The translations under genes and the position numbers were made by a program. 64,000 bases of DNA from Candidatus Gastranaerophilales bacterium (lineage in GTDB: Bacteria > Cyanobacteriota > Vampirovibrionia > Gastranaerophilales > Gastranaerophilaceae), in the NCBI GenBank assembly GCA_928722015.1, contig CAKMWI010000008.1, forward strand, positions 212,837-276,836, written 5' to 3'. The notes under the pieces are model-generated. The model saw only the letters and a list, made by a program, of their open reading frames with translations, did no database searches and had not been told where the DNA came from. Below, piece by piece: positions 1-64,000 of this stretch. How positions within the stretch are numbered: position 1 is the first letter of the stretch; the number at the start of each line of letters is the position of its first letter.

Positions 1-11436: not shown

Positions 11437-13086
11437 TTATGATAACAAAGATTTTGCAAATTCAATTGACTGTTCATTAATTTCTCCTCCTGCTAATTCT
11501 GCAAGAGCTTTAATTTTGTTATCACCATTTAAAACGTAGACTTCAACTTTTGTTTCATCTTCTTGTGATTTTCTTACGTAAAAATGTTTGTCTGATTTTG
11601 AGGCTATTATTGCTTGGTGTGTTATGACAATTACTTGGTGAGATTTACTTAATTCAACAATCTCATCGGCTACACTTTGGGAAGCTTTTCCTGATATTCC
11701 GGTGTCGATTTCATCAAAAATTACAGTGTCAATATCGTCATTTTGTGCGAATATTGATTTTATTGCAAGCATAACTCTTGAAATTTCTCCTCCGGATGCA
11801 ACTTTTGCCAGTGGTTTTAAGGACTCTGATACATTTGTAGATATCATAAATTCAACATTATCAATTCCATTTTGAGATAGTTCTTTAGGTTTTATTTGGA
11901 TTTCAAACTTTGCTTTTGGTAATTCAAGTGCTGCAAGTTTATCTTGAATCAGGACAGATAGTACTTGTGCATAATTTTGTCTGCTTTCACTTATTTGTTT
12001 TCCTAATTTTAAAAGTTCTTGTTCTGATATTTTAATTTCGTTTTCCAATGTTTCAATATTTTTTGTTGAATATTCTATATTTGCAAGTTCTTCTGAATAT
12101 TCGTTATAATTTTGAAGTACAGCTTCTAGCGAACCGCCATATTTTCTTTTTAATTTATCCAAAATGAACAGTCTTTCTTGTATTTGATCAAGTCGTTGTG
12201 TATCATTATCAAGGGATTGACTGTAATTCCTCAATTCTGATGATATATCTTTAAGATTCTCGAATACGTCAATAAATTGTTGATTAATTCCTTCCAGTTT
12301 ATCATCGTAACTGCTAGCTTTTGAAATATCATTTTTAATTTTTGACATAGCTTCTAATATTGAACCGTCATCACCATTTATTGCCCAGTAGGATGCACCT
12401 GTTAATTCTTTTAATTTTTCGGCATTTTCAAGAATTTCAAGTTCCTGCTCGAGTTCTGTATCTTCGGTTGAACTTTTTATTTCTGCAGATTCGATTTCAT
12501 TTATTTGAAATTTTAAGAATTCAATTTGTGATTCTGTTGCATTTGTATTATTTTTTGCAAGTTCAAGCTTTTTTTGTAGTTCTTCATATTCTTTATAGAT
12601 ATTTTTATATTGTTGTAGCGTTTTGCCATAGTCGTCTTTACCGTATGAATCAAGAAGATTTATGTGGTATTGCGGTTGTAAAAAAGTGTATGTTTGATGT
12701 TGAGAATGGATATCAACAAATAAGGTTCTTAAGTTTTTCAAAAGTTCTTGATTAACTAATGTTCCGTTTATTCTTGATTTTACAGCGCTTTGGGTGATTT
12801 CTTTAGTTATTACGACTTCTGAGCCAAGATTATCAATTCCGTTGTCTGCAAATAATTGAGAAAGATTATGTTTTGTATTCTCAAGTGTAATTTCAATTAC
12901 AGCTTTATCACATCCTGTTTTTATAACATCTTTTGATACTCTTGATGAAAATACAAGGTCTATGGCATTTAAAAGTATACTTTTCCCTGCGCCAGTTTCA
13001 CCGGTAATAATATTAAGTTTATTATCGAATGTAGCGCACAGTTCATCTATTAAAATATAATCTTTTAGTCTTAACTGTTTAATCAT
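11437..13086 (-). CDS. recN: DNA repair protein RecN
   Basis: N-terminus MIKQLRLKDYILIDELCATFDNKLNIITGETGAGKSILLNAIDLVFS (Walker A). Central coiled coil. The C-terminal ABC signature region is typical of RecN. Length 549 aa. Confidence 0.9.
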   Translation of the reverse strand: MIKQLRLKDYILIDELCATFDNKLNIITGETGAGKSILLNAIDLVFSSRVSKDVIKTGCDKAVIEITLENTKHNLSQLFADNGIDNLGSEVVITKEITQSAVKSRINGTLVNQELLKNLRTLFVDIHSQHQTYTFLQPQYHINLLDSYGKDDYGKTLQQYKNIYKEYEELQKKLELAKNNTNATESQIEFLKFQINEIESAEIKSSTEDTELEQELEILENAEKLKELTGASYWAINGDDGSILEAMSKIKNDISKASSYDDKLEGINQQFIDVFENLKDISSELRNYSQSLDNDTQRLDQIQERLFILDKLKRKYGGSLEAVLQNYNEYSEELANIEYSTKNIETLENEIKISEQELLKLGKQISESRQNYAQVLSVLIQDKLAALELPKAKFEIQIKPKELSQNGIDNVEFMISTNVSESLKPLAKVASGGEISRVMLAIKSIFAQNDDIDTVIFDEIDTGISGKASQSVADEIVELSKSHQVIVITHQAIIASKSDKHFYVRKSQEDETKVEVYVLNGDNKIKALAELAGGEINEQSIEFAKSLLS

Positions 13087-13110
13087 ATCCGTAATATTTT
13101 TCTAGATTAC

Positions 13111-14403
13111 TTATACATTTGCTCCACAGCATTTTTTATATTTTTTACCGCTACCGCATGGACATGGATCATTTCTGCCTATTTTTTTAGATGTATCAAT
13201 CTCCGGTTTATTTTCATTGTCTTCAATAATTCCCAGGGTACTTGAAAATGCATTTGAACGGTATAGTACGGTTGTTGAAGATATAATTTTATTATCTAAG
13301 TATCTTCGTTTATATTTTTTTAGTAACTCTTCCAATGTATAATTTTTAGCTAAAACCGCATTAACAATTTCCATAAAGTTTTTATGTTTATCTGCAACCA
13401 TTCTAATAAGATTTGCCGAATATTTATCATTCTCAAGAAAATATTTAATGCAGGCATCAAAGTTTAATATCTTAGTATAATCTTTGACTTCAAAAATTTT
13501 GTTAAATGTTCCATAAAAAGGAATTGCATAGAGTCCTAATTCCTTATCATAGATAATTCCCACATCATAAGTTTCTTTGTGTGAAGAAAAACCACCCAGT
13601 GAGTTTTCAAGGAAATTATCATAAGAATTATTAAATTCACTAACACTGAAATATCTGTATTCTTCAGGTTCTTTAATTAATTCTTTATAATCGGACTTGT
13701 TTCCTTCTTCCGCGTAATCATTGAATATGCCGATTAAATCATCCGCATATTTATTTGTGGTGATAATTTCGGTTGTTCCGAAAAATTCCATAAATTTGTT
13801 GTAAATATCTGCTACATCTTCTTCAATTTCTTTTTGTTTTTCAGGATTATCAAGATAAACCAGTTCAGGATTTTGTATAATTTTTGCTACGGCAAAACGA
13901 TATGCATCATCTTTTCTTGTTGCAGGCAAAACTCCTGATATTTCCAACAGAAAATAATCCCCATTGATATTAACAATTCTTGCTATTATATAATCACCTG
14001 AGCCTAAACCTCTAAATGCTGTCATTTTCATAAGAGAGGTAATAATATACCTACGTTCATTAACAATATTTAGTAAGTCAAATCCGGTTTTGGTTACCTT
14101 TTTGATTTCAAAAACTGAAGAAATTGAATTATCTATTGCTTTTACAACATCTTTAGTTTCTTTATCTAGTCCTTTCGTATTTTCTAAATATAGTTGAGGA
14201 ATACTTTTTAAATCTTCTCCAAGATTTCTTTCCAAAATATAGCTGAAGCATGCAGTTTGCAAAGGAATACCATTTTTTGAAGATGCTCCGATTGTCTTTA
14301 GGTATTCATTGAAATCGATTTTTATTTCTTCATGATTTTGTATAAACTCTGCTATGTTTTTAATTACGCCATTTATGCTATCCATGCGTTCTTGTATATT
14401 CAT
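13111..14403 (-). CDS. SEC-C motif domain protein, function unknown
   Basis: The C-terminus [22 protein letters not shown] is a SEC-C metal-binding motif. The preceding ~400 aa have no recognisable similarity. Confidence 0.6.
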
Positions 14404-14511
14404 GTTGTCTCCCCTTTGTAACGTATATTTAGAATAGTATATTTAGAATATAATTAATTCTGTAAAAACACAATATATTAAGATTTTCTCAAAGTTGATT
14501 AAAGTTTACAA

Positions 14512-15009
14512 CTAGTCTGTCAGTTTAAAATCTCCATTCTTTTTTATATGTTCGACTAGGCCTCCGTCTTTTAGTAATTTTATCATAACTGGAGGTAATG
14601 GCTCTATTTGTATAATTGTGCCATTTGTAAGATTAGTTATAATCCCTTTTTCTATGTCCAGCTCTAATTCATCTCCTTCATCAATAGAGTCAGTATCACA
14701 TTCGATTGCTAAGAGTCCGATGTTTATGGCATTTCTATAGAATATTCTGGCAAAGGATTTTGCTAGAACCGCACCAACTCCGGCAATTTTCATAATTAGA
14801 GGAGCATGCTCTCTGGATGAGCCTAATCCAAAATTGCTCCCTGCTACAACAAAATCACCCTTTTTCATTCGAGAGGCAAATGTTTCATCAGCATCTTCCA
14901 GTACATGTTTTGCAAATTCCGGTAAATTTGATCTTAAATGATACAATCTTCCTGGTGCAATGTGGTCTGTTGAGATGTTGTCTCCGAATTTGAATGCTGT
15001 TCCCTTCAT
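14512..15009 (-). CDS. 3-isopropylmalate dehydratase small subunit-like (LeuD / aconitase swivel-domain family)
   Basis: The 165-aa protein reads GDNISTDHIAPGRLYH...VVAGSNFGLGSSREHAPL...FARIFYRNAINIGLL, matching the LeuD/aconitase C-terminal domain. No LeuC-like large subunit is present in the window. Confidence 0.7.
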   Translation of the reverse strand: MKGTAFKFGDNISTDHIAPGRLYHLRSNLPEFAKHVLEDADETFASRMKKGDFVVAGSNFGLGSSREHAPLIMKIAGVGAVLAKSFARIFYRNAINIGLLAIECDTDSIDEGDELELDIEKGIITNLTNGTIIQIEPLPPVMIKLLKDGGLVEHIKKNGDFKLTD

Positions 15010-15068
15010 TATTATCTCCTTTTTTATTTATATACTATCGCAAAAACAAAATCTATGCTATAATAATA

Positions 15069-15707
15069 ATGGATGGTAACAATATGTATTTTAATAGAAA
15101 ATGTAAAATAACCTTTATATGCCACGGTGCAACTATATATTCGGAAGAGGGAAGATTTTCTGATGCTGAAAATTACCCCCCTTTATCTGAACTTGGTATT
15201 GAAGAAATGGAAGCTATTAACAAATATTTAAAAGCGCGTGGGGTAAAAAATGATGTTATTTATACTTCCAATTCGGTAAGAACTGTTCAATCGGCTATGA
15301 TGGTGGCTAAGCTGTTCCGGAAAGATTATGTAATAGTAGATGAGCTTAAGACACGGCAGTGTGGAAAGTGGAACGGGTTAACGTTTTCACAGATAGAAAA
15401 AGCTTATCCCGGGGGCTTTGAAAAGATTTTATCGGAACCGGACAAAAAAACTGTGGCAGAAGCCGAAAGTTCTGTGGAATTTATATCCAGAATTAAAAAG
15501 GTTATTGATGAACTTGTAGCACAAAATATAGGTAATAGAATTATTATTGTTACTCATCCTGAGGTTATCCAAGCTGCTATATGTGCGGCTCTTGATATTC
15601 CAGCTGATAAACTCCCTAAAATATTTATCAGAACCGGTAGTGCTACTCAAATTAGTTATTTTGAGGGTTGGTCAAGTCTTGTTTATTCTGATTATGTCCC
15701 TATATAG
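15069..15707 (+). CDS. Histidine phosphatase family protein (phosphoglycerate mutase-like)
   Basis: ITFICHGATIYSEEGRF...YTSNSVRTVQSA resembles the RHG-type histidine phosphatase fold. The internal ATG at 15069 was chosen because the track start at 14994 overlaps the convergent leuD-like gene. Confidence 0.6.
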   Translation: MDGNNMYFNRKCKITFICHGATIYSEEGRFSDAENYPPLSELGIEEMEAINKYLKARGVKNDVIYTSNSVRTVQSAMMVAKLFRKDYVIVDELKTRQCGKWNGLTFSQIEKAYPGGFEKILSEPDKKTVAEAESSVEFISRIKKVIDELVAQNIGNRIIIVTHPEVIQAAICAALDIPADKLPKIFIRTGSATQISYFEGWSSLVYSDYVPI

Positions 15708-15718
15708 TAATTTTTAAT

Positions 15719-17284
15719 TTATTGTTCAAGTAATCGTTTACTTTCTTGTATAAGAAAGTCTTTGCCTGGCTTTATTTCAATAAAATCCCAAGGAAAAGTT
15801 TTATTGTAGGCATAATTTTCAGTAGCATAATAATCAGTGTTTATACCTAGTTTTTTTGCGGCTTTTTTGAATGCTCCAAGTTTAGCTCCTGATTTATAGA
15901 CTTCAATGATGTAATCTGTAAGTTTAGCATCCCCTCTGGATAATACTGCCTGATAATAATCCCATTTTGCACTTGATATGCTTGCTTGAATACCTAACTT
16001 ATGAAGTTCTTTTCTTAAATATAATGATTTTTCTTCCAGTGATTTTTCATCATCTCTACCAAACCATTGGAATGGAGTGTTTGCCTTTGGTACGAACGTT
16101 GAAAATCCGAATGAAATATCAAAATCTTTATATTTTGCTTTAATTCTTTTTGCAAGGTTTACTATTTCTTGAATATCTTCAAATGTTTCGGTTGGAAGTC
16201 CTATCATTCCATAAAATTTTATCCCATGTAACCCGCACTGTTTTGCCACTTCTATTGCATTGTAGATTTGTGTTTCTTCAAGATTTTTGTTTATAACTTT
16301 TCTAAGTCTTTCACTACCTGCTTCTATTGCTAAAGTAAGATTTTTTTGTCCTGCATCAACAAGTGTTTGAACTACTTCCGGAATGAATGAGTCTACGCGA
16401 AGCGAGGATACACTCATTTCAATGTTTTTACCATTTTTGATTTTATTATCTATGTATTTACAAATGTCTTTAAATCTCGGGTGTGCAGTAATTTGTGCCC
16501 CAAGAAGTGCCAGTTTGTTTGTGTATTTTAGTCCAAGTTCTATTGTTTCTATTATTTTCTCATATTCAACAAACCTGATTGGTAAATTCATATATGAAGC
16601 CAGGCAAAAACCGCATCTGTTTGCGCAGCCTCTTTCTACCTCTAATATAAATGTATTTGAAAAGAAAGCATTTGGACTTATTATTGGAGTATAGATACAT
16701 TCGGATAATTTCTTTGTTATTTTTTTTACGGTAGTCTGTTTTAATGAAGGAACATATATTCCTTCTATCTGGCTGAGTTTTTCTAAAATTTCTTTTTTAG
16801 TTTTGTTTTTATTTTCTTTGCATATTTGTATTGCTTCGATATTTATATCTTCGCCATCGCCAATTATCAGAAAATCAAATATTTCTTTATATGGTTCAGG
16901 ATTAGATGTGATAACCGGTCCACCGGCAAATATTAACGGAGCTTTTTCATCTCTGTCTTTTGCTTTAAATTCATATTTATTCCAATCCAAAAAGTGGAAT
17001 ATTGAAAGAAAATCCATATCAAACGTAAATGAATATCCGATTAAATCAATTTTATCCTTATGTATTTTTGTGGTTTTTGTGTCTGAGTATATTCGTTCAA
17101 TATTTACGCCATCCAGCATATCAATTGATTTATAAAGCCACAAGTAGCCTAATGATGATAAAGCAAATGATTCCGGTCCGGGGAATGCAAACCACATATT
17201 GAAGTCGTAATTTCTTGTAAGTTCGCGGTTATATAAAAATATTTCATTGTTAGTTTTCAATATTTGACTCCAATTCTTTTGCAT
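15719..17284 (-). CDS. B12-binding-domain radical SAM protein, TIGR03960-like (unfused paralog)
   Basis: N-terminus ...WFAFPGPESFALSSLGYLWLY. Radical SAM Cys motif CANRCGFCLASYM. It is a paralog of the N-terminal half of the 50883-53408 gene. Confidence 0.75.
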   Translation of the reverse strand: MQKNWSQILKTNNEIFLYNRELTRNYDFNMWFAFPGPESFALSSLGYLWLYKSIDMLDGVNIERIYSDTKTTKIHKDKIDLIGYSFTFDMDFLSIFHFLDWNKYEFKAKDRDEKAPLIFAGGPVITSNPEPYKEIFDFLIIGDGEDINIEAIQICKENKNKTKKEILEKLSQIEGIYVPSLKQTTVKKITKKLSECIYTPIISPNAFFSNTFILEVERGCANRCGFCLASYMNLPIRFVEYEKIIETIELGLKYTNKLALLGAQITAHPRFKDICKYIDNKIKNGKNIEMSVSSLRVDSFIPEVVQTLVDAGQKNLTLAIEAGSERLRKVINKNLEETQIYNAIEVAKQCGLHGIKFYGMIGLPTETFEDIQEIVNLAKRIKAKYKDFDISFGFSTFVPKANTPFQWFGRDDEKSLEEKSLYLRKELHKLGIQASISSAKWDYYQAVLSRGDAKLTDYIIEVYKSGAKLGAFKKAAKKLGINTDYYATENYAYNKTFPWDFIEIKPGKDFLIQESKRLLEQ

Positions 17285-18296
17285 TTATTGGAGAAAGGTA
17301 TAGTTCATCAATTAATACACAAATAGTAGCTGCAATTGCCGGTGAAAGTATTACTCCCCATACTCCTAGAAATTCCTCTGCGGCAAATAGTGCTACCATA
17401 ATTGTTATCGGATGAAGTTTCATAAATTTGCCAAATAAAAACGGTCTTATCATGTAATTTGATATTTGTTGTATAGCAAGGAATAATACGATTGCCATAA
17501 TAATTTTGCCGGTTCCCAGCGGAAATGCAATTGCAACTATTACCGCAATCGAAATTGTAGGGCCTAGTATTGGTATAATTTCGCAAATACCTGCTATTAA
17601 ACCTAATAATATAGGATATTCTATTCCTAACAGTGCAACTTCCACAGTTACCATAATACCTACAGTAACCATTGACAATACCTGAGCTCGTACATAATTA
17701 CCGACTTTTGAGGTTATATTAAACAGAATATAACCAGCTTTTTCTTTAAGGTCTGGTGGGAAAAATTCTAGGAATTTTCCTCTTAAGTAATCTTTATCTA
17801 CTAGTATGTAATAAATAAACATCGTAAGTGCAAGGGTAACAAATATTGCTTGAGCTGCTGACATTGTGAAGTTTACCCCTTGATTAAGTACATTTTGGGC
17901 AATGTTAGAGGAAGCATGCGCAAGATTGTCCATCGGTATCAGTTCAGCTATAGTATGTCCGTAAAGTTTTGATTGAGTTATAAAATTGTAAAGATTTGCA
18001 GCTTTTTGCGGCATTATAGATATAAACAACTCAATTTCTTTATAGCACATAACAATTATTGGTAAAATCAGTGCAAATAATGCAATAATAGCAGTTAAAA
18101 CGATAACAGTTGCTGATACTGCACGATTTTTTATTTTCTCTTGCAGTTTGTTTACGAATGGATTTAGTGCTGCTGCAAATACAAAAGATGCAAATAGTAT
18201 CATCAATAATCCATACATCTTTGGGATTAAAAACAGTATAAGTATAGTAAGGATTGTGAAAATTATTGTTTTAATATTCAAAAATTTCTTTATCAT
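17250..18296 (-). CDS. AI-2E family transporter (PerM/YdiK-like membrane protein)
   Basis: Eight predicted TM segments. The conserved ...GICEIIPILGPTISIAVIVAIAFPLGTG... region is typical of the AI-2E family. It overlaps the upstream gene end by 35 nt. Confidence 0.75.
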   Translation of the reverse strand: MIKKFLNIKTIIFTILTILILFLIPKMYGLLMILFASFVFAAALNPFVNKLQEKIKNRAVSATVIVLTAIIALFALILPIIVMCYKEIELFISIMPQKAANLYNFITQSKLYGHTIAELIPMDNLAHASSNIAQNVLNQGVNFTMSAAQAIFVTLALTMFIYYILVDKDYLRGKFLEFFPPDLKEKAGYILFNITSKVGNYVRAQVLSMVTVGIMVTVEVALLGIEYPILLGLIAGICEIIPILGPTISIAVIVAIAFPLGTGKIIMAIVLFLAIQQISNYMIRPFLFGKFMKLHPITIMVALFAAEEFLGVWGVILSPAIAATICVLIDELYLSPINAKELESNIEN

Positions 18297-18536
18297 ATTA
18301 TATATTCTTTCTATGTTGCTAATTTGATGTTTGAATAATACAAAAAATAAATTTATTTTTCAACTGTAAATATAGGCGTAAATACTTGAATAGATATATG
18401 TTTATATAAATTATATATACTTAATTATTTACTTAGTTTGTAATATTTCTTTACATTATTAAAATAAAAAGGCAATTATCAATTAAACAAATACTTTATA
18501 TAATTACGAGGACACTAACACAAGGATACTAGAACA

Positions 18537-19118
18537 ATGGGTTTCTTATTAGGCGCATTTGGAAAATTGGCTGCCGGCAGTCGAGTCAGATCACTGCAAG
18601 CAAAAATGATGCGTATTCAATCTAGATTGAGACGCGCCACCCGCGATGCTGCCGATATGGAAAAAATGATAAATAGACAAGAAAAAGCTGCATTAAACAG
18701 CTTAACTTGTCAATCATCCATGGCTATGAATATGGCTAAACAGGGATTGATGAGTTCTATCTTTGGTTCTGGTACTGCGGCTGCTTTAATGGCCAAGGTT
18801 AATAGTGGTACACAATTGACAACTGATGAAAATACTTCTTATCAAAACTTGATGACTCAATTTAATCAAATGTCAACTAATATGTCTGCAACTTGTGAAA
18901 CTTCAGCTGCAATGCAAAAGCAGCAAATTCAAGATTACTTCGAGCAGATGAGAGAATTGCAACTCGAACCGTTAAAAGACGAAGAAGAATTGTTGCAATC
19001 AGAAAAAGATTCTTTGGAATCTCAAATCCAGGTTGCTCAAGCAGATTACGAAGCTTGCAAGAAAATGGAACAAGCAGATGCAAAGAATTTGGCACCAAGC
19101 TACACAGGAGCAGCTTAA
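18537..19118 (+). CDS. Hypothetical coiled-coil/Gln-Met-rich protein
   Basis: 193 aa with an RBS AAGGA 10 nt upstream. The N-terminus MGFLLGAFGKLAAGSRVRSLQAKMMRIQSRL shares a short motif with the 26547 ORF. Confidence 0.5.
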   Translation: MGFLLGAFGKLAAGSRVRSLQAKMMRIQSRLRRATRDAADMEKMINRQEKAALNSLTCQSSMAMNMAKQGLMSSIFGSGTAAALMAKVNSGTQLTTDENTSYQNLMTQFNQMSTNMSATCETSAAMQKQQIQDYFEQMRELQLEPLKDEEELLQSEKDSLESQIQVAQADYEACKKMEQADAKNLAPSYTGAA

Positions 19119-19130
19119 TAAAGGATTTTA

Positions 19131-19166
19131 TGCAAAAGAGCTCTCGGGATCCACCGAGAGCTCTTT
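19131..19166 (+). terminator. Strong intrinsic terminator hairpin
   Basis: The 10-11-bp stem AGAGCTCTCGG / CCGAGAGCTCT has loop GATCCA. It is followed by TTTCAGTTT. Confidence 0.7.
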
Positions 19167-19251
19167 CAGTTTATAAATAAAATTTTATTATACTTTATTA
19201 AATTCTGTTAATCAATTTTACAAATTTTATATTATGGGATAAAATATAGAC

Positions 19252-20316
19252 ATGGAAAATTTGAGTTTAAATGAGAAGATTAACGAATTAGTCGTTAAGA
19301 TGGCTAAAGAGCCGGATAATATTGAAAATTATCATCACTTATCAGAATTGTATTTGCAGCAGCAGGATTATGATAAGGTTATGTCTGTATTGGACAGCCT
19401 GTTAGCAATAAAACCTGATGATGTGCAAGCATTGGTAGGTATGGGAACAATGTGGTTTTATGAACGTGATTTTAGGAAGTCATTGTCTTATTATAATAAG
19501 GCTCTTGAAATAAATCCTAAAAACTTTTTGATATATTACAATATTGGTAATGTATTTGCGGAGTGGAAAAATTTTTCTAAGGCATTGTTTTATTATAACC
19601 GTGCTATTGATTTAAATTCTGAAAACCCTGAAATTTATAATGCAATTGCACTCTTATATCAAGACATAGAGGATTATGTTGAAGCTAAGGCCTATTATGA
19701 GAAGGCTTTATCGTTGGATCCAGAAAATGTAAATGCTCTTATTGATATGGGGAATGTTTGCTTTAAGCTTTTTGATTATGAGACTGCTCTAAAACTTTTT
19801 AAGAAGGTTTTTGTTCTTAATCCTGATAATGAGCTTATTGCTGTTTGTATAGCAAATGCTCTTACTTTAATGAAAGAAAGAGAACAAGCTTATTCATACT
19901 ATGAAAAAGCCCTTTCTATGACTGATGATAAATACCGGATTTATATTTGTTATGCCATATCGTTAACTGAATTTAAAGAGTTTGATATGGCTGAAGAAAT
20001 GTTCAAACGTGCTATTGAATTTGATTCGAAAAAATCAAATGCTTATGTTCTCTTAGCTAATTTATATTCAAATTCTGATAGAATTAAAGAAGCTATTGAT
20101 TTATACAGAAAAGCTCTGCAGGTTGAACCTAATAATCCTGAAACTTATACGTTGCTTGGAAATGCTCATTTCTTGGATAATGATATAGAACAGGCAATTT
20201 CTTCTTATCGTGCGTCAATAAGCCTTGCTCCTGATAATGATGAATACAGACTTATTTATAGTCAGGTAATGGAAGATTATGTATCATCAGTTCGTGGAGT
20301 AGGTAATGATGCGTAA
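19252..20316 (+). CDS. Tetratricopeptide repeat (TPR) protein
   Basis: There are more than 8 consecutive 34-aa TPR units with the W/Y..A...Y..AL...P pattern. Confidence 0.8.
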   Translation: MENLSLNEKINELVVKMAKEPDNIENYHHLSELYLQQQDYDKVMSVLDSLLAIKPDDVQALVGMGTMWFYERDFRKSLSYYNKALEINPKNFLIYYNIGNVFAEWKNFSKALFYYNRAIDLNSENPEIYNAIALLYQDIEDYVEAKAYYEKALSLDPENVNALIDMGNVCFKLFDYETALKLFKKVFVLNPDNELIAVCIANALTLMKEREQAYSYYEKALSMTDDKYRIYICYAISLTEFKEFDMAEEMFKRAIEFDSKKSNAYVLLANLYSNSDRIKEAIDLYRKALQVEPNNPETYTLLGNAHFLDNDIEQAISSYRASISLAPDNDEYRLIYSQVMEDYVSSVRGVGNDA

Positions 20317-20716
20317 CTATCACACCCCTGTAGTTTCTGATAGAATAGTTTCTTTTTTGAGCTATATTACTGCCGGGTGGGCTGGTTTAATTTTTTGTGT
20401 AATTTTGTATTTTCGAAAAAAATTACCTTCCAGATTTTTAAGATTTAATGTGTTTCAGTCTATATTTATATCATTATTGTATTTTATTTTATGTATGGTG
20501 TTAGGCTTTATATTTGATTTACTTTTACATGTCCCATTTATAAATTATCTTGTATCGCAAATTTTATTAATTTTTAACAGACCTGTTTTTTATGATTATT
20601 CTATTATACAAATTTTTATGATTGGATTATTCTTGTATATGGCTTTGTTCTCGTTATTCGGAAGATATCCAAGAATTTATAAAATTTCGTCAATAATAGA
20701 TCATGCTGCAGGCTAG
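20306..20716 (+). CDS. Small polytopic membrane protein, function unknown
   Basis: 136 aa with four hydrophobic segments. It overlaps the TPR gene stop by 11 nt, suggesting translational coupling. Confidence 0.45.
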   Translation: MMRNYHTPVVSDRIVSFLSYITAGWAGLIFCVILYFRKKLPSRFLRFNVFQSIFISLLYFILCMVLGFIFDLLLHVPFINYLVSQILLIFNRPVFYDYSIIQIFMIGLFLYMALFSLFGRYPRIYKISSIIDHAAG

Positions 20717-20801
20717 TCCTAAAAATTTTATCTTTATAATATTAAAACTAAGCTGACTAAATTTACAATGAAAATTTCGGCTATAAGTTCTTAATATTCT
20801 G

Positions 20802-20845
20802 TTGACAATTAACTTTGCTTGATGTTTGATAGATATGTACTAGTC
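20802..20845 (+). promoter_or_regulatory. Candidate sigma-70-type promoter of the rpsL-rpsG operon
   Basis: A perfect TTGACA at 20802-20807 is followed at 17-18 nt by a weak -10 (TTTGAT / TAGATA). It lies ~150 nt upstream of the rpsL ATG. Confidence 0.3.
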
Positions 20846-20959
20846 GAAATTTTCGTGCTGGATTTGACGGTTAGTATAAGATGTGAAGTCGAGACGCGAA
20901 GCCCAAGCTCTCAATAGGACTTATGCAGGGCAAATTTGGTAAAATTAAAAGGAGAAATT

Positions 20960-21346
20960 ATGCCAACTATTAATCAGTTAGTACGCGAGGAACGCAGAAA
21001 GCTAAAATCAAAAACTAAATCTCCAGCTTTGATGAATTGTCCTCAAAGACGTGGAGTTTGTACAAGGGTTTATACTACAACCCCTAAAAAACCAAACTCA
21101 GCACTTAGAAAAGTTGCCAGAGTCAGATTAACTAACGGATTTGAAGTTACTTCTTATATTCCGGGTATCGGTCATAACTTACAAGAACACAGCGTTGTTC
21201 TTATCCGTGGCGGTCGTGTTAAAGATTTACCTGGTGTTCGTTATCACATTGTTCGCGGTACTTTAGATACTGCAGGTGTTGCTAACAGAGCTCAAAGTAG
21301 ATCAAAATACGGTGCTAAAAGAGATAAAAAAGGAGGTAAGAAGTAA
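20960..21346 (+). CDS. rpsL: 30S ribosomal protein S12
   Basis: [111 protein letters not shown]. It has a Lys-rich C-terminal tail (KRDKKGGKK). Confidence 0.95.
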
Positions 21347-21816
21347 TGTCAAGACGTTCTAAACCTGCAAAAAGAATTCCTTTAGCTGATCCGGTATATA
21401 ATAGTGTTGATATTTCTAAATTTATCAACAGAATTATGAGACGTGGAAAAAAATCTTTAGCTGAAAGAATTTTCTATGCTACTATGGAAAGAATTAAAGA
21501 AAGAACTAATGAAGATCCAATTGAAATTTTTAAGAAAGCTATGACAAATGCTACTCCTTTATTAGAAGTTAAAGCTCGTCGTATTGGTGGTTCTACATAT
21601 CAAGTTCCTATTGAAGTTAAAGCTGATAGAGGTTTTGCATTAGCTTCTTCTTGGTTGATTGAAGCAGCTAAGAAAAGAGGCGGCAAATCATTTATCGAAA
21701 AATTAACTAATGAATTGATTGATGCTTCAAATGCTCAAGGTTCAGCATGTAAAAAACGTGAAGATACTCACAAAATGGCTGAAGCAAATAAAGCATTTGC
21801 TCATTACAGATACTAA
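21346..21816 (+). CDS. rpsG: 30S ribosomal protein S7
   Basis: The TAATG stop/start overlaps rps[21 protein letters not shown]...RGKKSLAERIFY...KARRIGGSTYQVPIEV. Confidence 0.95.
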   Translation: MSRRSKPAKRIPLADPVYNSVDISKFINRIMRRGKKSLAERIFYATMERIKERTNEDPIEIFKKAMTNATPLLEVKARRIGGSTYQVPIEVKADRGFALASSWLIEAAKKRGGKSFIEKLTNELIDASNAQGSACKKREDTHKMAEANKAFAHYRY

Positions 21817-21838
21817 TTTATTGGTTTATAATTTTAAC

Positions 21839-21882
21839 AACGGCACTTGGATACAGGTGCCGTTATTCTTTTCTAATTTTTT
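21839..21882. terminator. Bidirectional intrinsic terminator after rpsG; overlaps the stop codon of the convergent hcp-like gene
   Basis: The stem AACGGCAC / GTGCCGTT has a 10-nt loop. It is followed by ATTCTTTTCTAATTTTTT. Confidence 0.7.
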
Positions 21883-23473
21883 CTAAATCATTATGTGGTG
21901 TATCTGTTAAATTTATGCTGTATTCGTTTCTAAATGTATCAAATACTGAAGGATTTACAAGCATCGGAGGACAGGTTGCCATATAAATATTCTTTGCTTT
22001 TACGTGTTTCAGCATAACAATATTAGAAATTGTCATAACATCACAAGTGGTAAAGAAGAATACTATTTTATTACTGTCAATCTCGTATTTTTCAAATATT
22101 TGGTGGATTATATTTATCGCGAGAGGATTATAATTTCCAATATTAATTGTCAAAACATTATCTTTTTTACTTTCAAATGAAAAGCTTAAGGCAAATTCTT
22201 CTGGTTTTAATAAAGAAAAGAATTCTTTAAAATATTCTTTTTGGATTTCTGAGTATGGATTCATACCTATAATGTATAGTTTTTTGATTTCATTTTTTTT
22301 CAGGCGTTCTGTTAATTTATTTATTTCATTATTTAATTCGTCTTCATTATAACCGAGAGGTGTATCATCCTTTATTTTTCCCTTAGTGAATCCTTTTGCC
22401 TTTTCTGCGCTTTCAATGAGTTCTGAATAGTTTTCATTTTCAATTTTTACAACCCCTTGATGTATTATGTAATCATTTGAAAATAACCTTCCCCTGTATA
22501 AATATTCAGTATTACTTCTGGAATTTTTAGTTAATAGTATTGAACCTGGAAATGTTGCAAAGTCCAGTATACAGCTTTCTGTTGTATCCCCGTAGTGTCC
22601 TCGCAGGTTCGGATATTGTTGGAATTCTTTTAGCGCATGGACTATTAATAAGTTGGAGTGAGTGTATACATCTATATTTTTGTCTTTTGTTTCGTTTAGT
22701 ATATTTAGTAAATCTGCAAAGTTATTTCCCGATACAAGAATTGCTTTACCTTTTCTTGTAGAATGAGATACGTTGACTTTTGAAATCCCTCCAAATTTTT
22801 TTAATAAAAGTTCACTTATTTCAAACTGGAGTTTGTTATCTATTTCTGCAAGTTCTGATATACTGTCTTTAATTTGCTTGTTACTTACTTTTCCATGATT
22901 AAACATATCAAGTATGGTTAATATTTTTTGATAAACATTGTCATCAAAATCTTTGAATTCGTTTAATTTTATCAGATTCATGGATGCACTTTTCAGGAGA
23001 ATTTGTAAAATTGAAATAAGATTTTTTTGGCCGGAAGTTAATTTATTATATTTTTCTAAAAATAATTTTTCTCCTTGGGCTATTGCTTTTGATACAGTTG
23101 TATTTTCATTAAATTCCAATTGGTTTTTTAAATCTTTAGCGAATATTCCTTTTTGAGTGCAAATTTCATGATACGCTTTTTTTGCTTCAGTATATAGTTG
23201 ATAATCTTTTGCAAGTATTGCATACAATTGTTTTTCACTAAATTCATTTATTGAGACTAAACTGGCTAAATCATTGATAATCTCATATTTTATTGAAACG
23301 TTATTAGCTCCTAACTTTTCGAGTTTTATGATATAATAAGCAAGTTGTTTTATAAAATAAATTATTATTACTTGAAGCGAGGCGATATTAGGAGCGATAG
23401 AACATGCTCCTCTGGAGGTACATTCATTTGTATCTATATAAGTATTTTTAAATTCATTATAATTATTATACAT
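21863..23473 (-). CDS. Hybrid-cluster protein (Hcp/prismane)-like protein, divergent; several canonical Cys ligands absent
   Basis: The N-terminus ...NECTSRGACSIAPNIASLQVIIIYFIKQLA resembles the Hcp N-terminal cluster region but lacks the first CxxC. RGHYGDTTESCILDFATFPGSILLTKNS resembles the Hcp GNYGxAWxxQxxEFxxFPGxILMTTNC motif, with Ser in place of the terminal Cys. Confidence 0.5.
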   Translation of the reverse strand: MYNNYNEFKNTYIDTNECTSRGACSIAPNIASLQVIIIYFIKQLAYYIIKLEKLGANNVSIKYEIINDLASLVSINEFSEKQLYAILAKDYQLYTEAKKAYHEICTQKGIFAKDLKNQLEFNENTTVSKAIAQGEKLFLEKYNKLTSGQKNLISILQILLKSASMNLIKLNEFKDFDDNVYQKILTILDMFNHGKVSNKQIKDSISELAEIDNKLQFEISELLLKKFGGISKVNVSHSTRKGKAILVSGNNFADLLNILNETKDKNIDVYTHSNLLIVHALKEFQQYPNLRGHYGDTTESCILDFATFPGSILLTKNSRSNTEYLYRGRLFSNDYIIHQGVVKIENENYSELIESAEKAKGFTKGKIKDDTPLGYNEDELNNEINKLTERLKKNEIKKLYIIGMNPYSEIQKEYFKEFFSLLKPEEFALSFSFESKKDNVLTINIGNYNPLAINIIHQIFEKYEIDSNKIVFFFTTCDVMTISNIVMLKHVKAKNIYMATCPPMLVNPSVFDTFRNEYSINLTDTPHNDLEKIRKE

Positions 23474-23714
23474 GGCTGTCCCTGCTTATATTTTTTTCTA
23501 CATATTCAATAATTTTGTCTGAATCATATATTTTATCATTCGTATCTTCATTATATAAAAATGGAACCTGATCAATTCCTCCAATTGATAGAAGTCTTAA
23601 TACATTATCATTGTTGCTGGTATCAAATTTGTGATATTTAATATTATGCTCTTTCATATATTTCATGACTTTTTGACAATAAGGACATGTGTCCAGTGTA
23701 TATAAATCAATCAT
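23466..23714 (-). CDS. Glutaredoxin (CPYC active site)
   Basis: 82 aa, MIDLYTLDTCPYCQKVMKYMKEHNIKY... with a glutaredoxin-like fold. Its stop overlaps the start of the hcp-like gene, so the two are co-transcribed. Confidence 0.8.
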   Translation of the reverse strand: MIDLYTLDTCPYCQKVMKYMKEHNIKYHKFDTSNNDNVLRLLSIGGIDQVPFLYNEDTNDKIYDSDKIIEYVEKNISRDSHV

Positions 23715-23837
23715 TGTTCCCTCCTTCTTTGAGCTAATTATAAAATATTATTGGGATAATAAATTAGCTATTTGATTAGTCTTTATATTTAATTATTTGT
23801 TGTTGCAAAACTTAAGTGTTTATACTAAACTGTGCCT

Positions 23838-24965
23838 ATGAATAAGAAGAATATATTATTTATTTTTGGAACAAGACCGGAAGTTATAAAACTTGCACCT
23901 GTTATATTAGAGCTAAAGAAATATCCGGACAAATACAAAGTTATTCTCTGCAATACAGAGCAACAAAAAGAATTATCAAATCAAACATTGAGTTATTTTA
24001 ATTTAAAGGCTGATGTGAATTTGGATTGTATGCGTCCAAATCAATCTTTAGCGGAAGTTCAATCAAGAATACTTACAGCACTTGATGGTGTTTTTGCCCA
24101 TAATAATATTGACGCAACTATAGTGCAAGGTGATACGATGACAGTATTGTGCGGTGCTTTAACAAGTTTTTATCGTAAAATTCCAGTCTTTCATGTTGAA
24201 GCAGGACTTCGTTCTTATGATATTTTTGAACCTTTTCCTGAAGAAATTATGAGGCAAATGACCTCCAGAGTTGCGGAATTAAATTTCGCACCCACTGAAA
24301 AAAATAAAAAAGCTTTATTAAAAGAAGATATACCTGATAATAAAATATTTGTTACAGGTAATACTGTTATTGATGCATTATTTTGTTTGTCTGACGATAC
24401 TATGAATAAAGCTGAAAGTTTTTATTTATCAAATAAGATTCCGGTTGATGATAAGTTGATATTAATTACTGTTCACAGACGTGAAAATCACGGAAATAGA
24501 ATTGACAGAATTTTGGATTCTATTGAGTATCTTGTAAATAAATATACTGATCATCATTTTGTGATACCTGTTCATCCAAATCCAAATGTTAAAGATAAAA
24601 TATATTCTCGCTTGGATAAGTATAAAAATATATATTTATTAGCACCTTTAGATTATCCTTATCTTGTTTACTTAATGAAGAATGCAAAACTTATTTTGAC
24701 AGATTCAGGTGGTATTCAAGAAGAGGCTCCGTCTTTTGGCTGTCCGACTCTTGTTATGAGATATGAGACTGAACGCCAAGAAGGTATAGATGCAGGTGTC
24801 TCAGTTTTAGTCGGAGCTGAGTATGATAAAATTGTGGGATTGAGTTCTGAAATTTTAAATAAATCACGTTCTGAGTCTCGTCTAAAGGTTCAAAATCCTT
24901 ATGGAACCGGTGATTCTGCAAAACGTATTGAAGCTATTATTTCTTCATATTTTGTACATCACTAA
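23838..24965 (+). CDS. wecB: UDP-N-acetylglucosamine 2-epimerase (non-hydrolysing)
   Basis: MNKKNILFIFGTRPEVIKLAPVILEL...HVEAGLRS...ITVHRREN...GGIQEEAPSFGCPTLVMR matches WecB/MnaA family signatures. Confidence 0.85.
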   Translation: MNKKNILFIFGTRPEVIKLAPVILELKKYPDKYKVILCNTEQQKELSNQTLSYFNLKADVNLDCMRPNQSLAEVQSRILTALDGVFAHNNIDATIVQGDTMTVLCGALTSFYRKIPVFHVEAGLRSYDIFEPFPEEIMRQMTSRVAELNFAPTEKNKKALLKEDIPDNKIFVTGNTVIDALFCLSDDTMNKAESFYLSNKIPVDDKLILITVHRRENHGNRIDRILDSIEYLVNKYTDHHFVIPVHPNPNVKDKIYSRLDKYKNIYLLAPLDYPYLVYLMKNAKLILTDSGGIQEEAPSFGCPTLVMRYETERQEGIDAGVSVLVGAEYDKIVGLSSEILNKSRSESRLKVQNPYGTGDSAKRIEAIISSYFVHH

Positions 24966-24981
24966 ATTATTATAATAAAAT

Positions 24982-25010
24982 AAAAAAGCAAGTTTTTTTA
25001 ACTTGCTATA
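24982..25010. terminator. Bidirectional intrinsic terminator between convergent genes
   Basis: An A6 run is followed by the stem GCAAGTT / AACTTGC with loop TTTTT. Confidence 0.6.
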
Positions 25011-25055
25011 CATAAAATGTTTTAGGGATATATTTAAGTTTTCGAGGTTTAAAAT

Positions 25056-25703
25056 CTATCTGATGATTGATGTTAATCTTTCATCAATTTTTCTGTCAAT
25101 CTTTTTAAGCATTCTTCTCATTCGCATGTCTTTATGAGAGTTTATGCTAGGATTTGATAGAATTTCATTTCTATATTGTTTATATAATTCAATTTCTCTA
25201 TCTTTTATGTCTTTTTTAATCAAAATTTTGTTATCTTCTTCTGAAATATCTTTTGAAACTTTGAAAATTACAGCAAATAGTGCAAGAACAAAGATAATCC
25301 ACAATGTTTTCTCTAGTGGTACGGTTTCTCCCACAATTGCGGCTTCACCATTACTTGGTTCCATTATTATTGTTGAATCATTGATATTGTCAGCTGTTAT
25401 ATATATATTTAGTTTATTTGGTGCTATATTTTCAACAACCAAACTATCAATGTTATTAGTTCCTTTATATAATGCATTTACTGTATCTGAAGAGGTAATT
25501 CCACTTAATTCAAGAACCATTTCACGTTCTGACGGTGATTTTTTAATTACTTTTGCCATCTTATCTGAGCCAAGTATAATATTATATCCTGTGTTATTTC
25601 TTTCTAAAGTTATTGTGTGCAGATAATTGCTGTTAGCAAAAGCTGCTACTGATGTTAATGCAAATGTAATTAAGAATCCGAATATCAAAAATAGTTTTTT
25701 CAA
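25056..25703 (-). CDS. Secreted/membrane protein with AMIN-like N-terminal domain and single TM, function unknown
   Basis: Signal peptide MKKLFLIFGFLITFALTSVAAFA. The segment HTITLERNNTGYNIILGSD...NKLNIYI resembles an AMIN domain. There is a TM at ~aa 140-160, then a charged cytoplasmic tail. Confidence 0.45.
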   Translation of the reverse strand: MKKLFLIFGFLITFALTSVAAFANSNYLHTITLERNNTGYNIILGSDKMAKVIKKSPSEREMVLELSGITSSDTVNALYKGTNNIDSLVVENIAPNKLNIYITADNINDSTIIMEPSNGEAAIVGETVPLEKTLWIIFVLALFAVIFKVSKDISEEDNKILIKKDIKDREIELYKQYRNEILSNPSINSHKDMRMRRMLKKIDRKIDERLTSIIR

Positions 25704-25983
25704 CTTCTCTTCCTCCCTAATCTACATATCAATACTATAACTCTTTGGTGAAATGCACATCAATCTATAGGTTTAGATGTCTAAGTCAAAGGTTTTAAAT
25801 ATTTGGTTTGGTAATCATCAAATAATGAACATGGCATGAATAAAATAGGCTTTCTGTCTAATATTATTTTTTTATTCATTCTTATTTGTTAACATTTGTA
25901 ACGAAAATAATTCATGCTGAAATCAGATAAATTTTTTATCCTTTATATAAGTGTAGAGAATATTGAGATATTAGGAGATTAAA

Positions 25984-26355
25984 ATGATACTATTATTCAA
26001 TTCAAAGGCTTCAAAATCATCAACAACTAATAAAAACTCAAATGTTAAAAATCATCCTGTTGAAAACTCAGGTATTTTAGCAATGAGTTTAAGTGATGCG
26101 AAAAGCACTTTGACAATGGGTGAGTATGATTCTTATATATCTTCTAATCCGGTTGCAATAAATTATGCAGCTTATTCAAACTCAGCTGATTATTCTTCAG
26201 ATAGTGATTATTCTGGATTTATGGGTTCTTTTTCTTCTGCAATTGCAACTTTAGGTGATAGCGGAATGGCATCAGCTTCATTTGGTGGAGCAGCTTTCTC
26301 AGGAGCTTCTTCATTCTCTTGTTCTTCAAGTTCTTCATTTAGTTCAGTTGGTTAA
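25984..26355 (+). CDS. Ser/Ala/Gly-rich low-complexity small protein, function unknown
   Basis: 123-aa ORF with a good RBS (AGGAGA, 5 nt spacer). The C-terminus is ...ASFGGAAFSGASSFSCSSSSSFSSVG. Confidence 0.4.
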   Translation: MILLFNSKASKSSTTNKNSNVKNHPVENSGILAMSLSDAKSTLTMGEYDSYISSNPVAINYAAYSNSADYSSDSDYSGFMGSFSSAIATLGDSGMASASFGGAAFSGASSFSCSSSSSFSSVG

Positions 26356-26546
26356 TTAAATTATATATAATAATGATGGATGAATAATAAAGAGTAGATA
26401 AATCTGCTCTTTTTTTTATTATTAATATTGTATTTTACAATTGTAACAAACTCTTAATAATTTTCTCTAAGTGCTAAAGTTTTATGGGATTATGCCGACT
26501 ATACAGATAAGAAAAGTTACAAGGAAAATGAAAGGATCGGCTAACA

Positions 26547-28598
26547 ATGGGAATGGCGGCATCACAAGCCAGATTATTATCGATAACAGCTCGTTTAGCT
26601 GATAACGAGTTGAGATCACAAACGATTAATAATGCTAAAATGCGCTTGGCTACTCAAAGTTCTCAAGCTAGTGAAAGTTATATTAGCGCATTAAATGATG
26701 CTAATTTAATGTTTTCAAATTATGATGCTGAAGGAAATTCTCAATCTCAGTTGTTAACTTATAATGCTTTAACTGCTTACAGTTCATATAATAACCAATA
26801 TGGTCTTGTAAATTCATCAGGGCAACTTTTGGTTAGTGAATCTGAAGCTGATTTATTCGAAAAATCTAACGGAAATTTAAACGCATATTTAAAATCACAT
26901 GGGTTAGAATATACAACTACATATTTTGATCAATTAGGTAATATGGTTAACGAAGGTTATCCTGTACCATTCGATGTTATTAGTCCTGAAACTTTAAGAG
27001 AAATGTACGAAGCTTATGGCAGTTATGAAAATTCATTAGAAACTGATAAGTTTGAAAAATTTTACAAAGATTATGTTGATGCAGATAATGCATTAAAAGT
27101 TGGTTCAAAAGAAATTATGGAAAGTTATTTATTATCAAACAATAACTCTCCAAAAATTTCTAAAGATTCAACTAATCTTATATCTATTGATATTTTAGGA
27201 AATGCTCAAGAATTGGCTCAAAAGTTTAAGAATGCATTTACAAATTCAAATAATACATATAGTATTCCGAATTTGAAAAATATGGGACTTACTGATGAGG
27301 GTGCTACTGCAATTCAAGAAATGTTGGATTCTGTAAGTTTTGAAAGTTCATCAGTAGGTAAGATTGAAGAATCTCTTCCTGGAGTTTATACAAGAGGTGA
27401 TGATGGTTCTGAAACTATTGTGATTACCGACGATGCTACAGGCGTTGAAATTACTTTTACAAAAGATGCCAGCGGTACTATTACAGTTACAGGCAATCCT
27501 GAATTATCATATACTGACACTGAAAATCCTGAAGACAACTATAATTATACTTATACAATAGGTTCAACGCTTTTGGATACTGTGAATTCTTTAAAATATG
27601 ACTCAGTTGAAGATAAGCATAGCTTTAATGTTAGTTTGGATGCAGACGGCACTGTTGATGCAAAATCAGTATATAAATATAATTTATCTCCATCAAGCGG
27701 TGATGAAATTGGTTTTAAGCAGGCTCTTGATGAACTTGCAGAATCAATTTTGGATGCAATTCGTACTACAGAAGAATACTTCAACTATGGTGCATTTGCA
27801 GATAAATTACTTGAATGGAGAGAAACCGGTACAGATTTAGCAGCTAAAGGTATTGATATTAATAAAGTTTTAAAATCTGGTAAGACTTATACTGAAGTTT
27901 TAGATGAATATAAAACTATAAAAGATGCTTATTTAGGTTTTATTGAAGTTGGTTATAAACCGTCAATTTTGGAAAAATCTCCATTAGAACAACTTATTGA
28001 AGATGGTAAACTTACAACAAAGGATTTATTAGATACTGATAAACTTCTTAAAATTCTTGCTGAAAATAATATTGCTTTTACAAATGAATATAAAACAGTT
28101 ATTCAAGAGTTCATTGTGGAATCTATGATAGAAGAATATGGTGAACCTAAGTATGCCTGGGTTGACGAAAATGATACTGCTAATACCGGAAATGCTGATG
28201 CAAAAGCTCAGTGGTATACTAATATGTTTAATAGAATGAAACAAGGGTATAAAATTATTGAAAATGGTCTTGCCTCTTCTTCTGAATGGCTTGAATTTGC
28301 TTTAGAAAGTGGTCTTGTAACTATGGAACAAGTTGATAAATCCTTTAACTGGAAATCTTTGGATTATAAAACTTGTAGTAATATTACCGAAGAAACTGAT
28401 AACAGTGAGCTTGTTGCAAAGGCTGAAGCAGAATATAACAGAGCAATGAAAGATATAGATGCCAAAGATAGTATCTATGATATGGAATTAAAAAATATTG
28501 ATACTGAACATACTGCATTGCAAACTGAATATGATTCAATAAAAAGTGTTATATCTAAGAATATTGAAAGAACCTTCAAATTTAATCAGAATGGCTAA
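26547..28598 (+). CDS. Large hypothetical protein (683 aa, acidic, no signal peptide)
   Basis: RBS GAAAGGA. N-terminus MGMAASQARLLSITARLADNELRSQTINNAKMRLATQSS. No recognisable catalytic motifs. Confidence 0.5.
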   Translation: MGMAASQARLLSITARLADNELRSQTINNAKMRLATQSSQASESYISALNDANLMFSNYDAEGNSQSQLLTYNALTAYSSYNNQYGLVNSSGQLLVSESEADLFEKSNGNLNAYLKSHGLEYTTTYFDQLGNMVNEGYPVPFDVISPETLREMYEAYGSYENSLETDKFEKFYKDYVDADNALKVGSKEIMESYLLSNNNSPKISKDSTNLISIDILGNAQELAQKFKNAFTNSNNTYSIPNLKNMGLTDEGATAIQEMLDSVSFESSSVGKIEESLPGVYTRGDDGSETIVITDDATGVEITFTKDASGTITVTGNPELSYTDTENPEDNYNYTYTIGSTLLDTVNSLKYDSVEDKHSFNVSLDADGTVDAKSVYKYNLSPSSGDEIGFKQALDELAESILDAIRTTEEYFNYGAFADKLLEWRETGTDLAAKGIDINKVLKSGKTYTEVLDEYKTIKDAYLGFIEVGYKPSILEKSPLEQLIEDGKLTTKDLLDTDKLLKILAENNIAFTNEYKTVIQEFIVESMIEEYGEPKYAWVDENDTANTGNADAKAQWYTNMFNRMKQGYKIIENGLASSSEWLEFALESGLVTMEQVDKSFNWKSLDYKTCSNITEETDNSELVAKAEAEYNRAMKDIDAKDSIYDMELKNIDTEHTALQTEYDSIKSVISKNIERTFKFNQNG

Positions 28599-28717
28599 GT
28601 TGGCTAGTTTTTAGTAAATAAATATTAATCCTCCTTCCCTATTTTCTTGTATTTTAAATTTGATTATATAAAATAGAAGTATCTGTTAAGTTTATATAAG
28701 AAAGGGTATTGGGTAGG

Positions 28718-30106
28718 ATGATTAAATTCGATTACAGAAACGCTGATGCTTTAGTCGTAGGAGCAGAAAACGGTCTTAATCTGTCTCAAGAATTTGACGA
28801 ATACAAAGATAAAATTGCATGGATAATTGCAGATTTGAACAAACGAAAAGATAAACCAGGTCAATGGCTTCAATGGATGAATCTTGGCTATAGTGAAGAA
28901 ACTGTTTGGTATGTAAAAGAATATGCTGCTCTGGTTCGTAATAGATTTGATAATCTTTTAGTCTTGGGTATCGGAGGTTCTGCTCTTGGAGGTTTAGCTG
29001 TTACTGAAGCTCTTCTTAAACCATATTGGAATTTATTATCAAAAGAGCAAAGAGATGGTTATCCTAGAATTTTCTTCCTAGATAATATTGATCCGGATTC
29101 TATAAATGGTTTATTAAATATTCTTGATTTGAAAAAGACATTAATTAATGTAATTACTAAATCCGGTGATACCGCTGAAACAATGTCTCAATTTTTGATT
29201 GTTAAAGATAGATTAGAAAAAGAATTGGGAGATGATTATAGAAAAAATATCGTAGCAACTACCGACAAGAAAACAGGTATATTACGCCAAATTGCAGAAC
29301 AAGAAGGGTATAAAACTTTTGTTGTGCCGGATGATGTTGGTGGAAGATTTTCTGTTTTTTCTGCTGTTGGATTATTACCGTTTGCTTTACTGGGATTAGA
29401 TATTGATGAAATAACAAATGGTATAAAAGATATGGATTTGGCGTTAAAAAATACAGATATCAAAGAAAATATCGCAGCTCAAAATGCTTTAATCCAGTAC
29501 TTGATGGATACTAAAAAGGGTAAAGATATATCTGTTATGATGCCATATTCAAGCAGGTTAAAGTATGTAGCAGATTGGTATGTGCAATTGTGGGCCGAAT
29601 CTTTAGGTAAAAATGAAGATTTAAGCGGAAATCATGTTCATGTAGGGCCAACTCCTATCGCTGCATTAGGTGCTACTGATCAACATTCACAAATTCAGTT
29701 ATATAATGAAGGGCCTAATAATAAAATTATCAATTTTATTAGGGTTGAAGAATTTGATACTATTTTAGAAATTCCTAGAATTTTTGAGTATACTGGTATT
29801 GGCTATCTGGGTGGAAAAACAATCAATTCATTGCTCAATGCGGAAGCTGATTCAACTCGAGTTGCTCTATCAGATTATGCACGTCCAACAGTTACAATAA
29901 CATTACCAAAAGTAGACGGGTATAATATTGCACAACTTTTATATATGCTAGAAGTACAGACTGCAATTGCAGGTGAATTGTATAATATAAATACATTTAA
30001 TCAGCCGGGTGTCGAGCAGGCTAAGAATTATACATACGCTCTTATGGGGCGTGCGGGTTATGAAGATTCTGCAAGGTCATTGCAGGCTAAAATGTCTTTA
30101 GCATAG
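28718..30106 (+). CDS. pgi: Glucose-6-phosphate isomerase
   Basis: LLVLGIGGSALGGLAVTEAL...GGRFSVFSAVGLLP...VHVGPTPIAALGATDQHSQIQLYNEG are PGI signatures. The start ATG at 28718 is in frame with the track ORF. Confidence 0.9.
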   Translation: MIKFDYRNADALVVGAENGLNLSQEFDEYKDKIAWIIADLNKRKDKPGQWLQWMNLGYSEETVWYVKEYAALVRNRFDNLLVLGIGGSALGGLAVTEALLKPYWNLLSKEQRDGYPRIFFLDNIDPDSINGLLNILDLKKTLINVITKSGDTAETMSQFLIVKDRLEKELGDDYRKNIVATTDKKTGILRQIAEQEGYKTFVVPDDVGGRFSVFSAVGLLPFALLGLDIDEITNGIKDMDLALKNTDIKENIAAQNALIQYLMDTKKGKDISVMMPYSSRLKYVADWYVQLWAESLGKNEDLSGNHVHVGPTPIAALGATDQHSQIQLYNEGPNNKIINFIRVEEFDTILEIPRIFEYTGIGYLGGKTINSLLNAEADSTRVALSDYARPTVTITLPKVDGYNIAQLLYMLEVQTAIAGELYNINTFNQPGVEQAKNYTYALMGRAGYEDSARSLQAKMSLA

Positions 30107-30117
30107 CTTTTTTACTT

Positions 30118-30639
30118 ATGAAGAATATCTATAATATAATATCTATAATATTTTTATTTGTTATGTCTGTTTTGATGTGCTCACAATATAGTATTGCTAT
30201 GGCAAATTCTTCAAATAAGGTTTTGACTGGTTCTGTAACAATGGTTCCGAATTCATTTTATGGAACTTGGAGAGTAACATCTAAAATTATTGATACTGAT
30301 TCACCTATTACGTTTAAGCAAAATAGTTTAGATTTATGGAACTTATCAAGAACAAATAACGTCATAACTTTAAGTAATCCATTTAACGGTGCTAAAGCTG
30401 ATATAACAATTAACAAAGCTGAAACTAATTATGTAGTTTTTAAAAAGTCAGGAAAATATGGCAATAAGATTTTGACTGATACTGTTGAAATTGAGTTAAA
30501 TGGGGATACCTTTAAAGGTTTTGATTCTATACAATTGGATACTTATTCGGATGTTAGTGGTAAAATTATAAAATCAGAAACTGCAAAGTATGCAATTGTA
30601 GGTGAAAAAATTGCAGGTGAAAGTGTTGTAGGAAATTGA
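30118..30639 (+). CDS. Secreted protein with signal peptide, function unknown
   Basis: 173 aa with N-terminal hydrophobic signal-like IISIIFLFVMSVLMCSQYSIAMA. Confidence 0.45.
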   Translation: MKNIYNIISIIFLFVMSVLMCSQYSIAMANSSNKVLTGSVTMVPNSFYGTWRVTSKIIDTDSPITFKQNSLDLWNLSRTNNVITLSNPFNGAKADITINKAETNYVVFKKSGKYGNKILTDTVEIELNGDTFKGFDSIQLDTYSDVSGKIIKSETAKYAIVGEKIAGESVVGN

Positions 30640-30649
30640 GGATAATAAT

Positions 30650-31588
30650 ATGCAAGTTTTAGAATTTGATGTAGTTATTTTAGGTGGTGGGCCTGCCGGG
30701 TTTTCAGCCGGATTGTACGCATCAAGAGGCGCGGCATCTACTGCTATTGTTGATATTAGTATGTTGGGTGGTCAACCGTCAAACTATTTAGAATTAGAAA
30801 ATTACCCTGGTTTTGCAAAAATTGGCGGTTTTGAGCTTATGGAAAAATTTGAGGAACATGCTGATTTGTTTGGTATTAATAAGTTTCCGATGCAAGAAAT
30901 TGTAGCTGTCGATTTAGTTTCAAATCCAAAAATTATAAAAACAAAGGATACCGAATATCGTGCTAAATCTGTAATTATTGCAACAGGTGCTAAACCTATG
31001 CAACTTGGGGTAGTTGGCGAACAAGAATTTATTGGACGTGGTGTCAGCTACTGTGCAGTATGTGATGCTGCGTTTTATAAAGATAAAGTTGTTGCAGTTG
31101 TCGGCGGAGGTAATTCTGCTGTTGAAGAAGCTATGTATTTAACCAAATTTGCATCAAAGGTATACCTAATCCATAGAAGAGATGAGTTAAGAGCAGATAA
31201 AATTGTTCAAGAACGAGCTTTTAAGAATGATAGATTAGAATTTATTTTTGATTCTGTTGTGTTGGAAATTAAAGGCGACGATTTGGTGCGTTCTGTACTG
31301 TTGAAAAATGTTAAAAATGCATCAGAATCTGAATTGTCTGTAGACGGAATATTTCCTTATATTGGAATTACACCAAATGTGGACTTTGTTCATGGACAGC
31401 TAGAACAGGATAAATCAGGATTTATAATTACTGATAGTACAATGAAAACGTCTATAGATGGAGTTTTTGCTATAGGGGATGTCAGAAATACTCCTTTAAG
31501 GCAAGTTATTACTGCTGCAGCAGATGGTGCTGTCGGAGCTGTTTATGCCGTAAAATATGCTGAATCTTTAAAAGAAGCAGTTGTTTAA
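30650..31588 (+). CDS. trxB: Thioredoxin-disulfide reductase
   Basis: FAD motif VVILGGGPAGFSAGLYASR. Redox-active CAVC. NADPH motif VVGGGNSAVEEA. Confidence 0.9.
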   Translation: MQVLEFDVVILGGGPAGFSAGLYASRGAASTAIVDISMLGGQPSNYLELENYPGFAKIGGFELMEKFEEHADLFGINKFPMQEIVAVDLVSNPKIIKTKDTEYRAKSVIIATGAKPMQLGVVGEQEFIGRGVSYCAVCDAAFYKDKVVAVVGGGNSAVEEAMYLTKFASKVYLIHRRDELRADKIVQERAFKNDRLEFIFDSVVLEIKGDDLVRSVLLKNVKNASESELSVDGIFPYIGITPNVDFVHGQLEQDKSGFIITDSTMKTSIDGVFAIGDVRNTPLRQVITAAADGAVGAVYAVKYAESLKEAVV

Positions 31589-31618
31589 ATTTACTACTTA
31601 TAAGTATAATTATTTTTT

Positions 31619-31645
31619 ATACCGAATGTTTACATTCGGTATATT
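31619..31645 (+). terminator. Intrinsic terminator after trxB
   Basis: The stem TACCGAATG / CATTCGGTA has loop TTTA. It is followed by TATTTATT. Confidence 0.6.
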
Positions 31646-31856
31646 TATTAATATTAATTTATTTCCCTAATTATTAATAATAACTGCTAAAGTCTTGTTA
31701 TATTACTCTTTTAAGTTCTATGTATTTATTCTTATTATAATTTTATATAAAGAAAATATTAATATTATAGTTCTGATATAAAGAATATGTAAGGAAATCG
31801 GATTTTGTATTTATTTTAATTTATAATAAAAGAGTAAAGAAAATAATTATGGAGAT

Positions 31857-32147
31857 ATGAATATGCAATCTTTAAACGAAATTCTATCAGAACTTGAACA
31901 TGCAGATAATACAACAAAAAACAAAATTGAAAATGAATTAGTAAGTATCGGAGCTTCAGTTGTTCCTCAATTGGTGGATCAATTGCAAGTTGTAAGAGGT
32001 ATCAAGCGTGGTGTAGTTGCAATGACTCTTATTCGCTTAGGTGATGCTTCTGTTAAATATTTAGAAAAAGCTGCTCATGATAATAAAGATTTTGAGTGGG
32101 TTGCAGAATACTTAATCAGAGAAATTAAGGGTTCAAAAGCAGCTTAA
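31857..32147 (+). CDS. Small HEAT/PBS-lyase-like repeat protein, function unknown
   Basis: 96 aa. GGAGA lies upstream. The likelier start is the ATG at 31863. The helical-repeat-like sequence is LVDQLQVVRGIKRGVVAMTLIRLGDASVKYLEKAAHD. Confidence 0.4.
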   Translation: MNMQSLNEILSELEHADNTTKNKIENELVSIGASVVPQLVDQLQVVRGIKRGVVAMTLIRLGDASVKYLEKAAHDNKDFEWVAEYLIREIKGSKAA

Positions 32148-41356: not shown

Positions 41357-42484
41357 TTACTTAATCCTCATATTTACTGTGTCTGAAATCCAATTAATTA
41401 TTTGTTTTTTGTATTCTTGCGAATATGCTATTTCATATATATTTTTTCTTTCTGGAAATATCCCTATAATGGAATAACATTTTGAAACTTGGGATTCTGG
41501 AATTTTGTCAAATCTATATCGCTTTTTGAAGTTAGTGTATAAAACAATATGCGGTTTATTGGTTTCAGATAATATCTCTGATAATCCGCTTCTTAATGAT
41601 ATTATTGCAGTGGCCTTAGATGCTAGAGTATAAGCTTCTCCTATGCTGAAATTTTTATTATTTCTTATTGTTTTTATATGGAGCTGTTTTTCCAGTTCAT
41701 TCCAAAATTCTTCGTCTAAGCATTCGCATGTATTTGCTTTAGTAGAAATAAATATAAATTTACTGATATTATGCTCTTTTAAATATTCAGATACGTTTTT
41801 TTGTACTTCAGGTTTGATTTTTATTTTGTTAATTTCAAAAATATTTTCTTTTGATAGCATAAAATAGTTATATATCTCAGATAAATAATGGCACTGACCA
41901 AGTCTAACTTTATCCTCTGTTTCTATATAAAATTTCATTGGAAATGCTGTATATACATATTTATTATCTATAGTGAAATATTTTTGACTTGTTTCATACT
42001 TGAGGTTTGTAAGAAGTTTGCAATCGATATCTGGAGTCAGCATTTCAATTAACTCAAGATGGTACTTTTTTGTCGCAATAATAATTGGAGTATCTGATTT
42101 TTCTATCAGTCCGTTGAATATGTATTTCAGGAATAGATAAGCTTCTCCAAGATTTGATTTAAGTATGAATATTTTATTATATTTGTTACTAAGGTATTTT
42201 TTTAAAATTCTTTTTGTTTGTTCTGTTTTATTTATTTTCTTTTTAAAAATATCAAGAATGTTATATTCAATACTGTCATCATCTTCTGTTCGAGTAATTA
42301 TTTTTCTATTACAAATGTTTATTGTTCTGGTTTCTGTGAAGTTCTTATAAATTTTTTCTTTAGAAATTAGCCCAAGAAATATTTTAGTCTTGTGGTTATA
42401 GTCTTTTTGTTCTGAAAATAATTTGATACCAAATAAATTATACTCTTTTTTATTTTTTGATAAATTCAATGCAAAGTGCTCCAA
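41357..42484 (-). CDS. GT9-family-like glycosyltransferase (heptosyltransferase-like), paralog of 36773-37876
   Basis: KIFILKSNLGEAYLFLKYIFNGL resembles the GT9 N-terminal K(I)L(V)I(R)..(S)LGD motif. The C-terminal ATAIISLRSGLSEILSETNKPHIVLY resembles GNDSGPMHLAAALGTP. Confidence 0.45.
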   Translation of the reverse strand: MEHFALNLSKNKKEYNLFGIKLFSEQKDYNHKTKIFLGLISKEKIYKNFTETRTINICNRKIITRTEDDDSIEYNILDIFKKKINKTEQTKRILKKYLSNKYNKIFILKSNLGEAYLFLKYIFNGLIEKSDTPIIIATKKYHLELIEMLTPDIDCKLLTNLKYETSQKYFTIDNKYVYTAFPMKFYIETEDKVRLGQCHYLSEIYNYFMLSKENIFEINKIKIKPEVQKNVSEYLKEHNISKFIFISTKANTCECLDEEFWNELEKQLHIKTIRNNKNFSIGEAYTLASKATAIISLRSGLSEILSETNKPHIVLYTNFKKRYRFDKIPESQVSKCYSIIGIFPERKNIYEIAYSQEYKKQIINWISDTVNMRIK

Positions 42485-42487
42485 ATT

Positions 42488-44272
42488 TTAAACTTGAATT
42501 AAATCCTGCTGTCTAAATTGTGCTTCGTATAAACTTTTATATGCCCCGTTTTCAATTTTTAGAAGTTCTTCATGTGTTCCTTCTTCGACAATATGTGCTT
42601 TGTTTACGACAATTATTTTATCCGCATTTTTTATCGTGGATAGTCTATGTGCGATTACAAATACTGTTTTGTCTTTCATTAAATTATCAATCGCTTTTTG
42701 CACAACTGCTTCGGCTTTATTATCAAGAGCAGATGTGGCTTCATCCAGGACAACGATAGGTGCATTTTTTAGAAAAGCTCTTGCTATTGCTATTCTTTGT
42801 TTTTGGCCTCCTGAAAGTCGAATTCCACGTTCTCCTATTTCTGTATTTAATCCTTTTTCAAGGGATGTTACAAATTCTTCAAGGCATGCCATTTTTACTG
42901 ATAATTTAATTTCATCTTCTGTTGCATCGGGTTTACCAAGTAATATGTTTTCTTTTATTGTGCCGGAAAATAAGAAATTATCTTGAAAAACGACGGCGAT
43001 GTTTGCTCTTAAAGAGGCAAGTTCAAAGTTTTTTATATTAACACCGTCGAATAGTATTTCTCCTGATTCTAAATTGTAAAACCTTGGTAATAGATTTACC
43101 AGTGTTGTTTTTCCGCCTCCGGAATTTCCAACGAAGGCTGTTGTTGTTCCGGCTTTTACTTTAAAGTTTATATTTTCCAGTACGTCAGGTAATTTAGGAC
43201 TGTATCTGAAAAATACATTTTTATATTCAATACTTTCATTAAGCCCTTGCATTTTTATGCAATTTGGATTGTCCAAAATTTGCGGTTTACGGTTTAGCAT
43301 TCCAAAGATTCTGTCAATTGCCATAAACGAAAATTGAACATCATTTAGATTGTTACCGAGATTTTTTATAGGTGTGTAAAGCATAATTAATGCAGTTATG
43401 AAAGAGACAAAATTTCCGCTTGTAATGGTTTTTGTTATAATTAAATGGCTGCCGTATCCTATAGCTGCACCTATTCCTATTGAAACTATTACATGCATCA
43501 TAGGGGAAAGCCAAGATGTCCTCTGTGTGATTTTTATTTTAAAGTTAAATATATTATCTTGTACTTCATCAAATTTTTTCATTTGAATGTTTTCGAGGTT
43601 ATATGAGGTGATAGTTTTGTTTCCTGCGTAGGTTTCATTATAGATGGTTATGATTTTTGAGCCTGCTGTAACCGATTTATTCATAACTTCTTTGATTCTG
43701 TCTCTAATTTTTGCTAAAGGAAGAAATGCGCATCCTAGAACTGTTATAGCTATTATTGAAAGCTGCCAAGAATTGTATATTAAAACTGCAGTGAGAGATA
43801 TTGAAGAAAATAATCTTGATATAAAAGTTTTCAAGTTATTTAGTAACCCGCTGCAGGCAAGATCTGCATCTTTATTAAATCGATATATAATGTCTCCTGA
43901 TTTTCTTGAGTCAAAAAAAGCTGTTTCAAAATGTAGTAGGCTCTTATATAAATCTCGTTTTAAATCATTTGTTATTTTTCCTCCAACCCAGGTATTGAGG
44001 TATATTGCAAGGTAATTTAGTAATCCTTGAATGCATGTGAATAATACTATTCCTAAAGGTATGTACCATGGTGAGTGTATTGATTTATCAACCATGACGA
44101 TGTCCATATAAGGCTTTAGCGCCAGCGCTATTACTGCGTCCAGTGAACCTATTGGAATGCAAATTAGAATGGCCATTATTGCTCTAAAGCTGTATGGCTT
44201 TATATATGGCCACATTCGCTTATAATTTTTGACAAACTCAATTTTTGCAACTTTTGATTTAATTTTATCCAT
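42488..44272 (-). CDS. ABC exporter, fused TMD-NBD, MsbA/lipid-flippase-like
   Basis: Six N-terminal TM helices. Walker A GNSGGGKTT. ABC signature LSGGQKQRIAIARA. Walker B VVLDEATSALD. Confidence 0.85.
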   Translation of the reverse strand: MDKIKSKVAKIEFVKNYKRMWPYIKPYSFRAIMAILICIPIGSLDAVIALALKPYMDIVMVDKSIHSPWYIPLGIVLFTCIQGLLNYLAIYLNTWVGGKITNDLKRDLYKSLLHFETAFFDSRKSGDIIYRFNKDADLACSGLLNNLKTFISRLFSSISLTAVLIYNSWQLSIIAITVLGCAFLPLAKIRDRIKEVMNKSVTAGSKIITIYNETYAGNKTITSYNLENIQMKKFDEVQDNIFNFKIKITQRTSWLSPMMHVIVSIGIGAAIGYGSHLIITKTITSGNFVSFITALIMLYTPIKNLGNNLNDVQFSFMAIDRIFGMLNRKPQILDNPNCIKMQGLNESIEYKNVFFRYSPKLPDVLENINFKVKAGTTTAFVGNSGGGKTTLVNLLPRFYNLESGEILFDGVNIKNFELASLRANIAVVFQDNFLFSGTIKENILLGKPDATEDEIKLSVKMACLEEFVTSLEKGLNTEIGERGIRLSGGQKQRIAIARAFLKNAPIVVLDEATSALDNKAEAVVQKAIDNLMKDKTVFVIAHRLSTIKNADKIIVVNKAHIVEEGTHEELLKIENGAYKSLYEAQFRQQDLIQV

Positions 44273-44399
44273 AGAAGTAATCCCAAATAGAAAGTTCTCT
44301 CCTTTGACAATTTTAATATGGTGAACTTGAAATGTGAGAATTTACAAAAAAAAGATTAGCCGAGTGGCTAATCTTTACGTAATATAAATTTACAATCTG

Positions 44400-45416
44400 T
44401 CAATTATTTATAACACTATCGAATCCATTCCAATTAAATGATTTTGTGTTTACTTTTAGTGAATTTTGGGCCGGATTTTGAGTTTTTAACTCTTTAAATT
44501 GGTCTTTAAAATCTTTTTTTAAATCAAGCATGGGAAGATTAAATTCTTTTGCTATTTTATCAATTTTAATATCATAGTTTATTGCAAGAATTTTAGCTTG
44601 AGTAAGTAATCCAACAATTATTGCATGGAATCTCATTGCAATTAAATACTCGGCTTTTGACAAATTTTCTATAATTTCTTCATTTGTAAGATTATAATAT
44701 AATTTTGTTTTTATATCCGGATTGAGCAGGTTAACTGCTTTTTCAAACTTCTTGCAGATATCTGTATCGATTGAATCTTGAAATGAATAAATTTCTATAT
44801 TTTTATCAGGAAATTCTTTGCAAACTTTCTGTGCAAGTCTGTCTATAAAGTCTTCACTCATTGTTCTAAAGTTTCGTAACTGTACTGCTACAGTATTTGA
44901 TTTTATTATTTTATTTGTTTCTATAGAAAATATTGGATCGCATAGCAGGTCTGCTTTTATTCCCCAATTTTTTAGTAATTCTAAACTCTTTTCATCTCTT
45001 ACGCTTACATAGTTACAGTGTTTTAGGAGATTTTTTGTAAGAACTATTCCTATAAAACTATTTATAGGTCCAATTCCTTGAGCAAAAATAATAACAGTTT
45101 TTCTTAATACTAGTCCGACAAATATAATGAATAAATAATATATAAGACTTTTTAAACTTGTCGCATCTTGTAAAAGACTACCGCCACCGGATATTACTAC
45201 ATCTGATTTTGATATTGCACCTATTATATCCGGAATTTTAAATGTATAAACACTACGTATATGTTTATATTGTTTCATCGTATATTTAGGATCCGAAGAT
45301 ATAACTGTAATTCTGTGTTTATCAAGTTTTAATTTTTTTATCAGCACAGATAAAATTGCTTCGTCTCCAAAATTTTTAAATCCAAAATATCCTGATAAAA
45401 CAAATCTTTTACTCAT
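44400..45416 (-). CDS. Polysaccharide pyruvyl transferase (CsaB/WcaK family)
   Basis: N-terminal GYFGFKNFGDEAILSVLI and C-terminal IAMRFHAIIVGL motifs match the family. Confidence 0.7.
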   Translation of the reverse strand: MSKRFVLSGYFGFKNFGDEAILSVLIKKLKLDKHRITVISSDPKYTMKQYKHIRSVYTFKIPDIIGAISKSDVVISGGGSLLQDATSLKSLIYYLFIIFVGLVLRKTVIIFAQGIGPINSFIGIVLTKNLLKHCNYVSVRDEKSLELLKNWGIKADLLCDPIFSIETNKIIKSNTVAVQLRNFRTMSEDFIDRLAQKVCKEFPDKNIEIYSFQDSIDTDICKKFEKAVNLLNPDIKTKLYYNLTNEEIIENLSKAEYLIAMRFHAIIVGLLTQAKILAINYDIKIDKIAKEFNLPMLDLKKDFKDQFKELKTQNPAQNSLKVNTKSFNWNGFDSVINN

Positions 45417-46363
45417 TAAAAATCCTCAGTTTTGAAGATATTATAGACTTCTTCATAGTGAGGGATTGATTTTACGGCTCCAATTCCCTGTGCTTGCAAA
45501 CCTGCAGCTATCGATGCAATCTTACCTGCTTCAATTGCAGAATAACCGTTTGCAATTGAATGTAAGTATGCTCCGTTAAAAGCATCTCCTGAAGATGTAG
45601 TATCTATAATATTTTCAGTGTAAAAAGGAACAAAATTTGTGTTGCCTTGGCAATTGATAAAGTAACCCTTATTTTCGCTTGATTTAATAACTATAGTTTG
45701 GATTCCCTGGTCTGTAAGGTATTTTGTTATATTTTCAAGAGATGCTATTTCAAAAATACTTTTTGTGTCATATTTTGAACTCATAAAAAGAATATCTGTT
45801 AAAGGTGCAATTTCATCAAAATATTCTCTTGCATCTTCCTGCGTAGAAATAAGTGGAGAATAATTTGGATCATAGGCGGTTATAATATTATTCTCTTTTG
45901 CTATTTCAAATGCTTTTTTAACGGCTTCTCTGGCAGCCATTGATAGTGATTGAGTAATACCTGATGCATATATAATTTTAGAACTTGTAATATAATCTGA
46001 GTCAATGTCATCTATAGATAACTTTGCAGGTGCAATTTTCTTTCTGTAGTATGAAAATTCTTTATCGTGCAAAGATGTTCTTGAAACCATATAAAGTCCG
46101 TTTTTCTCATTGACGATTTTTACATGAGTAGTATCAAGTCCTTCTTTTTCCCAGCTGGAAAGTAAATATTCTTTAAAAGCATCGTCTCCAAGGCATGTAA
46201 TATATCCAACAGCAGAATTTAATCTTTTTGCCGCTATTGCTACAACTAATGAATCTCCTCCATAATATTTATGAAGGCATTCTGCATCTTTTAGTCTTTG
46301 ATTTGTTGAAAATTCAATTAAACTTTCACCAATTGTTATTAAATCAAATGTGTTTTCTCTCAT
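45416..46363 (-). CDS. PfkB-family carbohydrate kinase, 2-dehydro-3-deoxygluconokinase (KdgK)-like
   Basis: N-terminal LITIGESLIEF and C-terminal DTTSSGDAFNGAYL are PfkB signatures. Its stop overlaps the next gene's start. Confidence 0.7.
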   Translation of the reverse strand: MRENTFDLITIGESLIEFSTNQRLKDAECLHKYYGGDSLVVAIAAKRLNSAVGYITCLGDDAFKEYLLSSWEKEGLDTTHVKIVNEKNGLYMVSRTSLHDKEFSYYRKKIAPAKLSIDDIDSDYITSSKIIYASGITQSLSMAAREAVKKAFEIAKENNIITAYDPNYSPLISTQEDAREYFDEIAPLTDILFMSSKYDTKSIFEIASLENITKYLTDQGIQTIVIKSSENKGYFINCQGNTNFVPFYTENIIDTTSSGDAFNGAYLHSIANGYSAIEAGKIASIAAGLQAQGIGAVKSIPHYEEVYNIFKTEDF

Positions 46364-46366
46364 ATT

Positions 46367-46972
46367 TTAGTTTAACTGCTCCAATAATTTTTTTGTTCTT
46401 GCTGTTATTTCACTATAAGAGTCTGCTACTGTCAAATGTCGTCCGACACCTACTGCGAGCGCTCCTGCCTTGAGGTAACTTGAAACTTCTTCTAATTGAA
46501 CATTTCCCTGTGGAATAACTTTTAAAAATGGCATAGGCCTTAATAAGTTTTCGATATATTCAGCACCACCCATATCTGTAATAGGGTATATTTTAACAAT
46601 TGAAATCCTTGATTTCCAAGCATTATAAGCTTCATTTGCCGTTGTAGTTCCTGCTATGAAGGGTAATCGTTTATCCTTTGAAATTTTGAGTAAATTCGTT
46701 TGGAATATTGGTGAAGAAATAATTTTGGCACCTGAGTCAATTGCAGCTTGTGCTTGCATTGAAGTTATAATTCCTCCGGCACAAATAGTTGCTTCATTTG
46801 AAAGAGTCTTAATTGCATTAAAAATTTTTGGGGTCTCGACATTTATTTCCATGATATCAAGTCCGCCATCTATTAAGGCTCTTGCTGTACCTATTACTTC
46901 TTGTATGTCTGTACTTCTTATTATTGGAAATACTTTATTTTCTGAAAGTTTTTTAAATAAATTTATGTTCAT
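46367..46972 (-). CDS. KDPG/KHG aldolase (Eda family)
   Basis: VFPIIRS...MEINVETP...CAGGIIT...FIAGTTTANEA...VKIYPI...VIPQGNV aligns with the E. coli Eda blocks, including the Schiff-base Lys context. Confidence 0.7.
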   Translation of the reverse strand: MNINLFKKLSENKVFPIIRSTDIQEVIGTARALIDGGLDIMEINVETPKIFNAIKTLSNEATICAGGIITSMQAQAAIDSGAKIISSPIFQTNLLKISKDKRLPFIAGTTTANEAYNAWKSRISIVKIYPITDMGGAEYIENLLRPMPFLKVIPQGNVQLEEVSSYLKAGALAVGVGRHLTVADSYSEITARTKKLLEQLN

Positions 46973-47038
46973 AATCTGTCCTTTTTTTTGAATTTATTAT
47001 ATCATAAAATAAAATTCACTGGGGAGCAGATTAAGATT

Positions 47039-49027
47039 ATGAAAAATTTAAAAAACAAATGGTTTTATTTTAACTCTAGTTTATTATATTTGGTGTTAAT
47101 ATTTGTATTTTTTATATTATCACTCATGTTTATTGAACAATATGCAAATAGTTTTTTAATATCTAATTTTGCGGCTAATAAAACTGGTTCACAGGATATT
47201 ATAGAAATTGTTGTGGATGATAAATCAATTCAAGAGTACAAATGGCCTTGGGCAAAAGATATGTATGCTCAAATATTGGATTATTTTCACTCTTATGCTT
47301 CTCCGAAGGTTATTGGTTTTGACATGAATGTTACGACTTTTGATGAAAATAATTCAAAAGATATGCAGTTTGCAACTCAGGTAGGTAAGATGCCAAATCT
47401 TGTTTCAGGTTTTGTTCCTGAGATTGATAATGATAATTCTGAAAAAGTTTTTTTAACTGATTTTGCAAAAAAATATTCTATTGATACAGATGTAAAACTT
47501 GAGAATCCGACTACTATATATAACGGTATTGTAAATCCTCCAGAGGCTTTGTTGAATTCTGTTAATAATTACGGTTCTGTAAAAATAGAAAGTGCAACCG
47601 GTTCCGGATATTTATTTTCTACTATAAATCTTGTGAAAATACAGGATGCTTTTTATCCATCGTTACCGTTAAAAATGTATCTGTTAGAAAATAATACCAA
47701 TAAAATTATTCTTGACCCTAGTAATATTATTGTTCCAAAAACTGGTTTAAAGATTCCTTATATGTATAAAAGCGATGGGGTTGCAAAAACATTTATAAGA
47801 TACTATAAAAATATTGTCAAAAAGGATATTATCACAGATTATTCCCATCCGAATGTGTCTGCTTCTCTTATTATCGATTCGTACAGGGCATTGAAATCAG
47901 GAATAACCCCGCAAAACCATCCTGAAATGTTTGCTGTTGGGACTGGCAAATATATTAATCCTATGTTGTTTAAAGATAAAACAGTGTTAATTGGAGCAAA
48001 TATTTCCGGTCCTTCAGCTGATGTGTTGCTTACTCCTATGGCAATGCGTCATCCGGGAGTTGATATTCAGGCTACAATTTATGATAATTTGATTAATAAC
48101 CATTTTCTGAAATTTGCAGGTGTAGGTGTTGGATTTCTCTCTTTCATAATATTATCCTTGTTGGCTTTTATTGTGATTTTAAAATTTAAGTTTTTTAAAG
48201 GAATACTTTCAATTATATTTGTCGATATTTTATATTTAATTTTTGTATTTATCTGTGCACATAATGGTTATATTATCAGTTTTGCAGTGCCGTTAGTTTT
48301 GCAGTTTGTAACAGTTGTTTTCGGGTATTCATTTAAATTTATCTCAGAGAATAGAAATAAAGAAAAAATTAAGCAGGCTATGGGTAAATACCTATCTCAA
48401 GATGTAATGAAAAATGTTGTAAGGAATATTGATGATTTAAAATTAGGCGGGAAAAGGGCTATTGTAACGGTTTTATTTTCTGATATAAGAGGTTTTACAA
48501 GTCTAAGTGAAAAGATGTCTGCTGAAGAAGTATCAATGATTTTAAATGAATATTTTGCGGAAATGGAACCTATTATCTCAAAATATAATGGTGTAATTAA
48601 TAAATTTATAGGTGATGCGGTTATGGCTATCTTTGGCGAACCTATTCAAGATATAAATCATGCCCAAAATGCTGTAAAATGTGCCTATGAAATGCTTAAA
48701 AAGGTAGAGTATCTTCGTGAAAAATGGTTATTTGAAGGCAAACCAAAAATTGAAATAGGAATAGGTATTAATACCGGTGAAGTATTTATAGGTAATATTG
48801 GTACAGAAACAAGGATGGAGTATACGGTTATTGGTGATACGGTCAATTTAGCCAGCAGAATTGAAAGTTATAATAAAGTATATAAAACTAATTTGTTAGT
48901 AAGTAGTTCAACTTATTCTTCGATTTCTGATATTGCTGATGTTATAAAAATTAGTGAGGTTCAGATTCGTGGTAAGTCAAAGAAAATGAATATTTACGAA
49001 GTTTTAAGAATTGATGTTTCAAAATAA
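47039..49027 (+). CDS. CHASE2 sensor domain - class III adenylate/guanylate cyclase
   Basis: The N-terminal TM is followed by a periplasmic CHASE2-like region, then 3-4 TM helices. The C-terminus VTVLFSDIRGFTSLSE...FIGDAVMAIFGEP...IGINTGEVFIGNIG is a class III cyclase domain. The internal ATG at 47039 was chosen because the track start at 46988 is only 16 nt from the divergent gene. Confidence 0.8.
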   Translation: MKNLKNKWFYFNSSLLYLVLIFVFFILSLMFIEQYANSFLISNFAANKTGSQDIIEIVVDDKSIQEYKWPWAKDMYAQILDYFHSYASPKVIGFDMNVTTFDENNSKDMQFATQVGKMPNLVSGFVPEIDNDNSEKVFLTDFAKKYSIDTDVKLENPTTIYNGIVNPPEALLNSVNNYGSVKIESATGSGYLFSTINLVKIQDAFYPSLPLKMYLLENNTNKIILDPSNIIVPKTGLKIPYMYKSDGVAKTFIRYYKNIVKKDIITDYSHPNVSASLIIDSYRALKSGITPQNHPEMFAVGTGKYINPMLFKDKTVLIGANISGPSADVLLTPMAMRHPGVDIQATIYDNLINNHFLKFAGVGVGFLSFIILSLLAFIVILKFKFFKGILSIIFVDILYLIFVFICAHNGYIISFAVPLVLQFVTVVFGYSFKFISENRNKEKIKQAMGKYLSQDVMKNVVRNIDDLKLGGKRAIVTVLFSDIRGFTSLSEKMSAEEVSMILNEYFAEMEPIISKYNGVINKFIGDAVMAIFGEPIQDINHAQNAVKCAYEMLKKVEYLREKWLFEGKPKIEIGIGINTGEVFIGNIGTETRMEYTVIGDTVNLASRIESYNKVYKTNLLVSSSTYSSISDIADVIKISEVQIRGKSKKMNIYEVLRIDVSK

Positions 49028-49074
49028 TATTTGTAACTTAAGATAAAATAATCCGGCGTAAATGCCGGATTGTT

Positions 49075-49575
49075 TTATCTGTAATTTGTAAATTGTAGCG
49101 GATAATCGTATTTATCTTCATTTTTTCTAAGTGTTTGAATAACGGCTTGGAGGTCATCTTTGTCTTTACCTGATACTCTTACCTGGTCGCCTTGTATAGA
49201 TGCCTGCACTTTTAATTTTGTTGCTTTAATATCCGCTGTAATTTTTTTAGCTAATTCTTGATTTAATCCCTTTTTTAAATTAAATATTTGTCTTACATTT
49301 CCTCCTAAAGCATTTTCAGGGGCTTGTGCATCAAGTATTTTAAGACTTAATCCTCTTTTAACTAGTTTGGATTGCAGAATATCAACAATATTTTTTAATT
49401 TCATTTCATCATTTGTTGTTATAGTGATGCATTTATCTGCATCAAGTTCAACTTGTGAATTTGAATCTTTTAAATCGAATCTTGTTGTTAGTTCTCTTTT
49501 TACTTGGTCAATAGCATTGACAAGTTCTTGTTTATTATACTCAGATACAATATCAAAACTACATTCTTTTGCCAT
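49075..49575 (-). CDS. yajQ: YajQ-family (UPF0234) nucleotide/c-di-GMP-binding protein
   Basis: The start at 49575 (GGAG RBS upstream) gives MAKECSFDIVSEYNKQELVNAIDQVKRELTTRFDLKDS..., matching the YajQ N-terminus. The track ORF extends 33 codons further upstream without support. Confidence 0.75.
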   Translation of the reverse strand: MAKECSFDIVSEYNKQELVNAIDQVKRELTTRFDLKDSNSQVELDADKCITITTNDEMKLKNIVDILQSKLVKRGLSLKILDAQAPENALGGNVRQIFNLKKGLNQELAKKITADIKATKLKVQASIQGDQVRVSGKDKDDLQAVIQTLRKNEDKYDYPLQFTNYR

Positions 49576-49700
49576 AACATATTCTCCTTTATTTATTTCA
49601 AAATCTGAATTCAAAATGTTTTTAGATATATTAGCATAAAAAAGCAGGATATTACAATCCTGCCTATTACACACTACAAATCTACCTATTACTTAGAATT

Positions 49701-50048
49701 TTATTTTTTTATCTTTGTTTTGATTTTTTGAAATAAATTTTGTATACATTTAACAAGCTTTTTCCCGCCTTTAAAACATAAAACACCTGCTGTTATTGCG
49801 CCTGCTGCGATGAGCAATTTTTTGAATATAGCTTTATCGCGTTCTTTTCTTGTCGGTTGGTATATATCATTACTTAATTGTCCTTGAATTCGTGTACCAC
49901 TCATTGAGCCGGTAACTCCAGGAATAAAACCGCCACTTCCACCAAATGTTGCCGGAGCCATTGGAAGTATTGTATGTAAGTTACTTAATCCTATGTCATC
50001 AGTAAATGCTGGATTAGTAAGATTATATTGTACACTTGTATCTACCAT
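49701..50048 (-). CDS. Small Gly-rich protein with C-terminal TM, function unknown
   Basis: 115-aa ORF with FGGSGGFIPGVTGSMSG and a C-terminal hydrophobic segment. Confidence 0.35.
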   Translation of the reverse strand: MVDTSVQYNLTNPAFTDDIGLSNLHTILPMAPATFGGSGGFIPGVTGSMSGTRIQGQLSNDIYQPTRKERDKAIFKKLLIAAGAITAGVLCFKGGKKLVKCIQNLFQKIKTKIKK

Positions 50049-50163
50049 TTTTACCTTTAAAAATAACCTTATACCTACATTTATATAAAGTATTTTTTTG
50101 TAAAATAATTTACTTTTTTGTTTTCTTTTGGTTTAATAATCTTAACAATATGAGGAAAGTATT

Positions 50164-50460
50164 ATGAAAATGTTCAAAAGGTGGTATGATGCGGATTCTG
50201 TAGTGAGTAGAGCTATAAATGAGCTTGAGCATTCTTCAGAAGAAATTCAGGTTAGATGCGCAGATTATATTATTGATTTGTTGAAAGATGTTGAGTTGGA
50301 GCAATTGAGTCTTGAAGATCAATATAATTATATTATGCGCAGGTGGTATGACAAAAATGTTAAAGTCTCACATGCAATTGAATATTTGAGACTTTCTCCT
50401 GTTGAAGTCAGAAGAGAGACAGCATTAAAAGTAATAAAATTTTTAAAAGAATTATCTTAA
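50164..50460 (+). CDS. Small protein with internal tandem repeat (RWYD...VS.AIE.L), function unknown
   Basis: 98 aa. KRWYDADSVVSRAINELEHS (aa 5-24) and RRWYDKNVKVSHAIEYLRLS (aa 59-78) form a clear duplication. RBS GAGGAAAG lies upstream. Confidence 0.5.
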   Translation: MKMFKRWYDADSVVSRAINELEHSSEEIQVRCADYIIDLLKDVELEQLSLEDQYNYIMRRWYDKNVKVSHAIEYLRLSPVEVRRETALKVIKFLKELS

Positions 50461-50521
50461 TTTCTTAATATTTAGACTTTTATTTTTTTATATTGTTTAA
50501 TGTTATTGAGGAGGGATTATT

Positions 50522-50869
50522 GTGTCTGACGAAATAAATAAAAATGTAATAAATTTATTTTCCAATCATAATAATAATCGTATTTCGCCGGATATTAAAA
50601 ATAAAATTAAATACTATGCCGGATTTAATTATGTTAAAATAAAGAAGGATGCTAATGGAAATAAATTTAGCAAAGAACATTTATTAAAATACAGTTCAAA
50701 ATGTCATTATATGGTTACAGTAATGAGAGAAATGGATAATGAAGTTGTCTTATATTCTTATGATGTTCCAAATGACGATTTGTTTAAATTTATGAAGTCA
50801 TTTGATGAAAATACTTTAGACGGTAAAATTATTGAAATAGACAAATATTTCCCCGAAGATTTAGCATAA
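50522..50869 (+). CDS. Hypothetical protein
   Basis: 115-aa ORF with RBS GAGGAGGGA, ending 14 nt before the radical SAM gene. Confidence 0.45.
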   Translation: MSDEINKNVINLFSNHNNNRISPDIKNKIKYYAGFNYVKIKKDANGNKFSKEHLLKYSSKCHYMVTVMREMDNEVVLYSYDVPNDDLFKFMKSFDENTLDGKIIEIDKYFPEDLA

Positions 50870-50882
50870 GAGAAATAGGAAG

Positions 50883-53408
50883 ATGTGTTTTTATAATAAG
50901 TATCATGAAAGTTTGTTTAAATGTTCAAAACCATATCAATATGTAGGTGGTGAATTTTTATCCCGAAATAAGGATTTTGAGTCAGCAAAGGTTAAATTTG
51001 CTCTTGCTTTTCCTGATAAATACGAAATTGGTATTTCAAATTTAGGGGTCAGGGTATTATATGAATTGATTAATAATGTTCCGGAGTATATGTGTGATAG
51101 AGTGTATGCCCCAGAACCCGATTTCGTGCCTTATCCGTTGTATGCGCTGGAATCAAAGAAGGCTCTAAATGAGTTTGATGCAATTGGTTTTTCGCTTCAA
51201 TATGAAATGGCTTATCCTACAGTTTTAAAAATGCTTGAGATGTCGGGTATTCCTTACAGAAATGTTGACAGAGCCGATAGTGATCCTATAATTATAGCTG
51301 GCGGACCTTGTGCGTTTAATCCTCTTCCGCTTGCTGATTTTATTGATGTGTTTATGATTGGTGATGGTGAAGATTCAATTATAGAAACCTGTAATATTTT
51401 AGCTCAGACTAAAGGTTTATCGCGTCAAGAGAGAATTAAGGCTTTATGTGAAGGTGAAAATTCCGGCAGATGGTCAAAATTAATTGGTGGTAAAGTAAAA
51501 AAAAGAATTGCTCAATTAACTTATGATACTGCATTAAAATCCTATCCTATACCTTTTTCATCTTCAGTTCAAGATAGGGCTGTTGTTGAAATTAGGCGTG
51601 GATGCGGCAGAATGTGCAGATTTTGTCAACCGGGTCATGTTACTTTACCTATTCGAGAAAGAAGTGCTGAGGATATTATAAAGATAACAAAAGAATTGGT
51701 TAAAAATACCGGTTATGACGAATACTCTTTACTTTCGTTATCATCGAATGATTATGCAAATATAAACGAAGTAATAAAGGAGTTATCGGTAGATTTTAAT
51801 GATAAAAAAATATCAGTATCTCTTCCTAGTCAGAGAATAGACGGTTTTAATCTTGAACTTGCAAACTTAGTTCAAAGTGTTAGAAAATCAACAATGACTT
51901 TAGCGCCTGAGGCAGGCAGTCAAAGGCTTCGTGATGTTATAAAGAAAAATATTACAGAAGACCAAATACTAAATGCTATATTGACTTTGTATGAAAATGG
52001 TTGGTCAAGGGTAAAATTGTATTTTATTTGCGGACTTCCAACAGAGACTATTGACGATATGGAAGAAATGGCCGAATTATTCAGAAAAATTCGATATAGA
52101 GCACGTCAGATAAAAAAAGAAAAAGATTTGAAACACTCTTTGGATTTGACATGTACATTGTCAATATTTGTGCCTAAACCATTTACTCCATTCCAATGGT
52201 GTCCGCAAATGGATTTGGATGAGGTAACATCACATATTCATTATCTAATGGAGCAGGTAAAACATATTAAAGGAGTAAAGGTTAATTATCATGAAAAGTA
52301 TGTATCTTTACTTGAAGCAGTTTTGACACGTGGTGATGATTCTTTATGCAAATATGTTGAAGCTTTATACAAAAAAGGTTGCTATTTAGATGCTTGGGGT
52401 GAATATTTTGATAAAAACCTTTGGTTTGCTACGGCGGAGGAACTGGGAATTAATTTAAACGAGCTTGCGCAAACTCAATATTCAATTAATGATACCCTTC
52501 CTTGGGATTTTATAGACGTTGGTATAAATAAAGATTGGTTTGTTGATGAGTATAAGAAAGCTTATTCTGTAAGTGCAACCTCTGAGCACATTGTTCCTAC
52601 TTGTCAGCATAAATGTGTAAATTGTGGAGTATGTACTAATTTTAAAACTCACAAGGTTATGGATAAACCTTTTGTAGCGAGTGCTGAAGCCCAAATTTTG
52701 GCCGGTGCTGAGCACATTGATCCATCTATTTGTCCTAAAGATATTAAAGAAACTTATCGGTATAGAATAAAATTGACTAAAACAGGTATTTTGAAATACT
52801 TTTCTCATCTTGATTGGCAAAATACTTTTTTCAAGGCTATAACCAGATCTGAGCTAAAGGTAGCTTTTTCTTACGGATATAATCCTACTATGAAAATTTC
52901 AATGGGTGTAGCATTGCCTTTATTCTGTGAAAGTACAACAGAACTTGTTGATATTGAATTATTAGAAAATGTTAGTCCTGATTTTGTTCAGTTTGAGTTG
53001 CAGAGGGTGCTGCCGAATGATTCAGACGTGATATGGGTTAAACAAATTGATAAATCGGCTGCTTCTATAGATCAAACCGTTTGTTGGGCAGAATATAAAG
53101 TAAAAATATTTAATTCTGCACTTTACGATTTTAATAAATTAGTATATAATACAGAAAAGGTTTTATCTTCTGATGAAATTTTAATCGAGAAGAAAAACAA
53201 AAAAGGTTTAGTAAAAACAGTAAACATACGAACTTCAATTGGTTCACATCGTTTTGAAGATGATTGTTTATTTATAGTATTAAAGACCGGCCAAGGGTCT
53301 GAGATCCCTCCTTTAAGAGCTGATGTTTTGATGAACATTATTGCACCGGATGTTGTTTTCGATATTACGCGTGTCAAGTTCTTAACCGAGTCTTTGCATG
53401 AGTTATAG
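50883..53408 (+). CDS. Radical SAM protein of TIGR03960 type fused to a TIGR03936 (DUF2344)-type C-terminal domain
   Basis: N-terminal PYQYVGGEFLSRNKDF...FALAFPDKYEIGISNLGVRVLYE. Radical SAM motif CGRMCRFCQPGHV. The C-terminal ~250 aa (ILKYFSHLDWQNTFFKAITRSELKVAFSYGYNPTMKISMG...) resemble DUF2344. Confidence 0.75.
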   Translation: MCFYNKYHESLFKCSKPYQYVGGEFLSRNKDFESAKVKFALAFPDKYEIGISNLGVRVLYELINNVPEYMCDRVYAPEPDFVPYPLYALESKKALNEFDAIGFSLQYEMAYPTVLKMLEMSGIPYRNVDRADSDPIIIAGGPCAFNPLPLADFIDVFMIGDGEDSIIETCNILAQTKGLSRQERIKALCEGENSGRWSKLIGGKVKKRIAQLTYDTALKSYPIPFSSSVQDRAVVEIRRGCGRMCRFCQPGHVTLPIRERSAEDIIKITKELVKNTGYDEYSLLSLSSNDYANINEVIKELSVDFNDKKISVSLPSQRIDGFNLELANLVQSVRKSTMTLAPEAGSQRLRDVIKKNITEDQILNAILTLYENGWSRVKLYFICGLPTETIDDMEEMAELFRKIRYRARQIKKEKDLKHSLDLTCTLSIFVPKPFTPFQWCPQMDLDEVTSHIHYLMEQVKHIKGVKVNYHEKYVSLLEAVLTRGDDSLCKYVEALYKKGCYLDAWGEYFDKNLWFATAEELGINLNELAQTQYSINDTLPWDFIDVGINKDWFVDEYKKAYSVSATSEHIVPTCQHKCVNCGVCTNFKTHKVMDKPFVASAEAQILAGAEHIDPSICPKDIKETYRYRIKLTKTGILKYFSHLDWQNTFFKAITRSELKVAFSYGYNPTMKISMGVALPLFCESTTELVDIELLENVSPDFVQFELQRVLPNDSDVIWVKQIDKSAASIDQTVCWAEYKVKIFNSALYDFNKLVYNTEKVLSSDEILIEKKNKKGLVKTVNIRTSIGSHRFEDDCLFIVLKTGQGSEIPPLRADVLMNIIAPDVVFDITRVKFLTESLHEL

Positions 53409-53421
53409 TAAAGGAATTTGT

Positions 53422-55329
53422 ATGAGCGACAAAAACAGAAATACCAACCAAAGTGTTGAGAAAAAAATTGTTATTGCAGAAAGAGATAATATTGCTGCAG
53501 TTTTAGAAAATAAAAAAGTTACCGATTTTTTTATACATCGTGGTGAAGTTTTACTGGGAGATGTATATCTTGCGACTGTAGATAATATTCTTCCAAGTAT
53601 AGATGCGGCATTTGTGAATGTCGGTACTGATAAAATGGGCTTTTTACATGCTCAAGATGTAATGGGTAAAGGTACTCTGAAAGAAAAATTATCACCAAAA
53701 CAGAAGCTTGTAGTTCAAGTAGTAAAAGAGCCTACCGGTCATAAAGGGCCAAGAGTTACTACTGAAATAAGTTTGCCTGGCAGATTTTTAGTTCTTATGC
53801 CTAACGAGCCTGGTGTGAGTGTTAGTAAAAAAATTGAAAATTCAAAGGAACGAGCACGACTAAAAGCTATTATAAATTTAATAAAACCTGTTGGAGTTGG
53901 TGTTATTATTAGAACTGAGGCAGAAGGTCAATCAGAAGCTGATATTCAAGAAGATTTAGAAATCTTATTAGAAAAATGGAATAATATTATTACTTCTGCT
54001 GAAACTCTGACTCCTCCAAATTTAATATACAGAGATCAAGATTTGTTATACCGAGTTATAAGAGAAGCTTGTACTGATGATGTCAAGGAAATTATTGTTG
54101 ATACTCCGTTTGCGTTAAATCGTGTTCAGACAATTCTTCAAAATTGGCATATTTCAAAAGGCGTGCAAGTTACCTTATATAAAGGTACGGAACCGCTTCT
54201 TATTGCAATGGATATTCACAAAGAAATAAAGGCTGCGCTTAATGTTAAAGTTAATATGCCATCAGGTGGATATCTATTTATACAACAAACAGAAGCTTTG
54301 ACTGTTATTGATGTTAACAGTGGGAAATTTATAAGCTCTGCAACTCAGGATGAAACTATTTTAAAAACAAATATAGAGGCTGTTCATGAAATTGCTCGCC
54401 AGTTGCGCCTAAGAAATATTGGCGGTATGGTTATTGTTGATTTTATTGATATGATGTCAAGGGCAGATAAGCTTGCAATGATGGAAGAATTAGAAATTGC
54501 TTTAGAGCCTGATAAAGCAAAACCTCAAATTGGGCAGTTGTCTGATTTAGGACTTGTTGAATTGACCAGACATCGTCAAGGACAGTCTTTATCTGAAATA
54601 TTTACAAAAAAATGTCCACACTGTCAGGGTAGTGGGTATTCAATGGTTGAGTTTAATTTTGCTACACCGACTGCTGAGGGTGAATACCGTGCTAAGGCTG
54701 CAAAATTAAAATTACCGACTGGTAATTTCAAAAAGAATAATAAATTCAATAATAAAAATGTTCAACCGCAGCCTGCGCAAACTGATGTTGCTCAGGAACA
54801 ACCTCAAAAGCTTGCAATTGAGACAGAACCGTCAGTGGTTGCAGCTGAAGAAATTATTAAAAAAGAAAATAATAAGCGAAATAGAGGTAAAAAGAATAAA
54901 TTTGATAAGGCTAAAGTTCAGCAGGATGAACAACAAGAAAATATTACTCAATCTTCAGTTTCAGCAGAAGAGAATAAGATTGCTGAAAATCTTGTACCAC
55001 AAGATGTTGCTGAGCATATACAGACAGATGTTACTCAAAATGTAGAGATTCCTGTTTCAGAAGAGCCTGAAATTGTTCAGCCTGAACCAAAAATTAAAGG
55101 TAAATCTAGAAAAAGAAGGGCAGCTAAAAAATCTACTGAATCGGTAGAGGAAAATATGCAACCACAAGTTGAAGAATCAAATATTGAACTGCCTAAGACT
55201 GAAATAGAAGATGTTCAAGAAGCTCCTGTTGCTGATGAAACACCTAAAAAGAGATCAAGACGTCCTAACCGTGGAGCGTCAAAGGCTTCTCGCAGAACAA
55301 AGAAATCTGGTGAGGTAAGTGAAGAATAA
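53422..55329 (+). CDS. rne: Rne/Rng-family ribonuclease (RNase E/G) with Lys/Arg-rich C-terminal tail
   Basis: S1 domain (GDVYLATVDNILPSIDAAFVNVG). DNase-I-like catalytic region TVIDVNSGKF. VIVDFIDM. Zn-link CPHCQGSG. The C-terminal 180 aa are highly charged (KKRSRRPNRGASKASRR). The start ATG at 53422 follows AAAGGA. Confidence 0.85.
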   Translation: MSDKNRNTNQSVEKKIVIAERDNIAAVLENKKVTDFFIHRGEVLLGDVYLATVDNILPSIDAAFVNVGTDKMGFLHAQDVMGKGTLKEKLSPKQKLVVQVVKEPTGHKGPRVTTEISLPGRFLVLMPNEPGVSVSKKIENSKERARLKAIINLIKPVGVGVIIRTEAEGQSEADIQEDLEILLEKWNNIITSAETLTPPNLIYRDQDLLYRVIREACTDDVKEIIVDTPFALNRVQTILQNWHISKGVQVTLYKGTEPLLIAMDIHKEIKAALNVKVNMPSGGYLFIQQTEALTVIDVNSGKFISSATQDETILKTNIEAVHEIARQLRLRNIGGMVIVDFIDMMSRADKLAMMEELEIALEPDKAKPQIGQLSDLGLVELTRHRQGQSLSEIFTKKCPHCQGSGYSMVEFNFATPTAEGEYRAKAAKLKLPTGNFKKNNKFNNKNVQPQPAQTDVAQEQPQKLAIETEPSVVAAEEIIKKENNKRNRGKKNKFDKAKVQQDEQQENITQSSVSAEENKIAENLVPQDVAEHIQTDVTQNVEIPVSEEPEIVQPEPKIKGKSRKRRAAKKSTESVEENMQPQVEESNIELPKTEIEDVQEAPVADETPKKRSRRPNRGASKASRRTKKSGEVSEE

Positions 55330-55624
55330 GTTTTATAATAGTATAGGATATGCAATGTTAGTAATGCTGTTATGCACTACTAACATTGCTTTTGCTAATA
55401 ATTCTAATATTGCTGTGATAAAGCCGATTGCAGTTAAGTTCCTCCTAGTGATGATAGCCGTTGTGTTATGTTCCGTTTTGATGTTTGTTGGGTTATCTTT
55501 GTATAACAGATTTTTTGTTGCTGCTCAAATTAAGGATTTTAAGTTGAGCAAGGATTCTTTGAGGACTCCTAAAGATTGTGATGATGCTATTATGATGTTT
55601 ATTACTAAAAACAGGTTAAAATAA
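55319..55624 (+). CDS. Small membrane protein, function unknown
   Basis: 101 aa with a signal-like N-terminus and a second TM. Confidence 0.35.
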   Translation: MKNKFYNSIGYAMLVMLLCTTNIAFANNSNIAVIKPIAVKFLLVMIAVVLCSVLMFVGLSLYNRFFVAAQIKDFKLSKDSLRTPKDCDDAIMMFITKNRLK

Positions 55625-55627
55625 ATT

Positions 55628-55849
55628 ATGAAGTATGCATTCGGAGTATTAGAGCTAGTAATTGTTATTGTTGTCATTACAATTTTATATTTTACTTGTT
55701 TCCATTCAAATTACGGCAGATCAAATCCGTTTGATGATAATTCAAGAGTAAATACTCAATCGCAGCTTATTGATGATAAAATTAAGGATATAGAGTCTAC
55801 CAAGGCATTAAAAGATAAAATTGAAAAAAATCTAAGAGAAGGAAATTAA
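55628..55849 (+). CDS. Small protein with prepilin-like N-terminal hydrophobic segment (possible pseudopilin fragment)
   Basis: MKYAFGVLELVIVIVVITILYF loosely resembles the type IV pilin GFTL(I)E + hydrophobic helix. 73 aa. Confidence 0.3.
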   Translation: MKYAFGVLELVIVIVVITILYFTCFHSNYGRSNPFDDNSRVNTQSQLIDDKIKDIESTKALKDKIEKNLREGN

Positions 55850-56518
55850 ATGAAAAAATCAACTTTATTTGATATTATATCTCCGGTGATGATTGGTCCA
55901 TCCAGTTCACACACTGCAGGAGCTGTCAGACTTGGTTTATTGGCAAGGAATATTTATAAAAATACTCCTACAAAAGTTCTTTTTCGATTGTATAATTCGT
56001 ATGCACATACAGGAAAAGGTCATGGTACGGAAAAAGGTTTGCTTGCCGGTGTTTTAGGCTTGCCCGTTGATGATAGAAGAATTCGAAATATATTCGAATC
56101 TGAACTGGCTAAATCTATTGATTATAAGTTTGAATATTATGATAATTTTAAATTGCATCCAAATGCTGTAGATATTATATTTAGTGGTGAACATAAAATG
56201 TCTATATCCGGGGAATCGGTTGGAGCAGGGGAAATTGCAATTAGAAAAATTAATGATTTTAATGTAAAGTTAACAGGTAGGTATAATACGGTATTACTTG
56301 TTTATAAAGACATGCCTGGAATGATATCACAGGTAACTTCACTTTTACAGTATCATAATATAAATATTGCGTCTTTAAATTGTGATAGAAGTGCAAAAGG
56401 TAAAGAAGCATCAATGATTATAAGTATAGATGGTCATATAGATACTACCGTTGTGGAAACTATAGAAGAAATTCCGGATGTTTATTTTGTCAGTTACATA
56501 GAAAAGTTGGAAAATTAA
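55850..56518 (+). CDS. sdaAB: L-serine dehydratase, Fe-S dependent, beta subunit
   Basis: LFDIISPVMIGPSSSHTAGAVRLG is the SdaAB N-terminal signature. A C-terminal ACT-like domain is present. Confidence 0.85.
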   Translation: MKKSTLFDIISPVMIGPSSSHTAGAVRLGLLARNIYKNTPTKVLFRLYNSYAHTGKGHGTEKGLLAGVLGLPVDDRRIRNIFESELAKSIDYKFEYYDNFKLHPNAVDIIFSGEHKMSISGESVGAGEIAIRKINDFNVKLTGRYNTVLLVYKDMPGMISQVTSLLQYHNINIASLNCDRSAKGKEASMIISIDGHIDTTVVETIEEIPDVYFVSYIEKLEN

Positions 56519-56520
56519 TA

Positions 56521-57408
56521 ATGGATACAAGTATAAATACTTTTGAACAATTACAAGATATGTGTATATCACATAATAAAAAAATATACGAAATTGCACA
56601 GGAAAATATGGCAAAAGAATCTGATATAACGGTTGAACAAGTCAGATGTTTTGTCAACAGAAGCCTTTATGCAATGAAAGATGCAATACAGTCTGGTTTG
56701 GCCAGTAAAGAGCTTTCTATGAGCGGGATGTGTGGCCAAGATTGCTATAAAGTGCAAAAAAGATATAAAGTTGAGCGCTCAATTTTAGGACCTGTATGCG
56801 AAAAAATTTTAGAATATGCACTTGCAACAAGTGAAGAAAATATACGTATGGGAAAAATTGTTGCTTGTCCTACTGCCGGTTCATGCGGGATTCTTCCTGC
56901 TGCTCTTGTTGCTGTTAGTGAGGCATTTAATCATTCTGAAAGAGAACAGTTGAATGCATTGATTACTGCTGGTGAAATTGGTAGAATTATTTCTATAAAG
57001 GTTTCTCTGGCAGGTGCTGTAGCCGGTTGTCAAGCTGAATGTGGGGTGGCTTCAGCTATGAGTGCTGCCGCAGTTTGTCAACTTAGAGGCGGTACAATAT
57101 CTCAAATATTAAATGCTGCGGCGCTGGCAATGAAAAATTTATTGGGTTTGACTTGCGATCCTGTAGCAGGGTTGGTTGAGGTTCCTTGTGTAAAGCGAAA
57201 TCCGTTTTTGGCGGTTCATGCTATCACGGCTGTTGAGCTTGCTCTTGCTGGTGTTGAGTCTAAAATTCCATTTGATGAAATTATTGATGCTATGGAACAA
57301 ACCGGTGCCTTGATGTCTCCTACCTTAAAAGAAAGTTCACAAGCAGGTTTGGCTGCTACGAAAACTGCATTGGAAATACAGAAACAAGTTTTTGGTACAA
57401 ATTACTAA
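56521..57408 (+). CDS. sdaAA: L-serine dehydratase, Fe-S dependent, alpha subunit
   Basis: VACPTAGSCGILPAALV...GAVAGCQAECGVASAM...TCDPVAGLVEVPCVKRN are SdaAA cluster-ligand motifs. Confidence 0.85.
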   Translation: MDTSINTFEQLQDMCISHNKKIYEIAQENMAKESDITVEQVRCFVNRSLYAMKDAIQSGLASKELSMSGMCGQDCYKVQKRYKVERSILGPVCEKILEYALATSEENIRMGKIVACPTAGSCGILPAALVAVSEAFNHSEREQLNALITAGEIGRIISIKVSLAGAVAGCQAECGVASAMSAAAVCQLRGGTISQILNAAALAMKNLLGLTCDPVAGLVEVPCVKRNPFLAVHAITAVELALAGVESKIPFDEIIDAMEQTGALMSPTLKESSQAGLAATKTALEIQKQVFGTNY

Positions 57409-57418
57409 AGTGTGTAAA

Positions 57419-57447
57419 TTGAAAGCTCCCAATTTATTGGGAGCTAT
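57419..57447 (+). terminator. Intrinsic terminator after sdaAA
   Basis: The stem GCTCCCAAT / ATTGGGAGC has loop TTA. It is followed by TATTT. Confidence 0.65.
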
Positions 57448-57490
57448 TTAGCGCATATAGTATATAAGAAGGATGAGGAAAACTTTAATT

Positions 57491-59023
57491 TTATTTTATA
57501 AATCCGACCGGATTTCTAGTTGATTTTTTATTCTGGGTTTTAAATTGCTCAATTGCGTTTAAAAAGTCTTGATGTGATATTTTTGCATCTTTCATAATGT
57601 TTTCATCAAATGTTCCATTATTCATTTTTTCATAGACTCCAAGGCGAGTCATCATATTTTCTCTGGCCTGCTTAGTAATATAAAGAATATCACTACCTAC
57701 AGCTTTGATATCATATAATTTATTTACTAATTCCTCTTTGTTGATGTCTTCAGCAAGGGGTTTGCCATTTGTATGGATATCTAATATTGCTTTTACTCCT
57801 TCTTTATCAGGAGGTCCCATGTAGATATGCTTACTTAGCCTTTCTGATCTTTTTAGCGCAGGATCAAGCATATCATATCTGTTTGTTAGACCAATAATAT
57901 ATACGTTATCCCCATTTTCATGTATATCTGTAATACATGTTAGCAGTTGATCAATTAATTTGTCTCCATAATTATCTCCACGCCCGCGAGAAGCTCCTAT
58001 AGCATCAATTTCGTCAATTACACCTATTGATGGTTGATTTTCTTTAAGCCCATCAAAAAAAGCTCTTACGTTACCCTCAGATTCACCGACCCATTTTGAC
58101 TGAAAAGCTGTGCCGCTTATATATGAGCTGTTTACATTTGCCTCATTGGCAAGGGCTCTGCAGATTGCTGTTTTACCGGTTCCAGCCGGACCATGTAATA
58201 TAAATCCTCTGGTAATATCCTCAGGTGCAAATGCTGAAGGATATTTTATTGGAAACAGTATACTCTTTTTTAATTCTTCGATGGCTTTATCCTGACCGCC
58301 AATCTTTGAAAATGTTAATTTAGCTACAGGGGTTTGGGCCTGTAAAATTTTTTTAGAAATAGTTCTTTTGTTTAATTTAGCAAGTTCTTGTTGTACTTCT
58401 TCTGAAAAATCCAAAACCTTAGAAAAGCCAGCTTTCATTGCGCTTAGGTCATGTTTTGGTTTATCTTTTATGTGCAAAACATCATTTGCTATTTGAATAG
58501 TGTCATTGTTTACTATATAAAAACTATCTCCTGGATCCAAGTAATATTGGCGTCCACCGGTTATCAATGATAATTTTTTATCATTGATGTTCAACAGTTC
58601 GATGTCTCCCATCGAATTTTTGATAAATGCATAATTTCGTTCCAGTGAACTTTCTGGCATAAATATTTCTTTTTTTATAGCTTGGGCAAGTTTTTTCAAA
58701 TTTTTATGCAGTGAAATTTGTGCTTGATTAAAGTCTTTACCAAGAACAATAATTTCGCCATGTTTTAAGGTTTGAAATAAACTGGCCAATCTCTCTTCTA
58801 CCGGGAATTGGTGCAATAATGCTATTGCAGCTTTGTTGACATCATTTGGGTTTGCTCCAAATGATATACTTTTTTTATTTATCAAATCTTTGCCATAGCT
58901 GTAATTTGAGATTTCAGTTATTTGTTTGGCAGTTGTTTGCACTTGCATGTGTGGGGTTATTGTATTATTTGCTGATTTATTGTAATTTACATGTTCTACT
59001 ATGTTGATTTTTGATATTTGCAT
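57491..59023 (-). CDS. AAA+ ATPase (single classic AAA module, CDC48/FtsH-like) with ~230-aa unrecognised N-terminal domain
   Basis: Walker A GPAGTGKT. Walker B VIDEIDAIG. SRH-like LTNRYDMLDPALKRSER. The N-terminal half has no recognisable motif. Confidence 0.75.
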   Translation of the reverse strand: MQISKINIVEHVNYNKSANNTITPHMQVQTTAKQITEISNYSYGKDLINKKSISFGANPNDVNKAAIALLHQFPVEERLASLFQTLKHGEIIVLGKDFNQAQISLHKNLKKLAQAIKKEIFMPESSLERNYAFIKNSMGDIELLNINDKKLSLITGGRQYYLDPGDSFYIVNNDTIQIANDVLHIKDKPKHDLSAMKAGFSKVLDFSEEVQQELAKLNKRTISKKILQAQTPVAKLTFSKIGGQDKAIEELKKSILFPIKYPSAFAPEDITRGFILHGPAGTGKTAICRALANEANVNSSYISGTAFQSKWVGESEGNVRAFFDGLKENQPSIGVIDEIDAIGASRGRGDNYGDKLIDQLLTCITDIHENGDNVYIIGLTNRYDMLDPALKRSERLSKHIYMGPPDKEGVKAILDIHTNGKPLAEDINKEELVNKLYDIKAVGSDILYITKQARENMMTRLGVYEKMNNGTFDENIMKDAKISHQDFLNAIEQFKTQNKKSTRNPVGFIK

Positions 59024-59476
59024 TCTCTTATTACCTCAAAGTCTGTTTTGCTCCTAGAGATTATTAACTAACAAGAAATAATAACCCTACTACATACTAC
59101 TTATGTAGTAGAATATCTTTTTTTATTACTTTTGTCAAGCTAATCAGGTAGATTAAAAATAGATAATATCTGCTTTATGTTTATAATGCTACAATAATAG
59201 TAGTTTATACACTAATTGCAACTTTACAATTTGTAATAATTATTCCCTGAAGTTATTTTATGTGTTATTGAAATATCTATTAATTAATTTAGTGTATCAG
59301 CAATTGCAAAAAAAAAAATAAAAAAGACGATTATATAAATCGCCTTTTTTATTTACCACAGAATTTATGAGTTCAGAATTTGGTTGCTTGACAATATAGT
59401 GTAAATTTCTTGCAAGTACAAGTACAGGAAAATATTTTTGAAATATTTATGGTAATATAAAGAAAAAGGAGTTGAT

Positions 59477-59923
59477 ATGAAAAAGGTACTTACAATCCTG
59501 CTTATGTCTTTTATATTTCAAAGTTCTGTTTATGCTGATACTGTCATGAGCCGAGTAATGAATAGTTGGAAAGGAGAAAGTATTGATGTGGTAATAAAGC
59601 ATTGGGGGTATCCTAATGAAGAGAAAAACATTGCAGGTCATAAGTTGTTATACTGGTATCAGAACCAAAACCCTCAATATGTGCAAACTTCCGCTTATAC
59701 TGGAAGTATAACACAAAGTTACTGTACCAGAATTTTGGAGGTAAATGAACATAATATAGTAAGTTCATGGCAATATGAAGGTAATAGTTGCCCAAATTTT
59801 TATTTTACTAGTCAAAGTTGGGTAAATCCTAATAATGATCCTTGGCAAATAGAAAAATTACAAAGAAAATTACTAAAGCAAGAAAAAAAGAAACTAAATA
59901 ATGAGAAGCAAGATAAAATATGA
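59477..59923 (+). CDS. Small secreted protein, function unknown
   Basis: AAAGGAG RBS. Signal peptide MKKVLTILLMSFIFQSSVYA. 148 aa. Confidence 0.5.
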   Translation: MKKVLTILLMSFIFQSSVYADTVMSRVMNSWKGESIDVVIKHWGYPNEEKNIAGHKLLYWYQNQNPQYVQTSAYTGSITQSYCTRILEVNEHNIVSSWQYEGNSCPNFYFTSQSWVNPNNDPWQIEKLQRKLLKQEKKKLNNEKQDKI

Positions 59924-60087
59924 AAAACTGTTTCTGTGATAACAATTAAATAGATGCAATTTCTATTTATTCAGTAATTTGTATAAATGCCCTTTAAAAA
60001 TATTTTTCAGCACATCTATCATAACAGATAAACTCGTGCCAAAATATTTATTATCTATGTAAACAATATTTTTTTACGTACAATAAA

Positions 60088-60117
60088 AAAGGATAACAAT
60101 TTGTTATCCTTTTTTAT
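60088..60117. terminator. Bidirectional intrinsic terminator, immediately 3' of tRNA-Arg
   Basis: An A6 run, the stem GGATAAC / GTTATCC with a 5-nt loop, then a T6 run. Confidence 0.65.
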
Positions 60118-60118
60118 T

Positions 60119-60192
<74 letters not shown>

Positions 60193-60324
60193 CTATCTAT
60201 TTGTATCATTATATTATTAAAAACATAGAAATTTTTCAAGCCCGTTGGCAAAATAATTATAACTGGAATTATTATTAAGAAATAATTTAAAATTGTGCTT
60301 ATAATTTAATGTGGAGGTGGAAGA

Positions 60325-60522
60325 ATGAAACTAACACAGCGAGAAAAAGATGTATGCAAATGTTTAATAGAAGGTATGAGCAATCCCGAAATTGCAAGCC
60401 GTTTATATATAAGCAGGCATACTGTAAAATCATATTTAAGTCAAATTATGGCTAATGCAAAAGTTAAAAATCGTGTTCAATTGGCTTATATTTTAGGTAA
60501 AAATAATATTATAGATGTGTAA
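60325..60522 (+). CDS. LuxR/GerE-type helix-turn-helix transcriptional regulator (stand-alone DNA-binding domain)
   Basis: LTQREKDVCKCLIEGMSNPEIASRLYISRHTVKSYLSQIMANAKVKNRVQLAY is a LuxR C-terminal HTH. GGAGGTGGAAGA RBS. Confidence 0.8.
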   Translation: MKLTQREKDVCKCLIEGMSNPEIASRLYISRHTVKSYLSQIMANAKVKNRVQLAYILGKNNIIDV

Positions 60523-60563
60523 CATTTTTGCTCTATAAAAAAATGTGGTTTATAATTTTATAT

Positions 60564-64000: not shown

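Follow-up and report, generated by a model that had tools for sequence, protein, structure and literature searches.

We report here a divergent member of the Hcp family, hereafter HcpL, that keeps the Hcp fold without its cluster ligands and whose gene shares an operon with that of a CPYC glutaredoxin (Grx), a descriptive account to which we assign a probability of roughly 0.9. The four invariant cysteines of this protein make up two independently evolving pairs, located at two former cluster sites. Because nearly all cluster residues have been lost and new invariant Cys gained, HcpL probably relies on thiol rather than Fe-S chemistry. The suggestion of the earlier note that the protein could be thiol-dependent rather than Fe-S-dependent finds indirect support in these sequence features.

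Organisation of the grx-hcpL locus

In the window, i.e. the whole 64-kb stretch of DNA analysed, hcpL (21863..23473, minus strand) encodes a 536-aa Hcp-fold protein with three domains arranged as in class I Hcp, as assigned from the ORF list and from profile and structure matches. The gene grx (23466..23714, minus strand) encodes an 82-aa stand-alone glutaredoxin of the Grx2-N-terminal/GST_N type (ORF list and Pfam). The hcpL ATG is found at 23471-23473 and the grx stop codon TAA (23466-23468) lies within the first codons of hcpL, with an overlap of 8 nt between the two genes (ATGTATAA). The start of hcpL had been described as lying over the glutaredoxin stop, with both genes in one operon, and this description was upheld: by its arrangement, grx-hcpL is a predicted two-gene operon, and the pairing was retrieved in all 79 loci for which upstream DNA was included, once as a gene fusion.

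A leader with a candidate promoter (23715..23831, minus strand), read from the sequence, is common to grx and to the divergent gene wecB. A strong Shine-Dalgarno sequence (AAGGAGG) is located 7 nt ahead of the grx ATG, and a TATAAT-like box can be seen in the same leader; a consensus scan reported no promoter-like site in 23715..23831. Between the convergent genes rpsG and hcpL, a GC-rich hairpin (21839..21864, no strand assigned; AACGGCACTTGG ATAC AGGTGCCGTT) overlaps the stop codon of hcpL and is likely a terminator.

The genes flanking grx-hcpL are wecB, rpsG and rpsL. No functional clue came from the neighbours (wecB, TPR, a Tic20-like membrane protein, rpsL/rpsG and unknown ORFs), no conserved functional partner besides Grx was found in hcpL neighbourhoods, and no NADH oxidoreductase gene (hcr) is adjacent at the hcpL locus. 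A search of the 64-kb window, and of 10 kb on either side of 80 related loci, revealed neither a canonical hcp nor a second Hcp-like gene.

Family membership and fold of HcpL

HcpL matched PF03063 (E=1.5e-24, 87 bits, cutoff 27), and the top match of a PDB sequence search was the class II Hcp 7DE4 (E=3.3e-24). The HcpL family profile was aligned with the canonical Hcp profile by hhalign over 520 columns (probability 100, E=3.5e-52); at the level of sequence profiles, homology between HcpL and Hcp is far above chance. The Hcp/prismane blocks attributed to the 536-aa protein in the earlier note (NECTSRGACS...LQ, GHYG and ILDFATFPGSILLTKNS) are all present. Scores against the NCBIfam hydroxylamine-reductase models reached 179.5 bits for NF003658 (E=1e-52; equivalog cutoff 367) and 168.4 bits for TIGR01703 (cutoff 360.8), i.e. 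about half of the cutoffs, and for this reason HcpL is not considered an Hcp enzyme.

The AF2 model of HcpL (pLDDT 86.3, pTM 0.86) was compared with known structures using Foldseek, the best matches being 1e1d, 8cnr, 1gn9 and 7de4 (TM 0.76-0.78, ~540 columns). The model thus matches class I and class II Hcp structures and displays the complete three-domain fold. The similarity to CODH is limited to a TM of only ~0.48 and 9-12 % identity, i.e. HcpL does not have a CODH fold; no Cys or His was found by hhalign at the Ni,Fe-CODH ligand columns of HcpL, and no DNA-binding or signalling domain was detected by Pfam. Model confidence falls at residues 1-24 (pLDDT about 31) and about 290-335, which correspond to the two former cluster-binding loops.

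Some members are labelled 'hydroxylamine reductase' by JGI, and the NCBI label is 'hypothetical protein'. No curated family was found for HcpL, and full-text literature searches for ligand-less Hcp homologues or for Hcp/Grx in Melainabacteria found nothing.

Loss of the cluster ligands

All seven ligand positions of the hybrid [4Fe-2S-2O] cluster are substituted or deleted in HcpL, only one of the changes being conservative (E->D). The mappings from E. coli Hcp to HcpL obtained with MAFFT and hhalign agree: H249->N250, E273->N274, C317->S318, C405->N405, C433->gap/F433, C458->gap (IGNYNP) and E492->D478. Across the 520 columns aligned by hhalign, six of the seven ligand positions are without Cys, His or Glu, and the surrounding motifs are without Cys. 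Ligands conserved at shifted positions were ruled out by both mappings. A Ser had been noted in place of the conserved TTNC Cys; it is Ser318, at the TSNC Cys, and the loss of ligands proved larger than was then stated.

Two of the four Cys of the cubane [4Fe-4S] motif are also lost. The missing residues are those of the first CxxC, already recorded as absent (the N-terminus reads MYNNYNEF...), and the corresponding positions are N/Y/K or gaps across all 116 relatives. Instead of the four Cys of an N-terminal cluster, either [4Fe-4S] or [2Fe-2S], just C18 and C24 are left. The ligand columns vary among HcpL orthologues (N/S/G/T; S/F/E/T; D/N/S) and the C433 column is Tyr in 61/77 loci, which is consistent with a pocket that would not now be shaped for a cluster. 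Taken together, the PF03063 match, the hhalign comparison and the ligand mapping bear out the earlier view of a divergent Hcp-family member devoid of cluster ligands. Since the hybrid-cluster ligands and 2/4 cubane Cys are lost, HcpL cannot be a canonical Hcp (NO/hydroxylamine reductase), and 'hydroxylamine reductase' is wrong as an automatic label for HcpL proteins. No tie of HcpL to NO or hydroxylamine specifically was found.

Conserved cysteines

HcpL has six Cys in total (positions 18, 24, 105, 301, 477 and 501), four of which (C18, C24, C477 and C501) occur without exception in 77/77 loci, i.e. in all Grx-linked orthologues. The C18-x5-C24 loop (NECTSRGAC; 23402..23422, minus strand, codons checked) contains the third and fourth Cys of the former [4Fe-4S] motif with class I spacing. 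It is carried by an N-terminal segment of very low predicted confidence, and both residues are kept in 116/116 relatives. The second pair is family-specific. C477 is followed by an Asp at the position of ligand E492 (C477-D478; 22040..22045, minus strand), these two residues being aligned by hhalign with F491-E492 of E. coli Hcp, and D478 is found in 70/77 loci. C501 (21971..21973, minus strand) aligns with T515 in the canonical GPT motif. According to the AF2 secondary structure, C477-D478 comes directly after beta-strand 470-474 of domain 3 and C501 lies three residues past beta-strand 496-498; from this strand topology, C477 and C501 are predicted to be adjacent, at the C-terminal ends of successive domain-3 strands, in what would be the former hybrid-cluster pocket. 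The two other Cys are often conserved: C105 (23159..23161, minus strand), in domain 1, occurs in 65/77 loci and in 82 % of members of the wider clade, and C301 (22571..22573, minus strand), present in 57/77 loci, aligns with Q300, which is invariant in the canonical WQxQ motif.

Co-occurrence of Cys was assessed by Fisher tests on 79 representatives of the ligand-less clade. With phylogenetic relatedness ignored, C18/C24 are retained or lost jointly (p=2e-10), as are C477/C501 (p=5e-8), and one pair is associated with the other weakly or not at all (p=0.047 and 0.68). Among the same representatives, the patterns --CCC and CCC-- occurred 6 and 7 times, respectively. A single 4-Cys site composed of C18/C24 and C477/C501 is disfavoured because the pairs are lost independently. 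C105 was also considered as a third ligand of either pair and rejected, no association with either being observed (Fisher p=1).

The glutaredoxin partner

Grx exceeded the Pfam cutoffs of GST_N_3 (E=9.4e-13, 48.8 bits, cutoff 22) and of PF00462 Glutaredoxin (E=5.7e-9, 36.5 bits, cutoff 22.9). Its motifs are CPYC (active-site codons of residues 10-13 at 23676..23687, minus strand, codon check), QVP with the cis-Pro, and (Y)DS/ES, and they resemble the VP and ES elements by which Grx2/GST_N proteins bind glutathione. The PDB structure of Grx2, 7tbs (E=1.5e-4), was aligned through CPYC...QVPFL...ESD. Grx remained below the GrxB cutoffs of TIGR02182 and NF007702 (27.8 vs 186.65 and 34.1 vs 133 bits, respectively) and covers profile positions 2-73 of 209-215, i.e. 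it is not a two-domain GrxB of ~215 aa. Among 80 Grx orthologues, the active-site motif is CPYC in 68, CPFC in 4 and CPYS in 5.

Wherever upstream DNA was included (79/79 loci), grx is directly upstream of hcpL on the same strand; at the extremes, the two genes overlap by 35 bp or lie 16 bp apart. One locus (L048) encodes a natural in-frame Grx-HcpL fusion of 613 aa, the Grx domain being ~20 residues from C18, and the order wecB-grx-hcpL is kept even at 37 % identity (P0143). An adjacent grx is absent from 8/8 remote clade members examined, most of which have both Cys pairs; the link with Grx is therefore lineage-specific in terms of gene order.

Distribution and evolution

Gastranaerophilales are a common, uncultured lineage of strict anaerobes in human and animal guts. 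HcpL relatives are encoded by 172 GTDB species genomes, and the grx-hcpL pair is a core feature of Gastranaerophilales, hcpL being near-universal. As judged from the 44 invariant columns among 41 HcpL sequences of 47-80 % identity, hcpL is intact and under constraint throughout the order. When the same loci were compared, identity was 40-71 % for HcpL, 75-87 % for wecB and 83-96 % for rpsG, i.e. the sequence of HcpL turns over faster than the neighbouring genes.

The wider ligand-less clade is monophyletic, and either Cys pair can be missing there; one lineage harbours tandem HcpL paralogs, one of them without C18/C24. Remote members of the clade have 29-35 % GC, and one transporter is 60 % identical to a Gastranaerophilales protein, these being weak hints of a Melainabacteria affiliation. 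The closest canonical Hcps occur in unrelated taxa (Phycisphaerae, Photobacterium and a eukaryote), among which no donor lineage could be named.

Possible function of HcpL

We tentatively favour, at a little under even odds, the view that HcpL may be a dithiol/disulfide protein served by glutaredoxin, with Cys pairs in place of the two Fe-S centres. The buried pair C477/C501 would be the reactive centre, acting on, or sensing, some small substrate, and the flexible pair C18/C24 would carry reducing equivalents to it; the co-translated Grx would in turn re-reduce C18/C24 with electrons from glutathione or another cellular reductant. The Fe-S wire of Hcp, from the cubane to the hybrid cluster, would then have been swapped for a dithiol relay running from Grx to C18/C24 to C477/C501. 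This precise route is possible rather than probable. The broader proposal that the prismane (Hcp/CODH) fold could have been turned into a metal-free, Grx-driven thiol enzyme core to gut Melainabacteria, e.g. for small-oxidant reduction or detoxification, appears somewhat unlikely. Running counter to the relay, the CTxxGxC loop still resembles half a cubane-binding motif, and a residual metal site also fits.

Such a site would make HcpL a metalloprotein still, with a rewired or reduced metal centre and with Grx delivering or repairing clusters or donating a ligand, which we regard as unlikely. One possibility is a cluster, either [2Fe-2S] or [4Fe-4S], that C18/C24 of two subunits would bridge in the manner of the CODH D-cluster, or that C18/C24 would share with Grx/glutathione; another is a mononuclear or small site in the old hybrid-cluster pocket, made up of C477, D478 and C501. 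NECTSRGAC does correspond to the latter half of the canonical cubane motif, conserved Gly included, C477/D478/C501 share their strand-end geometry with the lost ligands, and the change of E492 to D478 is conservative and found in 70/77 loci. Each site nevertheless has only two Cys, and the pairs are lost independently, hence not one 4-Cys site; the C433 and C458 columns are mostly Tyr/Phe, which suggests a filled cavity. As for Grx, some glutaredoxins co-ligate [2Fe-2S] clusters together with glutathione, but those of the CPYC type, found here in 68/80, normally bind no cluster because of the Pro, cluster-binding ones being CGFS, CSYC or CGYC. Moreover, class I/II Hcp are monomers (PMC10210160), and a dimer-bridged cluster in HcpL would therefore require a new interface.

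Slightly less likely still, in our opinion, is that HcpL could be a pseudoenzyme without catalytic activity, serving as scaffold, chaperone, regulator or redox sensor. The fold would then be kept for the binding of a partner or ligand, and the Cys pairs, their state governed by glutaredoxin, would be no more than structural disulfides or a redox switch. The fold has been kept although the catalytic ligands are wholly lost, HcpL turnover outpaces that of wecB and rpsG, the wider clade tolerates the absence of either Cys pair, and one lineage has tandem paralogs, one of them lacking C18/C24, an arrangement frequent among enzyme/pseudoenzyme heteromers. Yet the strict invariance of four Cys in the Grx-linked orthologues (77/77) is at odds with this view, as are the tight operon coupling and the fusion, features that commonly mark a redoxin and the client enzyme it is dedicated to, and the neighbourhoods, in which Grx is the sole conserved partner of a protein without DNA-binding or signalling domain. 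Hardly any credence can be given to an ordinary Hcp (hydroxylamine/NO reductase) with ligands at shifted positions: the PF03063 match, the full-length Hcp fold and the JGI naming of some members would agree with it, but six of seven ligand positions lack Cys/His/Glu by hhalign, the whole protein contains six Cys, scores are half of the equivalog cutoffs and NCBI names members 'hypothetical protein'. Equally far-fetched is the idea that hcpL could be a pseudogene in decay, or a false ORF call, beside a real glutaredoxin gene. The loss of all catalytic residues and the low-GC, AT-rich sequence could be read in this way, but conservation rules it out, with a full-length intact ORF in 77 independent species-level genomes and >116 protein clusters, 44 invariant columns and a confident 3D model.

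To our knowledge, every Hcp or CODH characterised so far is a metalloenzyme built around clusters, and what Hcp does physiologically has been under debate for decades. If HcpL is truly a metal-free thiol enzyme, the Hcp/CODH superfamily would gain its first catalytic member that works without metal. The family shows what the Hcp scaffold can do minus its metals and offers a clean test case for the repurposing of Fe-S enzymes, and its function probably bears on the handling of redox or nitrosative stress in Gastranaerophilales. Labelling its members 'hydroxylamine reductase' would distort nitrogen-cycle gene inventories drawn from metagenomes.

Comparison with known systems

HcpL has the same three-domain architecture as class I Hcp (D. 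vulgaris 1E2U/1E1D and Methanothermococcus thermolithotrophicus 8CNR; TM 0.76-0.78) and matches its domain boundaries, 1-222 / 223-368 / 369-548 (PMC10210160). The C-x5-C spacing of the third and fourth N-terminal Cys is the same, and the motifs GKxILVSG, YTH, GxYG, FxxFPG and TxN are common to both. HcpL differs in that identity is only 16-19 %, the first CxxC is missing, 0/7 hybrid-cluster ligands remain (one E->D), new invariant Cys are found at the F491 and T515 columns, and a glutaredoxin is its partner. With the class II Hcp-Hcr system (E. coli, 7DE4), hcpL shares an operon with a dedicated redox partner. This partner is an upstream 82-aa thiol oxidoreductase for HcpL, whereas in E. coli it is the NADH oxidoreductase Hcr, a flavin/[2Fe-2S] protein encoded directly downstream of hcp; furthermore, the N-terminal Cys spacing is x5 in HcpL vs x6 in class II Hcp, and the HcpL ligands are all lost.

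Within the prismane/CODH superfamily, C. hydrogenoformans CODH-V, devoid of both the C-cluster and CODH activity (PMC10502027), provides a precedent for a conserved member without the canonical catalytic cluster. CODH-V keeps Fe-S clusters and the dimeric CODH fold, whereas the HcpL ligands are gone and its TM to CODH is ~0.48. On the partner side, CPYC, the QVPFL cis-Pro and ES/DS of Grx align with the Grx2 N-terminal domain/GST_N_3 (E. coli GrxB type; 7tbs, 4kx4), but the helical GST-like domain at the C-terminus of Grx2 is missing from the 82-aa protein. Finally, redoxin-client systems include NrdH-NrdEF, the C-terminal Cys pair of class I ribonucleotide reductase and Grx-coupled ArsC. In such systems, the gene for a small redoxin is transcribed together with that of its client, as predicted for grx-hcpL, and a flexible terminal Cys pair relays electrons to a buried active-site pair, as may be the case, by analogy, in HcpL; their folds are unrelated to that of HcpL, and the likeness would be functional only.

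HcpL has the Hcp fold without the Hcp ligands

The 536-aa protein HcpL, encoded at 21863-23473 on the minus strand, is securely a true homologue of the hybrid cluster protein (Hcp). It matches Pfam PF03063 (E=1.5e-24) and the NCBIfam hydroxylamine reductase models (E=1e-52 and 2e-49), and its top PDB sequence matches are the Hcps of E. coli and M. thermolithotrophicus. An AF2 model built with 41 family members as input (pLDDT 86.3, pTM 0.86) was matched end to end by Foldseek to class I/II Hcp structures (TM 0.76-0.78, 16-19 % identity), whereas class III Hcp (TM about 0.6) and CODH (TM about 0.48) gave weaker matches. Its helical domain 1 and two alpha/beta domains agree with the domain limits of class I MtHCP reported in PMC10210160.

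The fate of the cluster ligands was mapped onto E. coli Hcp (from NC_000913) using MAFFT alignments of 116 and of about 100 sequences, and by hhalign of the HcpL family profile against a canonical profile (probability 100, E=3.5e-52, 520 columns). For the cubane [4Fe-4S] cluster, C3 and C6 are absent, while C18 and C25 correspond to C18 and C24 of HcpL. For the hybrid [4Fe-2S-2O] cluster, H249, E273, C317, C405 and E492 are replaced by N250, N274, S318, N405 and D478, respectively; C433 falls at a gap or F433 (Tyr in most relatives) and C458 at a gap within IGNYNP. The loss of hybrid-cluster ligands is in fact total as judged from these alignments, which bear out the earlier note on the missing first CxxC and on the Ser in place of the TTNC Cys. 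A canonical Hcp with shifted ligands is effectively excluded by the same mapping. Orthologues differ freely at the former ligand positions, and model confidence falls at residues 1-24 and about 290-335, i.e. the two former cluster-binding loops. HcpL is thus shown to be an Hcp fold devoid of the Hcp ligands, and on these alignments it fails every catalytic criterion of an Hcp.

Scores of 179.5 and 168.4 bits are below both curated NCBIfam cutoffs (367 and 360.8), and no curated family claims these proteins. Relatives are named hypothetical at NCBI, and some are wrongly labelled hydroxylamine reductase by JGI. Full-text literature searches turned up no account of Hcp homologues without the ligands, nor of Hcp being paired with Grx; recent structural and phylogenetic papers treat only classes I-III, with conserved ligands.

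Distribution and conservation of the family

A word-indexed search retrieved 403 homologues, the best 120 of which share 46-100 % identity and, with few exceptions, have a length of about 535 aa; most of them are unnamed or 'hypothetical'. Among the matches listed, most of the close homologues that have a name are labelled as Gastranaerophilales, Melainabacteria or Cyanobacteria. Scanning of GTDB species genomes revealed a relative in 172 genomes, and the best 80 almost all carry these same labels or are unclassified. The few genomes with other taxon labels show identical synteny, so mis-binning is probable. Six such contigs (L024, L031, L033, L036, L048 and L078), labelled Muribaculaceae, Methanomethylophilaceae archaeon, Acutalibacteraceae, Bacteroidaceae or Clostridium sp., display the Gastranaerophilales order wecB-grx-hcpL-rpsG-rpsL and were probably mis-binned or mislabelled in public MAGs.

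An exhaustive representative search yielded 709 clusters at E<1e-3, whose alignment showed the ligand-less pattern in 79 full-length representatives with identities as low as about 25 %. In a neighbor-joining tree (distance-based, no bootstrap), these 79 form one clade, with all full- and partly-ligand Hcps outside; the canonical Hcps closest to them (about 22 % identity) belong to unrelated taxa. On this sequence record, hcpL is a conserved family and not a decaying gene, and the pseudogene reading is effectively excluded. Separately, some representatives (P0209, P0217, P0229, P0236, P0238, P0241, P0242, P0245 and P0251) keep the four N-terminal Cys and apparently miss some hybrid-cluster ligands; they may represent additional lineages of partly degenerate Hcps.

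Coupling of hcpL to a glutaredoxin gene

The 82-aa glutaredoxin gene grx lies at 23466-23714 on the minus strand. Since the hcpL ATG (23471-23473) precedes the grx TAA (23466-23468), the two genes overlap by 8 nt (ATGTATAA), in line with the start-stop overlap noticed earlier, and a strong Shine-Dalgarno (AAGGAGG) stands ahead of grx. Between the convergent rpsG and hcpL, a GC-rich hairpin (21839-21864, 11-bp stem) overlaps the hcpL stop codon and is followed on the plus strand by a T-rich run; it may be a bidirectional terminator. Grx exceeds the Pfam cutoffs of both Glutaredoxin and GST_N_3. Its CPYC, QVPFL and ESD motifs align with the N-terminal domain of Grx2, whose second domain is absent from Grx.

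In all 79 related loci whose sequence extends upstream of hcpL, the gene directly upstream on the same strand is a grx homologue. The two genes overlap by up to 35 bp or are separated by up to 16 bp, and CPYC is present in 68 of 80 orthologues. The order wecB-grx-hcpL is kept at 37 % HcpL identity, even with a different downstream neighbour. In L048 (CAVHEM010000026.1, about 9728-11570 in locus coordinates), Grx and HcpL are fused in frame in a single 613-aa ORF, the Grx domain lying about 20 residues upstream of C18; this may be a true Rosetta-stone fusion, but as the locus comes from a MAG, the stop codon may instead be missing through a sequencing error. Gene order thus shows a predicted obligatory operon, once fused, with a dithiol glutaredoxin in the Grx-linked loci. 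Eight remote ligand-less clade members that were looked up (36 % identity or lower) have no adjacent grx and are monocistronic, with one case of tandem duplication. At L089:1385-4605, two ligand-less Hcp-like paralogs (32 % identical) overlap by 4 bp without grx; P0145 has C18/C24 and P0151 does not, and the two may form a heteromer.

The flanking genes comprise a divergent UDP-GlcNAc 2-epimerase gene (wecB), the rpsL-rpsG pair, a TPR protein gene and a small membrane protein gene, in a window of 27-35 % GC. The latter (20306-20716, plus strand) encodes a 136-aa multi-pass protein with a weak Tic20-like Pfam match (E=0.006, below cutoff) and shares 11 nt with the end of the TPR gene (19252-20316). 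Homologues of the two were detected near rpsL in most of the closer related loci; in most of the more distant loci they were not detected. Four window ORFs had no significant Pfam match: 25056-25703 (minus), 25984-26355, 26547-28598 and 18537-19118 (all plus). One, of 215 aa, starts with a signal-anchor-like segment, and most related loci contain a homologue of it near wecB; another, of 683 aa, is large and acidic (N-terminus MGMAASQARLLSITARL).

Two cysteine modules at the former cluster sites

HcpL contains six Cys. Among 77 full-length orthologues from GTDB genomes, C18, C24, C477 and C501 are each kept in 77/77, C105 in 65 and C301 in 57. In the model, C477 directly precedes D478 (the E492 equivalent), three residues past strand 470-474, and C501, equated by hhalign with T515 of the canonical GPT motif, follows the next strand (496-498) by three residues. 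The lost C405 and C433 positions and D478 lie three to four residues past strands 398-402, 426-430 and 470-474. Given these shared strand-end positions, the strand topology very probably places C477/D478 and C501 close together, lining the old hybrid-cluster pocket.

Across the 79 ligand-less representatives, C18/C24 are both kept in 66, both lost in 10 and discordant in 3 (p=2e-10, kinship ignored), and C477/C501 in 61, 11 and 7, respectively (p=5e-8, kinship ignored). With kinship likewise ignored, retention of one pair is essentially unrelated to retention of the other or of C105. The four invariant Cys behave as two modules at the two former cluster sites; a single four-Cys site is disfavoured by this behaviour.

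Possible function of HcpL

The most likely reading, to which we give a probability of roughly 35-40 %, is that HcpL is a dithiol/disulfide protein serviced by glutaredoxin. Grx would hand reducing equivalents to the flexible N-terminal C18-x5-C24 pair, which would pass them on to C477/C501 as a centre within the former active-site pocket, and this centre would act on, or sense, a substrate. The CTxxGxC half-motif and the C/D/C triad (C477, D478, C501) are also suggestive of a residual or rewired metal site, which we consider rather unlikely as just two Cys are left per site and CPYC glutaredoxins do not normally ligate clusters. That HcpL is a non-catalytic, redox-switched pseudoenzyme appears less probable still. 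Nothing found in the present analysis ties HcpL to NO or hydroxylamine. As for the glutaredoxin-serviced dithiol reading, operons pairing a redoxin with its client are known, as are terminal Cys-pair shuttles such as that of class I RNR, and the proposed relay resembles both by analogy only.

Follow-up and report, generated by a model that had tools for sequence, protein, structure and literature searches.

What does a sugar-acid kinase and aldolase pair do when it is encoded immediately ahead of csaB, a gene for a cell-wall pyruvyl transferase? The question is raised by a stretch of 64,000 nucleotides (64 kb, here called the window) from Candidatus Gastranaerophilales bacterium. The pairing of such a kinase with such an aldolase is classical in itself; the company that it keeps here is not that of the known pairs. 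Aldolase, kinase, and csaB are real open reading frames, all on the minus strand, and they follow one another in that order, so that transcription reaches the aldolase before the kinase, whereas a preliminary description of the pair had named the kinase first.

46367..46972, minus strand: aldolase, a divergent Eda-family class I enzyme of 201 aa (PF01081)
45416..46363, minus strand: kinase, a KdgK-like PfkB sugar-acid kinase of 315 aa (PF00294)
44400..45416, minus strand: csaB, encoding a secondary-cell-wall-polymer pyruvyl transferase (TIGR03609)
47039..49027, plus strand: divergently oriented CHASE2-sensor adenylate/guanylate cyclase (PF05226 and PF00211)

The three genes are tightly packed. 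The aldolase and the kinase, whose stop and start had been described as overlapping, are separated by a 3-nt gap (TAA-aat-ATG); the overlap, of 1 nt (TAATG), is that of the kinase stop with the start of csaB. Across relatives, the junction between aldolase and kinase ranges from −11 to +8 nt (n = 94), that between kinase and csaB from −14 to +4 nt (88 of 89), and that between aldolase and csaB in kinase-less loci from −1 to +16 nt (n = 11). There is no spacer upstream of csaB in any lineage. The limits of the unit are marked by the following elements.

46996..47004, minus strand: extended −10 promoter element TGATATAAT for aldolase, kinase, and csaB (read from the sequence and conserved in relatives)
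46979..46983, minus strand: Shine-Dalgarno AAGGA of the aldolase gene (conserved AAAAAAGGAxAGATTATG)
44343..44376, minus strand: intrinsic terminator that ends the three-gene unit, with an 11-bp stem, a 4-nt loop, and a T-run (dG −14.5 kcal/mol)
44310..44338, minus strand: promoter-like element CTCACA-17-TAAAAT for the next transcription unit, including the conserved ACCATATTAAAAT

Aldolase, kinase, and csaB are thus a self-contained three-gene operon, with a conserved extended −10 promoter at its head and a terminator past csaB. The promoter sits in a spacer of about 66 nt that is common to the divergent cyclase gene (whose open reading frame opens at 46988, with the likely start at 47039), and its core, ATGATATAATAA, about 30 nt 5′ of the aldolase ATG, is unchanged or nearly so in 24 aligned lineages, kinase-less ones included. 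A riboswitch or leader RNA 5′ of the aldolase was rejected, as the 5′ UTR spans no more than about 25 nt and Rfam has no match there; at gathering threshold, Rfam found three tRNAs only in the 64-kb window. The terminator hairpin with its T-run (44376..44351) lies 24 nt past csaB. Relatives carry a homologous TTAGCC....GGCTAA hairpin, and because a crude hairpin search over all relatives showed clear terminators in some loci but not in others, our firm claim of a terminator is confined to the window and the relatives close to it. Co-transcription of the pair with csaB is supported by translational coupling, the common conserved promoter, and deep synteny.

That synteny takes in the cyclase as well. 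The block of divergent cyclase and aldolase-kinase-csaB recurs in about 95 Gastranaerophilales/Melainabacteria-type loci, with the cyclase adjoining the aldolase at position −1 in 91 loci, and it persists down to about 45–50% protein identity, with junctions of at most 16 nt and with flanks on both sides that are variable and reshuffled. Sixty species-level genomes that bear the name Gastranaerophilales or Melainabacteria carry it, and so do environmental and gut metagenome contigs (aldolase identity 49–60%). Because it recurs in 95 independent loci, the aldolase-(kinase)-csaB arrangement is not a product of chance. The kinase is kept in about 88% of the loci and is ancestral within the csaB-linked clade; on the aldolase tree it was lost at least three times, and the aldolase-csaB fusion was kept each time. 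In two sister clades the aldolase stands alone, with no kinase, in other housekeeping contexts, either beside kdsD-kdsC or inside lysA-cdaA-aldolase-gcvPB.

Past the terminator, the window continues on the same strand with genes of a different standing.

34459..44272, minus strand: variable glycan gene island, outside the conserved unit (domain searches and locus comparison)
34459..36789, minus strand: 776-aa Fer4/FrhB/pyruvyl-transferase fusion, the second pyruvyl-transferase domain (domain search)
33636..34418, minus strand: 260-aa membrane protein, cluster c8 (locus comparison)

The island, about 10 kb long, encodes an MsbA-like ABC exporter, a 375-aa protein of no assigned family, a 517-aa nucleotidyl transferase, a HAD phosphatase, a PMI-like protein, an Rpe-like protein, a further unassigned protein of 367 aa, and the 776-aa fusion. 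Its MsbA-like gene is separated from csaB by a 127-nt spacer with a −10-like element, ACCATATTAAAAT, at 44322..44310, which is conserved in L022, L011, L025, and L109. Only about 11–12 of the 95 loci (~12%) have the island after csaB; in 29 of 86 loci the gene that follows csaB has the opposite orientation, and in 22 relatives the 260-aa membrane protein gene is directly 3′ of csaB. The island looks like an insertion between csaB and this gene, which is the marker of the insertion's far edge and has its own strong promoter-like site (34453..34425). With a terminator past csaB and a promoter before the aldolase, the downstream glycan genes are therefore a transcription unit separate from aldolase-kinase-csaB.

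The family-level identities given in the preliminary description, an Eda-family aldolase and a KdgK-like PfkB kinase, are correct. The aldolase matches PF01081, "KDPG and KHG aldolase", with 106.2 bits against a gathering threshold of 27.8, but lies below the curated NCBIfam Eda cutoffs (TIGR01182, 132.6 vs 156.05; NF005673, the top-scoring NCBIfam model, 139.3 vs 232; NF005119, 116.2 vs 238). Representatives of its divergent subfamily are all below the Eda cutoffs, while two proteins of the canonical type, P0135 and P0137, clear the TIGR01182 cutoff. The enzyme shares about 30% identity with the KDPG aldolase of T. maritima, and its AlphaFold model (pLDDT 94.8; TM-score 0.92 and rmsd 1.6–1.9 Å to 1VLW/1WA3) predicts the KDPG-aldolase TIM-barrel fold.

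Compared with the catalytic residues listed for Eda (PMC5334617), the Schiff-base Lys (E. coli K133) is K127 and the general-base Glu (E45) is E42, both invariant (alignments A1, A2, A6). Among the substrate-recognition residues, E. coli P94 is kept as P88, and F135 is conservatively changed to Y129. The R49 position holds E46; loss of carboxylate binding through this change was considered and rejected, since T. maritima-type enzymes have this Arg at R17, which here corresponds to R19. Gly (G67) stands at the T73 position, and three residues further on there is an invariant T70. The loop PTGG (T161-G162-G163) has become PQGN (Q155-G156-N157) and S184 has become R178; in the E. coli structure, the loop and S184 have phosphate and C4-OH roles, and T161 sets the C4 stereochemistry, Eda versus DgoA. 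Of Q155, G156, N157, and R178, the subfamily conserves only G156 and R178, and the T161 position is variously Q, M, C, S, or A.

The kinase matches PF00294 with 154.5 bits. Its top NCBIfam matches are KDG/KDGal kinase (NF040938, 144.8 vs 400), IolC (TIGR04382, 140.3 vs 300), and KdgK (NF052444, 133.7 vs 400), all far under cutoff; the closest PDB relatives are the Sulfolobus and Thermus KDG kinases, and a fused "KHG/KDPG aldolase/sugar kinase" model of NCBIfam is matched by both enzymes of the pair. The catalytic GxGD Asp, D260, is invariant in 84 sequences, and the YYR(K) carboxylate-binding motif of KDG kinases is kept. Seven residues are listed for KDG recognition by S. solfataricus KDGK (G34, Y90, Y106, R108, R166, D258, and D294; PMC5334617), and five of them (G34, Y90, Y106, R108, and D258) are kept. 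The R166 position is Ser in 69 of the 84 sequences and otherwise Lys, Thr, His, or Tyr, never Arg; the D294 position is Ala in 82 of the 84. The csaB product passes TIGR03609 (259.1 bits, cutoff 213.1).

We see about an even chance that the pair is a kinase/aldolase module for 2-keto-3-deoxy sugar acids, expressed together with CsaB from a self-contained operon apart from the island. Most likely, the kinase would phosphorylate a 2-keto-3-deoxy sugar acid, KDG or a near analogue, and the class I (Schiff-base lysine) aldolase would cleave the phosphorylated product to pyruvate and a phosphorylated aldehyde such as GAP; both the substrates and the reason for the csaB linkage are what we infer. 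The pair would then be a small salvage or catabolic branch feeding the C3 (PEP/pyruvate) pool, and it would be co-expressed with CsaB, a PEP consumer that would pyruvylate the SLH-protein-binding wall polymer. CsaB-type enzymes take PEP as donor, not pyruvate, so any metabolic supply link to CsaB would be indirect. The aldolase would be the core partner: because it stays on csaB after kinase loss and stands alone in the sister clades, a kinase-independent pyruvate-lyase activity is probable too. The pair lies outside the glycan island and would build no glycan precursor, and a direct glycan-making role for it is unsupported.

What speaks against this reading are the sub-cutoff scores of both enzymes, the altered recognition residues, and the lack of KDG-producing genes nearby. 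Neither the 64-kb window nor about 170 flanking regions contain uxaC, uxuA, kduI, kduD, edd, or a KDG transporter, and no uxa/uxu/kdu genes, KDG transporter, or KdgR-type regulator occur among the window's annotated ORFs or the recurrent neighbours in about 120 related loci. For a separately transcribed catabolic unit with hexuronate genes elsewhere, which the preliminary description had named as what would refute its own view, the picture is mixed: the promoter is present, but the terminator comes after csaB rather than after the kinase, and hexuronate genes were found neither in the window nor in any of the flanking regions.

The nearest known systems are the KdgK/KDPG-aldolase (Eda, KdgA) pairs that serve in hexuronate, pectin, and alginate catabolism and in the semi-phosphorylative Entner-Doudoroff branch, in which the same two families are encoded by adjacent genes. 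Examples are T. maritima TM0066 (1VLW/1WA3), the Sulfolobus KDG kinase (2V78/2VAR), and Flavobacterium FlKin/FlAld, a characterised kinase/aldolase pair (PMC5334617). The window pair resembles these in the catalytic Lys and Glu, in kinase residues G34, Y90, Y106, R108, and D258, and in the aldolase fold (TM-score 0.92 to TM0066). Unlike them, it lacks neighbouring genes or transporters for uronate, pectin, or alginate, is transcriptionally joined to csaB, and includes a kinase that is dispensable in several lineages; its kinase is without R166 and D294, and its aldolase has Gly for T73, PQGN for PTGG, and Arg for S184.

It is possible, though doubtful, that the aldolase is instead a housekeeping, promiscuous pyruvate lyase (an oxaloacetate decarboxylase and/or 2-keto-4-hydroxyglutarate aldolase) at the PEP-pyruvate-oxaloacetate node, with the kinase as a dispensable add-on and the csaB linkage as common housekeeping regulation. 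This would fit the kinase-less aldolases of three independent sub-lineages and two sister clades, the absence of KDG-forming genes nearby, and the cyanobacterial "orphan" EDA (Synechocystis Sll0107; NF005673/PRK07455), an Eda-family aldolase that is likewise kept without an evident KDPG source and acts promiscuously on KDPG, oxaloacetate, and KHG (bioRxiv 10.64898/2026.04.01.715859). However, most Melainabacterial loci have a partner kinase, while for cyanobacteria neither such a kinase nor a csaB linkage is reported, and orthology with the cyanobacterial EDA could not be established, the NF005673 score of 139 bits (cutoff 232) being only marginally above that of the generic TIGR01182. The ancestry of the kinase in the csaB-linked clade, its retention in most loci, and its tight coupling to the aldolase argue for a phosphorylated sugar acid as a genuine substrate in that clade. 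A dedicated envelope role appears unlikely. Here the aldolase, with or without the kinase, would make or act on a 3-deoxy-2-ulosonic acid (Kdo/Kdn-like), for example by a class I route to or from Kdo-8-P (pyruvate and arabinose-5-P), or would serve wall-polymer pyruvylation. The aldolase does adjoin envelope genes in all three clades (csaB; kdsD (SIS+CBS) and kdsC (HAD) divergently upstream; lysA-cdaA), the residue for C4 stereochemistry is replaced throughout the subfamily, and a PMI-like protein, a HAD phosphatase, and a nucleotidyl transferase are encoded downstream in the window. Yet the argument is one of gene neighbourhood alone: kdsDC is on the strand opposite to the aldolase, and the island with the PMI, HAD, and nucleotidyl-transferase genes accompanies only some 12% of the loci, while the aldolase is universal in the clade, so the synthesis of a Kdo/KDN-like ulosonic acid, as had been suggested, finds no backing. 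Nor is there a Pfam match at 33.6–47 kb for a ulosonic-acid PEP synthase (KdsA/NeuB) with a CMP-activating enzyme. We know of no chemistry by which a pyruvate aldolase would connect with PEP-dependent ketal formation. KDPG-type aldolases also favour cleavage, the Synechocystis EDA having about 2% reverse activity (bioRxiv 10.64898/2026.04.01.715859).

Two further explanations concern the gene order rather than the chemistry. That csaB merely leans on the aldolase promoter, with no functional link and with the order kept by the cost of re-creating a promoter, is quite unlikely: the missing spacer before csaB and the unrelated neighbours of the aldolase in the sister clades would agree with it, but the four-gene block survives to the low identities given above while both flanks reshuffle, and the kinase deletions are precise, with the aldolase-csaB coupling kept three separate times. 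The preliminary description had read the pair as the head of one long glycan-biosynthesis operon, in which it would supply or scavenge pyruvate-derived units for both pyruvyl transferases. The pair is indeed co-directional with csaB and with the 776-aa protein, over 13 kb of genes, and two proteins with pyruvyl-transferase domains are encoded downstream. It does head an operon, namely the three-gene unit with csaB, but not the whole glycan cluster, as the strong terminator and the promoter-like element after csaB intervene; on these grounds, and because the presence of the island is variable, most relatives lack it, and in some loci an opposite-strand gene comes next, the single long operon was rejected and its probability is very low. 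The supply of pyruvate units would be chemically indirect as well, the pyruvyl donor being PEP.

The CsaB-made pyruvylated wall polymer is bound by SLH-domain proteins, which in cyanobacteria-type envelopes tether the outer membrane. The firm tie of csaB to a pyruvate-forming aldolase within one operon, in the non-photosynthetic sister lineage of cyanobacteria, is therefore an unexpected connection of envelope assembly with central C3 metabolism. If the link is one of co-regulation only, the locus would amount to a sugar-acid module of an ordinary kind whose operon is unusual. It is improbable that the divergent Eda-like subfamily of Melainabacteria-type lineages is dedicated to the envelope, as a class I aldolase whose substrate would be a phosphorylated 3-deoxy-ulosonic acid, Kdo-8-P for instance, or with an activity that CsaB-dependent pyruvylation needs; this would account for the csaB, kdsD-kdsC, and lysA-cdaA contexts in three separate clades, and could hint at the function of the orphan EDA in cyanobacteria. 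What Eda-family aldolases do in the cyanobacterial lineage, which has no Entner-Doudoroff pathway, is still being asked (bioRxiv 10.64898/2026.04.01.715859; PMC10847513), and the conserved operon offers concrete candidates in its defined partner kinase, its natural kinase-less variants, and its two sister-clade contexts.

The literature that we found holds nothing on a link between CsaB and KDPG aldolase, on KDPG metabolism in Melainabacteria, or on uronate use in Gastranaerophilales, and describes no aldolase or kinase partner for csaB. As in the csaAB locus of Bacillus anthracis and other SLH/secondary-cell-wall-polymer csaB loci, the window gene passes the cutoff of the CsaB equivalog model and has wall-glycan genes nearby, among them the following.

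23832..24965: UDP-GlcNAc 2-epimerase, a wall-glycan gene near csaB (window annotation)

In contrast to those loci, csaB here comes last, behind the genes for metabolic enzymes that head its operon.

Two genes on the minus strand occupy 45416..46972 and, together with csaB, form what the sequence predicts to be one transcription unit in this genome, aldolase–kinase–csaB:

46972..46367, minus strand: aldolase, upstream gene, 201 aa; Pfam PF01081 'KDPG and KHG aldolase', 106 bits
46363..45416, minus strand: kinase, second gene, 315 aa; PfkB family, 154 bits
45416..44400, minus strand: csaB, third gene; TIGR03609, 259 bits, above the curated cutoff of 213
47004..46996, minus strand: predicted extended -10 element TGATATAAT, inside the conserved ATGATATAATAA core upstream of the aldolase
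44376..44351, minus strand: predicted terminator, 24 nt past the csaB stop; perfect 11-bp stem, 4-nt loop and T-run, dG -14.5 kcal/mol
44272..34459, minus strand: glycan island of about 10 kb beyond csaB, encoding an MsbA-like ABC exporter, a 375-aa protein with no Pfam match, a 517-aa nucleotidyl transferase, a BT0820-like HAD phosphatase, a PMI-like cupin, an Rpe/allulose-6-P-epimerase-like protein, a 367-aa protein with no Pfam match and a 776-aa Fer4/FrhB-like/pyruvyl-transferase fusion

The preliminary description correctly assigned the first two genes to the Eda-type aldolases and KdgK-like PfkB kinases. However, it placed the kinase first and misplaced the stop/start overlap: on the minus strand, the aldolase and kinase are separated by 3 nt (...AAC TAA aat ATG AGA...), and the 1-nt overlap lies between the kinase and csaB (...GAT TTT TAATG AGT...). 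These tight junctions couple the three genes translationally and bear out the claimed co-transcription with one pyruvyl transferase, CsaB, but not with the glycan operon that the pair was thought to head, which lies beyond the terminator and adjoins csaB in no more than about 11 to 12 loci.

At the 5' end, roughly 66 nt of spacer lie between the aldolase and a divergent gene encoding a CHASE2-sensor nucleotide cyclase; in an alignment of 24 lineages, the ATGATATAATAA core of this spacer is near-invariant, and AAGGA is conserved 8 nt 5' of the aldolase ATG. At the 3' end, termination at the hairpin is probably efficient. Relatives keep a homologous TTAGCC....GGCTAA hairpin followed by a -10-like element, ACCATATTAAAAT. 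In the window, the start of the MsbA-like gene is 127 nt from csaB. Directly beyond the island, the window carries a 260-aa membrane-protein gene (33636..34418), then a patatin-like and a thioredoxin-reductase-like gene, the same genes that follow csaB directly in other species. From this order, the island is an insertion that parts csaB from the 260-aa gene, as defined relative to 22 related species, and it does not belong to the three-gene unit.

The unit itself is deeply conserved. The identical aldolase is present, with identical synteny, on many gut-metagenome contigs. Scanning a single genome for each species gave 60 loci with 63-82% aldolase identity, nearly all of which have aldolase–kinase–csaB opposite the divergent cyclase by tblastn synteny. 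Most labelled loci among the 60 bear the name Gastranaerophilales, Melainabacteria or 'Cyanobacteria bacterium UBA'; the next-best aldolase matches, only 28-30% identical, are ordinary Eda proteins of Burkholderiaceae and others. The same block was recovered at 49-60% (aldolase) and 44-51% (CsaB) identity when metagenomes were scanned with more distant relatives as seeds. Six loci with the Melainabacteria-type block and 68-78% aldolase identity (L026, L031, L038, L056, L064, L070) carry the bin labels Acutalibacteraceae, Methanomethylophilaceae archaeon, Bacteroidaceae, Muribaculaceae and Clostridium, and their contigs are probably mis-binned.

A count of non-redundant ORF clusters across 123 loci puts kinase and csaB at positions +1 and +2 in 84, csaB at +1 without a kinase in 11, and the cyclase at -1 in 91. 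Junctions are short throughout, ranging from -11 to +8 nt for aldolase to kinase (n=94), from -14 to +4 nt for kinase to csaB (88 of 89), and from -1 to +16 nt for aldolase to csaB in kinase-less loci (n=11). The flanks of the block are variable and show no conservation: the gene 3' of csaB encodes the 260-aa membrane protein in 22 loci, an MsbA-like protein in 8, an opposite-strand Na+-symporter-like protein in 11 and many others elsewhere; its strand is opposite to that of csaB in 29 of 86 loci. What is new is that a divergent pair of Eda- and KdgK-like genes is firmly tied to csaB throughout the lineage; our literature search found no paper tying CsaB to KDPG aldolase, nor one on KDPG metabolism in Melainabacteria.

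In a neighbour-joining tree of the aldolases, rooted on two sister clades, the csaB-linked proteins are monophyletic, with aldolase–kinase–csaB as the ancestral state. The kinase has been lost repeatedly, being absent from three separate branches (L156; L111, L116, L129 and L132; L062, L063 and L065 to L068). In each, the aldolase is intact (L065, for example, retains K, E and R) and abuts csaB; its link to csaB has thus proved more durable than its link to the kinase. Locus L130, on a human gut contig of about 2x coverage, has cyclase and aldolase with no kinase or csaB match; near-identical L131 has both, and low-coverage frameshifts rather than real loss likely explain the gap.

The aldolase belongs to a divergent subfamily: when 1.84 billion cluster representatives were searched exhaustively, only 15 clusters reached E<=1e-30. 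Its closest full-length relatives (37-52% identity) share the motifs TxNEAYxAW and (R)PM(P)FL. The subfamily has G-x-G-R where others have G-x-G-S/G (E. coli S184) and xAG(G/S)(I/V)IT in place of GAGTV (E. coli T73), and PTGG is variably replaced (e.g., PQGN, AQGD, PMGN, PCGF, ATGS or PAGG). No change, or almost none, is seen in the catalytic Lys and Glu or in the T. maritima-type Arg. All the divergent aldolases fall below the TIGR01182 cutoff, which neighbouring canonical-type proteins pass, and the AlphaFold model (pLDDT 94.8) superimposes on T. maritima KDPG aldolase with a TM-score of 0.92. Together, these features point to an intact class I pyruvate aldolase whose predicted aldehyde and phosphate pocket differs from those of characterised Eda and DgoA.

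Only one large clade couples the aldolase to csaB; neither sister clade has a kinase or csaB in the aldolase flanks. In one (L101-L106 and L171, about 45% identity, aldolase at about 9001-9603), the aldolase lies 3' of a start/stop-coupled small ORF (100 to 134 aa) without known function and opposite a divergent kdsD-like (SIS+CBS) and kdsC-like (HAD) pair, with BamA and a LeuA/CimA-like synthase nearby. In the other (L155, L166, L169, L172, L173), it is third in lysA–cdaA–aldolase–gcvPB, where lysA encodes DAP decarboxylase and cdaA diadenylate cyclase, a second instance of the aldolase adjoining a nucleotide cyclase. Across these contexts, the aldolase acts like a housekeeping gene, often with envelope-related genes beside it.

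The kinase is KdgK-like in sequence but falls far short of NCBIfam equivalog cutoffs; the closest solved structures are Sulfolobus and Thermus KDG kinases, a Halothermothrix 'fructokinase' and an IolC-like protein. Seven KDG-recognition residues are given for the S. solfataricus enzyme (PMC5334617). In that numbering, among 84 clade members, positions G34, R108 and D258 are invariant and Y90 and Y106 mostly retained, while R166 is replaced by S, K, T, H or Y in every member and D294 by Ala in 82.

Three findings speak against plain catabolism: the altered recognition residues in both enzymes, the persistence of the aldolase without the kinase, and the lack of KDG-forming genes in the 64-kb window and in every examined flank of related loci. 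As to the separate catabolic unit considered in the preliminary description, the pair has a predicted promoter of its own, but the unit ends after csaB rather than after the kinase. Its proposals that the pair supplies pyruvate units or makes an ulosonic acid found no support. We infer, as the likeliest reading, that kinase and aldolase convert a 2-keto-3-deoxy sugar acid to pyruvate and a phosphorylated aldehyde; co-expression with csaB may keep the PEP/pyruvate pool supplied or balanced, or reflect shared regulation. The EDA of Synechocystis was recently shown to be promiscuous, in an organism that offers it no Entner-Doudoroff pathway (bioRxiv 10.64898/2026.04.01.715859); that the present aldolase is a comparable orphan enzyme is conceivable, though we consider it unlikely. 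A role dedicated to the envelope, for instance Kdo-8-P-type chemistry, is suggested by the neighbourhood only and seems quite improbable.

The cyclase ORF (46988..49027, plus strand) is always divergent from the aldolase, and across loci the two genes share a spacer of just 60 to 170 nt or so. Such an arrangement hints at regulation that links an envelope or extracellular sensor with the operon. Pfam gave no match at E<=1e-5 for two large ORFs, 5968..9780 (minus strand, 1270 aa) and 26547..28598 (plus strand, 683 aa). ManNAc is the sugar pyruvylated by CsaB-type enzymes, and a UDP-GlcNAc 2-epimerase gene (23832..24965, plus strand; PF02350, 343 bits), about 20 kb from csaB on the other strand, would supply it. 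Within the island, the 517-aa protein has an N-terminal nucleotidyl-transferase as its only domain found, and its gene overlaps the next, for the 128-aa HAD phosphatase, by 44 nt (39802..39845, minus strand), an overlap also present in relatives (e.g., 17128..17171 in related locus L001).
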